DNA from: a virus
Taxonomy: Duplodnaviria > Caudoviricetes
Length of the DNA stretch: 62,216 nucleotides
IMG/VR virus record: IMGVR_UViG_3300046357_000001
Span: 1-62,216 of that record
Reading direction: 5' to 3' (one strand)
The notes beneath the pieces are model-generated. The model saw only the letters and a list, made by a program, of their open reading frames with translations, was not told where the DNA came from and searched no databases. Positions 1 through 62,216 of this stretch are shown here, piece after piece (position 1 is the first letter of the stretch; the number at the start of each line of letters is the position of its first letter). A program made the translations under genes and the position numbers.

Positions 1-309
1 ATCCAAGAGTTGCGCAACATGGGCATACCGGTGCAGGAGTTCAGCCCGTCCCGTGGCAACGACAAAGTTGTCCGTGTAAACGCCATTGCGGACCTGTTTG
101 CGTCTGGGACTGTGTGGGCACCGGACACGCGCTGGGCACGGGAAGTGATTGAAGAAGTGGCGTCGTTCCCGAACGGCGACCACGACGACTATGTGGACAC
201 GACCAGTCAGGCCCTCCTAAGATTTAGACAAGGGGGCTTCATTTCACTAGAATCGGACGAACGCGATGAACCGAAGATGTTCCGCCGCCGCACCAACGCC
301 TACTATTAA
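1..309 (+). CDS. terL: Terminase large subunit, C-terminal fragment (duplicate of the end of 60404..61942)
   Basis: Translation matches the TerL C-terminus (FPNGDHDDYVD nuclease motif). Confidence 0.9.
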   Translation: MQELRNMGIPVQEFSPSRGNDKVVRVNAIADLFASGTVWAPDTRWAREVIEEVASFPNGDHDDYVDTTSQALLRFRQGGFISLESDERDEPKMFRRRTNAYY

Positions 310-587
310 GGACACTTCATGGCATTCGACAAAGCACTTACCCAAGCCCCTATGGGCATCGACGCACTCGCACAAGACGAGGAGCCAATCGAGATCGAAA
401 TTGTTGATCCCGAAGAAGTCAACATTCACGCAGGCGACTTGGAGATCAGCATTGGCAAAGAAGAAGAAGACGGCGACGAAGGCTTCAATGACAACCTCGC
501 CGAGTACATGGACGAAGGCGCCATGCAGTCACTGGCTGGTGAGCTGTCCGGTTCAATCGACCAAGACAAGGCCAGCCGCAAAGACTG
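1..587. repeat. Left copy of terminal direct repeat (circular overlap), imperfect match to 61634..62216
   Basis: Begins atccaagagttgcgcaac (also at 61634) and ends ccgcaaagactg (window end). The copies differ by clustered substitutions plus a 1-nt and a 3-nt indel. Confidence 0.95.
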
Positions 588-2766
588 GGAGAAAGCGTAC
601 ACCGAGGGTTTAAAGCTGCTGGGGCTTCAGTACGAGGAACGCACAGAACCTTGGAATGGTGCCTCCGGTGTGTTCCACCCCATGATTACCGAGGCTGTGG
701 TGCGCTTTCAGAGCGAGACCATCACGGAGATGTTCCCAGCCGCGGGGCCAGTGCGTACCAAGATCGTCGGGAAAGAGACCACCGAGAAGAAAGAAGCCGC
801 CAAGCGCGTTCAGGAAGACTTGAACTATGAGCTGACAGAAGTCATGCGCGAGTTCCGCCCAGAACAAGAACGTATGTTGTGGTCGCTGCCAGCTACGGGT
901 TCAGCGTTCAAGAAGGTGTACTACGACCCCAGCCTCGGCCGCCAAGTGTCGATGTTTGTGCCGGCCGAGGACATCATCCTGCCTTACGGCACGACCGACA
1001 TGGACACTTGCTACCGCCTGACGCACGTCATGCGCAAAACAGCGAACGAGATCAAGAAGCTCCAGCAAGCGGAGTTCTACATTGACATCGAGCTTGGCGA
1101 AGCTACCAAGGAACAGACGGACATCCAGAAAGCCAAGGACAAAGAGACTGGCTTCAGCGACATCGACGACGATCGCTACACGCTCTTGGAGATTCACGTT
1201 GACTTGGACCTCGAAGGTTACGAGGACGTGGACGGTGACGGCGAAGAGACAGGCATTGCCTTGCCTTACGTTGTGACCATGATTAAAGGCACAAACGAGA
1301 TTCTGGCCATTCGCCGTAACTGGAAGGAAGAAGATGACCTCCGCCTCAAGCGACAACACTTCGTCCACTATCAGTACATCCCGGGTTTTGGGGCCTATGG
1401 CTTCGGTCTGTTCCATCTCATCGGAGGCTTCGCCAAGTCAGCGACGTCAATCATGCGTCAATTGGTGGACGCTGGAACGTTGTCTAACTTGCCCGGCGGT
1501 CTCAAGTCACGGGGACTTCGCATCAAAGGTGATGACACTCCGATTGCACCGGGTGAATGGCGCGACGTAGACGTTGGTTCGGGCAACATGCGCGACAGCA
1601 TCTTACCGCTGCCTTACAAAGAACCAAGTTTGGTGTTGTCTGGCTTGCTGGACAAGATTGTGGAGGAAGGCCGTCGCTTCGCTGCATCCGCAGACATGAA
1701 GGTGTCGGACATGTCCGCCCAAGCCCCCGTGGGTACAACCCTTGCCATCCTTGAGCGCCAGCTGAAGATCATGACGGCTGTGCAGGCCCGTTTGCACTAC
1801 GCGTTCAAGCAAGAATTGCGCCTGTTGTCGACAATCATTCGCGATTACACAGACCCTGACTACGATTTCGAGCCAGAAGAAGGTAAACGTACGGCCAAAC
1901 AGTCCGACTACGCGTGCTGCGACATCATTCCGGTCAGTGATCCCAATGCTGCAACCATGTCACAACGTGTTGTGCAGTACCAAGCGGTCATTCAAATGGC
2001 CCAGATGGCGCCTGACATATATGACTTGCCTCAGCTGCACCGCAACATGTTGGAGGTGTTGGGCATCAAGAACGCCGAGAAGCTGATCCCATTGGCCGAA
2101 GACATGAAGCCGAAAGACCCGGTGTCCGAGAACCAAGAGCTGCTTAAGTGCGAGCCAGCCAAGGCATTCTTCCACCAAGACCATAAGTCCCACATTGCTG
2201 TGCACCAAGCAATGATGCAAGACCCAACGGTTATGGCGATCATTGGCCAGAACCCCAAAGCCCAGCAGATCATGGCTGCGGTGTCGGCACATTTGGCCGA
2301 ACACGTTGGCTTCCAGTACCGTCAACAAATCGAAATGCAGTTGGGTATGCCTTTGCCAGCAGACGACCAGCAGTTGCCACCACAAGTTGAAATCTCCTTG
2401 TCAGGCATGTTGGCACAAGCCGCACAGCAAGCCTTGGCACAAAACCAAGCGCAAGCCGCTCAACAGCAGGCACAGCAACAAGCTCAAGACCCGCTCGTGC
2501 AGATGCAGCAGCAAGAGTTGGCTATCAAGCAGCAAGAAGCCCAGACAAATGCTCAGAAAGTTCAGGGCGATTTGCAGCTCAAGCAAGCCGATTTACAGAT
2601 CAAGTCACAGGCTCTGACGGCCAAGACATCGTTGGAAGCGGCCAAGATCAAAATTTCTCAAGAACAACTGTCTTCCAAGACAAAACTTGACGGCATCAAA
2701 GCCGCGTCCGAAATCTATGCTTCCGATCGTCAACTAAACCAACCACGAGGTAATAACACCAAATGA
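319..2766 (+). CDS. Portal protein
   Basis: 815 aa directly after terL, with AAGGA RBS. Contains GSAFKKVYYDP and a Gln-rich C-terminal coiled coil typical of P22-like portals. Confidence 0.85.
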   Translation: MAFDKALTQAPMGIDALAQDEEPIEIEIVDPEEVNIHAGDLEISIGKEEEDGDEGFNDNLAEYMDEGAMQSLAGELSGSIDQDKASRKDWEKAYTEGLKLLGLQYEERTEPWNGASGVFHPMITEAVVRFQSETITEMFPAAGPVRTKIVGKETTEKKEAAKRVQEDLNYELTEVMREFRPEQERMLWSLPATGSAFKKVYYDPSLGRQVSMFVPAEDIILPYGTTDMDTCYRLTHVMRKTANEIKKLQQAEFYIDIELGEATKEQTDIQKAKDKETGFSDIDDDRYTLLEIHVDLDLEGYEDVDGDGEETGIALPYVVTMIKGTNEILAIRRNWKEEDDLRLKRQHFVHYQYIPGFGAYGFGLFHLIGGFAKSATSIMRQLVDAGTLSNLPGGLKSRGLRIKGDDTPIAPGEWRDVDVGSGNMRDSILPLPYKEPSLVLSGLLDKIVEEGRRFAASADMKVSDMSAQAPVGTTLAILERQLKIMTAVQARLHYAFKQELRLLSTIIRDYTDPDYDFEPEEGKRTAKQSDYACCDIIPVSDPNAATMSQRVVQYQAVIQMAQMAPDIYDLPQLHRNMLEVLGIKNAEKLIPLAEDMKPKDPVSENQELLKCEPAKAFFHQDHKSHIAVHQAMMQDPTVMAIIGQNPKAQQIMAAVSAHLAEHVGFQYRQQIEMQLGMPLPADDQQLPPQVEISLSGMLAQAAQQALAQNQAQAAQQQAQQQAQDPLVQMQQQELAIKQQEAQTNAQKVQGDLQLKQADLQIKSQALTAKTSLEAAKIKISQEQLSSKTKLDGIKAASEIYASDRQLNQPRGNNTK

Positions 2767-2960
2767 TCCAAGACTTCGCACGCGTACTGCGCGAACAAGT
2801 ACGCACCGATATGAACAATTATGCTGACGACCTCGCAGGCGGGGTGTGTCAGGACTTTAGCCAGTATCAAAAACTCTGTGGGATTATTCAGGGTCTAGCC
2901 CTTGCAGAGCGTTACATCATCGACCTTGCAACGAAAGCGGAGAAAGCAAATGACAACTGA
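2763..2960 (+). CDS. Hypothetical head-module protein
   Basis: 65-aa ORF, ATGA-coupled to the portal stop. Confidence 0.7.
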   Translation: MIQDFARVLREQVRTDMNNYADDLAGGVCQDFSQYQKLCGIIQGLALAERYIIDLATKAEKANDN

Positions 2961-3399
2961 AACCCTGTCAGGATTAATCCTGCCCCCGGGCATCGCCCTA
3001 CCAACCCACATTCAACCTATGGAAACACCGGAAGAAAGTGCTGACGACGAAACCAAAGCTGGAGCACTACCAACACCAACAGGTTGGAAGATTCTCTGCG
3101 TGGTCCCCGAAGTGGATGCGAAACTCGCGGGCACAACCCTCGACTTAGTTCGTGACACGGCCTCAATGCGTGGTGAAGAGCACGGCACAACCGTGTTGTT
3201 TGTCTTGCGCACAGGACCAGACGTGTACAAAGACACTACCAAGTTCCCCACAGGCGCTTGGTGTAAAGACGGTGACTTCGTGCTCGTGCGTACATATACC
3301 GGTACGCGTTTCAAGATTTTCGGTAAAGAATTCCGCCTGATTAACGACGATCAAGTGGAAGCTGTTGTTATGGACCCCCGCGGATTAACCCGCGCATAA
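2950..3399 (+). CDS. GroES/Cpn10-like co-chaperonin
   Basis: PTGWKIL...GPDVYKD...KDGDFV...GTRFKIFGKEFRLINDDQVEAVV resembles the Cpn10 fold. ATG at 2950 follows GGAG. Confidence 0.8.
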   Translation: MTTETLSGLILPPGIALPTHIQPMETPEESADDETKAGALPTPTGWKILCVVPEVDAKLAGTTLDLVRDTASMRGEEHGTTVLFVLRTGPDVYKDTTKFPTGAWCKDGDFVLVRTYTGTRFKIFGKEFRLINDDQVEAVVMDPRGLTRA

Positions 3400-3408
3400 G
3401 GAGCAAAG

Positions 3409-4344
3409 ATGTCTGAATACAAGTTCCCAGACGAACTCGAAGACACGTCTGTTCAGGTAACAGTGGATGATGGCGACATCGAAGTCGAGATCATTGACGA
3501 CACCCCTGAAAAAGACCGTGGTCGTAAACCGCTTGAAAAAGCAGTGGAAGACCCCTCGGAAGAGGAGATCGAGTCGTACTCATCCAACGTGCAAAAGCGC
3601 ATTAAGGATTTGACACATGCCCGCCACGACGAGCGCCGTGTCAAAGAAGCCACCATGCGTGAGAAGCTCGAGCTTGAGAACCTCACCAAACAACTGATCG
3701 CAGAGAACCGTTCTTTGCGTCAAAACGTCAACACAGGTGCTGAGCACTATGTGGCCCAATCGAAGGCTATGGCCGAGACTGAGCTTGACAAAGCCCGCCG
3801 TGAATACAAGATCGCACAGGAGTCATTTGACTCTGACGCCATCCTTGCAGCACAAGAAGCCTTGTTGGATGCCAAAATAAAAGTGGAAGATGCGAAAAAG
3901 TTTCGTCATACCCCTTTACAAGTGGAATCTGATGAGGTACAAACGACTCATCGCGAACCCGAACGCGTACAACCAGACGAAAAAACCTTGCGCTGGCAAG
4001 CTAAAAACCAGTGGTTTGGAAGCAATGGGTTCGAAGAAGTTACCAGCTTTGCACTAGGGCTGCATCAAAAACTAGTGAACTCCGGGACTGACCCAAGGTC
4101 AGACGAGTATTTCGAGCAGATCAATGCTCGCGTGAAGTCCAAGTTCCCCGAAGTTTTTGGGGACACTGAAGACACGTCATCTAACGGTGCGTCCTCCAGA
4201 AAACCTGCTTCCGTCGTAGCCCCTGCCACAAGATCGTCGGGGGCTAAAAAAGTCCAACTGACGACAACCCAGCTCGCGCTGGCTAAGAAATTTGGATTGA
4301 CCCCTCAGCAATACGCTGTACAAGTAGCAAAACTGGAGAACTAA
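3409..4344 (+). CDS. Putative capsid scaffolding protein
   Basis: Acidic coiled-coil protein between portal and capsid genes. Confidence 0.65.
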   Translation: MSEYKFPDELEDTSVQVTVDDGDIEVEIIDDTPEKDRGRKPLEKAVEDPSEEEIESYSSNVQKRIKDLTHARHDERRVKEATMREKLELENLTKQLIAENRSLRQNVNTGAEHYVAQSKAMAETELDKARREYKIAQESFDSDAILAAQEALLDAKIKVEDAKKFRHTPLQVESDEVQTTHREPERVQPDEKTLRWQAKNQWFGSNGFEEVTSFALGLHQKLVNSGTDPRSDEYFEQINARVKSKFPEVFGDTEDTSSNGASSRKPASVVAPATRSSGAKKVQLTTTQLALAKKFGLTPQQYAVQVAKLEN

Positions 4345-4345
4345 G

Positions 4346-4798
4346 ATGACTGCAAACCGTACCCCTCGTGATCTCGTGTCACGCGATAAAAATGCTCGTG
4401 CTGTATACGTACCGCCGACATCTCTGCCCGACCCAACACCAGAGCCCGGTTACGCGTATCGCTGGATTGCGACACACGTAGTTGGAAAAGCTGACCACCC
4501 GAACGTGTCCCGTAAGATGCGCGAAGGTTGGGTGCCGGTAAAGGCAGAGGACCATCCAGAACTGCAATTGTTCGGTGATGCCGGAACAGGCAATGTGGAA
4601 ATTGGCGGACTCATGCTTTGCAAGATGTCTGTCGAACAAGCGAAAGCCCGTGACGACTATTACGCCAATCAAGCGCAGAACCAGATGGATTCAGTGGACA
4701 ACCACTTCATGCGAAACAATGATCCACGTATGCCTCTTTTTGCGGAACGCAAGTCCACATCAAGTCGCGGCAGTGGTTTTGGTTCAGGTTCTAAGTAA
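4346..4798 (+). CDS. Hypothetical head-module protein
   Basis: 150-aa ORF tightly packed in the head operon. Confidence 0.7.
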   Translation: MTANRTPRDLVSRDKNARAVYVPPTSLPDPTPEPGYAYRWIATHVVGKADHPNVSRKMREGWVPVKAEDHPELQLFGDAGTGNVEIGGLMLCKMSVEQAKARDDYYANQAQNQMDSVDNHFMRNNDPRMPLFAERKSTSSRGSGFGSGSK

Positions 4799-4813
4799 AC
4801 AAGGAGTCCTTAA

Positions 4814-5437
4814 ATGGCATCTACCGCTTCTCCCTACGGCCTTCGTGCCGTCAATGAGTTGGGTGGCCTACCTTATGCAGGTAGCACTCGCTCTTTCCCC
4901 ATCACGCCTGCCGGTTACGGCACTAACATTTTCAACGGCAGCGTTGTTTATGTGGGCACTGATGGTTATTTGCAACTGGTGACTGGCACTGGCGCTGATG
5001 GTACGACTAACTCGTTCCCCGGCTCAGGTACTTTGACTGGCGCTGTTGGCGTTTTCGTCGGCTGCTCTTATGTCAACGCACAAGGTCAGACACTGTTTTC
5101 GCAGTACTACCCAGCTAACGCTTTGAATGCCGTGGCCCTCGTTATTGATGACGACCGTACCGTGTTCCAAGTGCAAGCTAACGGCGCTGTGGCTCAAGCC
5201 AAACTGGGCGAGAACACTTTCTTTGCTGCTGCTCAAAGCACTAGCACTGGTTCTACAACCACTGGTAACTCCACTTCTGCTGTGACAGCTACCACCATCG
5301 CTACAACTGCTGCTTTCCGCGTGGTTGGTTTCGTGAACATGCAAGGTTTCTCTGTTGTTGGCGACAACTTCACAGACATCTTGGTTAAGTTCAACCCCGG
5401 CTACCACAGCTATAGCAACGCCGTCGGCGTGGCATAA
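4814..5437 (+). CDS. Putative capsid decoration/cement protein
   Basis: Strong AAGGAG RBS, G/T/A-rich beta-type sequence, immediately before the major capsid gene. Confidence 0.55.
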   Translation: MASTASPYGLRAVNELGGLPYAGSTRSFPITPAGYGTNIFNGSVVYVGTDGYLQLVTGTGADGTTNSFPGSGTLTGAVGVFVGCSYVNAQGQTLFSQYYPANALNAVALVIDDDRTVFQVQANGAVAQAKLGENTFFAAAQSTSTGSTTTGNSTSAVTATTIATTAAFRVVGFVNMQGFSVVGDNFTDILVKFNPGYHSYSNAVGVA

Positions 5438-5450
5438 GGAGTAATTACAA

Positions 5451-6383
5451 ATGGCTATTTCACGCGCACAACTGCTCAAAGAATTGCTTCCCGGCCTGAA
5501 CGCTTTGTTCGGCATGGAGTACGCACGCTACGGCGAAGAGCACAAAGAAATCTACGAAACAGAGAAATCTGAGCGTAGCTTCGAAGAAGAGACTAAGTTG
5601 GCCGGCTTCGGCGCTGCTCCTGTTAAAAACGAAGGTTCTGCCATCGCTTTTGACAACGCACAAGAAGCCTTCACAGCTCGTTACAACCACGAGACCATCG
5701 CTCTCGGCTTCTCCATCACTGAAGAAGCAGTTGAAGACAACTTGTACGACAGCCTGTCTGCTCGCTACACCAAGTCTTTGGCTCGCGCTATGTCTTACAC
5801 CAAGCAAGTTAAAGCTGCCTCCGTTATCAACAACGGTTTCAGCGGTAGCTACTTGGGTGGTGACGGCGTGTCGTTGTTCGGTGTTAGCTCTGGCGGTAGC
5901 CGCGTGGGTCACCCACTGGTTAACGGCGGCGTCAACTACAACAGCCCATCTACTGCTGCTGACTTGAACGAAACTTCGTTGGAAAACGCTGTTATTCAAA
6001 TCGCTCAGTGGACCGACGAACGTGGTCTCTTGATCGCTGCGATGCCTAAGAAGTTGATTATTCCATCGGCCCTGCAATTCGTTGCAACCCGCTTGTTGGA
6101 AACCAGCCTCCGCGTTGGTACAACCGACAACGACATCAACGCTATCAAGAACAACGGTTCTATCCCTGAAGGTTACGCAATTAACCACTTCTTTACCGAT
6201 ACAAACGCTTGGTTCTTGACCACAGACGTGCCTAACGGTTTGAAGCATTTCGAGCGCTCGCCATTGACTAACTCAATGGATGGAGACTTCGATACCGGGA
6301 ACGTGCGTTACAAGGCCCGCGAACGATACAGCTTCGGCTGGTCGGATCCGCTCGGAATGTTCGGTTCTGCTGGTTCTAACTAA
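5451..6383 (+). CDS. Major capsid protein (Mu gpT-like family)
   Basis: 310 aa with TAAGGAG RBS and highly biased codons. Motifs KNEG, LGFSITEEAVEDNLY, PKKLIIP, YKARERYSFGWSD. Followed by a terminator. Confidence 0.85.
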   Translation: MAISRAQLLKELLPGLNALFGMEYARYGEEHKEIYETEKSERSFEEETKLAGFGAAPVKNEGSAIAFDNAQEAFTARYNHETIALGFSITEEAVEDNLYDSLSARYTKSLARAMSYTKQVKAASVINNGFSGSYLGGDGVSLFGVSSGGSRVGHPLVNGGVNYNSPSTAADLNETSLENAVIQIAQWTDERGLLIAAMPKKLIIPSALQFVATRLLETSLRVGTTDNDINAIKNNGSIPEGYAINHFFTDTNAWFLTTDVPNGLKHFERSPLTNSMDGDFDTGNVRYKARERYSFGWSDPLGMFGSAGSN

Positions 6384-6407
6384 GCAAACCCACTAACCAT
6401 GCGGTTT

Positions 6408-6432
6408 AAGGGCTCCTTCGGGAGCCCTTTTT
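6408..6432 (+). terminator. Rho-independent terminator
   Basis: aagggctcc-ttcg-ggagccctt followed by a T-run. Confidence 0.85.
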
Positions 6433-6499
6433 ACTTTTGTTACTTTGTATCGCACATCATGTATACTACGTATTCCCTAGCTTTATACCGGAGATACAA

Positions 6500-7315
6500 A
6501 TGGCCGTCATATATCAAATCACCAACATGGCAAACGGCAAGTACTACATCGGTAGTGCAGAGTCTTTTGCACGTCGTGAGTGGCAGCACAAATACGACCT
6601 TAAACGCAATGCACATAAGAACCCTCGCCTACAAGCTGCGTGGAATAAGTACGGCGCTGACGCGTTTGTTTTTGAAGTGCTTGAGGAAGTTCAAGAAGGT
6701 GTTTCGCAGTTACAGGTCGAAGATATGTACCTTGTGCAGCACGTAGGAAAGCAGGAGTGCTACAACATTAATGCAAGTGCCGAACTGTCGCGGCTAGGTA
6801 TAAAACATACGCAAGCGTCAAAGGACAAAACAAGCGCCAGTCGCAAAGGAAAAGCCGCAGGCGCAGAGCACTACCGCTATGGTCAAACTGTCTCACCCGA
6901 GGTCCGTGAAAAGATAGGTGACACACAGCGCGGCGTACCCAAAGGACCACGTACCTTCACCCCAGAGGGCTTAGAACGAGCTAGGGAGAACATGAAGCGT
7001 AATGCCAAGGAGCAGCTACCCGCAGACTTCCAAGTGGTACACGCTAAGTTTCCTGTTGAAGTTCAAAACAAATACGACTTCAGCAACGCCCAGTACCTTG
7101 GGGCGTTGGTACGTATTGAGGGGGTATTTTGTGAGCAGCATGGCATATTCTCTCAGTACGCAGCACGGTTCCGAAAAGGGGCCGGTTGTCCAGAATGCGG
7201 AGCTGTTCTTCGCGCCGGATCAAAGAAGGCTCAAATGAAAGAAGCATGGGCTGATCCGTCGGAGCGAGAGAAAATGCTTGCGGCCCGCAAAAAGAAGATT
7301 GCCCCCGCTGTTTGA
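6500..7315 (+). CDS. Free-standing GIY-YIG homing endonuclease with NUMOD3-like repeats and C-terminal Zn ribbon
   Basis: MAVIYQITNMANGKYYIGS...R...H, YNI, KHTQASKDKTSASRKGK, CEQHG...CPEC. GGAG RBS before ATG 6500. Confidence 0.9.
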   Translation: MAVIYQITNMANGKYYIGSAESFARREWQHKYDLKRNAHKNPRLQAAWNKYGADAFVFEVLEEVQEGVSQLQVEDMYLVQHVGKQECYNINASAELSRLGIKHTQASKDKTSASRKGKAAGAEHYRYGQTVSPEVREKIGDTQRGVPKGPRTFTPEGLERARENMKRNAKEQLPADFQVVHAKFPVEVQNKYDFSNAQYLGALVRIEGVFCEQHGIFSQYAARFRKGAGCPECGAVLRAGSKKAQMKEAWADPSEREKMLAARKKKIAPAV

Positions 7316-7327
7316 TTAGTGTATATT
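7299..7327 (+). promoter_or_regulatory. sigma70-like promoter
   Basis: TTGCCC-17 nt-TATATT. Confidence 0.55.
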
Positions 7328-7336
7328 CAATGCACT

Positions 7337-7405
7337 CCGGAAACCCCCGGCGTATCAAACAGGTCCGGCTGACTTCATGCAGATTGATACGCTTTAAGCA
7401 TGTAA
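7337..7405 (+). ncRNA. Candidate structured RNA, possibly Mu-gpT-DE-like
   Basis: 9-bp stem gcgtatcaa/ttgatacgc (7350-7392) with possible catgc/gcatg pseudoknot, downstream of a gpT-like capsid gene. Confidence 0.4.
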
Positions 7406-7414
7406 GGAAAAATC

Positions 7415-7903
7415 ATGGCTACTTCGACTACCCAATCAGTCTGGCGTTCAGGCGGCGGCGACACAACTAAAACAGCTTACGCTGGCTCTATGTTGATGGT
7501 TGCTGACTTCTATTTCAGTGGCGCAGCCGTTGCTAGTACCGCAGTTCAAAAGTCCAGCACGGACACCGCAGCAGTGGTCTTGCCTATGGGCGCAATCGTT
7601 ACTTCGATCCAGACCAACGCAGCTATCACTGGCGGAACAACTCCTACGTTCGATATGGGTTTTAACCTGTACACCGCAGGCACAGCCAGCCCCGCCACTC
7701 TGATTAACGAAGGTCTGGGCACCACTGCCAAAGCTAACGTTACTTGGGAAACTTCTACAGCTGGTACAAGCCTTGGTGTTGTCATGTCTGCTGTAGACAT
7801 GGTTAAGATTACTGGCAGCGTGGGCGCTTCTGCGGGCACCGGCGGCACCGTTGCCGGCCGTATCGTTTACTACGTTCCAACAAACGGCGCGTACACAGCT
7901 TAA
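7415..7903 (+). CDS. Putative virion structural protein
   Basis: AAGGA RBS, T/A/G-rich 162 aa in the structural module. Confidence 0.65.
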   Translation: MATSTTQSVWRSGGGDTTKTAYAGSMLMVADFYFSGAAVASTAVQKSSTDTAAVVLPMGAIVTSIQTNAAITGGTTPTFDMGFNLYTAGTASPATLINEGLGTTAKANVTWETSTAGTSLGVVMSAVDMVKITGSVGASAGTGGTVAGRIVYYVPTNGAYTA

Positions 7904-7910
7904 TTGATCT

Positions 7911-7928
7911 CGGGGGCTTCGGCCCCCG
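7911..7928 (+). terminator. GC hairpin with UUCG loop (terminator or stabiliser)
   Basis: cgggggc-ttcg-gcccccg, no T-run. A near-identical hairpin lies at 15396. Confidence 0.5.
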
Positions 7929-7946
7929 CAATACAGGAGAGACAAG

Positions 7947-8696
7947 ATGGCGAATTTAGGCGTAATACGTTCAATAACGCAAGTAGGTACATACGAACCC
8001 TTTGAGCTTCAAGTAGCTCGTGGCCAGATTACGGGCCATGAAGTGGTCAACGTCTTTGGTTACGCATCTGCGGTCAGTACCAGCTTTGTGTCTATGTGGG
8101 AAAACAACGCTGCGTATGTGTTTCCTACTGTTGCTTCGACTATGGTTGTGTCTAGTAGCTCGGCTTCTGACACGGCAGTCAGCGTTCAAATCTTTGGCCT
8201 AGATGCAGACTACAACCGCATTACGGAAGTAGTTGCGTTGAACGGCACAAGTGATGTGGCGACAACAAAAGTGTATTGGCGCATCAACAACGTGATAACT
8301 ACTGTTGGAGCTGCTGTTGGAACCGTGTACGTTAAGAACGCAGGCGGCACGACCTATGCGCAAATTGCTATCGGCAGCGGTAAAACAAACATGTCTGTTT
8401 ACACTGTCCCTGCGGGCTACACAGCGTACATGACTCAGTTCGATGCATTCTCATCTACCTCGGTAACTTCTGGCGTATTTGCGACCATCAGAGCACTTAT
8501 TACAAGCTCCACAAACATCAGTAACGTCGTTATTGCCGCTCCGTTTTTAAACACTTTTGCGGTCACACGACCATACCCAAATGCAATTGTTGAAAAATCA
8601 GACTTTCAGTTGCAATGTAAATCTAGTGGCGCAGGCTTAGGCATCGGCGTTTTAGGCATCGGCGTCTTGATTAAAAATGCTTTGACGAGTTCTTAA
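7947..8696 (+). CDS. Hypothetical virion protein
   Basis: AGGAG RBS, beta-rich 249 aa. Confidence 0.65.
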   Translation: MANLGVIRSITQVGTYEPFELQVARGQITGHEVVNVFGYASAVSTSFVSMWENNAAYVFPTVASTMVVSSSSASDTAVSVQIFGLDADYNRITEVVALNGTSDVATTKVYWRINNVITTVGAAVGTVYVKNAGGTTYAQIAIGSGKTNMSVYTVPAGYTAYMTQFDAFSSTSVTSGVFATIRALITSSTNISNVVIAAPFLNTFAVTRPYPNAIVEKSDFQLQCKSSGAGLGIGVLGIGVLIKNALTSS

Positions 8697-8945
8697 ATGG
8701 ACTTGATGATCTGGAACATCGTATTGTCTGCCGGTATGGGCCTTACTACATGGGTGCTCAAGGAGAAGTCTGATGAAATCAAACGTATCGGAATCCTCCT
8801 TAGCAAAACCCGCGAAGAAGGCGCTGAAAAGTACATCACCAAAACGGAAGTCCACGCGGACATTAACCGGGTCTTGGACAGGCTTGATCGCTTGGATGAG
8901 AAACTGGACCGACTTATGGAGAAGCACCATGCCCAGCAGCAGTAA
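8697..8945 (+). CDS. Small protein with N-terminal hydrophobic helix and coiled coil
   Basis: IWNIVLSAGMGLTTWVL followed by a DRLDRLDEKLDRL heptad repeat. Confidence 0.65.
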   Translation: MDLMIWNIVLSAGMGLTTWVLKEKSDEIKRIGILLSKTREEGAEKYITKTEVHADINRVLDRLDRLDEKLDRLMEKHHAQQQ

Positions 8946-9318
8946 AAAGCAACACAATTTCATGGCCGCGATTGCACACTCGCCATCGTTTGCCAAGAAA
9001 GTAGGCGTCCCACAGTCCGTGGGGCAAGACTTCAGCAAAGCCGATAAAGGCAAGAAATTTTCAAAAGGTGGTGACACTATGGCTAAATTCGATCCAAAGT
9101 CCTTGTTCAAAGGCAAAGAGTCAATGAGTGAAGAACTCAAAGAAGCTAAAGCAATCAAGTCTGGCAAGATCAGCCCTATGCAGTATGCCAAGGGTGAGAA
9201 GTCTGAGCCTGTGAAAAAGATGGCTAAGGGCGGTTTTGTGCGTTCAGCTGACGGTGTTGCTTCTAAGGGTAAAACCAAGGGCACACAGGTCACCATGAAG
9301 CGCGGCGGCAAGTGCTAA
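8929..9318 (+). CDS. Lys-rich small protein with xxKGG motifs
   Basis: ATG 8929 after GGAG (MPSSSKKQHNFMAA...). Confidence 0.65.
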   Translation: MPSSSKKQHNFMAAIAHSPSFAKKVGVPQSVGQDFSKADKGKKFSKGGDTMAKFDPKSLFKGKESMSEELKEAKAIKSGKISPMQYAKGEKSEPVKKMAKGGFVRSADGVASKGKTKGTQVTMKRGGKC

Positions 9319-9330
9319 GCTGAGACGATC

Positions 9331-9696
9331 ATGTTGGCCAGCCGCGGTATGGGGGCCGTCTCCCCCTCTAAAATGCCCAAGGGCAAAAAGGTTACCCGCA
9401 AGGATAACCCCAACGAGGTTGAGATGTACGCCGACGGCGGTAAGGTCAAGTCTCCAGCGTGGACACGCAAAGAAGGCAAGGCTGAAGCCGGCGGTTTGAA
9501 TGCCAAGGGGCGTGCCTCCTACAACAAAGCAAACCCCGGCAAGCCCGGTCTGAAGGCCCCACAGCCTGAAGGCGGCAGCCGCAAGGATTCGTTTTGCGCG
9601 AGGATGTCGGGGATGAAAGCTAAATTGACCGGAGAGAAGGCCAAGAAAGACCCGAACTCTCGGATCAATAAATCTTTGAGGGCTTGGAAGTGTTGA
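9331..9696 (+). CDS. Basic hypothetical protein
   Basis: 121 aa, SPAWTRKEGK...SFCARM...LRAWKC. Confidence 0.7.
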   Translation: MLASRGMGAVSPSKMPKGKKVTRKDNPNEVEMYADGGKVKSPAWTRKEGKAEAGGLNAKGRASYNKANPGKPGLKAPQPEGGSRKDSFCARMSGMKAKLTGEKAKKDPNSRINKSLRAWKC

Positions 9697-10130
9697 GCGC
9701 TAAACGCACTTGGGGGCGAATCCCAAAATCGGCAGACGAGCACGGTAGATACCGTTGCAGTAAGTGCCACGAGTGGAAGCCGCCAGAGTTGTTTAATAAA
9801 AACAAAAACCAAGTGTCTGGGCTGAACTACGCATGTAAGGTCTGTGCAAAAGAAACCACGCGAAAGTACAATCTTCCGGCAAAATACGGCATTTCTTCGG
9901 CGCAGTTTGCGGAAAAGTTACTGGCCCAAGGTGGAAAGTGTGCTTGCTGCAATGTGTCTTTTGAATTTGATGGCAACCGTAACACACGTCCTTGTGTTGA
10001 CCACAACCACACAACCAACGAAGTGCGGGACTTGCTTTGTGGTAAATGCAATTTAGCTGCGGGTAATGTTGCGGACAGCTCGCTTAAAGCCAAGCAGCTC
10101 GCGGCGTATTTAAAAAAATGGAAATGCTAA
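9684..10130 (+). CDS. Endonuclease VII-like (His-Me) free-standing homing endonuclease
   Basis: CSKC...CKVC, KYGIS, QGGKCACC, VDHNHTTNEVRDLLCGKCN. The exact start is uncertain. Confidence 0.85.
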   Translation: MEVLSAKRTWGRIPKSADEHGRYRCSKCHEWKPPELFNKNKNQVSGLNYACKVCAKETTRKYNLPAKYGISSAQFAEKLLAQGGKCACCNVSFEFDGNRNTRPCVDHNHTTNEVRDLLCGKCNLAAGNVADSSLKAKQLAAYLKKWKC

Positions 10131-11051
10131 ATGGCAAACACCTCTGGAACCGCTGGATTTAACCTAGACCTCACCGAACTGGTTGAGGAGGCGTTTGAAC
10201 GCGTCGGTTCAGAGCTGCGCACTGGTTACGACCTGAAGACCGCTCGACGGTCTCTGAACCTTTTGTTCGCCGACTGGGCGAACCGTGGCGTGAATATGTG
10301 GACGTTTGAGCAGGGCACGATTAACCTCGTGCAAGGCCAGAACACATACGCGCTACCCAACGACACCGTGGACCTGCTCGAACACGTGATTCGTACGCAG
10401 GCCAATAGCATTAGCAACCAAGCCGACCTGACCATCACGCGTATCAGTGTTTCTACCTATGCTACGCTCCCAAACAAACTGCAACAAGCCCGTCCAATTC
10501 AGGTATGGGTACAGCGTTTGGACGGCCAACAGTCAGACATAGGAGCTACGCTTGCATCAACAATCACCTCGACAGATTCCACGATTGTTCTTACCGACGC
10601 AACTGGACTACCGTCAACCGGTTTCATCAAACTTGATTCCGAGTTCATTCAGTACGGCTACATCACGGGCAACACTTTATACAACTGCTTCCGTGGCCAG
10701 AACAACACAACCGCAGCAGCTCACACCGCTGGTGCGGCCACATACTGGGCTCGCCTCCCTGCTGTAACCGTTTGGCCGACACCTGACAATGCTCAGCAGT
10801 ATCAGTTCGTGTACTGGCGTATGCGCCGCGTGCAAGATGCCGGTGGTGGTGTGAACGTCATGGACGTGCCTTTCCGTTTCGTGCCCTGCATGACCGCTGG
10901 CTTGGCCTACTACTTGGCGCTTAAAGTGCCCGGTGGTCTGGAGCGCTTGCAGGTCTTGAAGGCCCAGTACGATGAGGCTTGGGAGATTGCCGCAGGTGAA
11001 GACCAAGAGAAGGCAGCGATCCGGTTCGTGCCGCGTCAGATGTTCATCTAA
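10131..11051 (+). CDS. Putative head-tail adaptor/connector protein
   Basis: LVEEAFER...ARRSLNLLFADWANRG, DVPFRFVPCMTAGLAYYL, and position in the morphogenesis module. Confidence 0.6.
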   Translation: MANTSGTAGFNLDLTELVEEAFERVGSELRTGYDLKTARRSLNLLFADWANRGVNMWTFEQGTINLVQGQNTYALPNDTVDLLEHVIRTQANSISNQADLTITRISVSTYATLPNKLQQARPIQVWVQRLDGQQSDIGATLASTITSTDSTIVLTDATGLPSTGFIKLDSEFIQYGYITGNTLYNCFRGQNNTTAAAHTAGAATYWARLPAVTVWPTPDNAQQYQFVYWRMRRVQDAGGGVNVMDVPFRFVPCMTAGLAYYLALKVPGGLERLQVLKAQYDEAWEIAAGEDQEKAAIRFVPRQMFI

Positions 11052-11440
11052 TGGGTAATCGTTTCTCCTCCGGCAAAAACAGCATCGCTGAGTGCGATCG
11101 CTGTGGCTTTCGCTTTAAGCTGACGCAGCTCAAGCGTGAGGTGGTGAAAACGAAGAACTACGAGCTCATGGTGTGCGGCCCTTGTTGGGACCCTGACCAC
11201 CCACAGTTGCAACTAGGTATGTACCCGGTTGATGACCCACAGGCCGTACGTAACCCACGTCCTGACCGCAGTTATGTGGCATCAGGGCTGCTGACCGATG
11301 GCTATCAAGGCCAAGGCAGTCGCATCATACAATGGGGCTGGAACCCTATTGGCGGCTCAAGCAGCTTTGATGCGCCATTAACACCAAATGACTTGATTGG
11401 TGTTGGCCAACTTGGTACACTTACTATATCAACGACGTAA
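11051..11440 (+). CDS. Hypothetical Zn-finger protein
   Basis: CDRCG...CGPCWD, coupled to the upstream stop. Confidence 0.7.
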   Translation: MGNRFSSGKNSIAECDRCGFRFKLTQLKREVVKTKNYELMVCGPCWDPDHPQLQLGMYPVDDPQAVRNPRPDRSYVASGLLTDGYQGQGSRIIQWGWNPIGGSSSFDAPLTPNDLIGVGQLGTLTISTT

Positions 11441-11450
11441 GGAGTCGAAC

Positions 11451-11639
11451 ATGACATTTAGAAAAGCAGCAGACGGTGTTACCAAATCAGGTAAGACTGA
11501 AGGTAAAAATCTTGGCGATAGCGGCCCAACCGTTTCCATCAAAGATGGCGGCAAGAGTTCCAAAGGTGGCAAAACTGATGCAGACATGCTCAAACTGGGC
11601 CGAGGTCTGGCTAAGATTGCAAATCAAAAGCGAGGTTAA
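11451..11639 (+). CDS. Small basic protein
   Basis: TAAGGAG RBS before ATG 11451. Confidence 0.65.
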   Translation: MTFRKAADGVTKSGKTEGKNLGDSGPTVSIKDGGKSSKGGKTDADMLKLGRGLAKIANQKRG

Positions 11640-11640
11640 T

Positions 11641-11880
11641 ATGGCCAAAATCAACAATTTACCAGCAGCAACTTATGCTAAGCCTCACGGCCCCAATGCC
11701 AAAGCGACAAAGATGACAGACCCAAACACTTTGGCTGCCAATCAAATGACGCTTAAAACAGCTTGCCCACGCGTAAGCGCTGGCGATCCCGCACGTGATG
11801 ACGTCAAGACTTCGGGCATCAAAATCCGCGGTACAGGCGCAGCTACCAAGGGCGTAATGGCTCGCGGTCCAATGGCATAA
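11641..11880 (+). CDS. Small basic protein
   Basis: GAGG RBS before ATG 11641, ends GIKIRGTGAATKG...GPMA. Confidence 0.65.
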   Translation: MAKINNLPAATYAKPHGPNAKATKMTDPNTLAANQMTLKTACPRVSAGDPARDDVKTSGIKIRGTGAATKGVMARGPMA

Positions 11881-11883
11881 GAC

Positions 11884-12615
11884 ATGAACTACACCGAGTT
11901 GTTTAACACGATCAAGTCGTACTGCGAAAACGATTTCGCGGAATCGACGTTTACTAACCCCACAGGGGGCGTAACAGTCGTTGCAAGTTCGGAGCAAGTA
12001 AACCTGTTCATCCGTCAGGCCGAGCAACGCATTTACAACACGGTGCAGCCTCCAGTGCTGCGTAAGAACTTATACGGTTCGTTGTCCGCAGGTGAGAAAT
12101 ACTTGAACTTGCCTGATGATTTTTTAGCGGTGTACTCGTTGGCGGTGTTGACTGACCCAACGGCTGGTGTGCTTGATAGCCCGCAAGAGTTCTTGCTGAA
12201 CAAAGACGTTAGTTTCGTTCGCCAAGCATACCCAACACCGACAGATACAGGCTTGCCCAAGTATTACGCGTTGTTCGGTATGACTGTGGGCGACAACGTC
12301 CCCACCCCGTATAAGCAGTACTCTTTGATTGTTGGACCAACGCCAGACCTTGCGTACAGCGTTGAGCTGCACTACTACCACTACCCGCAATCTATTGTGG
12401 ACGTTGGCACATCATGGTTAGGCGATAATTTCGACTCCGTGCTGTTGTATGGTGCGCTGCTTGAGGCAATCGTGTTCATGAAGGGCGAAACGGACATTGC
12501 AACAATGTACAAAGCTAGGTACGATGACGCAATGGGTTTATACAAACAAATGGGTGACGGTAAAGAGCGTCAAGACGCGTACCGTTCTGGTCAAGTTCGA
12601 GTACCCGTGCAATAA
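11884..12615 (+). CDS. Putative tail adaptor (tail tubular A-like)
   Basis: MNYTEL...FIRQAEQRI...GLPKYYA...GPTPD...LLYGALLEA. Confidence 0.6.
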   Translation: MNYTELFNTIKSYCENDFAESTFTNPTGGVTVVASSEQVNLFIRQAEQRIYNTVQPPVLRKNLYGSLSAGEKYLNLPDDFLAVYSLAVLTDPTAGVLDSPQEFLLNKDVSFVRQAYPTPTDTGLPKYYALFGMTVGDNVPTPYKQYSLIVGPTPDLAYSVELHYYHYPQSIVDVGTSWLGDNFDSVLLYGALLEAIVFMKGETDIATMYKARYDDAMGLYKQMGDGKERQDAYRSGQVRVPVQ

Positions 12616-12636
12616 CGGAATTTTTGGAGCATCACA

Positions 12637-13059
12637 ATGGCTATTACACAATCCCTTGCAACGAGCTTCAAAGTTCAGCTTTTGCAAGGCTCGCAAAACT
12701 TTTCAAGCGACACGTTTAAAGTTGCGCTGTTCACTTCTTCTGTAGTACTCGGCCCCACCACAACCGCGTACAGCACAGCAAATGAGATTTCCGGCGCTGG
12801 GTACACCGCTGGCGGTAACACACTGACGGTCTCTACCCCGCCCACATCTGGCGGCACTACGGCGTTTATCTCCTTTGCTAACACCTCATGGACAAACGCT
12901 TCGTTTACTGCTCGTGGGGCGCTGCTCTACAACGCCACAAATGGCAATGCCTGTGTGGCAGTGTTCGACTTCGGCGCAGACAAAACGGTAGTGGCCGGTA
13001 CGTTCACCATCACTTTCCCTGCTGCTGACGCAACAAGCGCCATCATCCGTATTGCTTAA
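12637..13059 (+). CDS. Virion structural protein
   Basis: SFKVQLL...FKVALFT...GYTAGG...TARGALLYN...DFGADK. Confidence 0.65.
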   Translation: MAITQSLATSFKVQLLQGSQNFSSDTFKVALFTSSVVLGPTTTAYSTANEISGAGYTAGGNTLTVSTPPTSGGTTAFISFANTSWTNASFTARGALLYNATNGNACVAVFDFGADKTVVAGTFTITFPAADATSAIIRIA

Positions 13060-13071
13060 TCGGGAGTCAAC

Positions 13072-14697
13072 ATGGCACTTGTTCTTAATGATCGCGTTTT
13101 AGAGACCTCTACCTCAACAGGTACAGGTACTTTTACGCTGGCTGGAGCCCCAAGCGGATTCCAGTCTTTCTCTGCCGGTATCGGTAGCAGCAACACGACG
13201 TACTACTGTATCGTCAATAGCAGCGCGGATGAGTGGGAAGTGGGTCTCGGTACTCTGGATTCGGGTGCCACCGTGCTTACGCGCACCACTGTCTACCAAT
13301 CGTCTAACAGCAACAACGCTGTGACCTTTACGGCGGGCGTGAAGAACGTCTTCTGTACATACCCATCCAGCAAGTCTGTGAACTTGGACCCGGGCGGTTT
13401 CCTGACTTTGGGTACGCCAAGCGGTACGACGTTCACAAACTCCCTTGCTCAGTTTTACGCAAACGTTAACAGCTATGCGCAGTTGCTCTTACAAAACACC
13501 AATGCGGGAAACGCGGCATCTACTGACCTAGTGCTGACTGCAGACACTGGCACAGACACTAGCAACTACTTTGATTTTGGTATCAACAGCTCTACGTACG
13601 CAGACCCGGCATACACTGCTGTTGGGCCTGTAGATAGCTACGCAATTGCTTCGGGTGGAAACTTAGCCATCCTTGCTAGCACCTCCGGCAAGTCGATTAA
13701 GTTCTTCCAAGGCGGCACGCTGGCGGCAAATGAAGTTGCTCGTTTTGCTCCAACTACGAACAACGTGCTGATTGGCACTACCGCTGACACTGCGGGTGTT
13801 CGGTTGAAAATTGTTGGTGGTTCAGCACAAGTGGCGGGTGTGATTGAGTCGACTTCTGGCGGATTCAAGTTCCCCAACGGCCAAATACAGACTGCGTCCG
13901 TGCAGCCTACCCAAGTCACTGTTGGCTTGGGCGGTGTAGGCGCGGTTGTGCAGTCATACAACTACTCGTTCCGTGACGCCAGTGCAAACACATCGAGCAT
14001 TATCAACATGGCCCCTACAGCAAAAGCCGCTAATACGGTGATTGCGCTTGGTACGACCGCTGGGGGTTCTTCCTACACAACGGGCACGTACTACAACGTG
14101 CCGTTGACTGGTGGCACAGGTTCCGGCTTGGTCGCATCGTCCATCACTGTGGCAGTAGGTGCTGTGACTTCGGTCAACCTATACAACGTGGTCGGTGCTT
14201 TTGCTAACGGCACAATTGTTGGCGGTTCTGGATATACCAACGGTACGTACTTCAACGTGCTTTTGACCGGCGGTTCTGGTACAAGCGCTACCGCTACTTC
14301 CGTTACCGTATCCGGCGGCGTCGTGACTTCGGTGGTTATTGCCGCCACAGGTACAGGTTTTAACTACCTTGCTGGCGATGTGCTGACAGCCTCTACGGCA
14401 ATTCTCGGCGCAGGTTCTGCGTTTACATACACCTTAGCCGCAGTTGCAGGCGCTACGGCATCAGGCTCTGGGTATTCTTACGGCGATACGCTGTCTGCTG
14501 CGGCAGCTTCTATCGGCGGTACTGGTTCTGGTTTTTCTAGCCCTGTCGCTTTGCTGTCGGGTGGCGGGGATGAACTGGAAATGGACGGACTGAAGGTAGC
14601 GGCGTCTTGCACGACAGCCGGTATCATCAACATCTACATCGACGCAAGCCCCGGATACATTGCCGGCGGTCGCACTTTTGCTTACACTCTCGGTTAA
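13072..14697 (+). CDS. Tail fiber protein
   Basis: MALVLNDRVLETSTSTGTGT N-terminal module, G/T/S-rich, internal GGSxYTxGTYxNV repeat. Confidence 0.7.
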   Translation: MALVLNDRVLETSTSTGTGTFTLAGAPSGFQSFSAGIGSSNTTYYCIVNSSADEWEVGLGTLDSGATVLTRTTVYQSSNSNNAVTFTAGVKNVFCTYPSSKSVNLDPGGFLTLGTPSGTTFTNSLAQFYANVNSYAQLLLQNTNAGNAASTDLVLTADTGTDTSNYFDFGINSSTYADPAYTAVGPVDSYAIASGGNLAILASTSGKSIKFFQGGTLAANEVARFAPTTNNVLIGTTADTAGVRLKIVGGSAQVAGVIESTSGGFKFPNGQIQTASVQPTQVTVGLGGVGAVVQSYNYSFRDASANTSSIINMAPTAKAANTVIALGTTAGGSSYTTGTYYNVPLTGGTGSGLVASSITVAVGAVTSVNLYNVVGAFANGTIVGGSGYTNGTYFNVLLTGGSGTSATATSVTVSGGVVTSVVIAATGTGFNYLAGDVLTASTAILGAGSAFTYTLAAVAGATASGSGYSYGDTLSAAAASIGGTGSGFSSPVALLSGGGDELEMDGLKVAASCTTAGIINIYIDASPGYIAGGRTFAYTLG

Positions 14698-14711
14698 CTA
14701 AGGAGCTTCAA

Positions 14712-15392
14712 ATGGCTATCATTCAATCAGGTGCTAACAGCACAGTTCTTCAAACAGTGGACCCAACAATGACAGCGGCGCACATTTCTGTGCGTCCTTC
14801 AGAGTGTTTGGGTGCATACGAGATGGGCGTTACGTCTGGCGTGTACACTCTCGCCGCCGCAGGGTCTACCGCCTTCTCGTTCCGCTGGGCTCCCGCTACA
14901 AGTACAAACCTATGCTTGATCCGCCGGATTGAGATTGGCTTCTCCACAATCACAGCGTTTACCACTGCGCAGTCTTTGCAGTTCTCTTTGCAGGCTGCGC
15001 GTCAATGGACAGCTAACGATACGGGCGGTTTAACTGCTGCGTTTACGCAGACCAACACTGGTAAATTGCGCACTACGATGCCTACATCGGCTTTTGCTGG
15101 TGGTGGTCAAATCATGATCGCTAACACCGGCGCTAACACTGCGGGTACACGTACCTTGGACACTCAAGCCATGGCATTTGTAAACGGCACATCGACAACC
15201 GTTGGTACTACTATGCCAGCCACACCGATTTACCAGCACCAGACTGGCGACTACCCGATGATTCTTGCAGCTAACGAAGGCTTCATTATCAACAACGTGC
15301 AGACTATGGCCGTTGCGGGCGCTATCAACTTGTACGTAAACGTCGAGTGGTTTGAGCTGGCGGCTACTACCGGCAACGCAATCGCTTACTAA
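14712..15392 (+). CDS. Tail-associated hypothetical protein
   Basis: TAAGGAG RBS before ATG 14712. Confidence 0.65.
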   Translation: MAIIQSGANSTVLQTVDPTMTAAHISVRPSECLGAYEMGVTSGVYTLAAAGSTAFSFRWAPATSTNLCLIRRIEIGFSTITAFTTAQSLQFSLQAARQWTANDTGGLTAAFTQTNTGKLRTTMPTSAFAGGGQIMIANTGANTAGTRTLDTQAMAFVNGTSTTVGTTMPATPIYQHQTGDYPMILAANEGFIINNVQTMAVAGAINLYVNVEWFELAATTGNAIAY

Positions 15393-15395
15393 AAA

Positions 15396-15411
15396 CGGGG
15401 GCTTCGGCCCC
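15396..15411 (+). terminator. UUCG hairpin (second copy)
   Basis: ggggc-ttcg-gcccc immediately after the stop codon. Confidence 0.45.
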
Positions 15412-15429
15412 TCTCGTTGAAAGGCACTC

Positions 15430-15654
15430 ATGTTTGGTTTAGCTCCATTTGCCGGCGCTCCGTTTTCGAGTGCCTTACAGTTCACATCCACAGTACCTGT
15501 GACGGGTTTCGCCGCCACTGCGCAGTTGGGTGCTTTGGGCCTACAAAGCGGTATCAGCTTAACTCTAGCGGGTGTTGGGGCGACTGCCTCTTTAGGTACC
15601 TTAAATGCCAACAAGGGCCCAGTGACATGGACATCGGTAATCACGGCGCAATAA
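15430..15654 (+). CDS. Small tail-module protein
   Basis: MFGLAPFAGAPFSS N-terminus, 74 aa. Confidence 0.55.
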   Translation: MFGLAPFAGAPFSSALQFTSTVPVTGFAATAQLGALGLQSGISLTLAGVGATASLGTLNANKGPVTWTSVITAQ

Positions 15655-15655
15655 G

Positions 15656-15877
15656 ATGAAACAGACAACCCCTACACGTATTCTTGAAGACGGAACCATC
15701 GAACCTGCGCACGAGGTGGAGGTCGTCTGTTCGCATTGTCAAGACCCAGTGAGCCAAGAAGAATCGCAGACTGGTGTTTGCACGTCTTGTGGACAGCCGT
15801 GGGCTCCTTCGCAGAGCGTCAATGTGTTTGCCTCCTCGCTCCCTTCGCTCACAGTAGACGTATTCAAATTCACATAA
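15656..15877 (+). CDS. Small Zn-finger protein
   Basis: CSHC...CTSCG. Confidence 0.6.
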   Translation: MKQTTPTRILEDGTIEPAHEVEVVCSHCQDPVSQEESQTGVCTSCGQPWAPSQSVNVFASSLPSLTVDVFKFT

Positions 15878-15886
15878 AGGGGCGAC

Positions 15887-16705
15887 ATGTCTTCAGGATT
15901 TTCACCCGACTTACGTATCGAACTCATCGGCACCGGCGACCAAGCCGGTGTATGGGGCGCTACGACCAACACAAACCTAGGCACCGTTCTTGAGAGCGCG
16001 ATTGCAGGTTACCTCTCTGTCAGCGTTGTTGCAGCCGCACAAGCGCTTGTTGCGGAGTACGGTACGGCCGATCAGGCGCGGTATGCGGTCATTGCATTTA
16101 CCACCCTTACCGGTGCAAACTTTGCGGTGTACGCCCCACCAAGCCCTAAGATGTATGTTATTTACAACACAACGGCGTATACGGCGACGGTCTACAACTC
16201 GACCCTGCTAGGCGACACTACTGCGGCAGGTACAGGCGTAGCCGTCCCCGCAGGTAAGGTAATGACAATTTGGAGCGACGGCACAAACTTCGCCCCCCAA
16301 AACACCCACCTAAACGCCCCGACGTTTACATCCCTCGCTTTAGGCACACCGGTCTCAGGTACGCTGACAAATGCCACAGGCTTGCCTATTTCTTCCGGTG
16401 TTGTCGGTCTTGGTACTGGAGTTTCTACTGCATTGGGTTTGAACGTCGGTAGTGCTGGCGCTCCAGTGGTAAACGGCGGGAGTTTGGGCACACCATCCTC
16501 CGGCGCATTGACAAACTGCACGTTCCCTATCCTGAACCAAAGCACAACTGGCACTGCTGCAGGGCTTTCCGGCAGTAACTGGACTGTGACACTCTCGGGT
16601 ACAAAAATTTACTTTGCTTTTGGTGGGGTAAACAAAGCATCCATCGACAGTTCAGGTAACTTGGTTGTGGTTGGCAACGTGACTGCCTTTGGCGCTATTA
16701 CGTAA
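15887..16705 (+). CDS. Tail fiber-like protein
   Basis: LRIELIGTGDQAGVWGATTNTNL, LGTPxSGxLTN repeats, and a C-terminal GNVTAF motif. Confidence 0.65.
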   Translation: MSSGFSPDLRIELIGTGDQAGVWGATTNTNLGTVLESAIAGYLSVSVVAAAQALVAEYGTADQARYAVIAFTTLTGANFAVYAPPSPKMYVIYNTTAYTATVYNSTLLGDTTAAGTGVAVPAGKVMTIWSDGTNFAPQNTHLNAPTFTSLALGTPVSGTLTNATGLPISSGVVGLGTGVSTALGLNVGSAGAPVVNGGSLGTPSSGALTNCTFPILNQSTTGTAAGLSGSNWTVTLSGTKIYFAFGGVNKASIDSSGNLVVVGNVTAFGAIT

Positions 16706-16713
16706 GGTGCGCT

Positions 16714-17706
16714 ATGACACTTCCTGTTTTCGGTAACCCTTTATCGCTGGCTCAGATTCAGACGGAATTTGGCGGCGTAACCCCTGCTAGCCTCGACGCA
16801 TACTACGCAGGCGGCGTTAATGTTGTGGCGGGCACGGTCGGCTATCCGAACGGTGGCGGAGCGGTGAACATCCCTTCTGCGGGAACCATTTCAATCAATT
16901 CCTTTTTCGGCGCACGTAAAGCTATTTCCGCGACAGGCGGAACCATCACGACTATCGGCGGCTACCGCTATCACGTGTTCACCGCGAGTGATACGTTCGC
17001 CGTCACTGCTGCATCTACAGGTGCGACTATCGAGGTCTTGGCTGTCGGTGGTGGCGGCTCAGGAGGCAACAAACGTGGCGGCGGTGCCGGTGCGGGGGGT
17101 GTGATCTATAACAGCAGTGTGGGTATTGCTGTAACGGCCTATCCTGTGGTGGTTGGCGCTGGTGGTGGCGTGAACGGCGGTGAATCGGCCAACGGCAGCA
17201 ACGGTAACCCCTCAACTTTTAACACTAGCTCTGTGATTGCGGGCTTTGGCGGCAACGGCTCTGGTTGGGGCGGTTCTGGCGGCGCAGGCGGAGTAAATAA
17301 TGGTAACGGCGGCGGCGGCTGTAACGTGGGTTCGGGCGGTGCAGGGACGCGCCCCGCTGGTGCGGGTAGCGGCGCAGGCTTTGCGGGCGGTTCAGTTGTT
17401 TCCTTGTACGGGTGCGCAGGCTCTGCCACTTGCGGCGGTGGTGGTGCAGCGGCGGCGGGTACAAACGGTGGTGATGCGGCTGCTGGTGGCGCTGGTACTA
17501 CTGCATATAACGCATGGGGCACTGCTGCTGGATTTGCTACAACGCTGTCTACGGGCGGTCGCGGCGGTGCTACTTGCGGCGGCTCAAACGGCGTAGCTGG
17601 AGGCGCTAACACTGGCGAAGGCGGATGGGGCGGCGATGGTTCTTCCGCAAACACCGGCGGTCAAGGCGGTTCTGGTATCGTCGTAGTCCGTTACGCATAC
17701 CCATAA
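16714..17706 (+). CDS. Glycine-rich tail fiber/receptor-binding protein
   Basis: ATGGTITTIGGYRYHVFT...VGGGGSGG...ANTGxGG...GGSGIVVVRY. Confidence 0.75.
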   Translation: MTLPVFGNPLSLAQIQTEFGGVTPASLDAYYAGGVNVVAGTVGYPNGGGAVNIPSAGTISINSFFGARKAISATGGTITTIGGYRYHVFTASDTFAVTAASTGATIEVLAVGGGGSGGNKRGGGAGAGGVIYNSSVGIAVTAYPVVVGAGGGVNGGESANGSNGNPSTFNTSSVIAGFGGNGSGWGGSGGAGGVNNGNGGGGCNVGSGGAGTRPAGAGSGAGFAGGSVVSLYGCAGSATCGGGGAAAAGTNGGDAAAGGAGTTAYNAWGTAAGFATTLSTGGRGGATCGGSNGVAGGANTGEGGWGGDGSSANTGGQGGSGIVVVRYAYP

Positions 17707-17714
17707 GGATAGAC

Positions 17715-18137
17715 ATGGCGCACTTTGCAAAAGTTGAAAATGGCGTTGTTACGCAAGTCATTGTCTCTGGACAAGGTTTCATCGACGCGGGCTTTGTGGG
17801 CGACCCTAAAGATTGGGTACAAACAAGTTTTAACACGCGTGGTGGTTTGCACTACGGGGCCGACGGACTGCCCGACGGCGGGGACGCATTGCGCAAGAAC
17901 TTCGCATGTGTGGGGTACACCTACGATGCAGGCTTAGACGCGTTCTACGCCCCGTCTCCGTACCCTAGCTGGGTGCTGAACGAAGACGCCTGCTTGTGGG
18001 AACCGCCTATTCCAAAACCCGCTGATTTCAACGACTACCCAGAAATTGAAAAGTACCCTTCATGCCCCCTGCCCGGCGACTACAAAGACTACATTTGGGA
18101 TGAGCCTACCTTGTCATGGGTAGAGTTGGGCTGGTGA
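17715..18137 (+). CDS. Putative tail fiber assembly/chaperone protein
   Basis: MAHFAKVENGVVTQVIV...WVQTSFN...RKNFA...PYPSW...WDE, TAAGGA RBS. Confidence 0.6.
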   Translation: MAHFAKVENGVVTQVIVSGQGFIDAGFVGDPKDWVQTSFNTRGGLHYGADGLPDGGDALRKNFACVGYTYDAGLDAFYAPSPYPSWVLNEDACLWEPPIPKPADFNDYPEIEKYPSCPLPGDYKDYIWDEPTLSWVELGW

Positions 18138-18138
18138 T

Positions 18139-18825
18139 GTGCCGATAGGAACCGCTCTCTTCGCCGCGACTACGGCGTTTCAGCTTGTAAAGGAAGGCTG
18201 TGCGCTGTACAAAGAAGTGAAGGGGGTAGCTGGTAACGTCAAGCAGATTTACGACGAGATCAACGGGCAGTTTGCAGGTAAGAAGGTTTCAAAGGCGCAG
18301 GCTGCTGAGATCACGAAAGAGAAGAAGCGAGTCGAGGAAGTTGCGAAAGCCGACCCCACTGATGTGGTGTTTAAGATCGGCGATAACCTTGGCTTGATGT
18401 TTGATGCGTTTGATACGCTTGAGGCCATATTCTGGCAGCAGGAGCGTGACGCAAAGAAAGTGCAGAGTAAGGATGTTTCGTTAAAGCGGATGGCACTCAA
18501 ACGGATACTGATTCGGAACAAGTTGCAGTCAATGCATTCCGAGATTAAGCACCAGATGATTTACGAATCACCGCCTGAGTTGGGGTCGTTGTGGTCTGAC
18601 TTTGAGGCGATGCGAGACAAGATTGAAGCCGAGCAGAAGACGGCACGGGAGATTCAGGAACACGAAGACGAACTTGAGTTAAAGCGCAAAGATGCGCTGA
18701 TGCGTGAGGCTCGGGATATGTCAATTGATGCAGGTGTGGCGTTTGCTGCTTTACTTTTTCTTGGATGGATAATGTGGCAAATAAAAGTTCAAACGGCAGC
18801 ACGGGCGTCTTTCTGGGTCACTTGA
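18139..18825 (+). CDS. Hypothetical coiled-coil protein with C-terminal TM helix
   Basis: 228-aa ORF with hydrophobic C-terminus. Confidence 0.65.
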   Translation: MPIGTALFAATTAFQLVKEGCALYKEVKGVAGNVKQIYDEINGQFAGKKVSKAQAAEITKEKKRVEEVAKADPTDVVFKIGDNLGLMFDAFDTLEAIFWQQERDAKKVQSKDVSLKRMALKRILIRNKLQSMHSEIKHQMIYESPPELGSLWSDFEAMRDKIEAEQKTAREIQEHEDELELKRKDALMREARDMSIDAGVAFAALLFLGWIMWQIKVQTAARASFWVT

Positions 18826-18965
18826 TGGTGCTTGTTGTGTTGGTTGTCGTCCTTGCCTTTTCGTTTATCTCATACGTAGAAACCCTATGGATGAAAGAAG
18901 AGATCAAGAAAGAAGCTCGTGAGCTACGTCGGCTCAAGGAAGAATTGAAGAAGGGACTGAAATGA
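18825..18965 (+). CDS. Small membrane protein
   Basis: TGATG coupling; MVLVVLVVVLAFSFISY followed by a charged tail. Confidence 0.5.
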   Translation: MVLVVLVVVLAFSFISYVETLWMKEEIKKEARELRRLKEELKKGLK

Positions 18966-19180
18966 AATGGTTGCTACTGTTCGCTGCCTTTGTAGCATTC
19001 ATCCTGATGGCTGGGTGTGAAGACCGGTATCGGTACACTTGCCAGAATCCTGACCACTTCGGCGATGCTGAGTGCCAGAAGCCGCGTTGCCAGTTCACAC
19101 AGACTTGCCCCGAATATCTTGTAGCCCCAGTCTTGGAGAGAAAACTTGAACCACAACCCGCTGCCTCGGCTGACCGCTGA
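18962..19180 (+). CDS. Small Cys-rich lipoprotein
   Basis: Signal peptide with lipobox MAG|C and four further Cys. Confidence 0.65.
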   Translation: MKWLLLFAAFVAFILMAGCEDRYRYTCQNPDHFGDAECQKPRCQFTQTCPEYLVAPVLERKLEPQPAASADR

Positions 19181-19607
19181 AGAATTTGAGTCCCGCATCT
19201 GGGGCTTTGTCGTTGTCCTTGTCTCGCTGATCTTGGCGGGCATTGTGTTTGCCCTGCTCTATTCTGTGACGTTCGTGGTGCAGCCGATCAAGTCAATGGC
19301 CCCCATCGACATTGCTTACACAAAAATGCTCAATGACATCGTGCTCTTGATCGTTGGCGGTATCGGTGGTGTGATGAGCAAGAAGGGCGTGCAAGCCGTA
19401 GCCCACGCGATGTCAACTCCTGCGGTAAACCCCTGCCCCCCGACTACATACACTCCCCCCGTTTCTTCTGGCGCTTTACCTGTATGGGTGAATCCTGCTT
19501 TGGATGAAACATGGGTGCCCGGCCCTCCACCTACTACAGCCCCTGAACACTTGGAGTCCGACGATGTCCGATCTGAAATCGCAGCAGCACGGGCTGAGCC
19601 AAAATGA
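19146..19607 (+). CDS. Two-TM membrane protein, holin candidate
   Basis: Two hydrophobic segments, located in the lysis cluster. Confidence 0.5.
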   Translation: MNHNPLPRLTAEEFESRIWGFVVVLVSLILAGIVFALLYSVTFVVQPIKSMAPIDIAYTKMLNDIVLLIVGGIGGVMSKKGVQAVAHAMSTPAVNPCPPTTYTPPVSSGALPVWVNPALDETWVPGPPPTTAPEHLESDDVRSEIAAARAEPK

Positions 19608-20029
19608 TTCCAAGCCCTTGGATGATTCTGGGGTCTATCGCTGTCGCAATCAGTGCATATTTCTACGGCCACCATGCAGGCTATGCACAAAAGACGACGG
19701 AGGACGCCTTGGAAATTGCCCGTCTAAACGGGTTGATGGCACAAGCCAAGAATGAACAGGATGCCAAAGATGCTGAAACCAAACAAACTTTTGAAACTAA
19801 GCTGTCTGGCATTCTTGCTAGCCGCCCAAGGTTGTTCGTCCCCATCAGCCCCTCGGCTGGATGTTCCCCCGCTACCGCCAACGCTGGTCAAGCGAGAGCC
19901 GAACTTGACGGACAGACTGCTGAAGACCTTATCCGGATCGTCGCCGACGGCGATCGTGCCATCATCGACCTCAACTCCTGCGTCGACCGCTACAACCAAG
20001 TAAGGGACATTGCAAATGGTCAGCGTTGA
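19604..20029 (+). CDS. Rz-like inner-membrane spanin
   Basis: N-terminal TM and coiled coil, RAELD...IVADGDRAIIDLNSC, adjacent to the endolysin. Confidence 0.75.
   Translation: MIPSPWMILGSIAVAISAYFYGHHAGYAQKTTEDALEIARLNGLMAQAKNEQDAKDAETKQTFETKLSGILASRPRLFVPISPSAGCSPATANAGQARAELDGQTAEDLIRIVADGDRAIIDLNSCVDRYNQVRDIANGQR
19770..20003 (+). CDS. Rz1-like outer-membrane spanin embedded in Rz (+1 frame)
   Basis: KLSCLAFLLAAQG|C lipobox then Pro-rich SSPSAPRLDVPPLPP. The start could be 19752, 19761 or 19770. Confidence 0.7.
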   Translation: MLKPNKLLKLSCLAFLLAAQGCSSPSAPRLDVPPLPPTLVKREPNLTDRLLKTLSGSSPTAIVPSSTSTPASTATTK

Positions 20030-20612
20030 ACAACTCAAAAAACTAGGCATCGGCCCTCAATGGGTAGATGCACTGAACGAAACCTTTAACCGTTTCCATA
20101 TTGACACACCACGTCAGCAAGCTGCTTTCATCGGGCAGTGCGGGCACGAGTGCGGCAACTTCCGTATCTTGGAAGAGAACCTGAACTACAAAGCCGCCAC
20201 GCTGATGAAGCTGTGGGCTAAGCGTTTTCCGTCACTAGAGATTGCGAGTCAATATGCCGGAAACCCAAAGAAGATTGCCAATATGGTTTATGCCAGTCGC
20301 ATGGGCAACCGCGATGAACAATCAGGCGATGGATACCGCTTTCGAGGCCGTGGATGCATACAGCTTACAGGCTCTGCAAACTACTTTTACGCTGGCCAAG
20401 CGCTTGGCATTGACTTCATGTCCGATCCAGAACAAGTAGCTACCCCAAAGTTCGCTGCGCTGACTGCTGGCTGGTTCTGGTCTACGCATAACTGCAACGC
20501 TTTGGCTGAAGCTGCCGACTGGACTGGCCTTACAAAGAAGATCAACGGCGGGACTATTGGGCTAGACGACCGTATCTCCCACACCCACTTGGCGCTTAAC
20601 GTGCTTGCCTGA
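20016..20612 (+). CDS. Endolysin, glycoside hydrolase family 19
   Basis: AAFIGQCGHEC, EENLNY, DGYRFRGRGCIQLTG, TKKINGG. Confidence 0.9.
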   Translation: MVSVEQLKKLGIGPQWVDALNETFNRFHIDTPRQQAAFIGQCGHECGNFRILEENLNYKAATLMKLWAKRFPSLEIASQYAGNPKKIANMVYASRMGNRDEQSGDGYRFRGRGCIQLTGSANYFYAGQALGIDFMSDPEQVATPKFAALTAGWFWSTHNCNALAEAADWTGLTKKINGGTIGLDDRISHTHLALNVLA

Positions 20613-20639
20613 CACCACGCTTAGTGAGAAAATCCAGCC

Positions 20640-22817
20640 ATGCCTCTACAGAAACTCCAATTCCGCCCCGGTGTTAACCGAGAAGGCACAACCCTCGCCA
20701 ACGAGGGAGGCTGGTTCGACTGCGACAAGGTCCGGTTTCGTTCAGGGTTCCCTGAAAAGATTGGTGGGTGGGCGCTTGACACTGGCGGTTCTGCGGCTAG
20801 TTTGCAACCCCCTGCCGGCGCGTATTGGGGGGTTGCTCGTTCGATGACCAACTGGGATACCCTTGCTAGACAAAACTTGCTGGCCGTAGGCACCAATCTG
20901 AAATACTACATTCAAAACGGCCCTAATGGTCCGCTCTACGATGTCACGCCAATCCGAGACACTAACGTAAGTGTGCCCAACGTTTTCAGCACGACCAACG
21001 GTTCGACAACAGTACGGGTAACTGACCCCGGCCACGGCGCGGAGAACCATGACTTCGTTACGGTTTCTGGTGTCTCTGGTGCGGTCAACGGCATTCCTGC
21101 TGCGAGTCTCAACCAAGAGTTCCAGATTACGTACCTGAACTCGAACCAGTACAACATCATCGTTGGGGCTCCTGCAACATCTTCGGGCACTACGGGGACC
21201 GCCACCCTGACATACCAGATAAATGTAGGGTTGGACGTGTACACCTTCGCTACAGGTTGGGGTGCAGGTAGTTGGGGCGGCGTTGCTTCTGGGTCCGTGA
21301 CGGATACGCTAAACGGCTCCATCAACAGTAGCGCAACTTCTATTGCGCTGGCTTCCCCTGCCGGTTTTATATCCGCAGGCACTGTCGTTATTGACGCCGA
21401 GGCCGTCACATACTCAGGTATCGCAGGAAGTACCTTGACTGGTTGTGTTCGCGGCGTAAACGGTTCTATGGCCACAGCACATGCTTCTGGGGCTACTGTT
21501 ACGCAGGTTACGAGCTCGTTCTCTGGGTGGGGCACCTCGGCTAACTCTGGCGCCGTTGGACAGCAGCTGCGTCTTTGGAGCCAAGCTAACTACGGCGAGA
21601 ATTTAATCTTCAACCCCCGTAACGGGGCAATGTATTACTGGGACGTAAACGCCAACGTCAACACATTCGACCGAGCGGTTGAAATGAAGGCTGGAAATAT
21701 GGTAGGCGGGGCAGTGATGGATGCCACAACGCCGTCGCTTGCTTCTTTTGTTATGGTGTCGGATGCCTCGCGCTTCGTGATCTGTTTTGGGTGTAATGAC
21801 CCGACAGGCATGTATGCCACGACCGCGCAAGACCCCTTACAGATTCGTTGGTCTCAGCAAGAACAGTACTACACGTGGACCCCGGCGGCGACCAACCAAG
21901 CGGGCGATTACCGTTTGAGTAACGGCTCTCAAATTATTTCTGCGGTACAGACCCGCCAAGAGATTTTGGTGTTCACTGACGCGGCCGTGTACTCTATGCA
22001 GTACCTTGGCCCACCCTACGTCTGGGGCTTCCAGATCCTTGGCAGCAACATTTCTATCATGGGGCCTAATGCTGCTCAGACTGTCAACAACGTGACCTAT
22101 TGGATGGGTACGGACAAGTTCTACATGTACTCAGGCCGTGTCGAAACGCTCCCTTGCGCACTGCGCCAATACGTTTTTGACGACATCAATATGGACCAAG
22201 CGTTCCAGTTCTTCGCTGGTACGAACGAAGGGTACAACGAAATCTGGTGGTTCTACTGCTCACTCAACAGCACCGTGATTGACAAGTACGTAGTCTTCAA
22301 CCATCTTGAGCGCACTTGGTATCCCGGTACCATGAGCCGTAGCGCTTGGCTTGACAGCCCTCTCCGCACTCAACCTATGGCCACCCCCTACAACGGGCAG
22401 TTGGTGTACCACGAAACAGGTAATGATGACGGCACGACAACACCGCCAAGCGCGATCGTTTCCTACTGCCAGTCGTCCGACTTCGATATTGGTGATGGCC
22501 ACAATTTTGGCTTTGTGAGCCGCATCATCCCTGACGTCACATTTGATGGCTCGACTTCGGAGGCGCCATCACTCACATTCGGGGTACGCCCACGCCAGAA
22601 CCCCGGCGCTAACTACGGTATTGCAGACTACCCAGTGGTGACCAGCGGCAACAACTACTCCAATATCCGTGCATACAACGTACAACGCTTTACCGAGTAT
22701 GTTTACGTACGGGTTCGTGGTCGCCAAATGGCGTTCAAAATCAGCTCAAGTGACTTAGGCGTGTCGTGGCAGCTTGGCGCTCCCCGCCTCGATGTCCGTC
22801 CTGACGGCCGGAGATAA
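20640..22817 (+). CDS. Tail hub/nozzle (packaged-DNA stabilisation, P22 gp10-like) protein
   Basis: 725-aa beta-propeller-like sequence (KVRFRSGFPEKIGGW...IRWSQQE...RVRGRQ...DGRR) preceding the ejection genes. Confidence 0.65.
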   Translation: MPLQKLQFRPGVNREGTTLANEGGWFDCDKVRFRSGFPEKIGGWALDTGGSAASLQPPAGAYWGVARSMTNWDTLARQNLLAVGTNLKYYIQNGPNGPLYDVTPIRDTNVSVPNVFSTTNGSTTVRVTDPGHGAENHDFVTVSGVSGAVNGIPAASLNQEFQITYLNSNQYNIIVGAPATSSGTTGTATLTYQINVGLDVYTFATGWGAGSWGGVASGSVTDTLNGSINSSATSIALASPAGFISAGTVVIDAEAVTYSGIAGSTLTGCVRGVNGSMATAHASGATVTQVTSSFSGWGTSANSGAVGQQLRLWSQANYGENLIFNPRNGAMYYWDVNANVNTFDRAVEMKAGNMVGGAVMDATTPSLASFVMVSDASRFVICFGCNDPTGMYATTAQDPLQIRWSQQEQYYTWTPAATNQAGDYRLSNGSQIISAVQTRQEILVFTDAAVYSMQYLGPPYVWGFQILGSNISIMGPNAAQTVNNVTYWMGTDKFYMYSGRVETLPCALRQYVFDDINMDQAFQFFAGTNEGYNEIWWFYCSLNSTVIDKYVVFNHLERTWYPGTMSRSAWLDSPLRTQPMATPYNGQLVYHETGNDDGTTTPPSAIVSYCQSSDFDIGDGHNFGFVSRIIPDVTFDGSTSEAPSLTFGVRPRQNPGANYGIADYPVVTSGNNYSNIRAYNVQRFTEYVYVRVRGRQMAFKISSSDLGVSWQLGAPRLDVRPDGRR

Positions 22818-22819
22818 GC

Positions 22820-23152
22820 ATGGCCAGCAAAACATTCGTTGCCCCGCGCCTACCTGCTGCACCGGTTGAGTACAACCAGCAGTTCATGGACCAGCTGACA
22901 AACATCTTACGTCTGTACTTCACTCAGCTGGACAACCCGTCCCCTATGTTGGCGGCTTCTCAGAACGTTGGCTCCACAACACAGCCTGTAATTTCTGGTT
23001 TGACGTTTGCGCAACCAGACCCCGCTAACCCCGGGCAATCAAAGATCAGTTTGCCCACCCAAGCGGACCTTGCCAATCTTCGTTCAGGCGATGTTTACCA
23101 CGACACTTCCGGCGGCGTAGCTACTAGCTATCCCCTCCGCATCAAGGCATAA
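22820..23152 (+). CDS. Hypothetical virion protein
   Basis: PRLPAAPVEY...ILRLYFTQLD. Confidence 0.65.
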   Translation: MASKTFVAPRLPAAPVEYNQQFMDQLTNILRLYFTQLDNPSPMLAASQNVGSTTQPVISGLTFAQPDPANPGQSKISLPTQADLANLRSGDVYHDTSGGVATSYPLRIKA

Positions 23153-23182
23153 TGTGCCCAACCCTAAATATACGAGGCAAAT

Positions 23183-24697
23183 ATGAGCCTGCACCACGCT
23201 GCACAACACTTAGCTGAACAAGGCCGCAACGGCGACTCCATGCTCGTTCACATGACACCTCATGAAGTGTCAGGACTGCAAACACTGCTGCAATCCAAAG
23301 GGCGTGATCTGACGGTCAACCCCCACACAGGACTGCCTGAAGCATGGTTTGGTAGCGATCTGGGCGGTTCGTTGTACGATTCTGCTAAAGGTATTACGAG
23401 CGGTATTGGCGGTGCGATACAAGACATGACCAGCTCCCCAATCGGTTCTATGCTTGTCGGTGCCGCGTTGGTAGCTTGCGGTGTCCCGCCTCAGTTTGCG
23501 GGTTTGGCTACCGGCGCAATGTCTTACGGGTCTGGTAACAGCTTCAAGCAAAGCGTTGGTAGTGGCCTAGCCGGTCAAGGCGGCGGTAGTATGGTTAACT
23601 CGGCAGGCTATGCCGGAGCACTGAACCCTTCGGATGCAGTGGCTGCTACTTCCCCGGGCGGAGCCGTCCCTGCCGCAGTGCCCGGCACACCTACCGTAAC
23701 TTCAGCCGACGTTTTAAACACAGCCCCAGTTACAGCCCCAGTTGACGTTTCGGGCGCAGCCCCAGTTACAGCCCCAGTTACAGCCCCAGTTACGGCCACA
23801 GCCGCCGCTCCTGTTTCTCAACTAACAGACAGACAGCTCATGAACAGCGCCGCAGGTTACGGCGAAGGCATGACAGGCGCTTCTACATATGACGCAGGTT
23901 TAGCCGCAGGTTCCGGCAGCGGTGCCGCAACACAAGCTGCTTCCAGTGGGTTTATGGATACTGCCAAAGGCTACTACGATGCCGCCGGTAAATGGGTTGC
24001 TGCAAATCCCGGTTACGCCATGATGGGTGCAGCGGGCGTTGGTGCTTTGGCAGGAGGCGCTGGAAAACAACCTACTGTAGACCCGGGGAATCCATACGAA
24101 GGCGCGTACATTCGTCCGTACACCTACGATCAAAAAACGGGCAAACTAACACAAATCACTCCTGTAAAAGCCCCCGTCAAAATAGCTCAAGGCGGCTTGC
24201 TGTCAATTGCTGGTGGCGGCCCCGTTGAACAAATGTCGAACCAGAATGCTGTTGGGGCTAATCAAAACTACCCAATGGCCGGCATCAACCAAGCAGCGTA
24301 CGCCACACCGTACCAGACCCCAATGAGCCAGAACGTGCTGACGGGTTCCAGTGATGTCGCGGTCGATCCATACACAGGTGAGCAGAAGTTCGCGGCTGGT
24401 GGCGGTATCTCTTCTTTGGGCGGCTACTCTGATGGGGGTCATCTGCTAAAAGGCCCCGGCGACGGAGTTTCGGATTCAATCCCTGCGACCATTGGCGACC
24501 GCCAGCCTGCACGTTTGGCTGACGGTGAGTTCGTCGTCCCTGCCCGTATCGTATCGGAACTGGGCAACGGCTCCACGGATGCTGGCGCACGTCAGCTCTA
24601 CAAAATGATGGAGCGCATCCAAACCGCACGCGGCAATACGGTAGGCAAAAATAAAGTAGCCACCAACACCCGTGCAGCAAAACATCTTCCAGCGTAA
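23183..24697 (+). CDS. Putative internal virion/ejection protein
   Basis: GRNGDSMLVH...NPHTGLPEA, GPGDGVSDSIPA...LADGEFVVPA; A/G-rich. Confidence 0.6.
   Translation: MSLHHAAQHLAEQGRNGDSMLVHMTPHEVSGLQTLLQSKGRDLTVNPHTGLPEAWFGSDLGGSLYDSAKGITSGIGGAIQDMTSSPIGSMLVGAALVACGVPPQFAGLATGAMSYGSGNSFKQSVGSGLAGQGGGSMVNSAGYAGALNPSDAVAATSPGGAVPAAVPGTPTVTSADVLNTAPVTAPVDVSGAAPVTAPVTAPVTATAAAPVSQLTDRQLMNSAAGYGEGMTGASTYDAGLAAGSGSGAATQAASSGFMDTAKGYYDAAGKWVAANPGYAMMGAAGVGALAGGAGKQPTVDPGNPYEGAYIRPYTYDQKTGKLTQITPVKAPVKIAQGGLLSIAGGGPVEQMSNQNAVGANQNYPMAGINQAAYATPYQTPMSQNVLTGSSDVAVDPYTGEQKFAAGGGISSLGGYSDGGHLLKGPGDGVSDSIPATIGDRQPARLADGEFVVPARIVSELGNGSTDAGARQLYKMMERIQTARGNTVGKNKVATNTRAAKHLPA
23720..23793 (+). repeat. 12-nt coding repeat (acagccccagtt, encoding TAPV)
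   Basis: About five full or partial copies visible. Confidence 0.8.
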
Positions 24698-24706
24698 GGA
24701 ACCGAC

Positions 24707-25789
24707 ATGGCAACCCCAACCACAGTAACGCAGTACCAAACGGCCGTAGCGCCGGAACTAGCGCCGTACGTACAACAGTCCCTTGGGTCACAAGCGGCAC
24801 GTACCTACAAATACGAAACCGACGCGAACGGTCAAACTGTTCTTGACGAAAGCGGCTTACCCAAAATTGCGGGTTTTCAAACAGCTCCGGTGTATACAGG
24901 GGAGCGCAACGCTGCTTTCCAAGACTTACAAAACCAGTCCTTTCAAGGTGCAAAAGACCTCGGTGTAAGCGGTACGTCGGTAAACGCCGCGCAGGGATTG
25001 CAGGGCTTGGCTCAACAAGCAGGCACCCTCAACTACCAAGGTACGCAGTACAACCCGCAAGACTTCCAAAGTCAAATGGGTGGGTACATGAACCCCTACT
25101 TGCAACAGTCGTTGGCTCCTCAGCTGGCTGAAGCAAACCGCCAATATGACATCTCGGGTCAAAAATCAAATGCTCAAGCGGTAGGTGCCGGTGCGTTTGG
25201 CGGTAGTCGCCAAGGTTTGATGGCTGCTGAAAACGAGCGCAACCGCAACATGGGCTTGAATAGCATCATTGGGCAGGGCTACAACACCGCGTTCAACAAT
25301 GCGCAGCAGCAGTACAACCAGACCAATGCGCTGAACACCAACCAACAACAGTTCGGTGCTAACTACCAGTTGCAAGGTTTGCAGGCCGGGCTGTCAGGTT
25401 ATGGAGCGTTGGGTTCACAAGGCCAAAACTTGTACAACCAGAACGTTGGCAACATCACGATGCAAAACCAGATGGGTACGCAGCAGCAGCAAAATGTGCA
25501 GAACATTGCGAACACTGACTACCAGACGTGGTTAGATAGCCAAAACTATGCGCAAAAGAACATGGACACGATGCAGAGCTACATTCGTGGCACCCCTATG
25601 AACACCGTGGGCAGCAGCACCACAGCCGCCGCCCCTTCAACCGCGTCTCAGATCGCAGGACTTGGCACCGCAGCTGCTGGTGCGTACGGTATGTACAAAA
25701 GCATGGGCAAGGCAAAGGGTGGAGCAATCAAAGCGAAAAAACCAGCGGCGGGTGGTCTAGAAGCCTTGGCCTTGTCCCAACTTGCTTGA
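24707..25789 (+). CDS. Putative DNA ejection protein
   Basis: Q/N/G-rich, YMNPY, GAFGGSRQ, TAAGGA RBS. Confidence 0.6.
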   Translation: MATPTTVTQYQTAVAPELAPYVQQSLGSQAARTYKYETDANGQTVLDESGLPKIAGFQTAPVYTGERNAAFQDLQNQSFQGAKDLGVSGTSVNAAQGLQGLAQQAGTLNYQGTQYNPQDFQSQMGGYMNPYLQQSLAPQLAEANRQYDISGQKSNAQAVGAGAFGGSRQGLMAAENERNRNMGLNSIIGQGYNTAFNNAQQQYNQTNALNTNQQQFGANYQLQGLQAGLSGYGALGSQGQNLYNQNVGNITMQNQMGTQQQQNVQNIANTDYQTWLDSQNYAQKNMDTMQSYIRGTPMNTVGSSTTAAAPSTASQIAGLGTAAAGAYGMYKSMGKAKGGAIKAKKPAAGGLEALALSQLA

Positions 25790-25796
25790 GGAAAAT

Positions 25797-27278
25797 ATGC
25801 AGAATTCAATGACACCTTACCAGCCCGGTCCTAACGTAGACAGCACAACCGCGCTGTTGATCGGCATGAAACAAAAGGGCACGTTGCAGAGCTACGTTGC
25901 CTCACACCGAGGTACTCCCGAGTACCCTTCGTTGCTAGCGCTGGCTTCCAGCATCAACAATATCAGTGCTGCTAACCAAGCCGCCAAATACCAACAGCCG
26001 ACACAAACGGTGGCGGAGCAACGCTTGGCAGGTCTCGCGCCACAGCAACAACAAGCACTTCCTGAAAACAGCGGTATCGGCCAACTCCCCGCTGACAACC
26101 TCAAAGGTATGGCAGGCGGCGGCATCGTTGCGTTTGACGAAGGTGGTGAAATTCCTCGCTACTATGACGGCGTGCTGGTTAAAGACACAGATGTCAGATC
26201 TGCTTACGATAAGTGGATGGCTGCAAAACCCTCTTACTTTCAACAAGTAACCCCCACATCCGGCCCACGCGAAGCCGACGCTAAAGCCGAGTACGAGCGA
26301 GTGTTAAACGCTTACCATACTAGACCAAACGTAAGTCAACCGGGCGCTGCTATGGCCGTGGCACAAACGGCTGCGCCTATTTCAGATACAAAAGTTGCCG
26401 ATACGAAGGTTGTCGATAAAGGCAAAAAAGAAAAAGCAAGTGCCGACGTTCCTAGCGTTGTCTCAGCGGACAAAGGTCGCCCTGCGGTTAGCACTCCATC
26501 CGCTCCAGTAGCCGGATTAGACGCGTTGGCTACGGCCTACAAACAATCGACTCCAGAAGAGTTAATGAAGACCTCACGCACACTGGCCGCGGATGCCAAC
26601 AAAGAGTCCGAGGCGGCGTACAACCCCTACGCTGAGATGCTTCAAAAAGAACGCGCAGACTTAACTGCGCGTTCCAGTGACAACAAAAACATGGCTTTGC
26701 TCCGTGCCGGCCTTGGCATGATGGGTGGAACTTCTCAACACGCACTACAGAACATCAGCAAGGGCGGGCTTGAAGGCATGAATGCCTATCAAGAATCACA
26801 ACGTCTGGACGATGCATCCAAAAAAGCCTTGATGGGTTCCGAAATTGCCATGATGCAAGCCCAACGCGCAGAGCGTAGCGGCAACCACAAAGACGCCGTG
26901 GCAATCTTGGGTCAAGCGGAGCACAGCAAAGAGTTTGGTATTACCGCGGGTATGAAAGCACAAGAACTCAAGCAGACCGGCGCGTATCAACAAGGTATGG
27001 TGGATGTTTACAAAGGGCGTAACGAACTTCTTGGCTCAGGTAGCAAGCACGAAGAAAAAAAGATGGCGGAATACACCAAGATCCAAAACGCTGTTACAAA
27101 GCAGTTGGCCGGGGACACGGCTTATGGTATGTTGCCTGAAGCAAAGAAGGCTGCGTATGCGTCAAAAATGCTGCAAGAAGCTATTGCACGCAACCCTTTC
27201 TTGGCTTCAACAAATACAGGGTTTGTACCAAGTTCCGCAGCAGGATCCGTTAAAGGGGACTACGACATACAGCCGTAG
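25797..27278 (+). CDS. Putative DNA ejection protein
   Basis: GAGG RBS before ATG 25797, MAGGGIVAFDEGG, ALLRAGLGMM. Confidence 0.6.
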   Translation: MQNSMTPYQPGPNVDSTTALLIGMKQKGTLQSYVASHRGTPEYPSLLALASSINNISAANQAAKYQQPTQTVAEQRLAGLAPQQQQALPENSGIGQLPADNLKGMAGGGIVAFDEGGEIPRYYDGVLVKDTDVRSAYDKWMAAKPSYFQQVTPTSGPREADAKAEYERVLNAYHTRPNVSQPGAAMAVAQTAAPISDTKVADTKVVDKGKKEKASADVPSVVSADKGRPAVSTPSAPVAGLDALATAYKQSTPEELMKTSRTLAADANKESEAAYNPYAEMLQKERADLTARSSDNKNMALLRAGLGMMGGTSQHALQNISKGGLEGMNAYQESQRLDDASKKALMGSEIAMMQAQRAERSGNHKDAVAILGQAEHSKEFGITAGMKAQELKQTGAYQQGMVDVYKGRNELLGSGSKHEEKKMAEYTKIQNAVTKQLAGDTAYGMLPEAKKAAYASKMLQEAIARNPFLASTNTGFVPSSAAGSVKGDYDIQP

Positions 27279-27375
27279 ACTTCGCTAGGTAGTTATGCCA
27301 AAATAAGCACACAGCGCCTCGGCCTGACCAGCTGGGGCGTTCCCACATCCAAGGTCCACACAATTTAAGATACAT

Positions 27376-30300
27376 ATGGCCAAGTACTTCCCTCTGCCCG
27401 ACGGTAACTCTATCAAAGTCCCAGATAGCATGACTTACCAAGAGGCAAGTGCATTAGCGCAGCAGGACTTTCCGGAACTTTTCAACGAAAAACCGAAAGC
27501 CAAAAAAGGGTTGATGGCGGACTTGGCGGGTAGTGCGCAGAACTTGATAAACATTGGGCGCACAGGTATTGGCGCTCTGACAGGCAACACAACTGCTGCC
27601 GCAGAAGCAGGCGCAGAACGTGCAAAAACCCTTGGTGAAAAGTACGAGTCTGGGTTCCAACCGCAAAACATTGCCGACAAGTGGAACCAAGGGGAGTATC
27701 TAGGCGCGGCAGGGGAGGCGTTGAGCCAAATCCCGTCAGCCGTAGCATCCATCGCTCCTTCTGTTGGTCAAGAAATGGGTTTAGCGGCCACTGGCCGTAT
27801 TGCGGGCGGTGCATTAGGTTCCTTAGCTGGCCCCGGCGGTACATTGATTGGTCAACAAGTTGGTCAGTACGCACTTCCCTTAGCGGTTAACTTTGTGCAA
27901 GCCTTGGGTAGCCAAGCGCAAGAAAAGATTGCAGCTCAAAAAGCAGCAGGCGAAAAACCAGACGTGGACGCCATGCAGCTCGCTCCTTATGCTGCGGGTA
28001 ATGCTGCCCTGAACTTGGTAGGCACCAAGATTGCTATGCCGAGCATCTTTAAAAAGGCAATTGGCCAAAAAGTTGCTGGCGAAGCCGCGGATGAAACCCG
28101 TAAAGCGTTGGTGGCCAACGCACTTAAAGTAGCAAATCGGGGTACATGGAACACAATCGGGCGCGGCGTTGGTGGGTTTGCTTTTGGTGAACTGCCTACC
28201 GAAGTCTTGCAAGATGTCCTAGACCGTGCTGCTGTTGGCAAACCTCTTGCAGATGACGACGCGCTTAAACAATACCGTGACACCACTTTCAATATGCTGC
28301 TGGCTTCCCCCTTGGGAGCTGGCTTCGGTGTACATCAACGCGCACAAGCACGAGATACTGTTGTCCAAGATGATGCGCTAAAACAACGTCAAGCAGATGC
28401 ACAGAACCGTCAACTTGCCAAGCAAGAAGCCGAACAAAAAGCCGCTGCCGAAGCACAGGCTGAAGCCGATCGCAAAGCTGACCCTGCCTATGCTGAGCAG
28501 TTCTTGCAGGATTACGAAGCTCGCCTTGCTGAGTTCCAAGGCATCAACACCAAAAAGTTGGGCAAGGACGCTACGTTTGAAGAACGTGAAATCCTCAACG
28601 AAAACAAAGCCAAAAAAGCAGAGCTTGGCGCACAGCTTTCTGCTGACACACAAGAGTACCGCCAGCTTAAAGGGCTCCACGAAGCAGCACAGAACGCCCC
28701 TGCCCAAGCAGAAATGTTCCCAGAGACCCGTGGTGGTCAAACCCCCGGGGCGCAGCAAGTTGCACAAGATGAACAGCAACGGGCACTGTACGGCCAACAG
28801 TCTGCTATACAAGTACCCGCAGCCCCCGCAGGCATGACGTCGCAACCCGCATTGCCAGAAACAGTGCCTGATTACCTACAGCAAGCACGTGCGCTAAAGA
28901 CCCAGATTGAACCGTTGCAAACTCAAATGCAACAGACGTCTGACTTGAACCGAAAACTTGCGTTGGGTAAACAACTCACAGACATCAACAGCGCCATAGT
29001 GGAAGCCGAGAAAGCTGCCAAGAAACAAGGCAAGTCTCCCCAAGACCAGATTAAAGCGTTGGCGTATCAAATGTCCGCCGCTGAGATCAACGGAGATCAC
29101 GAAGCACAGATAACCATTGCGCAAAAACTGCTGGCATTGGGCGTTACAGACCTGTCCAAGTTACCTCAAGCGTTTGACCTCAAAGCTACTAAAAAGCAAT
29201 TCTCTGAAACACAAGCTGAGTTTGATACGCGAGCAGGCGAAGCCATTGCTTCGGGTCGCGAAGGGAACCGCGCACAACAAAACAAGATTACGGCCGAAGC
29301 CGCCAAGCTCGGCAAGATTGGTGAGAACTATCAGCCTACCGGCGAAGAATACTCTCGTGATGCTCGTCAAGAACGCCAGACTCAGAACGAAATTTTGAAG
29401 ATGGAAGACCAAGCGGCCATGAACAAGGGCCAAACCGCACAATACACGTTGTTTGGTGAAGACACAGGCTCTCGTCCACAAGTTCGCACGGATGCTCAAG
29501 GCAACGTGAAAGAACTGCCCGGCAAAGATTTAACTTTCGGCACACCTCTGACAAGTAGCCAACGCTCAGGCACTGGCGCTTTGTCTACGAACACTCGCGC
29601 CCGCCTACAAGCCGCGTTGCAAATTGCCCAAGCTACAGGTAACCGCCAAGCCGTGTCTGATGCCGTTGCTGCCTTGAAGGATTTGAAAGCACGGGAAGAA
29701 GCCCAAGCTGGTGCTGGAGACCAAACGTACAACTTTGCTGAGTTAGAAAAAGCATCCGGCCAAAAGATGCCTGCTAACGTGGCGGCTCAGCAGAATGCTG
29801 CTGATGCCCGTGATACGGCTTACGCCAACGTTGTGGATCTTGTGTCCAAATACAACCAAGGCAAGGCTAAAAAAGAAGCTCTGGATAGAGCACGTGACTT
29901 CCTGATTGAGAATTTGGCCAAAGACATTGAGACTTCACGTGGCAAACCGCTGACTACTGCGGAACAGTTGCAAGTCCAAGACCAAGCCAACAAACTGTTG
30001 GACGAACTAATCGGGCGTTTTGGAGATACGCGCAACGTATCCAGTGTCGGTACTGGCTACTTCACTGCTGAGTCCAAAGGCCCCGGCTACCGTACATTTG
30101 CCAACCCCTACGCTGCCGCCATGTCGATTCAAGAAGGTCTGGACAACATCCGCAACAAGGGTGTTGAAGGTCGTTTAGGTTCGACCACGGTCGAGGCAAA
30201 GACTACCCCAACGGAAACCACACCAGCTATGGTGATGGATCAACTGCATCGCGTACTCAACGCGGACATCACGGATGCCGACCGTCAAACAGCTATCCAG

Positions 30301-33300
30301 ATCGCTGACAACTTGAAGGCACTTGCCAACAACAAAGAGTCTTTGGCGCTTGCATCTGACTGGTTGTACCAACTCAATACAGGCAAAGCACAACCAACAA
30401 CAGGTGCCGGTACTGGTAACCGCCGTACATACACGCCTGCGGAACAAAGCGCTCTGACAAAAGATGTTAAAGCATTGTTGGCTACGGCCGAGTTGGGTAA
30501 GCGCTCTGAGACCGAAGGCGGTAAGACTGCTATCCAAGAAGAACTGCCCGGCGTCGAAGCTGCCGGTACTGTGTTTGGTTCTCAGAAAGAGTTTGACGAC
30601 TACTTGGCCAGCGATGCGCTGGTTCAAATCCGTAAAGACCAAGGTCTCGTCACGCAAACCGTGTCGCGCCTGAAAGCTGTTGCTGCACCCTTTGCTAAGA
30701 AGGCTGAAGGTTTACGCGTTCAGTTGGCCTCTTTGCAAGCAAAGTATGCGGCCGCACAACAGGTGTCTGCGGATGAAGTTGATTTGGCCAAAGCCATGTC
30801 CGCCGAAGCTAAGGCAAACTTGAAAGCCGTGATCGATCGCCTTGATGCAGAACTGTGGCAACACCAAGAAGCCTATATTCAGGCAAGCATAACCTTTGGT
30901 TTCTCAGTTAAAACGGCTGAAGAACTTTCAGCCAACATTGAAGCAAATGCCCGCGACTATACGGAACCACAACGCAAAGCCTTGTCAGACTACCGTAAGG
31001 CAAAACGTGCATTGGCAAAAGAAGTAGCTAAAGACCCGCAGTCTTTGGTATGGCCAAGCGCGACGTTCAAAGAACGCGACGATTGGGTAAACGCCACTTT
31101 TGGCCAGCACCAGATCAACGTAATCAAGGCCCAAGCTGAAGTAGTACACGCAACGCAGACGTATCGTATGGCGATGGCTCGTAGCCAAACACAACAGTCC
31201 GTAGTTAAATTCCTTGATACTGACCTGAACTTGCAGATGCAGCTTCAAGGTGAGCTGGCCGAAATGGACCGCGCTGGAGAAAGTTTGTTAAACGCCGGTG
31301 TTGCCCTCGAGCTGGCCAAACAAAAACAAGATCGCAGTCACAAAAGCAAAAAGTCTTTGCAGTTGGCAACATCTGACATCAGTGCTGCTATGCAGATTGA
31401 ACAAGAAGCGTTGGCCGCTGCTCAAGGAAAACAAAACTTGGAGCTGGCCCAAATCAACGCAACTGCCACTGAGCTGGCCGCAGCAGAAGCCGAAGCCAAC
31501 AAAGCAGACACCCTTATTGAACGCCAGCGTAAGCAACGTGAGCGTGACCAAGAGACCTTGTATGCTGAAAACATTTACGACCGCGAAAAACGTGATCGTG
31601 AAGAGCGTCGTCTTGATAATGAGTCCCGTGCCCGCTTGGAGGGTATTCCCGGCCAGCGTTTGGACTTCTCTAAGCGTCGTGAGATGCTCAATGTTGTTGA
31701 CTCTTCGCGTGACGCTGAAGACCAGATCACTTTCAATATTGAAGACTCCAACCGTGCTTTGGATCAAATCAACAAGAACATCGAGCTGCAACAAACTGCT
31801 ATCGACAATGTGCAGGTCATCATCGGCGTACTCAAACCAAAGAAACGCTTAGGCACAAAACAAACTGTTGACCTTGAACACGCTGAGCGAAAGCTCCAAG
31901 ACGCAACCGCAGCTTTGGAGAAGAGCAAGCAGAGCAAGCAAGTTTTTGAACGTGCCATTGCTCGCAGCGAAAGCGCTCTTACTCGCCTGAACAAACGCGT
32001 GGAAGAAATTAGCAAGGCGTTCAGCAATGATGCAGAAGTGCAGAAAAAAATAAAGGCGTCTGCTACACGTCGTATTGCCAGCCGTGAAAACCAGCTGGAT
32101 ACGTTGTCTCAAAAGCTCAACAATATCCGTGACGATGAGGCCAACCGCCCAGAGCGCACAAAGATTCGCCACGAGATTGCCAAGAAGAAGCGTGAAATTC
32201 GTGACATTCGAGGCCAGATTGAGGGTGAACGTGGCTTGACGCGCACCGTGTTGCATATGCCTCAGGCCACTGTGGACCGTCTACAAACAATCGCGGACAA
32301 CACGGCTCTGCCTGAGACGGTGCGTAATGCCGCGGAAGCCAAGCTGAATTTACAAGCAGATTTGGACGAAGAAGCTAGCCTGACTCCAGTTGCTAAACCT
32401 ACCAAGGAAGACGAGTCTCAAGAAGCCGTAGCCGCACGCAAAGCACTTGGTAAACGCAAGCTCGGCCCCGTTGTAAAAGACGTTTACACAGGCAAGACTT
32501 CTCAAGCAGGAACAGTCAAAGGTCTTACAGGTAACCAAGCACTCAAGCAAACCATCAAAGGCGATGCGCTTCGTCAAGCGTTTGCTCGTATTGAGTACCT
32601 TGATGACTTGTATGAGCGTACTCAGGCAGCACTTGACCGTGCTACAGATCCAGAAAAGATCGCCAAGTTTAAGAGTAACCTGAGCACCATCGAAGCGGAC
32701 CGCAATAAAGCCGAAGCACACACAGACGGGTTTACCCCAATCGGTGTGGGCACTGACGCAACACAAGCAACCAGCTCTGTACAGACGCTTTTGAATAACG
32801 AAGGTAAGGATGCTTTGGCCGATGGCCGCACGCTTGACGTTTTGCGTAACATCATTGCTACTACTGACGTGCCCTTTATTCGTGAGAATGCCGAGAAACT
32901 ATTGGCGTTTGTGTCCCGTACGCGCATCATGTACTCGCCTGACATAACCGTCAACGGTGAGGCTGTGCCTGCTGCCTACAACGCCCAAGAAAATGCTGTT
33001 GGTGTGCGCCCGGGCTTCGAGTCTGAGTCCAACGTAGTCCACGAGCTGACCCACGCTGCAACCATGCGTGCGCTGGAAGGCCCAGAAGAAAAGCTCAACG
33101 CGGACCAGCTTGCAGCTAAGCGCGAGATTACCGGCATCTACAACCGCCTAACTGCTGATGGAACGCTCAAAGGGCAGTACGCGGCTAAAAACGTCAAAGA
33201 GTTTGTGTCTGAAGTGCAGTCCAACGCAGACCTGCGTAAGAAACTAGGTAGCGTCAAAATGTTTGGCTCTACCGCTCTGCGTAAAATCTTTGACGCAATC

Positions 33301-36093
33301 ATGCGCTTCGTTGGTATGAACCCTTCCTATGTGAAAACTGAAGAAGCCCAAGCCGTCATTGAGCGCCTGTACATGCAGTCTGGCAAGCTCGAAGGTGTGG
33401 CGGACTCTGCCAACATCTTTGCTCCTACTAAACCCAAGTACGGTTCAGAAAATGCTTTAACCGAGTTTGCTAAAAAAACCGTGTCTCAGCCAAAAGGTCT
33501 TAAAGAACGCTTAGGTAAGAACATAGCACTTGAAGCGGAAATGGAAATTGCTGACATGCGCGCTGCGGCTCGTGAAGTTCTCAATATTGGTTCCAAGTCT
33601 TTTAACAACGACCAGCAATTCACGCAGGCTATGGCCTCAATCCTCAAGGCCGACCAGTACATGCCGATGGTTAGCGCGTCGTTGGAGAGTGGGCCTCCTG
33701 AAATTTACGAAGATGCCAAGGGGTTGCGCCAAGTTCAAAGCTCGGGCAAAGATACTGCTATTGACGTGTTTAAAGCTGTTGAAAATGTCCCTGCTGGAAA
33801 TTCAGAAGGCAAGTTTGGTCTTTCGTCGGCGTACATGATTGCGCAACGTGCGACTAACAAAGGCCTGACAAAACTTGACTTGGGCAACCTTGGTGTTAAA
33901 GAGGGTGATCTCGAAGCTGCAATGGATGCGGCCAATGCAGACCCCAAGATGAAAGATGCGCTGGAAAGTGTCCGCGAAAAGTACAACTCTTACAACGCTG
34001 GACTCATTAAGTTCTTGGCCTCAACAGGCAAAATAACTAAAGCAACGGCTGAAAAGTGGTTGCAAGAGGGCGACTACGTGCCTTACTACCGCGTCCGTGA
34101 CGACGGTACTGCGGAGCTAGTGTTCGGTGGTGAAAAAACAATCACTATTGGCGACATCCGCCACCAACCGTACCTTGCTGAACTTGTAGGCGGAGAAACA
34201 AAAATCTTGCCGTTGAACGAGTCCATCATGCGTAACACCATGCTGATTGTTAAATCTGGTATGTCTAACCTTGCGGCCAAAGAAATGGGCTACGCAATGC
34301 AGATGCTTGGTAAAGGCGCTGGCCCTATTGACGCTAAGACGGGTTTAGCTACCAACAAAATGGCGATTAAAAAGGGTAAAAATCCCGGCGGCCCTAACAT
34401 TATTGTATTTGACCAAGAGCCAGACCCCAAAGACTCCAAGGACGACGGTCAACGCTACGTGCGTGTGGAAACTGAAGGAACCGTGGCAGAGGGTATCCCC
34501 ACCGCTTTGTTGGTGCGTAGCTTAGAAGGCGCACACTTGACGTTGCCTGCTTTCTTAAAGATTGGTGGTATTGCCGGTGACTTGCTACGCAAAGGCATTA
34601 CCCGTATGCCGCCGTACATCTTGCGCCAGCTCTACCGTGACCCAATGGCTGCATCGTTTACGGCTGGTTTGAACTACGGTCCATTCACGGCTGTGGTTAA
34701 GGCGGGTAAAGAGTTTATTGCGTCTAGCCGTGGCGAGAGCAAGACCAATGCGGAACTGATTAAAAAAGGTTTGGTGCAAAGTGGTATCTACACTGGCGAC
34801 CCAGACGATGTGTCAGCGTTTGCTTTGCAGTTGGCCAGCGGTAAAGGGCAAGGCACTGTCGATAGTTTCTTGGCTATGCTGGACCGCGCAGCCATCCGCG
34901 CTGACTCTGCAACACGTTCTTTGGTATACGACAACGCGCTTGCCAACGGTTTGTCCGAAGTCGAAGCCGACATGATGGTCATGGAGTCCATGAACTTCTA
35001 CAAACGTGGGCTGTCTCCAACCGTGCAGTACGCCAACCGTTTGATCCCGTTCATGAACGCACAGATTCAAGGTTTGAACGTGCTGTACAAAGCAGCCACT
35101 GGCAAGATGCCGTTCAACGAGCAACAGCAAATTAAGCGTAAGTTTTACAACAACGCACTTGTGCTGTTTGCTACGGGCTTTGCCTATGCAATGGCGATGG
35201 ACGACGATGAAACGTTCAAGAACGCCAAGCCTCGCGACAAGTACAGCAACTTCTTCGTGAACTTGCCCGGCGTTGATGAGCCTTTGAAGATTGCAATTCC
35301 ATACGAAGCTGGGTGGTTCTTCTCTGCGGCAGTAGCGGCAGTAGATGCGGTTAAAGCCGAGACCGATAATAAGCAACAGTTTGAAGCCATCCGCGATATG
35401 TTCTTAGGCGCTGTGCCCGGCTATAGCTCAAAGTTTGTGCCGCAAGCCGTCAAACCTTTGTTCGAAGTGTTCTTCAACAAGAGCTTCTTCTCAGGCAACA
35501 ACATCGAGTCAATGGGTATGCAGGGTAAGACTGCTGACCAACGCTACAACACCAGCACCACCGAAGGCGCGAAAATGTTGGCCAACGTATTGCCCGGCCT
35601 GTCACCCATTCAGGTTGACTACTTGGCCAAGGCGTACTTGGGCGCAGCGCCAATTCTGGCGTTGCAAGCTGCCGGTAGTTTGTTCGAGAAAGAAGGTGCG
35701 GTTGAAAAACCCGAAGCGCGGTTGTCACAGAACCCTGTGTTCGGTTCTATGTTCCAACGCACACATGGCGGGGCGGATGCGGACGTGGTGTTCAAGTTGG
35801 CGAACGAAGCTAAGCAAGCCAAGTCTTCGTTTGATAGCCTGAAGAAAAGCGGTGACCTTGGAGAAATGCAAGAGTTTGGGGAAACCCACCGCGAGGAGTT
35901 GGCAGCAGCTCCCGCAGCGGCAAGGTTCATATCCAATATGGGCAAGCTCAGAACTCAAGAAGAGCTAATTACCAACCGCGCTAACCTTACCGCCGCCGAG
36001 AAGCGCACGCGTATTGATGGTCTTGATGAAGCACGTCAGACTATCTCGAAGCAGTATATGCAAGCGATCAAGAAGATTGAGAGCCAGTTCTAA
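27376..36093 (+). CDS. Giant internal virion (large polyvalent) protein with HExxH motif and probable LPD38-like C-terminus
   Basis: 2905 aa with long coiled coils, VVHELTHAAT, YVPYYR, LIPFMNAQIQG, IAIPYEAG, SPIQVDYL. Confidence 0.7.
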   Translation: MAKYFPLPDGNSIKVPDSMTYQEASALAQQDFPELFNEKPKAKKGLMADLAGSAQNLINIGRTGIGALTGNTTAAAEAGAERAKTLGEKYESGFQPQNIADKWNQGEYLGAAGEALSQIPSAVASIAPSVGQEMGLAATGRIAGGALGSLAGPGGTLIGQQVGQYALPLAVNFVQALGSQAQEKIAAQKAAGEKPDVDAMQLAPYAAGNAALNLVGTKIAMPSIFKKAIGQKVAGEAADETRKALVANALKVANRGTWNTIGRGVGGFAFGELPTEVLQDVLDRAAVGKPLADDDALKQYRDTTFNMLLASPLGAGFGVHQRAQARDTVVQDDALKQRQADAQNRQLAKQEAEQKAAAEAQAEADRKADPAYAEQFLQDYEARLAEFQGINTKKLGKDATFEEREILNENKAKKAELGAQLSADTQEYRQLKGLHEAAQNAPAQAEMFPETRGGQTPGAQQVAQDEQQRALYGQQSAIQVPAAPAGMTSQPALPETVPDYLQQARALKTQIEPLQTQMQQTSDLNRKLALGKQLTDINSAIVEAEKAAKKQGKSPQDQIKALAYQMSAAEINGDHEAQITIAQKLLALGVTDLSKLPQAFDLKATKKQFSETQAEFDTRAGEAIASGREGNRAQQNKITAEAAKLGKIGENYQPTGEEYSRDARQERQTQNEILKMEDQAAMNKGQTAQYTLFGEDTGSRPQVRTDAQGNVKELPGKDLTFGTPLTSSQRSGTGALSTNTRARLQAALQIAQATGNRQAVSDAVAALKDLKAREEAQAGAGDQTYNFAELEKASGQKMPANVAAQQNAADARDTAYANVVDLVSKYNQGKAKKEALDRARDFLIENLAKDIETSRGKPLTTAEQLQVQDQANKLLDELIGRFGDTRNVSSVGTGYFTAESKGPGYRTFANPYAAAMSIQEGLDNIRNKGVEGRLGSTTVEAKTTPTETTPAMVMDQLHRVLNADITDADRQTAIQIADNLKALANNKESLALASDWLYQLNTGKAQPTTGAGTGNRRTYTPAEQSALTKDVKALLATAELGKRSETEGGKTAIQEELPGVEAAGTVFGSQKEFDDYLASDALVQIRKDQGLVTQTVSRLKAVAAPFAKKAEGLRVQLASLQAKYAAAQQVSADEVDLAKAMSAEAKANLKAVIDRLDAELWQHQEAYIQASITFGFSVKTAEELSANIEANARDYTEPQRKALSDYRKAKRALAKEVAKDPQSLVWPSATFKERDDWVNATFGQHQINVIKAQAEVVHATQTYRMAMARSQTQQSVVKFLDTDLNLQMQLQGELAEMDRAGESLLNAGVALELAKQKQDRSHKSKKSLQLATSDISAAMQIEQEALAAAQGKQNLELAQINATATELAAAEAEANKADTLIERQRKQRERDQETLYAENIYDREKRDREERRLDNESRARLEGIPGQRLDFSKRREMLNVVDSSRDAEDQITFNIEDSNRALDQINKNIELQQTAIDNVQVIIGVLKPKKRLGTKQTVDLEHAERKLQDATAALEKSKQSKQVFERAIARSESALTRLNKRVEEISKAFSNDAEVQKKIKASATRRIASRENQLDTLSQKLNNIRDDEANRPERTKIRHEIAKKKREIRDIRGQIEGERGLTRTVLHMPQATVDRLQTIADNTALPETVRNAAEAKLNLQADLDEEASLTPVAKPTKEDESQEAVAARKALGKRKLGPVVKDVYTGKTSQAGTVKGLTGNQALKQTIKGDALRQAFARIEYLDDLYERTQAALDRATDPEKIAKFKSNLSTIEADRNKAEAHTDGFTPIGVGTDATQATSSVQTLLNNEGKDALADGRTLDVLRNIIATTDVPFIRENAEKLLAFVSRTRIMYSPDITVNGEAVPAAYNAQENAVGVRPGFESESNVVHELTHAATMRALEGPEEKLNADQLAAKREITGIYNRLTADGTLKGQYAAKNVKEFVSEVQSNADLRKKLGSVKMFGSTALRKIFDAIMRFVGMNPSYVKTEEAQAVIERLYMQSGKLEGVADSANIFAPTKPKYGSENALTEFAKKTVSQPKGLKERLGKNIALEAEMEIADMRAAAREVLNIGSKSFNNDQQFTQAMASILKADQYMPMVSASLESGPPEIYEDAKGLRQVQSSGKDTAIDVFKAVENVPAGNSEGKFGLSSAYMIAQRATNKGLTKLDLGNLGVKEGDLEAAMDAANADPKMKDALESVREKYNSYNAGLIKFLASTGKITKATAEKWLQEGDYVPYYRVRDDGTAELVFGGEKTITIGDIRHQPYLAELVGGETKILPLNESIMRNTMLIVKSGMSNLAAKEMGYAMQMLGKGAGPIDAKTGLATNKMAIKKGKNPGGPNIIVFDQEPDPKDSKDDGQRYVRVETEGTVAEGIPTALLVRSLEGAHLTLPAFLKIGGIAGDLLRKGITRMPPYILRQLYRDPMAASFTAGLNYGPFTAVVKAGKEFIASSRGESKTNAELIKKGLVQSGIYTGDPDDVSAFALQLASGKGQGTVDSFLAMLDRAAIRADSATRSLVYDNALANGLSEVEADMMVMESMNFYKRGLSPTVQYANRLIPFMNAQIQGLNVLYKAATGKMPFNEQQQIKRKFYNNALVLFATGFAYAMAMDDDETFKNAKPRDKYSNFFVNLPGVDEPLKIAIPYEAGWFFSAAVAAVDAVKAETDNKQQFEAIRDMFLGAVPGYSSKFVPQAVKPLFEVFFNKSFFSGNNIESMGMQGKTADQRYNTSTTEGAKMLANVLPGLSPIQVDYLAKAYLGAAPILALQAAGSLFEKEGAVEKPEARLSQNPVFGSMFQRTHGGADADVVFKLANEAKQAKSSFDSLKKSGDLGEMQEFGETHREELAAAPAAARFISNMGKLRTQEELITNRANLTAAEKRTRIDGLDEARQTISKQYMQAIKKIESQF

Positions 36094-36271
36094 AGAACCA
36101 GACTCCGATGAGGCCGTTGCGGATGCCGGGCGTAGCCCGAGCATCCAGCATCCTTAGTTTGATGGCTTCCTTTAGGCCAGCTTCACGGATGGCGGTGGTA
36201 TCAAGGCAGGGGATGAAAAACCCCTGCCCCTTCTCAGTCTGCTCCCAAGGATAGTGAATCGCGAGTTTCAT
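36068..36271 (-). CDS. Small hypothetical protein
   Basis: YPWEQTEKGQGFFIPC...GVWF, last gene of the replication operon, overlaps the convergent giant gene. Confidence 0.55.
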   Translation of the reverse strand: MKLAIHYPWEQTEKGQGFFIPCLDTTAIREAGLKEAIKLRMLDARATPGIRNGLIGVWFFRTGSQSS

Positions 36272-39125
36272 CGTCCATGTCCGAGATACGACAGCTAACT
36301 TTCAATACCGAGACACGCATCTGCGGGCCTTGTGTACGCGCTGTCATGTTCTTCTTAGGCATATGGGACACCGCATACGTGCCAGCCAACTGCCGCTTGA
36401 AGTCAGAATACCCGAAACTCATGGAAGAGCAATACGCTTTGAGCAGTTGTTCCTCAATATAGAAGTCAACGTGGTCTGGCGTAAAGCCGTGCTCTACACG
36501 CCCCATGATCTGTGAACGCGTTGTGGACTTGTCCACTTCCCCGCCACGGCCCAGCTCCGCCAAGATGCTGCCAGCGTTCTCACGCACAACAATGAAGTGG
36601 CCGTAGTTCTCGCGGGTAAACGAGTTCAACACATCTTCCGCGCTACGAGCGTTCGACTTGATGCTGCCGCGCATACTAGCCAAGGCTTTCTTCAAGCACG
36701 CAATGATGGGCTTGCTCGGTACATGCACGATACCCAGTTCTTTGGCAATGATGCGCCCAGTCACGATGGTGGAGATGCCGGCCATCCAGAAACGCTCGTC
36801 GTTGGTAGCCCCGAACTCTTTGTACATTGCTTCGCCAGCTTCGCGCACCATGCTCTGCAAGCTGTCTGCGTGGTCAACCATGTACTGTGCAAAAAGGTAG
36901 CCAGCCACAGCGTAGTTCTGCTGCAACGATTTCAGGAGTTCGATCTCGTACGGTTCCCACTCAAGGACGCGTGTTGGGAGAAACTCGATCAAGCGGCGCA
37001 GCTCACCTTCGGATGAGTGCTTACGCCCCCCTGTCAGGCCATCGACCACATGCGTGTTGGAAGACATGATCGCGCAGGTCATCCACGTACTGTTGTTGAT
37101 ACGCTCTTTGTTGGCGCCAGACTCCATACGCTCCTTGCCGCGGCCCTCGGTCATATCCAGCAGGAACTCAGGCAACCACTCAAAGTTAGCGCGGTTCTTA
37201 CTTGTCAGCTCGTCAGTGATGAGTGGGTGGCTGTTTAGCAAACCAAGGCGCTGTTGCATGGCAACAGGCGAAGTGCTCTTACCTGTACGGTAATGAACTG
37301 GGTGGCCCCACACAGATGCGGCGGCTTCCAAAGCCAGTGACTTACCCGTACCTGACTCGGTGGAGCCCACGTGGTACGTCATGCCGTAGATGCCGGTGAA
37401 GCGCATAAGTGGAGCGCCCATACCCGCCAACATGATCGTCAAGTGCTCCCACATTTCTTTGCGTACGTACATCTGCATGACGTCGCGCCACGCTTCGATT
37501 GAGCCCGTTGGTTTGGTGTTGTTGACGATGTTCTCAAGGCCGGGCATAGGCACAGCCAGTGGGGGTTTACCCTTAGAGAATATCTTGCCAGCGAACACAT
37601 AAGTGTTGTCTGGTTGCCAGCCGTAGTTGGCGGGGACTTTGGTTGGTGCTTTACTTGTGCTTGCTTGCTCCACAGCTGCTCTCACATAATCAAATAGGTT
37701 TTTATCGTTACCGGAACCAAACGCCGCAATGATGTTTTGGTTAGCCAATGCCTTGACCGTTTCGTCTTTACTGACGATGGCCTTTTGGGACATGGTGATC
37801 GTCTCCGCGCCTTCAGGACGGATGCTCAACATGTGTACGGTGTGTTCACCGTTGTGCTTCAGGATGTCCACCACGAACAAGTCGTGAGGAACCACCATGA
37901 TTTGGCGCTTGCTCTTGTTGCCTTCGGTGTCTTCGTCTTCCTTCTCCATGAAAACACCACCACGCGCACCGTAGGCATAGCCTTTGGGTGGGGTAGGGCG
38001 AATAACCTTGTACACGTCTTCGTGGGCGGCATCAGGAATATGCACTTCAATCTCTTTGGCTTCGGTCTCGACCAAGACTTCGCGACCTAACGCGAGGGGG
38101 TTGGTGATCTTGCCGAAGTGTGAACACCCGTCACATACGCCGGGATTCTCGCTGTCAAACTTGACGCAACCGTACGGCCCTTTGATCTCATTCAGCTTCT
38201 GGTGCATACGCTCGTGCGTGTATGGGTGCAACTCCGTCAACCAGATCGCAGCCTTCTCACCGTCCGCGCAGGGCTTGGCAATACTCAACCAGCCGCGCCA
38301 CAGGGGTTCCATGCCGTCATCACTGGCGTTGTCCACGAAGTGCTTGAGCTGGGCGCACCCCTTGCCTGCATTGGTCACCTTCAAGATGCTCTTGAACATG
38401 GTCGTGCTGTTCTCCATGAGCTTCACGCCAGTAGCGGTAACAGGCGCGTTTGACGGACGCTGGCCGGGCAAGCTCAACGCGGAGGGTGTCGCTACTGCCG
38501 CAGGCGCAATACTCGTCAACTGGCTCACCACATGAGCCTTGAGAGTTTCGAAGTCGAATATGTCGCCCTCCACCTTTAGCTTTACAGGGCGTGGGGTTTC
38601 GTACTTCTCTTTGAAGTTCACGGTGTCAGGTATGCGTAAGACGCGAGCTGCGTCAGCAGTCACGGTCATGTCGATGCTCAGCTTCTGTTGCTTACACAGG
38701 CGCTTGAAGTTCTCGGCCAAGGGTTTCCACTCAGCGATCTCAACCGCTTCCGTGAAAGGCCAGTAGCAGTGCAAGCCACCACCAGACACAACGATCCACG
38801 GCGTGCCTAGCAAGTCCAACCCTGTCTCAGCAGTGAACGTCTTGAGCGCGAACGCAGCCTTCTTCATGGACTCGTAGCCGTCCATATCAATGAACAACGC
38901 CTTGATGTAGCGTGCGTTCTCGGCCTTACGCTTCTTGGCATTGTCGAATGTAGCCAATGCAAAAAACACATCGGTCTTCTGCTCCACCCAAGTGTCTACC
39001 TTGGGGTAAAAATCCTCCAAGTTCTCAACGAACAGGTGTTCTTTTTTCTTAGTTAGCTCTGCCGTACAGTACGTCCCGTGGCCCGGAGACGGCAAAACCA
39101 CCGCTAGGAATTCAAGCGGGTTCAT
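36234..39125 (-). CDS. Primase-helicase (N-terminal primase-like domain plus DUF927/SF3-like helicase)
   Basis: FIDMD...SGGGLHCYW...RVLRIP primase motifs; ESGTGKS Walker A; ITDE Walker B; EGRGKER. Confidence 0.85.
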   Translation of the reverse strand: MNPLEFLAVVLPSPGHGTYCTAELTKKKEHLFVENLEDFYPKVDTWVEQKTDVFFALATFDNAKKRKAENARYIKALFIDMDGYESMKKAAFALKTFTAETGLDLLGTPWIVVSGGGLHCYWPFTEAVEIAEWKPLAENFKRLCKQQKLSIDMTVTADAARVLRIPDTVNFKEKYETPRPVKLKVEGDIFDFETLKAHVVSQLTSIAPAAVATPSALSLPGQRPSNAPVTATGVKLMENSTTMFKSILKVTNAGKGCAQLKHFVDNASDDGMEPLWRGWLSIAKPCADGEKAAIWLTELHPYTHERMHQKLNEIKGPYGCVKFDSENPGVCDGCSHFGKITNPLALGREVLVETEAKEIEVHIPDAAHEDVYKVIRPTPPKGYAYGARGGVFMEKEDEDTEGNKSKRQIMVVPHDLFVVDILKHNGEHTVHMLSIRPEGAETITMSQKAIVSKDETVKALANQNIIAAFGSGNDKNLFDYVRAAVEQASTSKAPTKVPANYGWQPDNTYVFAGKIFSKGKPPLAVPMPGLENIVNNTKPTGSIEAWRDVMQMYVRKEMWEHLTIMLAGMGAPLMRFTGIYGMTYHVGSTESGTGKSLALEAAASVWGHPVHYRTGKSTSPVAMQQRLGLLNSHPLITDELTSKNRANFEWLPEFLLDMTEGRGKERMESGANKERINNSTWMTCAIMSSNTHVVDGLTGGRKHSSEGELRRLIEFLPTRVLEWEPYEIELLKSLQQNYAVAGYLFAQYMVDHADSLQSMVREAGEAMYKEFGATNDERFWMAGISTIVTGRIIAKELGIVHVPSKPIIACLKKALASMRGSIKSNARSAEDVLNSFTRENYGHFIVVRENAGSILAELGRGGEVDKSTTRSQIMGRVEHGFTPDHVDFYIEEQLLKAYCSSMSFGYSDFKRQLAGTYAVSHMPKKNMTARTQGPQMRVSVLKVSCRISDMDDETRDSLSLGAD

Positions 39126-39140
39126 AGTCGTCCTTGATTT

Positions 39141-39338
39141 TTATTTGAAGAGGTCGAGCTGGGCAGGGTCGATCGGGGGGAACTCGTCGTGTGGGGCCAG
39201 TGCCGTGAAGCGGCGCAGCAACTCGTACTGCCAATCCAAAGGCATACCGTTCACCTTGGCTATCTGGTGTGCGGCCATGTTGATGAGCTCGGTGTTGCTC
39301 AGGGTGCGAGGTTGTATATCTTGCATATTTTTCTCCAT
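39141..39338 (-). CDS. Small hypothetical protein
   Basis: Packed in the operon; ends QLDLFK, resembling a sliding-clamp-binding motif. Confidence 0.6.
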   Translation of the reverse strand: MEKNMQDIQPRTLSNTELINMAAHQIAKVNGMPLDWQYELLRRFTALAPHDEFPPIDPAQLDLFK

Positions 39339-39577
39339 GCGTCGTCCGCATCACGGGCGCTCTGTAGTATTTTTAAAAGCAATTCGGCGCGTTCTTGATA
39401 GGCAGGGAAGATGTCCTTGCCCAAGAACCAGTTGTAGACAGTCTGTCGTGTCACGCCCAAGGATTTGGATACGCGCACAACAGAAAAGTCATGGTAGATG
39501 CACCAGCGGCCGAGTTGGTTGCCCAACGACTTCTGTGCGTCACCTACTTCGTTGATGAGTTTTTGTGAGTATGCCAT
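39299..39577 (-). CDS. HTH DNA-binding protein
   Basis: VVRVSKSLGVTRQTVYNWF. Confidence 0.8.
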   Translation of the reverse strand: MAYSQKLINEVGDAQKSLGNQLGRWCIYHDFSVVRVSKSLGVTRQTVYNWFLGKDIFPAYQERAELLLKILQSARDADDAWRKICKIYNLAP

Positions 39578-39586
39578 TGGTTAGGT

Positions 39587-39658
39587 GGGGTACTCAGTGC
39601 ATCAGGGGGGCAGGTTCCCATAGGGATGACAATCCATTCCGTCAACAGTGAGTACCCC
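39587..39658. ncRNA. Candidate structured intergenic element
   Basis: Perfect 10-bp closing stem ggggtactca/tgagtacccc enclosing small internal hairpins. Confidence 0.4.
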
Positions 39659-39667
39659 GAACTCTAG

Positions 39668-40642
39668 TTAGTCTTCGTCGTCCCAACCACCAACCACATC
39701 GGCCAGTGATTTCTTAGCTGGCACAGCGCTTGGGGCTTTCTCGGTCTTACGCACAGCTGGCTCGGCTTCGTCTTCCTCGGCTTCAGCCACTGGTGCTGGC
39801 TTGGCCTTGGCTTTTGCTTTCGGTGCAGGAGCCGGTGCGTCTTCCGCGTCTTCCTCAACCACAGGAGCAACGGCTGGCTTGGCTTTAGGAGCTGCGCCTT
39901 GCAATGCGTCTGCTGGCTTAGCGCCGTCAGTTGCGCCGACGTTCATCACGATGGCCTTGGCAGCATCAGGAGTCTTACCCTGCTCTTGGGCTTGGGTGTA
40001 CTCGTCGTCAGTCAACCAGCGCATAGCCTTGAAGTGAATCTTGGGAGCCTCGGCCTTGGTGTCGAACTTCATGCGGGTCACGACCATGCTGGGGTCAACA
40101 GACTGGGCGACCAACCAACGAGCGTAGGCTTGCAGGGGGCGGTTGTCGCCTTCTTCTTTGCCAAAGATCGATGTAGCTGGCAAGGCCAGTTGCATCACGT
40201 CGCCTTCGATGTCGTTAGCCAGAGCCACAGCCAAACGCTGTTGGTAACGGCAAGCACGGCTATTGCCAGTGCCTGAACCAGCGATGTTTTGCTCACAGCT
40301 CTCGCAAGTCTTAGACTGAGTGGCCTTGGCTTGTGGGCTAGGCTTGTCGCCGTCTTGTGACCAGCAGTCGGGTTGTGCGGCTGTCTCACCATCGTACTTG
40401 GCGGCGTAGAAGATACGCGACACTTTAGGTGCGGCCTTCACGATCACCACGTCAAGGAAGCGCTCGTCAATAGCGGCGATCTCTTTGCCCGAAGACATCA
40501 AGCGGAACACACCGCCCTTGATAGAGATGCGCTTGCCACCAGCTGCGCCACCACCGGCCAGAGCCTTAGCGATGTCAGACAGCTCGCCAGTACGGGCGAA
40601 TGAAGGGAGTTGTGCGGGGTTGAAAAGGGCTACGTTGCTCAT
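39668..40642 (-). CDS. Putative single-stranded DNA-binding protein
   Basis: RISIKGGVFR, Cys cluster (PDCWS...CESCEQN...RAC), A/P/K/E linker, acidic GWDDED tail. Confidence 0.65.
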   Translation of the reverse strand: MSNVALFNPAQLPSFARTGELSDIAKALAGGGAAGGKRISIKGGVFRLMSSGKEIAAIDERFLDVVIVKAAPKVSRIFYAAKYDGETAAQPDCWSQDGDKPSPQAKATQSKTCESCEQNIAGSGTGNSRACRYQQRLAVALANDIEGDVMQLALPATSIFGKEEGDNRPLQAYARWLVAQSVDPSMVVTRMKFDTKAEAPKIHFKAMRWLTDDEYTQAQEQGKTPDAAKAIVMNVGATDGAKPADALQGAAPKAKPAVAPVVEEDAEDAPAPAPKAKAKAKPAPVAEAEEDEAEPAVRKTEKAPSAVPAKKSLADVVGGWDDED

Positions 40643-40872
40643 TTGGTTTCTCCTGTGATGAAAGCGTGGAATTGTTTTGCGTGGTCGATCAACTGTGCTG
40701 GCGTCAACATGCCGCCGTTGATCTTGTGATGGGCGAGGGCTTTCTCAAGTGCAGACTCGCGTCCCCACTGTGCCGCACGGATGGTGTCTACTTCTTGCGC
40801 TGTGGAAAACGCTTCGACTTGTTCCGCCGTTGGCTCAAGAATCTCTACGGTTGGTTGTTTCTTCGTTGTCAT
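40639..40872 (-). CDS. Hypothetical protein
   Basis: 77 aa, ATGA-coupled to the SSB gene. Confidence 0.65.
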   Translation of the reverse strand: MTTKKQPTVEILEPTAEQVEAFSTAQEVDTIRAAQWGRESALEKALAHHKINGGMLTPAQLIDHAKQFHAFITGETK

Positions 40873-40875
40873 AGT

Positions 40876-41286
40876 TTACTTAGCTGAAGGTTTGCGTACC
40901 GAAATGTCATACTCCGCATTGGAGTTCAGGCCGGGCGGTACGACCCCGGGGTTTTCTTCGAGGAACTGCTTCATGTTGGTCTGCGCGATGCGCTTCTCAA
41001 ACAAGTCCAGTGCATCATGTTCAGTGACGAAAGACTTGAAGCTGTCCCAGTCGGATGTGGAGTAGCGCGTCTTCACAGACAGCACCACGGTTCCTTGGTC
41101 CGTGCGCACAGATGTCACGCCGAGCGCTTGCATCTGTTCTTTCATTGCGGTCACGACTTCTGCTTGCTGTGCCTTGATGAGTTCGACTTGGGTGTCGTAC
41201 TCGCGGGTCAGTTCAGAAACGCGGTCGCGCATCTTACGGTAGATTTTGGCCAGCTTATCCAGCGGCACTAAAGTATCTTGGCTCAT
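40876..41286 (-). CDS. Hypothetical replication-module protein
   Basis: AGGAG RBS; coiled coil followed by SVRTDQGT...DWDSF...PPGL. Confidence 0.7.
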   Translation of the reverse strand: MSQDTLVPLDKLAKIYRKMRDRVSELTREYDTQVELIKAQQAEVVTAMKEQMQALGVTSVRTDQGTVVLSVKTRYSTSDWDSFKSFVTEHDALDLFEKRIAQTNMKQFLEENPGVVPPGLNSNAEYDISVRKPSAK

Positions 41287-41363
41287 TTACTTCTCCTATG
41301 AATTTGTTTTGTTGTGTCTAAGGTTGGACAGTGTACATGTTTTTATATGTTGGGCAACTCCTT

Positions 41364-43793
41364 TTAAGATTTAATTTCTGTGTCAAACAATTGGGTTAGT
41401 AGTGAGTGGTCACTAACCTTTGTTTCTAATGCTTTAAACATCTTTTTCTCAATCGGTGAGCCTTGGATGTGGATGACAGTCACTTTGTCGGACGTCTGTC
41501 CCTTGCGGTCAGCACGCGCACAACACTGCACATATTGCTCCACAGACATCAACGGACCGTAGAACACAACCGTGTCGGCAGCAGTCAAGGTAATACCGTG
41601 AGCAGATGCTTGGGGCTGCATCACAAGGACGCGTGGGTCTGGGTCAGTCTGGAACCTACGGATGATGTCACCACGCTTGGAGGCAGGCACGTCACCACGA
41701 ATCATCTCTGCGCTGATACCTTTCTTCAATAGGTAGTTGTGGATGTTGTCGATACTACTGGTGAACAACGCGAAGACCAATACCTTGCGAGTCGTCTCTT
41801 CCAAGATTTCCTCCAGTACCGCCAAGCGAGGCGCCGCATCAAACTCAACCACTTCACCGTTGTCGGTGTAGGCAGCGCCACAACTGATCTGCAACAACTT
41901 CGATACACCCGCCGCCGCATTGACTGCACTGATAGTCTCGCCGCCAGTTTGAATCAGCATACGGTCTTTCAAATGCTCGTAGTACTTCTTCTGTTGCGGC
42001 GTCATCGGCACTTCACGCGTCATCGTCACCACAGGTGGCAGGTCCAAGCATTCAGCCTTAGTGAAACGAATGGCGGGTTGTAACGCCTCGAACACTGTGT
42101 CTCCTGCGTTAGCCTTCGGAGCCCACTTGAACATAGTGATCTTGTTCAGTACTTTGTCGCGCCATGCTGTGTAGAACTTAGGTACGTTGGTAGGGTTGAC
42201 CAGCTTGGCCAGCCCATATGCGTCAGCAGGCGACTGTGATGCAGGTGTACCAGTCATCATCCACAACAACGTCTCAGGCTTGATGATGGATGCCAGCGCC
42301 TTCCAGCGCCGAGTAGTAACGGTCTTGTATGCGTTGCAGTTGTGTACTAACCAGTGATCCCCAACAAAGTAGTTAGGTGTTCCCGCAACTTCGAGGTTGT
42401 AGACAGCTTCACCGTCTGGGCATTCGATATGCGAAACACTTTCCACCCAAGCGTTTCCAGCTTGGTCTCCTTCTTCCGGTCTTGCGCTTGGCGTGCTGTC
42501 GCTGTATGACTCCCCCCGTCCACCTCCAGCCCTATCTTGAGGTGCGGCAATGCGAAGTCGAGCTTGTAGTTCGTAGGAAAGCCTTGCTGCCTCTTTCCCA
42601 ACGCTACGGGGTAGTTCCATACCCAACCCACAGGCAAGACCTTGGAAATCAAACACTCTGTTGGAGTCATCCCCGTGCCATTGCCGCCCCGCACCTTGGG
42701 TTTGAGCCCCAGCGCCTTTGCTGCCGCTGACAGTTTCGCTCGGTGTTCCGCAGTCTTTGGCCCCGAAGGTTTCCCCCGCTGCTCGTGTGGCATTTCGCAA
42801 AAGTAGCTCTTGCTGGGGTTCAGTAAGTGCCATCTCTTCCGTGCGCAGGATTTGGAGCAGGTCTGTCCAAGCGCCTTTTGGTACTTTTGCGCCCATGTGT
42901 ACCGGGATTGTGGAAAGTGGTACTCCTGCCCGCAAACAGGACAGTTCAAGACCAGATATAAGCCGTCTACCCGTAAGATTTTTGGCACACATCCATCCAG
43001 CGTCTGTGAAGAATGGGTGCTCTGGGGTGCACCGAATTGTTTTTCCGTTTCCAAGTTTGACCTCGACAATCTGTTTAGTGGTATTGCGTACAAGCCTGTT
43101 TATACCCATTACTCCGTCAGATGTCAAGACCTTATCCCCCATTTGCAGTTGTTCTATGGGCCGTCTACCTTGTGGGGTAGCCACCAAAGTCCCTGCTACA
43201 AAGCACTCATCAACGATAACCAGATCGAACTTGCCGTTGGCGTTTATCTCATCAGCAATTAAGTTCAAGCCTTCGTAGTTGGTAATGACGAACTCATAGT
43301 TCTGTTGCACCATCTCGATACGACGCGATGCTTGTGGGTGGTGGGCGATGATCGCGCTACGGTGAATGACGCTTGCGTTCAAGTCCTGCATCCAAGCTGA
43401 CTGCATGATCGACAACGGACACAGCACAAGGACTCGTCTCACTTCACCACGTGTCATCAAGTAGTCCGCGGCCCACAATGCTGAGAGCGTCTTGCCTGTG
43501 CCGGGCTCGCTAAACACGAATGCCTTGCGGTTGAGCGTTAGGAAAGATGCTGTATCAATCTGGTGTGCCATTGGCTTGTGACGGCCGGGCCAGTTATAGC
43601 GGCGTGTGATTGGTGAAGGTACGTCCTTCACCCCTAAGTTTTTAAGCACTCGACATTCGTCTAGTCCCCAGAAAACAGCTACCTCCGCAGACCCGTCTTC
43701 GTATTGCTCGACGACTTTGCTGCGGGGAATGACTGTGTACTTTTCTGGGTTTCTAGTTCGAAGGAGCAGCGCCTTGTCTTCGATGATTTCCAT
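41364..43793 (-). CDS. SNF2-family helicase containing an intein
   Basis: EPGTGKT, VIVDE|intein|CN, MTGTP, HGITLT, ARADRKGQ. Confidence 0.9.
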   Translation of the reverse strand: MEIIEDKALLLRTRNPEKYTVIPRSKVVEQYEDGSAEVAVFWGLDECRVLKNLGVKDVPSPITRRYNWPGRHKPMAHQIDTASFLTLNRKAFVFSEPGTGKTLSALWAADYLMTRGEVRRVLVLCPLSIMQSAWMQDLNASVIHRSAIIAHHPQASRRIEMVQQNYEFVITNYEGLNLIADEINANGKFDLVIVDECFVAGTLVATPQGRRPIEQLQMGDKVLTSDGVMGINRLVRNTTKQIVEVKLGNGKTIRCTPEHPFFTDAGWMCAKNLTGRRLISGLELSCLRAGVPLSTIPVHMGAKVPKGAWTDLLQILRTEEMALTEPQQELLLRNATRAAGETFGAKDCGTPSETVSGSKGAGAQTQGAGRQWHGDDSNRVFDFQGLACGLGMELPRSVGKEAARLSYELQARLRIAAPQDRAGGGRGESYSDSTPSARPEEGDQAGNAWVESVSHIECPDGEAVYNLEVAGTPNYFVGDHWLVHNCNAYKTVTTRRWKALASIIKPETLLWMMTGTPASQSPADAYGLAKLVNPTNVPKFYTAWRDKVLNKITMFKWAPKANAGDTVFEALQPAIRFTKAECLDLPPVVTMTREVPMTPQQKKYYEHLKDRMLIQTGGETISAVNAAAGVSKLLQISCGAAYTDNGEVVEFDAAPRLAVLEEILEETTRKVLVFALFTSSIDNIHNYLLKKGISAEMIRGDVPASKRGDIIRRFQTDPDPRVLVMQPQASAHGITLTAADTVVFYGPLMSVEQYVQCCARADRKGQTSDKVTVIHIQGSPIEKKMFKALETKVSDHSLLTQLFDTEIKS
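42339..43205 (-). mobile_element. Intein (289 aa) inserted in helicase Walker B
   Basis: Block A CFVAGTLV, block B CTPEHPF, block F VYNLEV, block G LVHN, +1 residue Cys. Confidence 0.95.
42347..42988 (-). CDS. DUF559/Vsr-like PD-(D/E)xK endonuclease overprinted in the +1 frame of the helicase intein
   Basis: CPVC...CSKSC Zn site, KTAEHRAKLS (NUMOD3-like), MTPTE, YKLDFA...LEVDGGSH...DRKK...LGWKVFRI. The GTG start at 42988 is a candidate; the frame is open from 43093. Confidence 0.85.
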   Translation of the reverse strand: MPKILRVDGLYLVLNCPVCGQEYHFPQSRYTWAQKYQKALGQTCSKSCARKRWHLLNPSKSYFCEMPHEQRGKPSGPKTAEHRAKLSAAAKALGLKPKVRGGNGTGMTPTECLISKVLPVGWVWNYPVALGKRQQGFPTNYKLDFALPHLKIGLEVDGGSHTATARQAQDRKKETKLETLGWKVFRISNAQTVKLSTTSKLREHLTTLLGITG

Positions 43794-43808
43794 TGCTTCT
43801 CTCTATCT

Positions 43809-44048
43809 TTATTTGTTATCGCCTTCGTTTGCTTTCTTGGCACGCAAACGCAAATTGCCCGGAGTTGTCTTACCACCCTTGCGCAGTGGCTTGATGTGGT
43901 CGATGTCCTTACCTGCGCGGTCGATACCCTTCTTGTCAAACAACTGGCGTGCGCGTTGGCGCTCGGATTGGTCAGACCCCGGACCGGACTTGCCGGTCTC
44001 TAGGTCACGTTTGTATTCTTTTGCGTAGTCGCGTTTGCGTGTTGCCAT
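43809..44048 (-). CDS. Small HNH-motif protein
   Basis: DIDHIKPLRKGG...NLR...N. Confidence 0.75.
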   Translation of the reverse strand: MATRKRDYAKEYKRDLETGKSGPGSDQSERQRARQLFDKKGIDRAGKDIDHIKPLRKGGKTTPGNLRLRAKKANEGDNK

Positions 44049-44057
44049 GATTTACTT

Positions 44058-44720
44058 TCAGTGTTTTTTGTGGAACTCACAGCCAGTGCAAGGACACCAG
44101 CCGCAGAGCGGGGTACGTGTTGGATTCCATACATCGTTGTCGATGCACGAAGCGATACGGCTAACGCGTTCACGATACTTCCACCATTCGGAGTCCATCT
44201 CGTCAACGTTCATGCTGTGCTTAACCATATCATTCTTGACCACGAAGAGCAACGCTGAGTTGACCTTGCGGATGTGCGGGAAGTGCTTGAATACCATCAC
44301 TGACATGAGGCGTAGCTGGTCACGGTCTGGGTACTTGTTGTTACCCGTCTTGTAGTCCACCACCCATGCAGTCAGGTTCTCGTCATCAATGATGAGCAAG
44401 TCGGCTACGCCCCTCACCCATGCATCTTTGGCAAACCATTCAGTCGGTGTCAGGTCTTCCTTCAGTGTCATCTTGTACTCAGCCAACTTGCGGCCGGGCT
44501 TGTTGATGAGCGCATCGAGCGTGTCCTTAACAAACTCAAACTGCTTGGGCAGCGGTGTGCCCTCACCTACGTAGAGTTCGGCTGCCTTGTGCAGCTCGTT
44601 ACCGTAGCGCGTAGCCTCGGTCTCCACGAATGGGTGCATCTTCAGAATACGTGTGGCGTGATACTTCCGCGCACACTGCTCAAACTCCTTGAGCGATGAA
44701 TGTGACCATGATATTTTCAT
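44058..44720 (-). CDS. Cas4-like/PD-(D/E)xK exonuclease
   Basis: WSHSSL...C, GNELH, RGVAD, VDYKTG, QL, CGWCPCTGC. Confidence 0.85.
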   Translation of the reverse strand: MKISWSHSSLKEFEQCARKYHATRILKMHPFVETEATRYGNELHKAAELYVGEGTPLPKQFEFVKDTLDALINKPGRKLAEYKMTLKEDLTPTEWFAKDAWVRGVADLLIIDDENLTAWVVDYKTGNNKYPDRDQLRLMSVMVFKHFPHIRKVNSALLFVVKNDMVKHSMNVDEMDSEWWKYRERVSRIASCIDNDVWNPTRTPLCGWCPCTGCEFHKKH

Positions 44721-45037
44721 AAGTTTCCTGCTGGGTGAAGAATTCGTTTTGCGGTTATGTAGGCAGCATGGGCTTCTTCGGCGGTATCAAAATATCCCAA
44801 GTGCTTTCGCTTCCCATCAACCTTGATGAAAGAAATAAAACGCTTGTGTCGTTTGTGCCAACTAGCGCCTAGTAGTTGCGTTGACTTGTTCTTCGGGCGG
44901 TACGCTTTTTGATTCTGTCCGTTCAACTTGTGGTTGGAAAGGCGTAGGTTCTTAAAGCGGTTATCAAGTGGGTTTCCGTTGATATGGTCAATCATTTCTG
45001 TAGGCCACACCCCCGTCTCAAACAACCAAACAATCTT
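44717..45037 (-). pseudogene. 5'-truncated HNH-AP2 homing endonuclease
   Basis: An in-frame stop directly precedes KIVWLFETGVWP; then IDHINGNPLDNRFKNLR and AP2-like HLGYFDTAEEAHAAY. Only a TTG or internal ATG start is available. Confidence 0.65.
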
Positions 45038-45041
45038 TTAT

Positions 45042-45344
45042 TCAAAACCTCGCAGTCTGGATTGCTTTGGTCAGTCGGTTGGCAAAGCCAGTGACGAACC
45101 GTTCGTTTTTGTTTAAGGTATCCATCCCCATGTCCTCAAGGATGGCGTGTGTCAGCTCATGCCAGAACGTGTCCGCAATCGCTTCGGGCTTGTACACCCT
45201 GCCGGTCACGTTGCTACGTTGGCCTATCGTGATGCACTTGGTAGGGTAGTTGACATCCCCCATGCGCCCACGCTGGGCCATAGCCTCAACGATCTCAACC
45301 GAGTAGTGCTTATTGCCCACTCGAACTTTTCTTGGTAGCTTCAT
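45042..45344 (-). CDS. Small HExxH metallopeptidase-like protein
   Basis: DTFWHELTHAIL...NERFV, AAGGAG RBS. Confidence 0.75.
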   Translation of the reverse strand: MKLPRKVRVGNKHYSVEIVEAMAQRGRMGDVNYPTKCITIGQRSNVTGRVYKPEAIADTFWHELTHAILEDMGMDTLNKNERFVTGFANRLTKAIQTARF

Positions 45345-45355
45345 TTGCTTTCTCC

Positions 45356-48217
45356 TTATTTCTTTGCTAACCCGTATCGTCTGTGTGCGCCACCGTCAGC
45401 GTCGAGCGGAATGCCCTTCAAATACTTTGGCTCCATAGTCATCTGCGCCAAGACCCAAGTCTTAGCGTCATCCACCTCTGCATCAGGCACAACCACGATC
45501 TGTTCATCATGCACTGTTCCCGCCACGAAGTACTTCTTCGAGGTTCTCAACATACCATCCGTCATCACGCATCTCGCTACGCCCTGCGTGACGTTGTTGG
45601 TAATCTTTCCAGCGTACAGTTTAGTCTCATCTGCGCCGTATGTCCACTGCACCCTACCTTTTTCATCCTTGCCACGCTTCAAGTCCGGATACAGCAAGCT
45701 CATGCCAGAGGGCAGCACGATCTCGCCCTTCTTAAACGTCAGGCATTTGTATGTGTATTCCTTGCCACCGAACAAGCTAGTCTCGATGAGCTGGCCGCAC
45801 ATGCCCCAGAAGTCCACAACAGGCTGCGCAGTCTTACGGTACTTGTCGATAATCTTCTTGGCCGCTAGGCAGTGGATGAGCAACTCTGCCTTGGTACAGA
45901 TGTGCGGTATCTCATTCATCTTTTCAACGAAGTCTTCATTGTCCAAGAACTTCTCAACGTCTTCCGCCGTGACGCCCAGTGCCTTGGCGAACTTTCGCTC
46001 GTACCGTACAGGTGGCGCACCCAAGAAGCCCACGAGGAGTTGAGACGCAAATGATGCCCAACCTAACCCATACCCGCAGTTGTGCACAATCAATGGCCCT
46101 GCGTCCGTCCGAATGGTGTATCTGTTACGCGGCCCTGCATAAGCGATGTCGTAGGTCTGCATTCTCTGCTTCAAGGGTTGCGATGCGGGTGCGTAGTTCG
46201 ACAACTTCTCGTGCGGTGATTTTGCGCTTGTTGGACATATTGACGCTGCGGTTGACGAAGCGAAGGTTGCTTGGTTCATAACCTCGGTTGTTGTCTGTCC
46301 TATCCAGTTGAAGTTCTGGTTTGTCCCACCCCTCAAGCCCAACGAGGTAACGTAAGAATTCAACACGGTTCGCAACCCATTCTGGGTAAACCGTAATTCC
46401 ACGCCCCCCATAGTCGGGGTACACGGAACTGTTCGGGTTTGTGCATCTGACGATGATGGCGCTGATTCTGTCCAAAAGTCGAGCACGATGCTTTCGATCA
46501 GGGCAAACAGCGAAATATCCTTTTCGTTCCCATCGAGTTTCAACAGCCTTTCTTTTAGCGCAGGCATCGCAGCGCGTAGTACGCCCTGCAACAATGTTAT
46601 ATCTATCGACAAACCCCGACCACCCGCAGGAGCACTGCACAACAGGATGGAATCCACCAGTTGTCTTGCGATCCCAGCGGAGGCAGGTAAGCTCGCCGAT
46701 GACAGCGCCGATTTCAAAAGGGAACGGTTTGCTAGGGCCTCTGACCACTCCACCCACCCCCGTTCCGTCAGAATTTCGTGGCCCGAAGTCGCGCTTACCC
46801 CCAGTGCTGTCAGCACTTCCTTTTCGCCTTGCGGCACTAACCCCTGATGACATACCCACTCCTCTCCATCCCATACCATATCCGTAGCCTGTACCCGTGT
46901 TATAGGTATCCAACCGCGTCTAGTCAACACAGGCGTGTCGGGGCCGAAGCACCCAAGTAAAGCGGACTTCGCTGACTGCCGAAGGTCGGGGTGTGACTCT
47001 TTTGACAGGCCCGGGATGTTGAACATCTGAGCGCCGAACTGTGCGTAGGGGTCACCGCCCGCGACGAAGATGCGTAGGAGTTCGTCGTATTCTGCCAGCC
47101 ATGCGAGAACCCGAGGCTCGATCTGCGATAAGTCGCCGACGACCAACTGATAGCCTTTCGGAGCCATGATAGCTTTGCGGAGAAACGAACCACGTTTGAG
47201 GTTTTGCATGTTGATGGCCGAACCTTTGCTTGCAGTCCACCGTCCCGTCGCAGCACCATAGTACGAGAGTGGTACAGGAAGCGTGCCCCGTCCGGCGATG
47301 TCGAGGAACCGTTGTGCACGAGTCCTCTCCGTGGTGGATTTAACTGAGAGCCTTGCTTGGCATAGTGCTTGAACATCTTCGTTGTCTCCGTTCAACATGG
47401 CTTGGAACATCGCATCGGTTTTGGCAAACGCGAAGTTAACACCCGTCGGATGCGGTGTCTTGGCCGTGGGTTTCTTTTTCTTGGTAGGTGGCTCGATGCC
47501 CACTAAGCGCAACGTCTCAGCGAAGCGCACGTTACTGGCCAAGTCCCCACCCATCACCTCAAGGCGGGCAAGCAAGGCTTCACGCTTCTCCTTCTCATCA
47601 TGCAAGGCATCGACCAACATGTTTTGATCCAGTACCAGCACGGGACGCGTGTACATCTTCAACGTCATGTCGATGAGTCTCAGCTCCTTTGCTGGATAGG
47701 ATGCAGCCAGCCTTTTGAATATTTCTTCGCACAGAAACACATCATGTTGGCAGTACTCAGCGAGTTCTCTTTCGAGCGTGGCGTCCAACTCGTGAACTCC
47801 ATTAGTTGAATATACGGCCGTGCCTTTAGCCGGGAGGCCGAAGTCGGTTGCCAGTTTCGCGAGGGAATTACCAACTTCCACGCCTCGTAAAGCTCGGCCC
47901 ATTGATAAGGTGTCGAAGATGAAGCAGGGGTGGATCTTGTACTTCCATTCGAGGATGGCCACATCGAACTGTGCGTTATGCGCGAGGATGGCCGTGTTGT
48001 CCCAGTCGAATGTCTGAAGGACTCGAGGTAGTTCATCTCCTCGATACCACTGCACAATTCCGTCGCTTCCGTATACATGGAGGCAAGCTCCGAATACTTT
48101 GAATCTATCATGGCGTATGTACTCCTCGGTTGTCATCTTCGATAGGGTGTAACCGCTAGCGGTGTCCCAGTAGGTTTCGTAGTCGATTGTTACGATCTGT
48201 TTAAAAGGTGCACTCAT
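45356..48217 (-). CDS. Family A DNA polymerase with 3'-5' exonuclease, containing an intein
   Basis: IDYET, AHNAQFD, YCQHD, ATGRW, NMQN, motif A DLSQIEPR, motif B RQSAKSALLG|intein|CGYG, motif C TVHDE. Confidence 0.95.
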   Translation of the reverse strand: MSAPFKQIVTIDYETYWDTASGYTLSKMTTEEYIRHDRFKVFGACLHVYGSDGIVQWYRGDELPRVLQTFDWDNTAILAHNAQFDVAILEWKYKIHPCFIFDTLSMGRALRGVEVGNSLAKLATDFGLPAKGTAVYSTNGVHELDATLERELAEYCQHDVFLCEEIFKRLAASYPAKELRLIDMTLKMYTRPVLVLDQNMLVDALHDEKEKREALLARLEVMGGDLASNVRFAETLRLVGIEPPTKKKKPTAKTPHPTGVNFAFAKTDAMFQAMLNGDNEDVQALCQARLSVKSTTERTRAQRFLDIAGRGTLPVPLSYYGAATGRWTASKGSAINMQNLKRGSFLRKAIMAPKGYQLVVGDLSQIEPRVLAWLAEYDELLRIFVAGGDPYAQFGAQMFNIPGLSKESHPDLRQSAKSALLGCFGPDTPVLTRRGWIPITRVQATDMVWDGEEWVCHQGLVPQGEKEVLTALGVSATSGHEILTERGWVEWSEALANRSLLKSALSSASLPASAGIARQLVDSILLCSAPAGGRGLSIDITLLQGVLRAAMPALKERLLKLDGNEKDISLFALIESIVLDFWTESAPSSSDAQTRTVPCTPTMGGVELRFTQNGLRTVLNSYVTSLGLRGGTNQNFNWIGQTTTEVMNQATFASSTAASICPTSAKSPHEKLSNYAPASQPLKQRMQTYDIAYAGPRNRYTIRTDAGPLIVHNCGYGLGWASFASQLLVGFLGAPPVRYERKFAKALGVTAEDVEKFLDNEDFVEKMNEIPHICTKAELLIHCLAAKKIIDKYRKTAQPVVDFWGMCGQLIETSLFGGKEYTYKCLTFKKGEIVLPSGMSLLYPDLKRGKDEKGRVQWTYGADETKLYAGKITNNVTQGVARCVMTDGMLRTSKKYFVAGTVHDEQIVVVPDAEVDDAKTWVLAQMTMEPKYLKGIPLDADGGAHRRYGLAKK
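46079..46951 (-). mobile_element. Intein (291 aa) inserted in polymerase motif B
   Basis: Block A CFGPDTPV, block B ATSGHEI, block F TYDI, block G IVHN, +1 residue Cys. Confidence 0.95.
46125..46853 (-). CDS. HNH-like endonuclease overprinted in the +2 frame of the polymerase intein
   Basis: CSCG...CDAC, RCTNPN...YGGRGITV...W...LDRTDNNRGYEPSNLRFV...N..NKR. ATG 46853 is preceded by GGAGAGGAG; GTG 46748 is an alternative start. Confidence 0.88.
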   Translation of the reverse strand: MSSGVSAARRKGSADSTGGKRDFGPRNSDGTGVGGVVRGPSKPFPFEIGAVIGELTCLRWDRKTTGGFHPVVQCSCGWSGFVDRYNIVAGRTTRCDACAKRKAVETRWERKGYFAVCPDRKHRARLLDRISAIIVRCTNPNSSVYPDYGGRGITVYPEWVANRVEFLRYLVGLEGWDKPELQLDRTDNNRGYEPSNLRFVNRSVNMSNKRKITAREVVELRTRIATLEAENADLRHRLCRAA

Positions 48218-48410
48218 ATTCTTCCTCTAATACTGTCAAATGTTTTGGTTCATACCAGCTGCAAGTCTTTTCTTTTTTCTTTGAACACCCACAACTCAAG
48301 ACAAACTGGTGGGTACTTTGGGTCGGTGTTGTGCTTGATGCGCATGATGGTGCCGAACAAATCCTTGGGCAGGGGGCCAAAGGACTCGTGGGTGTAAACC
48401 AAGACGCCAA
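48201..48410 (-). CDS. Small Cys-containing hypothetical protein
   Basis: Fills the gap between co-oriented genes. Confidence 0.4.
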   Translation of the reverse strand: MASWFTPTSPLAPCPRICSAPSCASSTTPTQSTHQFVLSCGCSKKKEKTCSWYEPKHLTVLEEEYECTF

Positions 48411-48413
48411 CTT

Positions 48414-48707
48414 TCAATTCATCATCTCCTTGGGCGGTGCGTCCAGTGTGTTCATGTCCATGAAGAAGGCTTGCAACTTCCCCAGCGTAAGGGCGGCTTC
48501 CAGTTCGCTACAGTTAACCGTAACAAGCGTTGTCCCTTCTTCTTCGTCTTTACTCATCACGATCACAGCACGGCGGTCTGGTTCTACGTAGCAGTCAATG
48601 ATCTTGCCTACTAGCATACGCATGTGGTCTCGTTGCTCTTGGCTGAGCTTGTCAATCTTGAGCATGAACTCAAGTGACTCTTTTGTTTTGCCTAGTGTGT
48701 CGCGCAT
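48414..48707 (-). CDS. Hypothetical protein
   Basis: GGAG RBS before ATG 48707. Confidence 0.65.
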   Translation of the reverse strand: MRDTLGKTKESLEFMLKIDKLSQEQRDHMRMLVGKIIDCYVEPDRRAVIVMSKDEEEGTTLVTVNCSELEAALTLGKLQAFFMDMNTLDAPPKEMMN

Positions 48708-49003
48708 TTGTTCTTCTCCATAGTTAATAGTTCTTTGATGCTGTCCATGTTGTCTTCGTTGATAACGAACGCCCACCCATATGCCGCTTGGATACGCAAC
48801 AGCTCCCGCTCTTGCAGTGCTGTCGTCTTACCCTTGCCTGCCTTGCACTCGAACGCAACGAACTGCCCGTGGTAGCAACCAATGATGTCTGGTATACCTG
48901 CACGACCGAATCCGTTAGCAGGTGGCATGAAATGATAGACGCCCAAAGCATCAAGATGCTTACGCAGTCGGGCCTTAACTTTTGATTCAGGTGTTGCTGC
49001 CAT
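48692..49003 (-). CDS. VRR-NUC domain nuclease
   Basis: PESKV...GIPDI...AFECKAGKG...LQ. Confidence 0.85.
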   Translation of the reverse strand: MAATPESKVKARLRKHLDALGVYHFMPPANGFGRAGIPDIIGCYHGQFVAFECKAGKGKTTALQERELLRIQAAYGWAFVINEDNMDSIKELLTMEKNKCATH

Positions 49004-49391
49004 TTGTTTTCTCCAGTGCTATTAAGAACAACAGGCAACAGCCTGCATGTGCAAGGTGAGACAAGCCGGTCTCGGAATCGTTGAGCTCCCCCTTGCTATG
49101 TGCAACAAGGTGACGAAAGGCTGCGGCCATGTATCGTGTCTCAGCGTTCTCAACCTTCTTCCAGTTGTCACGCGCATATTTCTTAGCGCCGAACTCTAGC
49201 ACTTTGACGACTTCCTCTACGCCGTCCCACGGTAGCAATGTGTAGTCGAGCTTGCCGCTGTCGAACTTCATGCCTTTGGTTTCAATCGGATCGGCCAGTT
49301 CAATAACCGCTTTGGATGCGAGCGCCAACAGGTCACGATCTCTGCTGGTCATTTCAGGGAACATATGTATTTGATTTGATGTCGGTATCAT
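48987..49391 (-). CDS. dATP/dGTP diphosphohydrolase-like protein (DUF5664)
   Basis: KFDSGKLDYTLLP...FGAKKYARDNWKK...AAFRHL...DSETGLSHLAHAGCCLLFL. Confidence 0.85.
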   Translation of the reverse strand: MIPTSNQIHMFPEMTSRDRDLLALASKAVIELADPIETKGMKFDSGKLDYTLLPWDGVEEVVKVLEFGAKKYARDNWKKVENAETRYMAAAFRHLVAHSKGELNDSETGLSHLAHAGCCLLFLIALEKTNGSNT

Positions 49392-49395
49392 TTTT

Positions 49396-49560
49396 CTACT
49401 CCTTTGGTTGAATGGTTACTGTAACTTTCACTACGCCGTGGTCGGGGCTGTACCCCATAGCGTCTTTCTTCTTAGAGAGCAGCATGTACATCCCTGACGA
49501 AGTTCTTGCCAGTCTGCCTTTGTAGGTCACGGCATACATCTCTGTGCGTATGCGTTTCAT
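49396..49560 (-). CDS. Small hypothetical protein (54 aa, below ORF-track cutoff)
   Basis: MKRIRTEMYAV..., AAGGAG RBS, ATGA coupling. Confidence 0.5.
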   Translation of the reverse strand: MKRIRTEMYAVTYKGRLARTSSGMYMLLSKKKDAMGYSPDHGVVKVTVTIQPKE

Positions 49561-50030
49561 GCCGTCTCCTTTCTTACGATAGGGCGCATACGTTTAGCTC
49601 GGTACTCGTGCGTCACGATGTCCATCGCTTTCTCCATGTCGATGACGGTGGTGTTGTCGAGTTGGGCTTCATGAATTTCCATGACTAAGTTCATAGCCGT
49701 GAGTTCCGTTGCCTTCAACACGAAGCGTTTGCTAGTCACGCCCCGCTTACCTACGTCATGCAGTGCGTCAAGCCCTGCCCGAATCTCGTCGGCCCAATCC
49801 GCACCTAGCTCTGGACGCAAGCGCATATACGCCTCGGCCATGTTGAATGCCCCGATGAGCACGTCAATATCTGCAATGGTAGCGTCCCCCTTGCGCAACG
49901 TTTCCATCGCGCTGTGGTTTCGTATGCGTAGTGTGGTGCTGTATGGCACAGAGTTAAACGCCTTGATACCGGACAGTACCCAGTTGAGGGCATCAACCCG
50001 CACGCCCTTCGGCTTATACTTTTTTCTCAT
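49557..50030 (-). CDS. Hypothetical protein
   Basis: 157-aa ORF in the co-oriented gene run. Confidence 0.7.
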   Translation of the reverse strand: MRKKYKPKGVRVDALNWVLSGIKAFNSVPYSTTLRIRNHSAMETLRKGDATIADIDVLIGAFNMAEAYMRLRPELGADWADEIRAGLDALHDVGKRGVTSKRFVLKATELTAMNLVMEIHEAQLDNTTVIDMEKAMDIVTHEYRAKRMRPIVRKETA

Positions 50031-50097
50031 TTGATTTACTCATTGCTGTTATCTTTCGGTATGTAGAAGCCATTGCTCGTATGCCTGTTGTTGCTCA

Positions 50098-50793
50098 TCA
50101 TCCGTCAACCCATGTGCGTTGTTGTGGTGCGGTGTAGAGAGGAATCCAACCGTTTGTCATGTAAGTAGTGACAGGTGCTTGAAACCCGCTATAACCGTCA
50201 GGCCAATCAGGGTGCAACCACGCCACAGGCTTGTCGCACGTAGTGCTCCCCTGCTCTTGCTTTGGTTGATGGGCTTTTGTGTAGAGCACAGTCAAGTTTT
50301 TGGCTTTTGGATTGCTGTCAAAAAAGTGATAGACGTCTACGATCTTGTTTGTCCATGCGTCATTGGGAGTGCGTCCAAAATTTTCAGCAGTTAGTTTGTC
50401 TAATTCTTGTTCTGCAAGTTTCAAACAAACTTCGTGAATTTTTGCAGATGGCGGCGTGTTGAATGTGTTTTTGTATGTGCAGTCACACGCCCCTGCTGGA
50501 TACGCAGGCATATTGTGTACGGCGCAATCAGAGTCATGTGGGCAGCAACGCTTCACAGGCCCACCCAGTTGTTCGTTATCACTGCGCTGCTCATACAAAC
50601 CCAATCGCACATTCTCATCATGCAAGTCTTGTAGGTGTTGTTCTGCTAGTGCTTCTTCTAGGGCTTCGATGGCGTCGCGACATTGAACCACCTCATACAA
50701 CCCGCCTGAAATAGACGCCTCCATCACTTTTGGAGAATCATCTAAAACACCTTTCAACGCCTCAAGCGCCATCTTTAATGCTTCGTTGCTCAT
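50098..50793 (-). CDS. Mosaic hypothetical protein
   Basis: EALKMALEAL, HDSDCAVHNMPAYPAGACDC, PVAW...PLYTAP modules; GGGAG RBS. Confidence 0.6.
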   Translation of the reverse strand: MSNEALKMALEALKGVLDDSPKVMEASISGGLYEVVQCRDAIEALEEALAEQHLQDLHDENVRLGLYEQRSDNEQLGGPVKRCCPHDSDCAVHNMPAYPAGACDCTYKNTFNTPPSAKIHEVCLKLAEQELDKLTAENFGRTPNDAWTNKIVDVYHFFDSNPKAKNLTVLYTKAHQPKQEQGSTTCDKPVAWLHPDWPDGYSGFQAPVTTYMTNGWIPLYTAPQQRTWVDG

Positions 50794-50866
50794 TTTTCTG
50801 TCTCCCTCTGTGGAATGGTTGTTGTAATAAAGCGCACAGCAGTGTCGCCATCTTTGAGCAACACAG

Positions 50867-51085
50867 TTACTGTTGCGGCTTGCAAGTCACTGCCGTATAT
50901 CTGTCTTCTCCATCAAAGTTTTCAATGTGTTCTTGCAGTTCTACGATGCGGGCTGTTTGACGCTCCAGCATTGCGTCTTGGTTGGCAATTTCTTTTTTTA
51001 ACCGTTCATTTTCTTCACGCAATTGGCGCAACTGAAAAAGCAAATCATTTTCTCGGCTCCATGCGGCAATGGTCGGGTCAGTCAT
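50867..51085 (-). CDS. Small coiled-coil protein
   Basis: AGGAG RBS, ATGA coupling. Confidence 0.55.
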   Translation of the reverse strand: MTDPTIAAWSRENDLLFQLRQLREENERLKKEIANQDAMLERQTARIVELQEHIENFDGEDRYTAVTCKPQQ

Positions 51086-51390
51086 GTTTTATCTCCTATG
51101 CCGTGGGCGGCTTCGATGGCTCTGGCAAATGCTAAATCAAACTCATAGGTGGGCGGTGACTTGTTCCACTTCATGCGCTCACGGTCAAGAATCTGTGCAA
51201 TCTCATGGTATCTCAGAGGCTTGCGCTGTGTGTCATGCGATGTCTGGTCTAGCATCACAGTGCGTGCCAGTGCTTCGCACGTTGGGCATGGCTGTGCCAA
51301 AGCCAACATCTCTTGCACTTGGGTAGTAGAGGGCCACCAATCTGCATGGTATCCACAAAAGTCTCTTATTGCTTTTTCAGTTGGTGTCAT
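51082..51390 (-). CDS. Hypothetical protein
   Basis: CPTCEALAR...FARAIEAAHGI. Confidence 0.6.
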   Translation of the reverse strand: MTPTEKAIRDFCGYHADWWPSTTQVQEMLALAQPCPTCEALARTVMLDQTSHDTQRKPLRYHEIAQILDRERMKWNKSPPTYEFDLAFARAIEAAHGIGDKT

Positions 51391-51520
51391 TTACGCCACC
51401 CACCTTTCTTAACGCCAACAGCCACACCAAACCAAGCAATTTCAGCCCATAGCTTATCGCCACGGCCAATAGCAACTGTTGGTAGTAGAAACCAAACGTC
51501 TGCGTGAAATCTTGTGTAAA

Positions 51521-51889
51521 TCATTTCTTTTTCCCCTTTGGTGTTACGTTAGCTACCCCTGCCTTGCTGAACATGTGGAACTCAGTCACGGCCAATAGCT
51601 TTTTCTTCTTGGCTTCGAGGTCAGCACGCTTCTGCTCCACTGACGGCTCAGTTGGTGGGAATGTCGACATAGCCTTGATACCTTTTACGGTTGCGCGTGT
51701 CGCCGCTTTGATTCGCTTAGCGTTCTTCTCCCCGTTGACTCGTTGCACAGACTTGAGTCGCAGGTCGGTCATGAACTCGGGCATGTACGTTTTAATGTAG
51801 TCAGGGTGAAACGCGTTGATGGTTGGTGTTGGCATAAAGGCTTTCAGTACAAAACAATTTTGGATGGGGTCATAGGTAGACAGGCTCAT
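51521..51889 (-). CDS. Hypothetical protein
   Basis: AGGAG RBS, coupled to the upstream gene. Confidence 0.6.
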   Translation of the reverse strand: MSLSTYDPIQNCFVLKAFMPTPTINAFHPDYIKTYMPEFMTDLRLKSVQRVNGEKNAKRIKAATRATVKGIKAMSTFPPTEPSVEQKRADLEAKKKKLLAVTEFHMFSKAGVANVTPKGKKK

Positions 51890-52098
51890 ACGATGTCTCC
51901 TAGCGTTTCGTACAAGTCCCAGAACTCGTACTCGTCGGGGTGAATCAACGGGCGAGCAATCTCCACGAGTTTCGTTAACTGCGCAGCAGCTAACCCGCCT
52001 TGGTCGAAGCCTATCTCGTAGGCGTTGCTCATCACAGTGACCGTGTTCTCATCGCAGTTCGCACTGCGCAGTAGCCATACCATTTCGTTTTTAGTCAT
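51886..52098 (-). CDS. Hypothetical protein
   Basis: GGAG RBS, overlapping neighbours. Confidence 0.6.
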   Translation of the reverse strand: MTKNEMVWLLRSANCDENTVTVMSNAYEIGFDQGGLAAAQLTKLVEIARPLIHPDEYEFWDLYETLGDIV

Positions 52099-52219
52099 TC
52101 AAAATCTCCAACGCGCATAGAAACGCAAACAAAATACCCACGAGGGCGACAACACCCGTACAAAGTACGAGCACCAGTAGTGCAATGTTATGCACGCTCT
52201 CAGTTGTTACAAGCTCCAT
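52091..52219 (-). CDS. Small membrane protein
   Basis: MELVTTESVHNIALLVLVL..., hydrophobic; start inferred. Confidence 0.45.
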   Translation of the reverse strand: MELVTTESVHNIALLVLVLCTGVVALVGILFAFLCALEILND

Positions 52220-52404
52220 GCCGCACCCCCGCGATTGATACGTAGCTGAAACGACCACCCCCACACCAGCCCCCATGCAATGCAGATGCACCTGTCGATG
52301 TATCCCCAAGCCTCTGGGTCTTTGTTCCAGTTAGCTAGGCCGAACAATACGTACACAACAAGCATCATGATGGGGTACGCGATCAAGTCAATATAGTTTT
52401 TCAT
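52207..52404 (-). CDS. Small two-TM protein
   Basis: AAGGAG RBS, two hydrophobic segments. Confidence 0.55.
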   Translation of the reverse strand: MKNYIDLIAYPIMMLVVYVLFGLANWNKDPEAWGYIDRCICIAWGLVWGWSFQLRINRGGAAWSL

Positions 52405-52586
52405 GACGTCTCCTTAAAATTATCTACGGCGATACAGCCGCGCTCACGACAACCTTCGTCAAGGTCGGGCAAGAACGCATCTAGCGCGGTGTATAGCTTG
52501 TCCCGCAACATAGACGGCGCACCGTGATACAGCACGGCAATATTCATCAAGGTTTCCACCAGTGGTTTTGCTTGTTCGTATCTCAT
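52401..52586 (-). CDS. Hypothetical protein
   Basis: MRYEQAKPLVE... after GGAG. Confidence 0.5.
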   Translation of the reverse strand: MRYEQAKPLVETLMNIAVLYHGAPSMLRDKLYTALDAFLPDLDEGCRERGCIAVDNFKETS

Positions 52587-52777
52587 GCTGTTCTCCAAAA
52601 GTAAATTGCCAGTGCAACCCAACCGAACACGCCGATAGCAAAGAACACCTTGTCCTGCCAGCGTTGCTCGGGTGGATACCACCACTGTGCGTTTGCCACA
52701 TCATTGGGGAATGCTTCGTTCGTCGTGCGCGGGAAGCACCGTGCCGTAGGCCAGCCGTAGTTTTTATTTTGCATCAC
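52583..52777 (-). CDS. Small protein with C-terminal TM
   Basis: FPRTTNEAF motif and hydrophobic tail. Confidence 0.55.
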   Translation of the reverse strand: MMQNKNYGWPTARCFPRTTNEAFPNDVANAQWWYPPEQRWQDKVFFAIGVFGWVALAIYFWRTA

Positions 52778-53604
52778 AGTGCTCCAAAAAGTTTTTGTAG
52801 GTATGCGTGTACAGCCTTGGCTTGCATCAGCGTGAGTAGATCAACCGTATCTTCTGGCTTCCATACTTGGTGTTGTTTGAACGTACCCATGCTTGCCTTA
52901 TGCCCGTCCACATTCGTAGCCAGCGAACCAATGCCTGCCGTCGCTTGTGCCTTGGCTACATCCTCTTCGGTGCGGCGCTTGACGACAACGAACTTATGTG
53001 CGGCCAATCGTTCCTGTGCTTCTTTGTTTTTCGCAATTTGCGCAAGCTCCTTATCCCTGCGTACCTTAGCGATGTTGTACGGGACGAACTCTGGGGCCGT
53101 GGCCACCACCCCCATGCCGTTGCTATCCTTCGCAAGCAAACCCACCACGATCATCTGATACACGAGCGAGGACACTGTGCTTTCTTTGAACCCGTGTTTA
53201 GCTAGTGCCTTAACGATCTCTATCACTTTCAAATGCGGGTTGTCGCGCACATAGTTGAATGTTTCGCGTGTGGCATTGTTTGATATGCCGAATAAATGTT
53301 TCTTAGTTGTTTCCATTACTTCACCTTTGATTTGTTTTTGTTCATCTACATCCCACGCATTGAGCGTGCTTTCTAACTGTGCCTTCTTCTCGATGGCCGC
53401 GCGTAGTTGTTCACCTAGTGCTGCTTGCATTTGCTGCTCCTGTTGTACATGTGGGTTATATAAAGGTTTTTTGTTTAAAAGTTTGTCAACTTGCTCTGGC
53501 TTGAGGATGTCCGCTCGCCCTACCTGTTGAACATGCTGCTTCTTGCTTGCCTTCAATCGGGCTTTTTTGTTTGCCTTGCGTAGTGCTTGGCTAGTTCTTT
53601 CCAT
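52774..53604 (-). CDS. Hypothetical protein, possible winged-helix domain
   Basis: AGGAG RBS; TFNYVRDNP...GFKESTVSSLVYQM. Confidence 0.6.
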   Translation of the reverse strand: MERTSQALRKANKKARLKASKKQHVQQVGRADILKPEQVDKLLNKKPLYNPHVQQEQQMQAALGEQLRAAIEKKAQLESTLNAWDVDEQKQIKGEVMETTKKHLFGISNNATRETFNYVRDNPHLKVIEIVKALAKHGFKESTVSSLVYQMIVVGLLAKDSNGMGVVATAPEFVPYNIAKVRRDKELAQIAKNKEAQERLAAHKFVVVKRRTEEDVAKAQATAGIGSLATNVDGHKASMGTFKQHQVWKPEDTVDLLTLMQAKAVHAYLQKLFGAL

Positions 53605-53665
53605 GTGCTTCTCCTATCTTTAGTTTATTACATTGTCCACCATTAGACAGTGTTAGTGATTACTC

Positions 53666-53932
53666 TCATTGCACCTCCCCTTTTGTATAGACCTTGTTCA
53701 ATGTATTCGCAGGGTCGTACACCAGCTTAATCTCTCGGCGCTCCACCATGTAGTCGAGCGCGGCCATCATCGTCCATGAGTCCCCTGTGATAGTTCGCGT
53801 TACCTTCTCGAACGTATACGCCCCGCCTGTGAACAGCAGACGCGCTGAGTTGTCGCGTAGTTTCATCAACAGCTCAACACCGTCCTCGCTGAACAGTTCA
53901 GGCCGCACATCTTCATACTTGTAATTACTCAT
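53666..53932 (-). CDS. Hypothetical protein
   Basis: AAGGA RBS before ATG 53932. Confidence 0.6.
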   Translation of the reverse strand: MSNYKYEDVRPELFSEDGVELLMKLRDNSARLLFTGGAYTFEKVTRTITGDSWTMMAALDYMVERREIKLVYDPANTLNKVYTKGEVQ

Positions 53933-53959
53933 ACCATTCCTTTTTAAATTAAACACCCG

Positions 53960-55048
53960 TCACTCTTTGTACAACGTATCGAACACAGTGCATAGCAAAG
54001 TGGTGGCATCGTACGTCTTGGCCAAGTCCATCATCTTATCAATCACACCATCCGTCAGACGCCGCGCATCAAGAAACTTTACGGCTTGCTCAGGATCATC
54101 TGGGTACACCGACTCACCGACCATATAGAACAACTCATCCGTATACCCATCACGCGCATCCATCAGGGCGTAGCGTATGTCGTCCATCTCGAAGTCTTGG
54201 TCGCCATGCAACGCATCGTTGTACGTATAGGCGCCGTAGTCATACACCCCCGTACCCCACGACTTAACCTCGGACACCTTGGGGTCACGCTCAACAGGCA
54301 ACGTGTCCCAGTCGAACATCAGTATCGCCAAAGATAACGCTTGGAAGTGCGCCACATCAAGATACTCACGGTCTCCGTGCTCGTTGTAGTACCCCGTAGA
54401 GATGTTCGTACACTCAGGGATGTTGTCCACAAACTCGGCCGTATCCGTATAGACACCGCTGTCGTCAGTCGTGTACATCATGTAGTAGTCATCGCCATTG
54501 ATCGCACCTGCTAACGCTTGGCCGAACGTATCCGAACAGCACCGACCATATCCTTGATGTGTGATGACACTATCCGTACCCCTGCGGTCAAACGCAATCG
54601 CCCTATCGAACTGATCTAACAACTCGGGGTTGTACTTGGCTATGTGCTTAGCCCCAATGCCGCCACACTCCTCGCCCTGCGTGAACACATAGTAGCCAGC
54701 CACACCCTCGTGCATCATGTGCATGAGCAGAGCAACACCAGCACCATCATCCGCACCAAGGCATGAGTTGGGCGCGGCACGCCAGCTATGCGTCTTCTTG
54801 TTCTTCTCCTTGATGATAGGGTTCGCACCCTCGACACGATGCACAGTGTCCACATGCGCCACGAACAGCGTCTTGTGTAGTGCAGTGGTACGCGCATCCA
54901 CGTGCAGGTTGCCGCACGTATCCACCCACGTCTTCTCTTGCAAGTACTCAGGCACAGCAGTAGCTAGCCACTCTGTGAAGTCTGCGACACCTGCCCCACC
55001 ATGAGGGCGTTTAACGGACAGGGCGCGTTGTAATGTAGTCATCAACAT
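53960..55048 (-). CDS. M20/M28-clan Zn peptidase-like protein
   Basis: AHVDTV, LGADD, GEECG, FDRRG, YTD, NEH metal-ligand motifs. Confidence 0.85.
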   Translation of the reverse strand: MLMTTLQRALSVKRPHGGAGVADFTEWLATAVPEYLQEKTWVDTCGNLHVDARTTALHKTLFVAHVDTVHRVEGANPIIKEKNKKTHSWRAAPNSCLGADDGAGVALLMHMMHEGVAGYYVFTQGEECGGIGAKHIAKYNPELLDQFDRAIAFDRRGTDSVITHQGYGRCCSDTFGQALAGAINGDDYYMMYTTDDSGVYTDTAEFVDNIPECTNISTGYYNEHGDREYLDVAHFQALSLAILMFDWDTLPVERDPKVSEVKSWGTGVYDYGAYTYNDALHGDQDFEMDDIRYALMDARDGYTDELFYMVGESVYPDDPEQAVKFLDARRLTDGVIDKMMDLAKTYDATTLLCTVFDTLYKE

Positions 55049-55050
55049 AA

Positions 55051-56541
55051 TTATTCTCCAGTAGTTTCGTTTGTTGTTTCTTCTTCGTCATCAGTCTCAG
55101 GCTCAGGCGCGTGGTCGGGGTGATACTTCTTGCCGTCTACCTCGACAAACTCAACGTCATCGCTGTAATAGTTACCCGACCCCTCGCACAACCACGCGTT
55201 GTCCTCGTGGCACATCTCCCCATCGGCTAACTGCACAAGGTTGTCCCGCAACGCATACTCGTTGTTGTAGTCGTCGTAGCACACGCGCACATCATCGCAG
55301 TGGTAGTACTCCCCAGCGGACTCAACGTGAACCGCGTTATCCATCGTGCAGTAATCTCCGTCCTCTAACTGCACGATGTCGTTGTCACTAAGGTAGTCCT
55401 CGTCATAGGACTCATAACCAACCGACACCACTTGGTTATTATGTAGGTGGTAGTTGTTACCTCGACGACCCATCACATACGTATAGTTGTCGTCGCAACA
55501 GGGCTGACACACCATGTATTCGCCGTCCCTGCCTATCCAGCACTCATCCCCATTATCTACTCGAGCACCGCAGTCCTCACATGTCGAACAATTGTCATAA
55601 GCACACGTACCGTCTGTGCTCTCGCACCGATACTCACCACCATCGGTAACAACCAAGACCTTCTTGGAGTCCCGCGTGGTGATGTTCACGTTCTTGACGT
55701 TGCCGTCCAGATACGGAGCTACGGGTACGTCATGGCGACCACTGTAGTACGCCATCTCACAATCCTCCCAACTCCCCGCATGTGAGTAGCCCTGCTCTTT
55801 CAGCCACGCATTGAGCTGGTCGTCTGCCTGTGAGTAGCTAGAACTCCGCGAGGGGCGCAGGTATGTACGCACAAACAATTTCATATCGCCCCTGTCGTAC
55901 ACCAAGGCACGGCCAACAACCTCACCACCTTCCTCACGCATAGCCATACCCCAACCGAGAAGCGGGTCGTAGCATTTGTAAGGGTGGCTGTCGAGGTCAA
56001 CCTCGCCGCCGTCATTCCATCGCATACATGAGTGAGGGCCACGTTGCAACACATCCACCATCTCGGCCAGCGTCCACACTATCTTGCACCCCGTCACGCT
56101 GTACGCGGCCACTACGTTGCGCACCTCATGGTCAGGCAGTTGCGGGAAGTGGCGCGTTAAGTACTTACCAAGGCTAGTCACTGTCTGCAAGTCAACCTCA
56201 CCCTTCTTCTCGTTCTGGGTATACGCTACACGGTTGCGGTCTGACTCGGCCTGATGCGGGTACTCCATGACCAACTGTTGCCAGTCAAGCGGACGATAGT
56301 CACCGAGCAACTTATCCACCGCAGGGTGTAAGCGAAAGCGGTTCTGCAAGTTACTGTGCCACCGGTTCATAGGCGGTGTGTGTTGCACGAAGCCGTCGTT
56401 GTACGAGGACATAGTTCCATCGACATCCATGTATGCACGGAAGCGGTCAACGATCCGACTCACGCCCACACGCATTAGTTGCAGTGCGACATGCACATTG
56501 GTCTGCACATTCAAGGCTTCAAGTTTGTTTGTATTTTCCAT
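55051..56541 (-). CDS. Large early protein with Cys/Asp-rich C-terminal repeats
   Basis: HSCM...GRALV...PYLD, then CEDC...CQPC and acidic repeats. Confidence 0.75.
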   Translation of the reverse strand: MENTNKLEALNVQTNVHVALQLMRVGVSRIVDRFRAYMDVDGTMSSYNDGFVQHTPPMNRWHSNLQNRFRLHPAVDKLLGDYRPLDWQQLVMEYPHQAESDRNRVAYTQNEKKGEVDLQTVTSLGKYLTRHFPQLPDHEVRNVVAAYSVTGCKIVWTLAEMVDVLQRGPHSCMRWNDGGEVDLDSHPYKCYDPLLGWGMAMREEGGEVVGRALVYDRGDMKLFVRTYLRPSRSSSYSQADDQLNAWLKEQGYSHAGSWEDCEMAYYSGRHDVPVAPYLDGNVKNVNITTRDSKKVLVVTDGGEYRCESTDGTCAYDNCSTCEDCGARVDNGDECWIGRDGEYMVCQPCCDDNYTYVMGRRGNNYHLHNNQVVSVGYESYDEDYLSDNDIVQLEDGDYCTMDNAVHVESAGEYYHCDDVRVCYDDYNNEYALRDNLVQLADGEMCHEDNAWLCEGSGNYYSDDVEFVEVDGKKYHPDHAPEPETDDEEETTNETTGE

Positions 56542-56612
56542 TTGATTCTTTCATTTACATTTAAAAACGGGTCACTGTGACCCGACAGATGGGGACATAT
56601 GCCCCCACTACC

Positions 56613-56780
56613 TCAACCTGCTACCACCTCCTTCATCAACTGCAACCCTGTCTGGTTGGCTAGTGTCAGGATGAGCGCCATCGTCAGCTCATCGAACTCT
56701 ACGTCTGTCTGCACCTCTGGCTGTTGCACGAGCATGGCCACAACCTTGCCGTCTGCTGTCTTTATGATTACTGTTTTCAT
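56613..56780 (-). CDS. Small hypothetical protein (55 aa)
   Basis: MKTVIIKTADGK..., AAGGAG RBS, ATGA coupling. Confidence 0.5.
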   Translation of the reverse strand: MKTVIIKTADGKVVAMLVQQPEVQTDVEFDELTMALILTLANQTGLQLMKEVVAG

Positions 56781-57010
56781 GCTGTCTCTCCTTGTGTTGA
56801 TTCTTCGATTACCCTGAACTCAAGCTGTTCCCATTCCCCCCACCTGTACTCAGCGTCATAGTACGCGCCGTTGTAGCAACGTGGGTCGTTCAAGTGCAGT
56901 TGTTTACTGCGTGTCATCATTCCGTATGTCTGCATCTCTATCTCCATCGGCCAGTACAGGGAAGGTATGCGGCTTGGCCAGCTCCGCACACCCTTGGTGC
57001 TATGTAGCAC
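56777..57010 (-). CDS. Small hypothetical protein
   Basis: DPRCYNGAYY; start uncertain. Confidence 0.45.
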   Translation of the reverse strand: MLHSTKGVRSWPSRIPSLYWPMEIEMQTYGMMTRSKQLHLNDPRCYNGAYYDAEYRWGEWEQLEFRVIEESTQGETA

Positions 57011-57042
57011 CGAAAATCTCGGGTCACAGTGACCCGTTATCG

Positions 57043-57207
57043 CTAAACACCCGTCACCCTTTGAAGAACCCCGCCAGCTTTCGCCCGCATTTGTGCTCGT
57101 CTATGACGCGATGCGCCCAGTAGTTGTGGGTTGCCCGACCTATCTCCATGCCGCGCCAGTGACCACACTTGGTAGTCGCATTCGGTATACCCGCATTGTC
57201 GTTTCAT
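57043..57207 (-). CDS. Small hypothetical protein
   Basis: MKRQCGYTECDYQVW... after GGAGG, coupled to the upstream stop. Confidence 0.5.
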   Translation of the reverse strand: MKRQCGYTECDYQVWSLARHGDRSGNPQLLGASRHRRAQMRAKAGGVLQRVTGV

Positions 57208-57935
57208 GATTCCTCCACGTTGTTGAAAAACCCATGCCACGTCACCGGCACGGCATCGCCTGCCTTCATGTCTGATATCCACACGATAGCCTGTTTGATG
57301 TTAGACACGGCGGTATTCGCTTGGTCTATCTTGTCGTAGATACCCGCCATTTCAGCGGCTTGCACCTTGCGTATGGCTACATCCAGCTCCTTATTGGTAC
57401 GCAAGGTCAGGCGTTCATGCAACCCCGCCCATAACGGCTTAGGTATAACCCGTTCGAAGGGTAGTTTCTTCTTGGCCTTGAGCTTGTAGGGTATGGCATC
57501 GAACATCTGCGCTATCGTTAGCTTCTTGGATGGGCTAAGCCAGTCCGTCCAGTGCGCCCCATTGTTTGGGCGATTGTTTGCCTTGGCTATTTGATAGGGC
57601 GTGAACGCTTGCTTGTGTTGTTCGAGGGTCATTTTGCCCACCAAATTGTCGAGGCACGCTATGTACGCACTCAGTGCAAGGTGTCTCTCTTTCGAGGCTT
57701 GGTACTTGAGCAACCCATAAACAACCTTGCGCTCGTACTTCAACGGCGACATCAACTCATCCCACATACGGCTGTGCTGATGATTCTTCCCGCGCTCAAC
57801 ACGCAACTCCGCTTTCTGCTCAGCAATGATGCGGATTATTTCCCCGCTTGCCATTGGTGGGAGCTTGCGTTTGAGCAGGTGGTTTCTTAGTTCATTTTCG
57901 GTGAGCTTCATGTAATGACGGTAGCGCAACTTCAT
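57204..57935 (-). CDS. Basic hypothetical protein
   Basis: 243 aa, GAHWTDW...PFER...TWHG. Confidence 0.7.
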   Translation of the reverse strand: MKLRYRHYMKLTENELRNHLLKRKLPPMASGEIIRIIAEQKAELRVERGKNHQHSRMWDELMSPLKYERKVVYGLLKYQASKERHLALSAYIACLDNLVGKMTLEQHKQAFTPYQIAKANNRPNNGAHWTDWLSPSKKLTIAQMFDAIPYKLKAKKKLPFERVIPKPLWAGLHERLTLRTNKELDVAIRKVQAAEMAGIYDKIDQANTAVSNIKQAIVWISDMKAGDAVPVTWHGFFNNVEES

Positions 57936-57980
57936 GATTAATCTTTCGCAGTGACAGGATGAGACATTTTAGCATGTAAA

Positions 57981-58272
57981 GTGTCCAGAGTATTCTTAGT
58001 GGCTACCAACCTAGACAGGCTGTGTGCCGCATAAACGCTTGGTTGTGTGGGTATACCGTCCTAGGTATCTATCGTTTTGAGAATGAGCCATTACCCAAAG
58101 ACAAAAAGAGCAAGGCTTACGGGAAAAGGCGGGCTTGTCCAGATATGAACATCCCCCTATATATAAATAGATTTAAAAAGATATATATATAGGACGCTTT
58201 TCGACGCTCGCCAGTGTTCATGCGGGGTGTGGCTTGTCTAGGTTGGTAGCCAGTTGGAATAATGACGGATAC
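57981..58272. repeat. Long imperfect inverted repeat around an AT-rich core
   Basis: 58001-58020 ggctaccaacctagacaggc matches the reverse complement of 58232-58251 at 19/20, with weaker similarity extending on both sides. Confidence 0.85.
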
Positions 58273-58319
58273 CCTCGGACAACCATCATTATTCCCGATT
58301 CGGGTCACGGTGACCCGAT

Positions 58320-58538
58320 TTACCACAAGGGTAGCTGTGCTGGCACAGCCTTCGACCAGCGCACGTAGTCAGGTTGGTCTTTGAACACGACGCCCATACG
58401 CTCGGGCGAGTGCCGCTTGAAGACGTATACGAGGCACTGTGTGCCGCCGTTGGGGTAGTAGTGTTGCACCCAGTAGTGGTGCGTGCCGATGGTGACTGCG
58501 CCTATGTCTTCAATGCGTGGGGCGTGTAGAGTTCGCAT
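58320..58538 (-). CDS. Small early protein
   Basis: MRTLHAPRIEDIG... after AGGAG. Confidence 0.6.
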   Translation of the reverse strand: MRTLHAPRIEDIGAVTIGTHHYWVQHYYPNGGTQCLVYVFKRHSPERMGVVFKDQPDYVRWSKAVPAQLPLW

Positions 58539-58540
58539 GG

Positions 58541-58714
58541 TTATTCTCCTGTGAATGTGAAAGCGGCGCAGAGGTTGACGCCTGCAGCTACGAGCATGGC
58601 TTGGTTTAGGTAGCCGTCCCCTTCGACGCCAATGATGATGAGGGTTGCGCCTAATAGCGCGGTGATGATTGATTGGATGCGGGTCATGGTGTAGGTTTGA
58701 GTGTGGTATGACAT
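58541..58714 (-). CDS. Small two-TM protein (57 aa)
   Basis: MSYHTQTYTMTRIQSIITALLGATLIIIG..., read manually. Confidence 0.5.
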   Translation of the reverse strand: MSYHTQTYTMTRIQSIITALLGATLIIIGVEGDGYLNQAMLVAAGVNLCAAFTFTGE

Positions 58715-58804
58715 AGGTTTCTTTCAGAGTTGGACAATATTTGAAACACCGCGAGACCCTCGCATTCAGAGCCACGCGGAGAATTTCGGGTCACAGTGAC
58801 CCGA

Positions 58805-59176
58805 TTAGAGAGCTTTGATGACGGCGCGCTGCTGCGCGGCAGTCAGCTTGCCCATAGCCTTAATCATGGCTGCAACGGGGTCGTGTTCTTTCTTGGCACT
58901 GACGGCGCGGCGTGTAGTTCCAGCCATCATGTGCATCACGTCACGCACGACGGTCTTGGTTGTCTCGTATTTCTTGTGGCTAGAGTCGAGCGTAACCTTG
59001 CCATTGGCCTTCACATTGAATGATGCGCCGGTCTTGGCACATGCCCATTCGATCGTGACGTCACGGGCCGTCTCAAGCGTGTATCCTGCCTTATGCATAC
59101 CGTCTATAAGCGTGACGCGGCTATCCGCGAAGGTGTCGAGTACTTTGAATGCTTGGGTCTTGTTTGCGTTTGTCAT
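58805..59176 (-). CDS. First early gene, hypothetical
   Basis: AGGT RBS, 123 aa. Confidence 0.7.
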   Translation of the reverse strand: MTNANKTQAFKVLDTFADSRVTLIDGMHKAGYTLETARDVTIEWACAKTGASFNVKANGKVTLDSSHKKYETTKTVVRDVMHMMAGTTRRAVSAKKEHDPVAAMIKAMGKLTAAQQRAVIKAL

Positions 59177-59574
59177 GGTGTTACCTATTGAGTTAAGTTA
59201 ATGCGGCAAGAGCTATCCCCTACCGCTAACTCTATTGTGTGGAAGGGGGAACTATGGCGTTATGAATCGGGTCACTGTGACCTCCACCACGGGGGTACAA
59301 CCCCTTTTAGAGGACGTAGGGCATTGCCGCCATAAACACTGTTTTGCAACCATCCTGAGTATTTCTGTAGTTCTTTATAACTAAGCCAATCCAGGACACC
59401 ACCCCCTATCAAAACTTTGCCCCTACCCAAAAAATTTCTAGAAAATTTAGAAAAACCTCGTGTCTAACGATGTACACTGTGGATGTCGGTGGCCAATGGA
59501 GAGGCTTGGCTTAAATGAGGAGCTGTTGGCAGCACGCGAAAGCGGAAAAGAGGAACTACCAGCCGACAACACCT

Positions 59575-59650
59575 TGGCATATAGCTCAGTTGGTAGAGCG
59601 CCGGACTGTTAATCCGTAGGTCCTTGGTTCGAGCCCAAGTTTGCCAGCCA
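59575..59650 (+). tRNA. tRNA-Asn (GTT)
   Basis: 76-nt cloverleaf: TAGCTCAGTTGGTAGAGC D-arm, CGGA-CTGTTAA-TCCG anticodon arm, GGTTCGAGCC T-arm, encoded CCA. One T:T mismatch in the acceptor stem. Confidence 0.93.
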
Positions 59651-59654
59651 AACA

Positions 59655-59688
59655 AAAAAAAACCCCCGGCCATTTCTGACTGGGGGTT
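59655..59688 (-). terminator. Terminator-like hairpin, T-run on the - strand
   Basis: A-run followed by ccccggc...gactggggg. Confidence 0.5.
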
Positions 59689-59724
59689 GAAGAGTCCGGA
59701 AAGACCCGTAGGAGAAGCAACAGC

Positions 59725-59754
59725 TTGCGCCGCCACCGGAAGTTAGTGTACACT
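59725..59754 (+). promoter_or_regulatory. sigma70-like promoter upstream of terS
   Basis: TTGCGC-18 nt-TACACT. Confidence 0.5.
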
Positions 59755-59793
59755 CCGGCATCGGGTAACGCAACCCGCCCCCATTAGGAAAAA

Positions 59794-60435
59794 ATGCTGG
59801 ACCACTTGTTAGATTTTGAGCCCCCAGTGCACGAGCACTCGGCGAAGGCGGTTAAACCTTTGGAGAAGATTTCTCCCGAGGCGACACTCAATGCTCAAGT
59901 TAACACAACCGCTTGGCTCGAAAAGCTAGGCGTAGACGACGATGACAAGGCGCTCAAAGAAGCCAACGCCAAGGCTGCACAAAAAGTTTTTACTGCGTTG
60001 TCTACCAACGCATCCGTGACTGACACGAAAAATCAGCTCACCCAGATCAAGACGCCAGAGGCCGTGCGCCACTTGGTGGCTATGCTGTCAGCATACGATT
60101 GGGAGTTTGTAGAGCAAGCCAAGAACTTGCGCGGCATGGCCGTGGCAAAGATTCTTGAAGAGACGAACCATCCTGACGCCCGCATCCGGCTTAAAGCTCT
60201 GGACATGCTGGGACGCATCACGGAGGTGGCACTGTTCACGGAACGCATCGAGGTCAAGAAGACCGACATGGCCGACCACGAGATCGACGCTAGGATCAAA
60301 GAGAAACTCAACCGTTTCATGGGCGTAGTGGATGTCGAGGACGTGTACGAAAATCGCCCAGAAATCGACACGTCGGCGGAACATGTTGATAAGAACGACA
60401 CAAATGAACCTGAACAAGCTCAACCTGACGCCTAA
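59794..60435 (+). CDS. Putative terminase small subunit
   Basis: Directly upstream of terL; RLKALDMLGR...LFTERIEV. Confidence 0.65.
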   Translation: MLDHLLDFEPPVHEHSAKAVKPLEKISPEATLNAQVNTTAWLEKLGVDDDDKALKEANAKAAQKVFTALSTNASVTDTKNQLTQIKTPEAVRHLVAMLSAYDWEFVEQAKNLRGMAVAKILEETNHPDARIRLKALDMLGRITEVALFTERIEVKKTDMADHEIDARIKEKLNRFMGVVDVEDVYENRPEIDTSAEHVDKNDTNEPEQAQPDA

Positions 60436-61942
60436 AGAAGCGCAGGCTCTCCAGCTTGCACTGCCGTCGATGACGGTAGCGGAGAAAATCGAGCTGATGG
60501 ATATGCTGGAGGAACGCGAACGCCGCGCCTCGATGTACGGTGCCCGTGGGAACATGTTGGACTTTGCCAAGCACGTCTATCCCGGCTTCAAAGTTGGGCC
60601 ACAGCACAGAAAACTGGCCAAAATATTCCAAGATGTGATCGACGGCAAGAAAAAGCGCGTCATCATCAACATCGCGCCACGTATGGGTAAGTCTGAGTTC
60701 AGCTCATACCTGTTTCCTGCCTACTTTTTAGGCAATTTCCCCAACAAGAAGATCATCATGGGCACCCACACTGCGGGCTTGTCCGAGGATTTTGGCCGTC
60801 GGGTCCGTAACTTGCTGGGCACCGAGGACTACCGTGAAGTCTTTAAGAACACTGAGATTGCGTCCGACCAGAGCGCTGCTGGCAAGTGGTCTACAAGCGC
60901 TGGCGGTCAGTACTATGCTGCTGGTGTTGGGGGCGCTCTTGCTGGCCGTGGTGCTGACTTGTTCGTTATTGATGATCCACACTCGGAGCAGGACGTCAAA
61001 ATCAACTCGCGTCTAGCGTTTGACACTGCGTGGTCTTGGTTCCAGACTGGCCCGTTGCAGCGTCTGATGCCGGGCGGGGCGATCATCGTCATCATGACTC
61101 GTTGGTCGAAGCTAGACTTGACCGGCCGGTTGATCGAGTACCAGACCAAGAACCCCGAGTCTATACCTTGGGAGATCGTGGAGCTGCCGGCCATCCTGAA
61201 TGAAGGCACGGAGAATGAGAAGTCCCTCTGGCCGGAGCAGTGGCCGTTGGCCACATTGAAGGCAACCAAGGCCTCGATCGACCCGCAGTACTGGAACGCC
61301 CAGTACATGCAGCAGCCCACGTCTAATAATGCAGCGATCATCTCCCGTAAGAGCTGGCGCATCTGGGAGAGTGACGAACCGCCACGTTGCGACTACATCA
61401 TCCAGTCGTGGGATACCGCGTTCGAGACCAAGACCACATCTGACTACTCAGCCTGCACCACGTGGGGGGTCTTCTACAACGAGGAAGAGAACAACACGCC
61501 CCAAGTAATACTGCTGGATGCCTTCAAAGACCGCATGACGTTCCCCGACTTGAAAATATCGGCGCTTAAGCACTACAAAGAGTGGGAACCAGACGCGTTC
61601 ATTATTGAGAAGAAGGCATCCGGTGGCCCTTTGATCCAAGAGTTGCGCAACATGGGCATACCGGTGCAGGAGTTCAGCCCGTCCCGTGGCAACGACAAAG
61701 TTGTCCGTGTAAACGCCATTGCGGACCTGTTTGCATCTGGGACTGTGTGGGCACCGGACACCCGCTGGGCACGGGAAGTGATTGAAGAAGTGGCGTCGTT
61801 CCCGAACGGCGACCACGACGACTACGTTGATACCACCAGTCAAGCCCTATTAAGGTTTAGACAAGGGGGCTTCATTTCTTTAGAATCGGACGAACGCGAT
61901 GAACCGAAGATGTTCCGCCGCCGTACCCACGCATACTATTAA
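60404..61942 (+). CDS. terL: Terminase large subunit
   Basis: APRMGKS Walker A, FVIDDPH Walker B, MTRW, QSWDTA, IIEKKASG, HDDYVD. Confidence 0.95.
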   Translation: MNLNKLNLTPKEAQALQLALPSMTVAEKIELMDMLEERERRASMYGARGNMLDFAKHVYPGFKVGPQHRKLAKIFQDVIDGKKKRVIINIAPRMGKSEFSSYLFPAYFLGNFPNKKIIMGTHTAGLSEDFGRRVRNLLGTEDYREVFKNTEIASDQSAAGKWSTSAGGQYYAAGVGGALAGRGADLFVIDDPHSEQDVKINSRLAFDTAWSWFQTGPLQRLMPGGAIIVIMTRWSKLDLTGRLIEYQTKNPESIPWEIVELPAILNEGTENEKSLWPEQWPLATLKATKASIDPQYWNAQYMQQPTSNNAAIISRKSWRIWESDEPPRCDYIIQSWDTAFETKTTSDYSACTTWGVFYNEEENNTPQVILLDAFKDRMTFPDLKISALKHYKEWEPDAFIIEKKASGGPLIQELRNMGIPVQEFSPSRGNDKVVRVNAIADLFASGTVWAPDTRWAREVIEEVASFPNGDHDDYVDTTSQALLRFRQGGFISLESDERDEPKMFRRRTHAYY

Positions 61943-62216
61943 GGACCACCATGGCCATCGACAAATCCCTGTACCAAGCCCCTGCGGGCATTGACTCTCT
62001 ATCGCAAGATGAGGAGCCGATCGAAATCGAAATTGTTGATCCCGAAGAAGTCAACATTCACGCGGGTGACTTGGAGATCAGCATTGGCAAAGAAGAAGAC
62101 GGCGACGAAGGCTTCAATGACAACCTCGCCGAGTACATGGACGAAGGCGCCATGCAGTCACTGGCTGGTGAGCTGTCCGGTTCAATCGACCAAGACAAGG
62201 CCAGCCGCAAAGACTG
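61634..62216. repeat. Right copy of terminal direct repeat
   Basis: See 1..587. Confidence 0.95.
61951..62216 (+). CDS. Portal N-terminal fragment (variant allele, truncated by window end)
   Basis: MAIDKSLYQAPAGIDSLSQDEEP versus MAFDKALTQAPMGIDALAQDEEP at 319. Confidence 0.9.
   Translation, partial: MAIDKSLYQAPAGIDSLSQDEEPIEIEIVDPEEVNIHAGDLEISIGKEEDGDEGFNDNLAEYMDEGAMQSLAGELSGSIDQDKASRKD

What the first reader, a model, noticed from the sequence alone, without database searches (positions are those of the whole stretch)
41364..48217. Dual-coding inteins: both inteins carry an endonuclease in an alternative reading frame
Seen: two unrelated inteins of about 290 aa sit at conserved catalytic sites (helicase DE|C, PolA motif B LLG|CGYG). 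Both have intact splicing blocks. The middle of each intein frame has no LAGLIDADG or HNH motif and reads like featureless S/R/A/G/L-rich linker. In both, a second same-strand frame is open for more than 600 nt, has its candidate start and its stop inside the intein, and encodes a recognisable endonuclease. The two use different nuclease families (DUF559/Vsr-like and HNH-like) and different frames (+1 and +2). Established: canonical intein homing endonucleases are in-frame domains between blocks B and F. Inference: these are inteins with an overprinted, separately translated homing endonuclease gene, so nuclease expression is uncoupled from host-protein synthesis and splicing. The different families and frames suggest two independent origins. 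Standard annotation would miss the nested genes and call these degenerate inteins. I do not know of a description of this architecture, but could not check the literature.
Basis: partly seen in the sequence, partly recalled or inferred. Interest (0 to 1): 0.95.

Follow-up and report, generated by a model that had tools for sequence, protein, structure and literature searches.

The report
Two inteins with out-of-frame homing endonucleases
Two self-splicing protein inserts in a freshwater phage's helicase and DNA polymerase genes each hide a separately read nuclease gene in another reading frame, a real and conserved arrangement that has recently been described for other inteins.

Summary
The SNF2 helicase (41364..43793, -) holds a 289-aa intein and the PolA polymerase (45356..48217, -) a 291-aa intein. 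Neither has an in-frame nuclease domain. Each holds a same-strand out-of-frame ORF: +1, DUF559/Vsr-like of the EDxHD type, and +2, named HNH by PHROGs and PacI-like by motif. These are the two longest alternative-frame open runs in the window. Both frames are open with the same offsets in 25 of 25 related loci, including Jerseyvirus, EBPR siphovirus 2, Pseudomonas MR14, Vibrio CP-T1 and Corynebacterium phi673. In the centre of each intein the most variable codon position follows the nuclease frame. Catalytic residues are invariant across 49 and 54 homologs. Close relatives mostly lack the inteins (78 of 78; 78 of 79). Independent metagenome contigs show no indels. The dual-coding reading therefore holds. 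Translation and cleavage remain untested. The novelty claim does not hold: Gosselin et al. 2025 and Phillips et al. 2026 describe out-of-frame intein endonucleases and cite Gorbalenya 1998. What may be new is these two pairings, their wide spread and the deep conservation of the overlap. Interest is moderate: new members of a known, rare kind.

The parts
41364..43793 (-). SNF2-family helicase gene (809 aa precursor) that hosts intein 1
   Evidence: Pfam SNF2-rel_dom E 1.9e-18 and Helicase_C E 9.8e-15; phrog_62 DNA helicase E 3.7e-99.
42339..43205 (-). Helicase intein (289 aa), inserted in motif II: DE|C...HN|C
   Evidence: Pfam Intein_splicing E 5.4e-12 and Hint_2 E 1.4e-9. NCBIfam intein_Nterm E 2.2e-8. 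Of 79 close helicase relatives, 78 have a 0-nt insertion at this site and 1 has 867 nt.
42347..42949 (-). Nested ORF1, +1 frame: zinc-finger plus EDxHD/Vsr-like (DUF559) homing endonuclease. About 200 aa from the proposed TTG start at 42949; stop codon at 42347-42349. The frame is open upstream to 43093.
   Evidence: DUF559 E 6.2e-8. Start column holds TTG in 10, ATG in 2 and CTG in 2 of 14 sequences. AlphaFold2 model pLDDT 86.3. Best Foldseek PDB match is 3r3p, the I-Bth0305I catalytic domain: probability 1.00, E 4.6e-3, target TM 0.69.
42401..42664 (-). Nuclease core of ORF1 (residues about 96-183 of the 200-aa product), with D131, E142, D144, H148, D157 and K160
   Evidence: These residues are invariant in 49 aligned homologs. 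The model shows strand and helix elements 110-183.
45356..48217 (-). Family A DNA polymerase gene (953 aa precursor) that hosts intein 2
   Evidence: Pfam DNA_pol_A E 4.2e-16 and DNA_pol_A_exo1 E 1.9e-5; phrog_17 DNA polymerase E 5.3e-65.
46079..46951 (-). PolA intein (291 aa), inserted in motif B: LLG|C...HN|CGYG
   Evidence: No Pfam or NCBIfam intein match. Support comes from: C1, a TSGH block B, terminal HN plus Cys; an exact 873-nt insertion against 78 of 78 intein-less relatives; hhalign to the helicase intein N-domain, probability 94%; weak profile matches to PDB inteins, E 0.016-0.08. The homologous Ent1 segment is annotated as an intein with the same computed boundaries.
46125..46859 (-). 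Nested ORF2, +2 frame: zinc-ribbon plus His-Me-like (PacI-type) endonuclease with a C-terminal coiled helix. 244 aa from the GTG at 46859. An ATG lies at 46853. Stop codon at 46125-46127. The frame is open upstream to 46913.
   Evidence: phrog_374 E 1.4e-31. Start column holds ATG in 7 and GTG in 2 of 9 sequences. Model pLDDT 87.0; residues 1-23 score below 50 and the blocks up to residue 40 average 41-60. BFVD matches to phage 'HNH endonuclease' proteins reach E 6e-20.
46859..46867 (-). Purine-rich Shine-Dalgarno-like stretch GGAGAGGAG just upstream of the ORF2 start codons. AGGAG ends 5 nt before the ATG at 46853.
   Evidence: Read directly from the sequence. GGAG- or GGTG-like stretches appear 4-9 nt upstream in some homologs: L006, L007, L010 and Ent1 have GGAG, while L008 and L009 have only GGTGA. 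The same bases encode the conserved host-frame residues WDGEEW.
46230..46310 (-). Predicted beta-beta-alpha metal-finger of ORF2 (residues 184-210), with D186, R187, Y194, N198 and N210
   Evidence: D186, R187, Y194 and N198 are invariant and N210 nearly invariant in 54 homologs. The model shows strands 184-187 and 199-202 and helix 204-210. The profile aligns this motif to PacI residues 88-108.

Best explanation
Each insert is a class-1-type intein (Cys1 ... His-Asn|Cys+1) whose central loop has been overprinted by a homing-endonuclease gene read in a different same-strand frame.

The long precursor ORF is translated straight through. The N- and C-terminal splicing blocks fold and excise the intein. 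The central 170-190 residues of the intein frame act as a passive linker that is only kept free of stop codons.

The nuclease is made as a separate small protein from an internal start on the same mRNA. For ORF2 the start is GTG 46859 or ATG 46853, behind an AGGAG. For ORF1 it is probably TTG 42949, which has no clear Shine-Dalgarno sequence.

ORF1 is an EDxHD/Vsr-like enzyme of the I-Bth0305I type. ORF2 is a zinc-ribbon His-Me-finger enzyme of the PacI-like kind, in which a loop Tyr is thought to replace the general-base His.

Each nuclease is inferred to cut the intein-less allele of its host gene at the insertion site during mixed infection. Repair then copies the intein and nuclease across (homing).

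Shown here: the anatomy, the conservation of both frames, selection acting on the nuclease frame, invariant active-site residues, and a patchy distribution among relatives.

Inferred: internal initiation, splicing, cleavage specificity, and origin by invasion of a mini-intein by a free-standing endonuclease gene.
For: (1) Both frames are open, with the same offsets, in 10 of 10 ORF2-related and 15 of 15 ORF1-related loci. At the match mid-point the third frame is open for at most 84 codons.

(2) All annotated isolates checked are out of frame in the same way. ORF2, offset 2, 3 of 3: Ent1, EBPR siphovirus 2, Ijeoma. ORF1, offset 1, 5 of 5: MR14, CP-T1, phi673, Vibrio 1.088.O, Vibrio 104E43.1.

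(3) Codon-position variability. In the exteins and splicing blocks, host position 3 varies most (0.65 and 0.56). In PolA intein residues 101-260, host position 2, which is nuclease position 3, varies most (0.61-0.67). In helicase intein residues 141-260, host position 1, which is nuclease position 3, varies most (0.30-0.52).

(4) On identical alignment columns, amino-acid identity is 0.58 in the nuclease frame against 0.28 in the host frame for ORF2, and 0.68 against 0.50 for ORF1.

(5) Invariant residues. ORF1: D131, E142, D144, H148, D157, K160 in 49 sequences. ORF2: four Cys plus D186, R187, Y194, N198 in 54 sequences.

(6) Folds. The ORF1 model best matches the homing endonuclease I-Bth0305I (3r3p, probability 1.00); Vsr (1vsr) ranks 15. 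The ORF2 model has a beta-beta-alpha element, and its motif aligns to PacI. PMC5714182 (passages read) states that PacI lacks the catalytic His and uses a loop Tyr instead.

(7) The start column is conserved. For ORF2, three homologs have a stop one codon upstream of the ATG.

(8) Intein-less alleles dominate: 78 of 78 close PolA relatives and 78 of 79 close helicase relatives. Four contigs carry the helicase intein but not the PolA intein.

(9) In distant hosts the nuclease is more conserved than the exteins: Ent1 0.45 against 0.24-0.27; MR14 0.35 against 0.20-0.22.

(10) Contigs from runs not flagged as the source cover both inteins with no gaps.
Against: No direct evidence exists for translation of either nested ORF, for splicing or for cleavage. 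No RNA run was listed.

ORF1 has no recognisable Shine-Dalgarno sequence. Its proposed start is a weak TTG, and it is CTG in 2 of 14 homologs.

ORF2 matches no Pfam or NCBIfam nuclease model: 0 of 54 family members hit an HNH model. It has no significant PDB fold match (best E 0.6). It has Arg where HNH enzymes have the general-base His. The PacI link rests on a 21-residue alignment with whole-sequence E 0.031.

The sigma-70-type promoter scan found no excess of sites (3 found, 5.1 expected).

The codon-position and identity counts are summed over related sequences and are not independent events.

The PolA insert matches no curated intein model.
Confidence: 0.85

Rival explanations
1. The nuclease is not made from an internal start. 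Instead it is made by programmed ribosomal frameshifting out of the host frame (+1 for ORF1, -1 for ORF2), giving an N-extein/intein-N/nuclease fusion.
For: ORF1 has no Shine-Dalgarno sequence, and its frame stays open 13-49 codons upstream of the proposed start in all 14 sequences. Both nested frames are open well into the N-terminal splicing domain.
Against: For ORF2, three of nine homologs have a stop one codon before the conserved ATG, and the column is ATG or GTG in 9 of 9. For ORF1, the two most distant homologs, MR14 and CP-T1, have ATG exactly at the proposed start column. No X_XXY_YYZ heptamer lies in the helicase intein. The two in the PolA intein lie downstream of the start of the nuclease fold.
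Confidence: 0.07
2. The nested frames are decaying relics of endonuclease genes. They are no longer expressed and remain open only by recency or by composition.
For: No expression data. ORF1 has a weak start codon. ORF2 lacks the canonical His.
Against: The open frame and offset persist down to 33-45% amino-acid identity across phages of Salmonella, Pseudomonas, Vibrio and Corynebacterium and across metagenomes. The most variable codon position follows the nuclease frame. Active-site residues are invariant.
Confidence: 0.05
3. This is an artefact: the nuclease is really in frame, and compensating sequencing or assembly indels shift it.
For: None was found.
Against: 25 of 25 independent loci and 8 of 8 isolate genomes have the same offsets. 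Contigs of runs X5 and X6, from other samples, cover both inteins with 0 gaps. The only indel listed is at 45345, outside both genes. The host frame would carry about 5 stops by chance.
Confidence: 0.01
4. The inserts are group I introns carrying endonuclease genes, not inteins, and the open host frame is incidental.
For: Relatives of ORF2 are annotated as HNH endonucleases in Staphylococcus phage K and similar phages. From recall, not checked here, some of these sit in group I introns. The PolA insert matches no curated intein model.
Against: No Rfam family matches 41000..48600 at E <= 1. The insert ends are Cys1 and HN|Cys in 23 of 23 full-length aligned sequences, the window's included. The ends of the insert evolve with host-frame codon periodicity, meaning protein-level selection. 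The host frame is open in 25 of 25 loci. hhalign links the PolA insert to a Pfam-confirmed intein.
Confidence: 0.01

Closest known systems
Non-canonical actinobacteriophage inteins with the endonuclease in a separate frame (Gosselin, Arsenault & Gogarten, bioRxiv 10.1101/2025.01.02.630785; abstract and sections 8 and 15 read)
   Same: A contiguous intein whose homing endonuclease is a separate ORF inside the intein. The distribution is patchy among close relatives. The proposed origin is invasion of an intein by a free-standing endonuclease gene. A Vsr-like/EDxHD nuclease related to 3R3P is among those reported.
   Different: In that paper the same-strand out-of-frame case is an endonuclease VII-like gene in frame 3, and the Vsr-like and LAGLIDADG genes are antisense. 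Hosts are terminase, minor capsid, thymidylate synthase and a DNA polymerase of actinophages. Here the Vsr-like gene is same-strand +1 in an SNF2 helicase, and a PacI-like His-Me gene is +2 in PolA, mostly in phages of Proteobacteria. [quoted passage not shown] Here the ORF2 N-terminus and the ORF1 C-terminal tail overlap splicing blocks. 'Salmonella' does not occur in its main text. Its supplements could not be seen.
Cyanobacterial dnaX intein with an out-of-frame LAGLIDADG endonuclease (Phillips, DeSimone & Gogarten, bioRxiv 10.64898/2026.09.14.751524; abstract and section 17 read), which credits Gorbalenya 1998, 'Non-canonical inteins' (not held; known only through citations)
   Same: A same-strand +2 ORF inside an intein. 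There is purifying selection in the nuclease frame and relaxed constraint in the overlapped intein frame. Intein-free alleles coexist with intein-bearing ones.
   Different: The nuclease is LAGLIDADG, the host is a cellular gene (dnaX) and the lineage is cyanobacterial.
Fractured genes: split inteins with a free-standing Vsr-like or GIY-YIG endonuclease gene between the halves (Dassa et al. 2009, PMC2677866; passages read)
   Same: The same Vsr-like/EDxHD nuclease family sits inside an intein at a catalytic site of a phage replication gene. The endonuclease 3' end overlaps the downstream intein part by 6-69 bp.
   Different: There the host gene is broken into two ORFs and rejoined by trans-splicing. 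Here the host ORF stays contiguous because the other frame carries no stops.
[quoted passage not shown] 2025, PMC11855218; abstract and passages read)
   Same: A hidden endonuclease in the third frame of an insert that reads through in the host frame, with a GTG start near the 5' end and the stop near the 3' end.
   Different: ShiLan has no splicing domain and is thought to remain as a loop in the methylase. Here intact splicing blocks flank the overlap.
I-Bth0305I (PDB 3r3p) and PacI (PDB 3ldy), the solved nucleases closest to ORF1 and ORF2
   Same: ORF1: same catalytic fold and the E, D, H, D residues. ORF2: the motif D-R-x-D-x3-G-Y-x-P-x-N-x-R is shared with PacI residues 88-108.
   Different: I-Bth0305I is a 'homing endonuclease' by its PDB title; that it is intron-encoded is recalled, not checked here. 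PacI is a restriction enzyme. The ORF2 to PacI similarity is weak (E 0.031; Foldseek E 0.9).

Membership tests
Intein (HINT splicing domain): helicase insert | Curated intein or Hint profile match above cut-off | tested here: met
   Intein_splicing 46.2 bits (cut-off 35.8), Hint_2 38.9 bits (cut-off 28.4), and TIGR01445 34.9 bits (cut-off 24.5).
Intein (HINT splicing domain): both inserts | Cys/Ser at position 1, a block B T-x-x-H, terminal His-Asn, and Cys/Ser/Thr at +1 | tested here: met
   Helicase: C1, TPEH, HN|C. PolA: C1, TSGH, HN|C. C1 and HN|C are kept in 9 of 9 and 14 of 14 aligned sequences.
Intein (HINT splicing domain): PolA insert | Curated intein or Hint profile match | tested here: not met
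   No Pfam or NCBIfam intein family at E <= 1 or E <= 0.01 respectively. Indirect support: hhalign to the helicase intein N-domain at probability 94%, E 1.5e-7, and PDB intein chains at E 0.016-0.08.
Intein: both inserts | A precise in-frame insertion at a conserved site, with empty alleles in relatives | tested here: met
   0-nt insertion in 78 of 78 PolA relatives and 78 of 79 helicase relatives, against 873 and 867 nt here.
Intein: both inserts | Protein splicing activity | not testable with these tools
   Inferred from intact blocks in replication genes presumed to be essential.
Canonical intein with an in-frame homing endonuclease | LAGLIDADG, HNH or another nuclease domain in the intein's own frame between blocks B and F | tested here: not met
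   No nuclease family in the host frame. The centre of the host frame is unconserved among distant relatives.
Non-canonical intein with an out-of-frame endonuclease (Gosselin 2025; Phillips 2026) | A nuclease ORF inside the intein in another frame, with both frames kept open in relatives | tested here: met
   25 of 25 loci; 8 of 8 isolate genomes.
Non-canonical intein with an out-of-frame endonuclease | Purifying selection on the nuclease frame, with the overlapped intein frame relaxed | tested here: met
   Codon-position shift and frame-specific identity. No formal dN/dS model was fitted.
EDxHD / Vsr-like homing endonuclease (DUF559; I-Bth0305I): ORF1 | Profile match, fold match and the catalytic E, D, H, D residues | tested here: met
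   DUF559 32.9 bits (cut-off 20.6). 3r3p at probability 1.00, target TM 0.69. E142, D144, H148 and D157 invariant in 49 sequences.
EDxHD / Vsr-like homing endonuclease: ORF1 | Site-specific cleavage of the empty allele | not testable with these tools
HNH / His-Me finger nuclease: ORF2 | Match to a curated HNH profile | tested here: not met
   0 of 54 family members match any Pfam HNH model at E <= 0.01, and there is no NCBIfam match. Only PHROG families named 'HNH endonuclease' match.
HNH / His-Me finger nuclease: ORF2 | Beta-beta-alpha metal-finger topology | tested here: met
   The model shows strands 184-187 and 199-202 and helix 204-210, with pLDDT of 95 or more over residues 181-210. This is a prediction only.
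HNH / His-Me finger nuclease: ORF2 | General-base His at the end of strand 1 | tested here: not met
   Arg187 is invariant at that place.
PacI-type His-Me variant (group 20 of PMC5714182): ORF2 | A D-R motif with a loop Tyr in place of the catalytic His | tested here: inconclusive
   The motif aligns to PacI 88-108, with D, R, D, G, Y, P, N and R shared. However, the whole-sequence E is 0.031 and Foldseek gives E 0.9 at rank 4.
Group I intron with an endonuclease gene | Match to an intron covariance model | tested here: not met
   No Rfam match at E <= 1 in 41000..48600.

The most novel reading that the evidence does not exclude
The overlap is not a short-lived accident of invasion. It is an old, stable and selected design. 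The same frame offset has been kept from freshwater phages to Jerseyvirus, Vibrio, Pseudomonas and Corynebacterium phages, while the exteins diverged to 20-27% identity. If that holds generally, many phage inteins of about 250-300 aa now filed as 'splicing domains only' or 'degenerate' would in fact be fully mobile elements with hidden nucleases. The PolA intein annotated in Ent1 is one example, and 156 Salmonella phage records match its nuclease, though the frame was checked in only two of them. Burying the start codon inside a heavily translated essential gene might itself set the low nuclease dose that homing elements need.
Probability: 0.3. Interest if true: 0.7.

Novelty: new member of a known kind. 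Interest (0 to 1): 0.55.

Why it matters
First, it corrects annotation. The PolA intein of the much-sequenced Jerseyvirus Salmonella phages is annotated in Ent1 as 'encoding splicing domains' only. The helicase inteins of MR14, CP-T1, phi673 and several Vibrio phages are in a similar position. All of these carry a hidden endonuclease gene in another frame that is under selection.

Second, it adds two nuclease families to the recently recognised class of inteins with out-of-frame endonucleases: same-strand EDxHD/Vsr-like, and a PacI-like His-Me type. It also extends the class from actinophages and cyanobacteria to phages of Proteobacteria.

Third, the deep conservation of the frame offset suggests the overlapped state can be stable over long times. 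This bears on the 'splicing first, nuclease later' model of intein origin and on counts of 'dead' inteins in the homing cycle.

Fourth, these are compact natural examples of long dual-coding stretches of 600-730 nt. One frame is selected for protein sequence and the other only for the absence of stops. That makes them useful test cases for gene finders and for models of overlapping-gene evolution.

Tried and rejected
DNA search. Near-identity search of the 6.9-kb region against GenBank phages found no match. I used protein-level searches instead.

Fold and profile searches for ORF2. Foldseek of the ORF2 model against PDB gave nothing significant (best E 0.6). Pfam on all 54 ORF2-family members gave no nuclease family, only coiled-coil or HTH noise. 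NCBIfam gave nothing for ORF2.

Internal promoters. The sigma-70-type scan found 3 sites against 5.1 expected, and none sits upstream of a nested start. Phage promoters of other types are not covered.

Frameshift signals. No X_XXY_YYZ heptamer lies upstream of either nuclease fold. +1 signals cannot be scanned by a simple rule.

Alternative ORF2 starts. GTG at 46757 and 46748 are start codons in 7 of 9 and 6 of 9 homologs but are absent in Ent1 and EBPR siphovirus 2. I kept them as secondary candidates.

Alternative ORF1 starts. A GTG at residue 36 of the open frame and the upstream TTGs are not conserved outside close relatives.

Expression. No RNA holder was listed for the region, so expression could not be examined. 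The laid runs were contigs. Parts of the PolA intein had no cover in X9 and little in X6, which says nothing either way. One joint skipping 41900-42160 in X6 had a side of only 20 letters and lies in the C-extein, so I disregarded it.

Not run. No formal dN/dS model was fitted; codon-position and identity counts were used instead. Complex prediction, the search of protein representatives, the protein-atlas search and the listing of cluster members were not used. I did not verify that the LPSE1 'uncharacterized protein' (BFVD top hit) is the nested ORF of that phage.

Rows dropped. L011 and L012 (ORF2 set) and L019 and L020 (ORF1 set) are cut by contig ends. They were used only and left out. 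L001-L004 were left out of the alignments sent to structure prediction, as the tool requires. For A1, I aligned 50 of the 120 proteins listed, 3 locus-derived proteins and the window's own (54 rows). For A2, I aligned 45 of the 68, 3 locus-derived proteins and the window's own (49 rows). I chose them by eye for coverage and spread. A3 and A4 hold 9 sequences each.

Literature. Searches were. No paper found describes the Jerseyvirus PolA or SNF2-helicase out-of-frame nucleases. This covers only the held open-access and bioRxiv library. Supplements were closed, including Gosselin et al.'s tables of intein clusters, which could list related cases.

Full report
WHAT IS THERE

The window is a whole 62,216-base viral contig from IMG/VR, rated 96% complete. 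Metagenome runs that hold it are labelled freshwater.

On the minus strand, 41364..43793 encodes an 809-aa SNF2-type helicase and 45356..48217 a 953-aa family A DNA polymerase. Each carries an insert at a catalytic motif. In the helicase, residues 197-485 (window 42339..43205) sit in motif II: DE|CFVAG...LVHN|CNAYK. In PolA, residues 423-713 (window 46079..46951) sit in motif B: LLG|CFGPD...IVHN|CGYG.

The helicase insert matches curated intein and Hint models. The PolA insert matches none. It does have Cys1, a TSGH block, and a terminal HN followed by Cys. Its profile aligns to the N-terminal domain of the helicase intein (hhalign probability 94%, E 1.5e-7) and weakly to solved inteins (E 0.016-0.08). 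Its homolog in Salmonella phage Ent1 is annotated as an intein with exactly the boundaries I computed. Neither insert has a nuclease domain in its own frame.

THE NESTED FRAMES

A same-strand frame at offset +1 is open at 42347..43093 inside the helicase intein. A frame at offset +2 is open at 46125..46913 inside the PolA intein.

ORF1 matches Pfam DUF559 above its cut-off. ORF2 matches PHROG families named HNH endonuclease (phrog_374, E 1.4e-31).

These are the two longest same-strand alternative-frame open runs among the 28 ORFs of at least 250 codons in the window: 264 and 250 codons, with the next at 186. When the codon order of each nuclease ORF is shuffled, the host frame stays open in only 18 and 23 of 20000 trials. 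About 5 stops are expected. The double openness is therefore not chance.

NOT AN ARTEFACT

Contigs from runs not flagged as the source of this DNA (X5, X6) cover both inteins with no gaps. One X5 contig of 2089 bases spans the whole helicase intein and both junctions without a difference. The only indel listed in the 6.9 kb lies at 45345, outside both genes.

COMPARATIVE EVIDENCE

tblastn with the nested proteins hit the polymerase genes of Jerseyvirus Salmonella phages and of EBPR siphovirus 2. It also hit the helicase genes of Pseudomonas phage MR14, Vibrio phage CP-T1, other Vibrio phages and Corynebacterium phage phi673.

In every annotated record I opened, the match lies out of frame with the annotated CDS, at the same offset as in the window. 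For ORF2 this is offset 2 in 3 of 3 records: Ent1, EBPR siphovirus 2 and Ijeoma. For ORF1 it is offset 1 in 5 of 5: MR14, CP-T1, phi673, 1.088.O and 104E43.1. None of these 8 records annotates a nested gene.

IMG/VR gave 8 more ORF2 loci and 13 more ORF1 loci. Across all 10 and 15 loci, both frames are open and the third frame is closed. All full-length relatives have the insert at the same site, with C1 and HN|C.

WHICH FRAME IS UNDER SELECTION

In the exteins and in the first 60 and last 30 intein residues, host codon position 3 is the most variable. In the centre of the PolA intein, host position 2 is the most variable (0.61-0.67, against 0.19-0.55 for the other two positions). Host position 2 is the third position of the +2 frame. 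In the centre of the helicase intein, host position 1 is the most variable, and that is the third position of the +1 frame.

I repeated this on alignments made in the nuclease frame. Nuclease positions 1/2/3 differ by 0.39/0.31/0.63 for ORF2 and 0.23/0.25/0.42 for ORF1. On the same columns, amino-acid identity is 0.58 against 0.28 (ORF2) and 0.68 against 0.50 (ORF1), in favour of the nuclease frame. These sums run over related sequences and are descriptive, not a formal test.

The host-frame alignments show conserved ends and an unconserved centre.

WHAT THE NESTED PROTEINS ARE

ORF1. In an alignment of 49 homologs, the residues invariant in the zinc finger are C31 and C35, with C3 and C6 nearly invariant. 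D131, E142, D144, H148, D157 and K160 are also invariant. The model has pLDDT 86.3. Its best PDB match is the catalytic domain of homing endonuclease I-Bth0305I (3r3p: probability 1.00, E 4.6e-3, target TM 0.69). Vsr itself ranks 15. This is the EDxHD/Vsr-like family that Dassa et al. 2009 found between split-intein halves and that Gosselin et al. 2025 found antisense in actinophage inteins.

ORF2. In 54 homologs, four Cys are invariant, as are R138, C139, Y150, R153, G154, I155, D186, R187, Y194 and N198. The model has pLDDT 87.0. Its first 23 residues score below pLDDT 50 and the blocks up to residue 40 average 41-60. It has a zinc-ribbon sheet, a helical middle, a beta-beta-alpha element at 184-210 and a long C-terminal helix. 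It has no significant PDB fold match. It matches many viral proteins named HNH endonuclease or AP2.

No Pfam HNH model matches any of the 54 sequences, and Arg stands where HNH enzymes have the general-base His. The profile's best PDB hit is PacI, aligned over D-R-x-D-x3-G-Y-x-P-x-N-x-R (E 0.031). PMC5714182 states that PacI lacks the catalytic His and uses a loop Tyr instead. Y194 is invariant and lies in that loop. I therefore read ORF2 as a PacI-like His-Me nuclease, and this assignment is weak.

START SITES

ORF2. One alignment column holds ATG in 7 and GTG in 2 of 9 sequences. Three sequences have a stop one codon upstream of it. In the window this column is GTG 46859, with an ATG two codons later (46853) preceded by AGGAG and a 5-nt spacer. 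The roughly 40 N-terminal residues overlap the N-terminal splicing domain and are predicted to be disordered.

ORF1. The column just before the zinc finger holds TTG in 10, ATG in 2 (the two most distant relatives) and CTG in 2 of 14 sequences. No Shine-Dalgarno sequence is evident. The ORF1 stop lies 8 nt before the intein end, so its tail overlaps blocks F and G, where host-frame periodicity dominates.

No sigma-70-like promoter excess was found, and no -1 slippery heptamer lies upstream of the folds.

MOBILITY

Among the 80 closest PolA relatives in IMG/VR, 78 of the 78 with both flanks have no insert. Among the 80 closest helicase relatives, 78 of 79 have none and one has 867 nt. Four contigs carry the helicase intein but an empty PolA site.

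In distant hosts the nuclease is more similar to the window's than the exteins are: Ent1 0.45 against 0.24-0.27, and MR14 0.35 against 0.20-0.22. This fits transfer of the intein and nuclease as a unit, although slower evolution of the nuclease is not excluded.

No Rfam intron model matches the region.

COMPARISON WITH WHAT IS KNOWN

Four literature searches show the architecture is already in print.

- Gosselin, Arsenault and Gogarten (bioRxiv 2025; abstract and sections 8 and 15 read) report actinophage inteins with a same-strand frame-3 endonuclease VII-like gene and with antisense LAGLIDADG and Vsr-like genes. They credit Gorbalenya 1998.
- Phillips et al. (bioRxiv 2026; abstract and section 17 read) show a +2 LAGLIDADG ORF under purifying selection in the cyanobacterial dnaX intein.
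- Arsenault et al. 2025 (PMC11855218) describe an out-of-frame HNH gene in a methylase insert that has no splicing domain.

None of the texts I could read mentions the Jerseyvirus polymerase intein or SNF2-helicase inteins. Supplements were closed and Gorbalenya 1998 is not held.

VERDICT

Expression, splicing and cleavage are inferred. The claim of an undescribed architecture fails.

What remains possibly new is the following:
- two further intein and nuclease pairings: same-strand +1 EDxHD in helicase motif II, and +2 PacI-like His-Me in PolA motif B;
- both occurring in one genome;
- their spread across phages of several bacterial phyla, including well-studied isolates;
- the long-term stability of the overlap.

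Noticed in passing
window 43809..44048 (-) and 44717..45025 (-): Two small free-standing HNH genes lie between the helicase and polymerase genes. One is a 79-aa PF01844 HNH (E 2e-4). The other is a 102-aa HNH_3 plus AP2 protein (E 1.3e-8 and 1.3e-5) that keeps the canonical His. The replication module therefore holds four endonuclease genes within 7 kb.
   Followed up: partly
window 44058..44720 (-): A 220-aa PD-(D/E)XK (Cas4/RecB-like) nuclease, PF12705 E 4.7e-19. Its 5' end overlaps the stop of the HNH_3 gene by 4 nt.
   Followed up: no
L001 (Salmonella phage vB_SenS-Ent1), locus 4799 onward: In Ent1 the helicase intein is annotated as carrying an in-frame LAGLIDADG endonuclease, while the polymerase intein is annotated as 'splicing domains' only. 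One phage thus has a canonical and a hidden-nuclease intein side by side.
   Followed up: no
L004 (Vibrio phage CP-T1), nuclease frame upstream of locus 2501: The CP-T1 homolog of ORF1 has a second, duplicated C-x2-C ... C-S-K-x-C zinc-finger module with its own ATG upstream of the shared one. Its nuclease may therefore start earlier and be longer.
   Followed up: no
BFVD entry A0A1L7DRS1 (Salmonella phage LPSE1): A 247-aa 'uncharacterized protein' of a Salmonella phage is the best structural match of ORF2 (E 5.7e-20, 38% identity). At least one deposited annotation may therefore already call the nested ORF. I did not check that it lies inside the polymerase gene, or that LPSE1 is a Jerseyvirus.
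   Followed up: no
window 42179-42278 and 45139-45836: Contigs of runs X5 and X6 break off into unlike sequence ('loose ends') just downstream of the helicase intein in the C-extein and at several places in the polymerase C-extein. These may be recombination borders between co-occurring phage variants.
   Followed up: no
window 36234..39125 (-): A 963-aa protein lies upstream of the region; I guessed a primase/helicase from its sequence but ran no family search on it. This suggests a large family of uncultured phages.
   Followed up: no

What the first reader, a model, noticed from the sequence alone, without database searches (positions are those of the whole stretch)
46079..46951. Polymerase intein: HNH-like nuclease in +2 frame with a Shine-Dalgarno made from intein codons
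Seen: on the - strand, tgg gat gga gag gag tgg gta tgt (intein WDGEEWVC) reads as GGAGAGGAG-6 nt-ATG, a strong RBS opening a 242-aa ORF that ends at TAA 46127-46125 near block F. A second candidate start, GTG 46748, lies just after the GW codons following block B, the same relative position as in the helicase intein. The product has CxCG/CxxC, YGGRGI and DRxDNNRGYEPxNxR motifs of phage HNH-type homing endonucleases. Inference: intein coding sequence was co-opted as the translation signal for the nested gene.
Basis: partly seen in the sequence, partly recalled or inferred. Interest (0 to 1): 0.88.

Follow-up and report, generated by a model that had tools for sequence, protein, structure and literature searches.

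The report
Hidden homing endonuclease inside polymerase intein
A phage DNA polymerase gene carries a self-splicing intein that has a second, conserved nuclease gene hidden in another reading frame, an arrangement first described in 2025-26 preprints and here found in many phages, including lab-tractable Salmonella and E. coli phages.

Summary
On the minus strand a family-A DNA polymerase gene (45356-48217) carries a class-1 intein in motif B at 46079-46951. A 242-aa ORF (ATG 46853 to TAA 46125) lies in the polymerase +2 frame and encodes a PacI/I-HmuI-like HNH nuclease.

Both frames are open in 59 related loci, and sequence variation follows the nuclease frame between the splicing blocks. The polymerase-frame linker is predicted disordered.

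Evidence for a start near the intein motif WDGEEW:
- The +2 frame is kept open from that point in 48 of 51 loci (17.5 expected).
- A usable ATG is present in 45 of 49 loci (17 expected).
- These results favour ATG 46853 over GTG 46748.

The GGAGAGGAG is real, with a 5-nt spacer rather than 6. It follows from the Gly-Glu-Glu codons: 38% of synonymous recodings bind the anti-Shine-Dalgarno more strongly. No expression data exist.

Novelty is limited. Out-of-frame endonucleases in inteins were described in preprints in 2025 (actinophages) and 2026 (cyanobacterial dnaX, Shine-Dalgarno motifs noted). This is a new, widespread member in Jerseyvirus, Kagunavirus and environmental phages. It is not annotated as a separate gene in the seven GenBank records I opened.

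The parts
45356..48217 (-). Family-A DNA polymerase precursor gene (953 aa) with a 3'-5' exonuclease domain, interrupted by the intein in motif B (…RQSAKSALLG|intein|CGYGLG…).
   Evidence: ORF. Pfam DNA_pol_A E=4e-16 and DNA_pol_A_exo1 E=2e-5. PHROG 17 DNA polymerase E=5e-65.
46079..46951 (-). Class-1 intein, 873 nt / 291 aa. It has Cys1, block B T-S-G-H, block F/G …GPRNRY…LIVHN, and a +1 Cys.
   Evidence: Boundaries, with the same insertion site in 35 of 35 bounded inteins. The folded part of the AF2 model matches mini-inteins (Ssp DnaB 6frg E=4e-4, DnaX 7cfv, gp41-1).
46682..46951 (-). N-terminal splicing region (intein aa 1-90, blocks A-B). The polymerase frame is the constrained one, and the 5' part of the nested ORF overlaps it.
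   Evidence: pLDDT 89-98. Polymerase codon position 3 is the most variable over intein nt 1-180.
46184..46678 (-). Polymerase-frame linker (intein aa 92-256). It is kept free of stops but is otherwise unconstrained and predicted disordered.
   Evidence: pLDDT 26-48. Mean identity to the window is 28%, against 58% in the splicing blocks.
46079..46183 (-). C-terminal splicing region (intein aa 257-291, blocks F-G).
   Evidence: pLDDT 89-97. Variation returns to polymerase position 3 from intein nt 781.
46125..46853 (-). Nested ORF in the polymerase +2 (= -1) frame, 242 aa plus TAA. Residues 1-44 are a disordered tail read from the intein block A-B codons. Residues 45-242 form a folded PacI/I-HmuI-like HNH nuclease with a C-terminal long helix.
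   Evidence: The nuclease frame is under purifying selection over intein nt about 181-780.
46859..46867 (-). Shine-Dalgarno-like GGAGAGGAG made of the Gly-Glu-Glu codons, 5 nt upstream of ATG 46853.
   Evidence: Sequence. Pairing energy -8.6 to -9.4 kcal/mol. The phage's own genes use GGAG with a 6-9 nt spacer before ATG.
46851..46853 (-). Favoured start codon ATG, from GT[A TG]T, the Val-Cys codons of the intein. GTG 46859-46857 (Glu-Trp codons) sits at the site where most relatives have their ATG.
46746..46748 (-). Alternative start GTG just after block B. It would give a protein the size of the free-standing homologues.
   Evidence: The free-standing homologues begin about 10 aa before the GxLT motif.
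46560..46634 (-). Cys cluster (CxC…CxxC) of the nested protein. This is a likely zinc ribbon within an SH3/Tudor-like N-terminal domain.
   Evidence: Invariant C74, C76 and C95. The N-terminal domain matches small beta-barrels with Z about 5.
46230..46307 (-). Putative beta-beta-alpha-metal catalytic motif L-D-R-x-D-N-x-x-G-Y-x-P-x-N-x-R…N.
   Evidence: Invariant D184, R185, Y192, P194, N196 and N208. It aligns with the PacI and I-HmuI motifs.

Best explanation
The window holds a composite mobile element: a class-1 intein in motif B of a phage family-A DNA polymerase, with a separate homing-endonuclease gene written in the polymerase +2 (= -1) frame across almost the whole intein.

Proposed mechanism:
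- Ribosomes reading the polymerase frame make the precursor. The two splicing halves fold, the 165-aa linker stays disordered, and the intein splices out (inferred).
- Other ribosomes start inside the intein at the Shine-Dalgarno-like GGAGAGGAG plus ATG 46853, both built from the codons of the conserved intein motif W-D-G-E-E-W-V-C.
- They make a 242-aa protein with a disordered, basic 44-aa tail, a zinc-ribbon/beta-barrel domain, a PacI-like HNH catalytic domain and a C-terminal long helix.
- This nuclease is inferred to cut intein-less polymerase alleles at motif B during co-infection, so that repair copies the intein and the nuclease gene together (homing).

Shown here: the anatomy, two-frame conservation, selection on each frame, and selection for an open frame and an ATG at the upstream site.

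Inferred: translation from that site, nuclease activity, target site and splicing.
For: - HNH identity. PHROG 374 E=1.4e-31. Profile matches to PacI (E=0.16) and I-HmuI (E=0.2) align the D-R-x-D…Y-x-P-x-N-x-R…N motif. PacI-DNA complex 3m7k_A gives Z 5.4, rmsd 3.5, 88 aligned. The AF2 model has pLDDT 85.9, with residues 45-242 folded.
- Two open frames. Of the 91 loci with a tblastn match, 56 have the polymerase frame (nuclease frame +1) open across the whole match, 3 more do so at contig edges, and 3 have the other offset. The remaining 29, mostly more distant (28-48% identity), have both other frames closed, which serves as the control.
- Phase of variation in 6 close relatives. Polymerase position 3 is most variable at intein nt 1-180 and 781-873. 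Polymerase position 2, which is nuclease position 3, is most variable at nt 181-780 (0.47-0.65 against 0.10-0.32).
- The linker is not a domain: pLDDT 26-48, 28% identity against 56% in the nuclease frame.
- Intein fold: the listed Foldseek matches are almost all inteins or Hint-type domains.
- Start region. The +2 frame is open from -52 to -20 codons in 48 of 51 loci against 17.5 expected. Control: 18 of 49 against 18.3. The result holds for 16 clusters at 60% identity (15.0 against 5.8). A usable ATG at -63..-49 occurs in 45 of 49 against 16.8-17.0 expected; later regions are weaker. In 9 loci, among them L001, L007, L008, L017, L028, L029, L036 and L048, a +2-frame stop lies right before that ATG or one codon before it.
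- Shine-Dalgarno. GGAG-type sites are the phage's norm, and only 1.5% of 324 internal ATGs match this one.
- Mobility. Among Jerseyvirus relatives, 151 of 404 matching records hold the intein. Others at up to 96.9% identity lack exactly 897 nt, with a clean junction.
Against: - There are no RNA, ribosome-profiling or protein data. Translation, cleavage and splicing are all inferred.
- In this window the Shine-Dalgarno is no stronger than synonymous recodings (-8.6 against -8.4 kcal/mol; 38% of recodings are stronger). Family-wide enrichment is small (-7.9 against -6.9, Wilcoxon p=0.013, n=46, not corrected for relatedness).
- The first 44 residues are not constrained in the nuclease frame and are predicted disordered. 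Free-standing homologues start about 10 residues before the conserved domain. A start after block B would therefore make the 'natural' protein.
- Three loci (L054, L057, L058) have +2-frame stops downstream of the upstream site and must start later.
- The HNH general-base His is replaced by an invariant Arg. No Pfam HNH model matches any of the 44 members. Foldseek found no PDB match at E<=1e-3. Z 5.4 is below the level at which the tool says a match is safe.
Confidence: 0.72

Rival explanations
1. The gene and its function are as above, but translation starts after block B, at GTG 46748 or GTG 46757. This would give a protein of about 187-190 aa with the same N-terminus as free-standing homologues. 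The upstream ATG and GGAG would then be by-products of the intein sequence.
For: - Free-standing homologues begin about 10 aa before GxLT.
- The 44-aa extension is unconstrained and disordered.
- A start at -17..-22 codons exists in most loci, and ATG or GTG there occurs in 38 of 49 against 27.8 expected.
- GTG 46748 has a G-rich upstream stretch (-13.1 kcal/mol).
- Three loci can only start late.
Against: - It does not explain why the +2 frame upstream of that start is kept open in 48 of 51 loci against 17.5 expected, while the stretch before the upstream ATG is at the null.
- It does not explain why an ATG is kept upstream in 45 of 49 loci against 17 expected.
- Jerseyvirus and Kagunavirus (L001, L107) have no ATG, GTG or TTG between -44 and the conserved domain.
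Confidence: 0.2
2. The nuclease is made by -1 ribosomal frameshifting from the polymerase frame, as a fusion to the N-extein and the intein N-terminus.
For: The nuclease frame is the -1 frame of the polymerase. No separate promoter-like site lies upstream.
Against: - There is no canonical slippery heptamer in the window. Only 8 of 50 loci have any, and at non-conserved places.
- RNA folding around the site is ordinary (z = -0.11).
- +2-frame stops just before the conserved ATG in several loci leave only a short stretch where a shift could occur.
Confidence: 0.03
3. Artefact or relic: an originally in-frame HNH intein broken by two indels or assembly errors, or a dead gene no longer expressed.
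For: The window is a metagenome-assembled virus record.
Against: - The same two-frame layout is found in 59 loci from independent assemblies and in isolate genomes from many laboratories.
- Purifying selection acts in the nuclease frame.
- Free-standing homologues show the alternative frames closing within a few hundred nt.
- No in-frame long fusion was found: 2 hits among 1577 candidates of 425-2000 aa, neither an intein or polymerase (weak evidence).
Confidence: 0.02

Closest known systems
Actinobacteriophage inteins with homing endonucleases in a separate frame (Gosselin, Arsenault, Gogarten, bioRxiv 10.1101/2025.01.02.630785; I read the abstract, sections 8 and 15, and found passages)
   Same: - The endonuclease ORF lies inside the intein but not in the intein frame.
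- The intein-frame stretch has no recognisable structure.
- Free-standing relatives exist.
- The proposed origin is invasion of an intein by a free-standing endonuclease gene.
- DNA polymerase is among the host proteins.
   Different: - Their same-strand case is an endonuclease VII-like enzyme in frame 3, matched to 1E7D over residues 1-67. Here the enzyme is a PacI/I-HmuI-like protein with its catalytic motif at residues 183-208.
- Their survey covers actinophages only.
- They do not discuss ribosome binding ('ribosom' 0 occurrences).
Cyanobacterial dnaX intein with an out-of-frame LAGLIDADG endonuclease (Phillips, DeSimone, Gogarten, bioRxiv 10.64898/2026.09.14.751524; abstract and found passages)
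   Same: - The ORF is in the +2 frame inside a contiguous intein.
- Purifying selection acts on it.
- The distribution is sporadic.
[quoted passage not shown]
   Different: The host gene is cellular and the nuclease is a LAGLIDADG enzyme. I saw no test of start-site or open-frame selection against recoded controls in the passages I read.
ShiLan 'hidden' out-of-frame HNH in a phage methylase (Arsenault et al., Genes 2025, PMC11855218; abstract and section 4.3)
   Same: An HNH gene lies in another frame of an insertion that stays open in the host frame. How it is translated is called an open question.
   Different: That element has no splicing domain. The authors found no ribosome-binding site and propose leaderless-type GTG initiation.
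Fractured genes: split inteins with a free-standing endonuclease gene between the halves (Dassa et al. 2009, PMC2677866; search listing and abstract start only)
   Same: The intein and an independently translated endonuclease gene form one mobile unit. VSR-like endonucleases are involved, as in this window's helicase intein.
   Different: There the host gene and intein are physically split. Here the intein is contiguous and the two genes overlap in different frames.
PacI restriction endonuclease and the I-HmuI homing endonuclease (PDB 3ldy/3m7k, 1u3e)
   Same: They share the motif D-R/H-x-D…N…R…N at the beta-beta-alpha-metal site. PacI shows the same D-R and Y-x-P-x-N-x-R (alignment). PacI gives fold Z 5.4 over 88 residues.
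   Different: The matches are weak (E 0.16-0.2). The N-terminal beta-barrel/zinc-ribbon domain and the C-terminal long helix differ. No activity is known for this family.

Membership tests
Class-1 intein (Hint splicing domain) | N-terminal Cys/Ser, block B TxxH, C-terminal His-Asn and a +1 Cys/Ser/Thr, in frame with the host protein | tested here: met
   Cys1, T-S-G-H, …VHN followed by Cys. The polymerase frame is open across the intein. Invariant C1, T55, H58, H290 and N291 in 30 sequences.
Class-1 intein (Hint splicing domain) | Hint fold | tested here: met
   AF2 residues 1-90 and 257-291 have pLDDT 89-98. The listed Foldseek matches are almost all inteins or Hint-type domains, the best being 6frg at E=4e-4, prob 1.00. 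No Pfam Hint model reached E<=0.1 on the precursor.
Class-1 intein (Hint splicing domain) | Protein splicing activity | not testable with these tools
   Inferred from the intact catalytic residues and from the polymerase being the only one seen in the window.
HNH / beta-beta-alpha-metal nucleases | Match to a curated HNH sequence model | tested here: inconclusive
   PHROG 374, 3377, 2081 and 953 'HNH endonuclease' match with E=1e-31 to 3e-6. No Pfam HNH family matches any of the 44 members. PDB profile matches to PacI and I-HmuI are only E=0.16-0.2.
HNH / beta-beta-alpha-metal nucleases | Catalytic His (general base) plus Asn and Asn/His at the metal site | tested here: inconclusive
   The Asn residues are invariant (N196, N208). 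The His position is an invariant Arg (D184-R185), as in the PacI sequence aligned. That PacI works without this His is my recollection and was not tested here.
HNH / beta-beta-alpha-metal nucleases | Beta-beta-alpha fold similar to solved members | tested here: inconclusive
   PacI 3m7k_A gives Z 5.4, rmsd 3.5, 88 aligned, at rank 2 of 48161 chains. Foldseek found nothing at E<=1e-3.
[quoted passage not shown] | An endonuclease ORF inside a contiguous intein, in another frame, with both frames open and the endonuclease frame under purifying selection | tested here: met
[quoted passage not shown] | The intein-frame stretch over the endonuclease has no fold of its own | tested here: met
   pLDDT 26-48 for residues 92-256. 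28% identity.
Homing endonuclease (functional sense) | Cleaves the element-free allele and shows a presence/absence polymorphism | tested here: inconclusive
   The polymorphism is shown in Jerseyvirus: 151 of 404 records are intein-plus, and intein-less alleles have a clean junction. Cleavage is not testable here.

The most novel reading that the evidence does not exclude
The conserved intein motif W-D-G-x-x-W serves two purposes: it is a strand of the splicing domain and it is the ribosome-binding site and start of the nested nuclease gene. On this reading the intein and its endonuclease are a two-frame integrated unit whose first about 45 nuclease residues are read from splicing-domain codons. 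The same mini-intein at polymerase motif B has been colonised at least twice by this nuclease family in different frames: +2 in 59 loci and +1 in L069, L074 and L084. The element is active and goes unannotated in roughly 150 sequenced Salmonella and E. coli phages.
Probability: 0.5. Interest if true: 0.68.

Novelty: new member of a known kind. Interest (0 to 1): 0.58.

Why it matters
How 'hidden' out-of-frame endonucleases are translated is stated as an open question in the 2025 ShiLan paper (section 4.3). Its authors saw no ribosome-binding site there.

This family offers three things:
- It gives a clear candidate site, GGAG plus ATG, in hosts that use Shine-Dalgarno initiation.
- It gives statistical evidence that the frame and the ATG are kept from that site.
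- It occurs in easily grown Salmonella and E. coli siphophages (Jerseyvirus, Kagunavirus) that also have natural intein-less alleles, so initiation, cleavage and homing can be tested directly.

It also shows that current phage annotation misses a conserved gene in about 150 deposited genomes. Finally, it supports the view that inteins gain endonucleases by invasion of free-standing genes.

Tried and rejected
- Megablast of the polymerase gene against isolate phages found nothing; only protein-level searches did.
- phmmer of the nested protein against PDB gave only a chance-level reverse-transcriptase hit (E=0.22).
- Foldseek against PDB with the nuclease model gave no match at E<=1e-3.
- Pfam gave only weak coiled-coil-type hits (bZIP_1, INO80F) on the C-terminal helix and no nuclease family.
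- -1 frameshifting was rejected for lack of slippery sites.
- A regulatory RNA hairpin over the ribosome-binding site is not supported (z = -0.11).
- An internal sigma-70-type promoter is not supported. Two sites were found in 2.5 kb against 1.7 expected, and neither lies upstream of the nested start.
- A search for in-frame long fusions found 2 hits among 1577 candidates, neither an intein. This is weak evidence.
- Papers. Three full-text searches listed no paper describing a nested nuclease in the Jerseyvirus polymerase intein. The library lacks most subscription journals, I did not see the original vB_SenS-Ent1 paper, and supplements were closed.
- The GenBank record of Ent2 annotates the polymerase intein as 'encoding splicing domains' only.

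Rows dropped:
- From the 56 nested loci, 5 had no usable anchor or ran off the contig (L034, L035, L053, L055, L061), leaving 51.
- L020 and L022 were also left out. The script printed a polymerase-frame translation for them that is not intein-like, probably a mis-set anchor.
- L034, L054, L057 and L058 had no start at -50..-62.
- The phase-of-variation test used only the 6 closest sequences of the 9 then in hand.

I did not use the look-up of sequencing runs, read laying, complex prediction, the protein-atlas search or the search of protein representatives.


Full report
What is there. The window is a 62-kb virus record from IMG/VR, estimated about 96% complete. On the minus strand, ORF 45356-48217 encodes a 953-aa family-A DNA polymerase with a 3'-5' exonuclease domain. 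An 873-nt insertion at 46079-46951 interrupts polymerase motif B (…RQSAKSALLG | … | CGYGLG…). It has the residues of a class-1 intein: Cys1, T-S-G-H in block B, …LIVHN at the end, and a +1 Cys. An AlphaFold model of the insertion in the polymerase frame folds only at residues 1-90 and 257-291 (pLDDT 89-98). That folded part matches solved mini-inteins (Ssp DnaB 6frg E=4e-4, DnaX mini-intein, gp41-1), and the listed matches are almost all inteins or Hint-type domains. Residues 92-256 have pLDDT 26-48.

The nested gene. In the polymerase +2 (= -1) frame an ORF runs from 46913, or from ATG 46853 for 242 aa, to TAA 46127-46125. It matches PHROG 374 'HNH endonuclease' at E=1.4e-31 over residues 67-232, plus three other HNH PHROGs. 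No Pfam family matches. An alignment of 44 homologues has these invariant residues: C74, C76, C95, R136, C137, Y148, G149, R151, G152, D184, R185, Y192, P194, N196 and N208. The AlphaFold model (pLDDT 85.9) is disordered at residues 1-44 and well folded from 45 to 242: a small beta-barrel with the Cys cluster, a helical region, a beta-beta-alpha element at 182-208 and a 28-residue C-terminal helix. A profile search of PDB sequences found only PacI (E=0.16) and I-HmuI (E=0.2), but both align exactly on the D-R/H-x-D…Y-x-P-x-N-x-R…N motif. An all-against-all structure comparison placed the PacI-DNA complex second (Z 5.4, rmsd 3.5, 88 residues), while Foldseek found nothing significant. I therefore call it a PacI/I-HmuI-like HNH nuclease. 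Its membership rests mainly on the PHROG match and the motif, and the canonical His is an invariant Arg.

It is not chance and not an artefact. The best tblastn hits among isolate phages lie inside the annotated polymerase intein of Salmonella Jerseyvirus phages (about 41% identity) and of EBPR siphovirus 2 (47%). In both the match is offset by 2 nt from the annotated polymerase frame. I collected 8 IMG/VR loci and 80 metagenome loci. Of the 91 loci with a tblastn match:
- 56 have the polymerase frame open across the whole nuclease match.
- 3 more do so at contig edges.
- 3 have the other frame offset.
- 29, mostly more distant homologues (28-48% identity), are free-standing, with both other frames closed within a few hundred nucleotides.

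In six close relatives the most variable codon position switches. It is polymerase position 3 at intein nt 1-180, polymerase position 2 (= nuclease position 3) at nt 181-780, and polymerase position 3 again from nt 781. Mean identity to the window is 58% in the splicing blocks, 28% in the polymerase-frame linker and 56% in the nuclease frame over the same DNA. A search for longer, in-frame fusions found none that is an intein (weak evidence).

Where translation starts. The window's +2 frame opens at 46919. Its candidate starts are:
- TTG 46913, with pairing energy to the anti-Shine-Dalgarno of -1.6 kcal/mol.
- ATG 46874, -3.3.
- GTG 46859, -6.4.
- ATG 46853, -9.4.
- After block B, GTG 46757 (-3.5) and GTG 46748 (-13.1, from a G-rich run).

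Across relatives an ATG made from the last base of the codon before a Trp codon (xxA TGG, the second Trp of W-D-G-x-x-W) is common. The window and L005 have GTG there and an ATG two codons on, from GTA TGT. In 9 loci, among them L001, L007, L008, L017, L028, L029, L036 and L048, a +2-frame stop lies right before that ATG or one codon before it.

I tested this against a null in which each locus keeps its intein amino acids but draws synonymous codons from its own polymerase codon usage:
- The +2 frame from 52 to 20 codons upstream of the conserved GxLT motif is open in 48 of 51 loci, against 17.5 expected.
- The 33 codons just upstream of the start region are open in 18 of 49, against 18.3 expected.
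- With single-linkage clusters at 60% identity the figures are 15.0 of 16 against 5.8.
- A usable ATG at -63..-49 codons is present in 45 of 49 loci, against 16.8-17.0 expected.
- After block B (-24..-12) it is 16 against 11.3, and for ATG or GTG 38 against 27.8.

Jerseyvirus and Kagunavirus have no start codon between -44 and the conserved domain. These results favour the upstream site, which is ATG 46853 in the window. Against it:
- The 44-residue extension is not constrained in its own frame and is predicted disordered.
- Free-standing homologues begin just before the conserved domain.
- Three loci must start later.

The Shine-Dalgarno claim. GGAGAGGAG is there, with a 5-nt spacer. This phage's genes typically have GGAG 6-9 nt before ATG, and only 1.5% of 324 internal in-frame ATGs have as strong a pairing. 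However, the string follows from the amino acids. In the window the observed energy (-8.6) equals the mean of synonymous recodings (-8.4), and 38% of recodings are stronger. Over 46 loci the observed mean is -7.9 against -6.9 (Wilcoxon p=0.013, not corrected for relatedness). The purine-rich codons of a conserved intein motif thus supply a ready-made site, which is what 'co-opted' means, but selection on synonymous positions is shown for the ATG and the open frame rather than for the GGAG. I found no conserved slippery heptamer (8 of 50 loci have any, the window none), no unusual RNA structure and no promoter-like site upstream.

Mobility. Megablast with the Ent2 polymerase gene found 404 records. 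Of these, 151 cover at least 80% of the query (intein present). Many others, up to 96.9% identical, match in two pieces spanning 2202 nt, which is the query minus the 897-nt intein. Phage skrot has the clean junction RQIGKA|CELGLGYEG. The E. coli Kagunavirus fPoEco01 keeps the nested ORF, the ATG and the GGAG (TGG AGC instead of TGG AGT). This presence/absence pattern among near-identical polymerases fits homing, but cleavage was not tested.

What is known already. The architecture is in print:
- A preprint of January 2025 (revised October 2025) reports actinophage inteins whose endonucleases are encoded antisense, or in frame 3 (endonuclease VII-like). It proposes invasion by free-standing endonuclease genes and does not discuss ribosome binding.
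- A preprint of September 2026 describes a +2-frame LAGLIDADG endonuclease in the cyanobacterial dnaX intein and mentions putative Shine-Dalgarno motifs.
- The 2025 ShiLan paper treats a hidden HNH in a methylase and leaves its translation open.

I found no description of this polymerase-intein/HNH family in three full-text searches. The Ent2 GenBank record annotates the intein as splicing domains only. Supplements were closed, so overlap with the 2025 survey's polymerase inteins cannot be excluded.

Verdict. This is a new, widespread and experimentally tractable member of a recently described kind.

Noticed in passing
window 42339-43205 (helicase intein) and 42347-43093, minus strand: The SNF2-type helicase gene (41364-43793) also has an intein, with a nested DUF559/Vsr-like ORF (Pfam E=6e-8) on the same strand in another frame (host frame = nested frame +2). 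Both frames are open and the third is closed in 14 of 14 loci (the window plus L094-L106). The 2025 preprint reports VSR-like endonucleases only antisense, so this may be a new variant.
   Followed up: partly
L069:1021-1824, L074:1378-2181, L084:1465-2229: Three metagenome loci have a family-A polymerase with an intein at the same motif-B site (…K[VL]|C…VSN|CQLGLG) and a 28-32% identical HNH homologue nested in the other offset (polymerase +1 instead of +2). This suggests repeated invasion or a frame change.
   Followed up: partly
window 44717-45025, minus strand: A 102-aa ORF lies just downstream of the polymerase gene. Its translation shows an H-x-N…N…N HNH-like motif followed by an AP2-like stretch, so it is a likely free-standing homing endonuclease. 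I read this from the ORF list only.
   Followed up: no
window 43809-44048, minus strand: A 79-aa ORF has a D-H-I-K-P…N-L-R motif and may be a small HNH protein. I read this from the ORF list only.
   Followed up: no
proteins P0086 and P0099: P0086 (431 aa) carries three tandem copies of the N-terminal Cys-cluster module before one catalytic domain. P0099 (445 aa) is this HNH followed in frame by a ThyX domain (PF02511), which may be a gene-calling fusion or another nested case.
   Followed up: no
MK448670.1 (Streptococcus phage Javan113) and LR794150.1 (APSE-3): Weaker HNH matches (31-33% identity) lie under features annotated as DNA polymerase. These could be further nested or inserted copies.
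   Followed up: no
L108 (PV052269.1): The record's taxonomy line places a Jersey-like Salmonella siphophage in Rountreeviridae/Minhovirus. This looks like a mislabel in the record.
   Followed up: no
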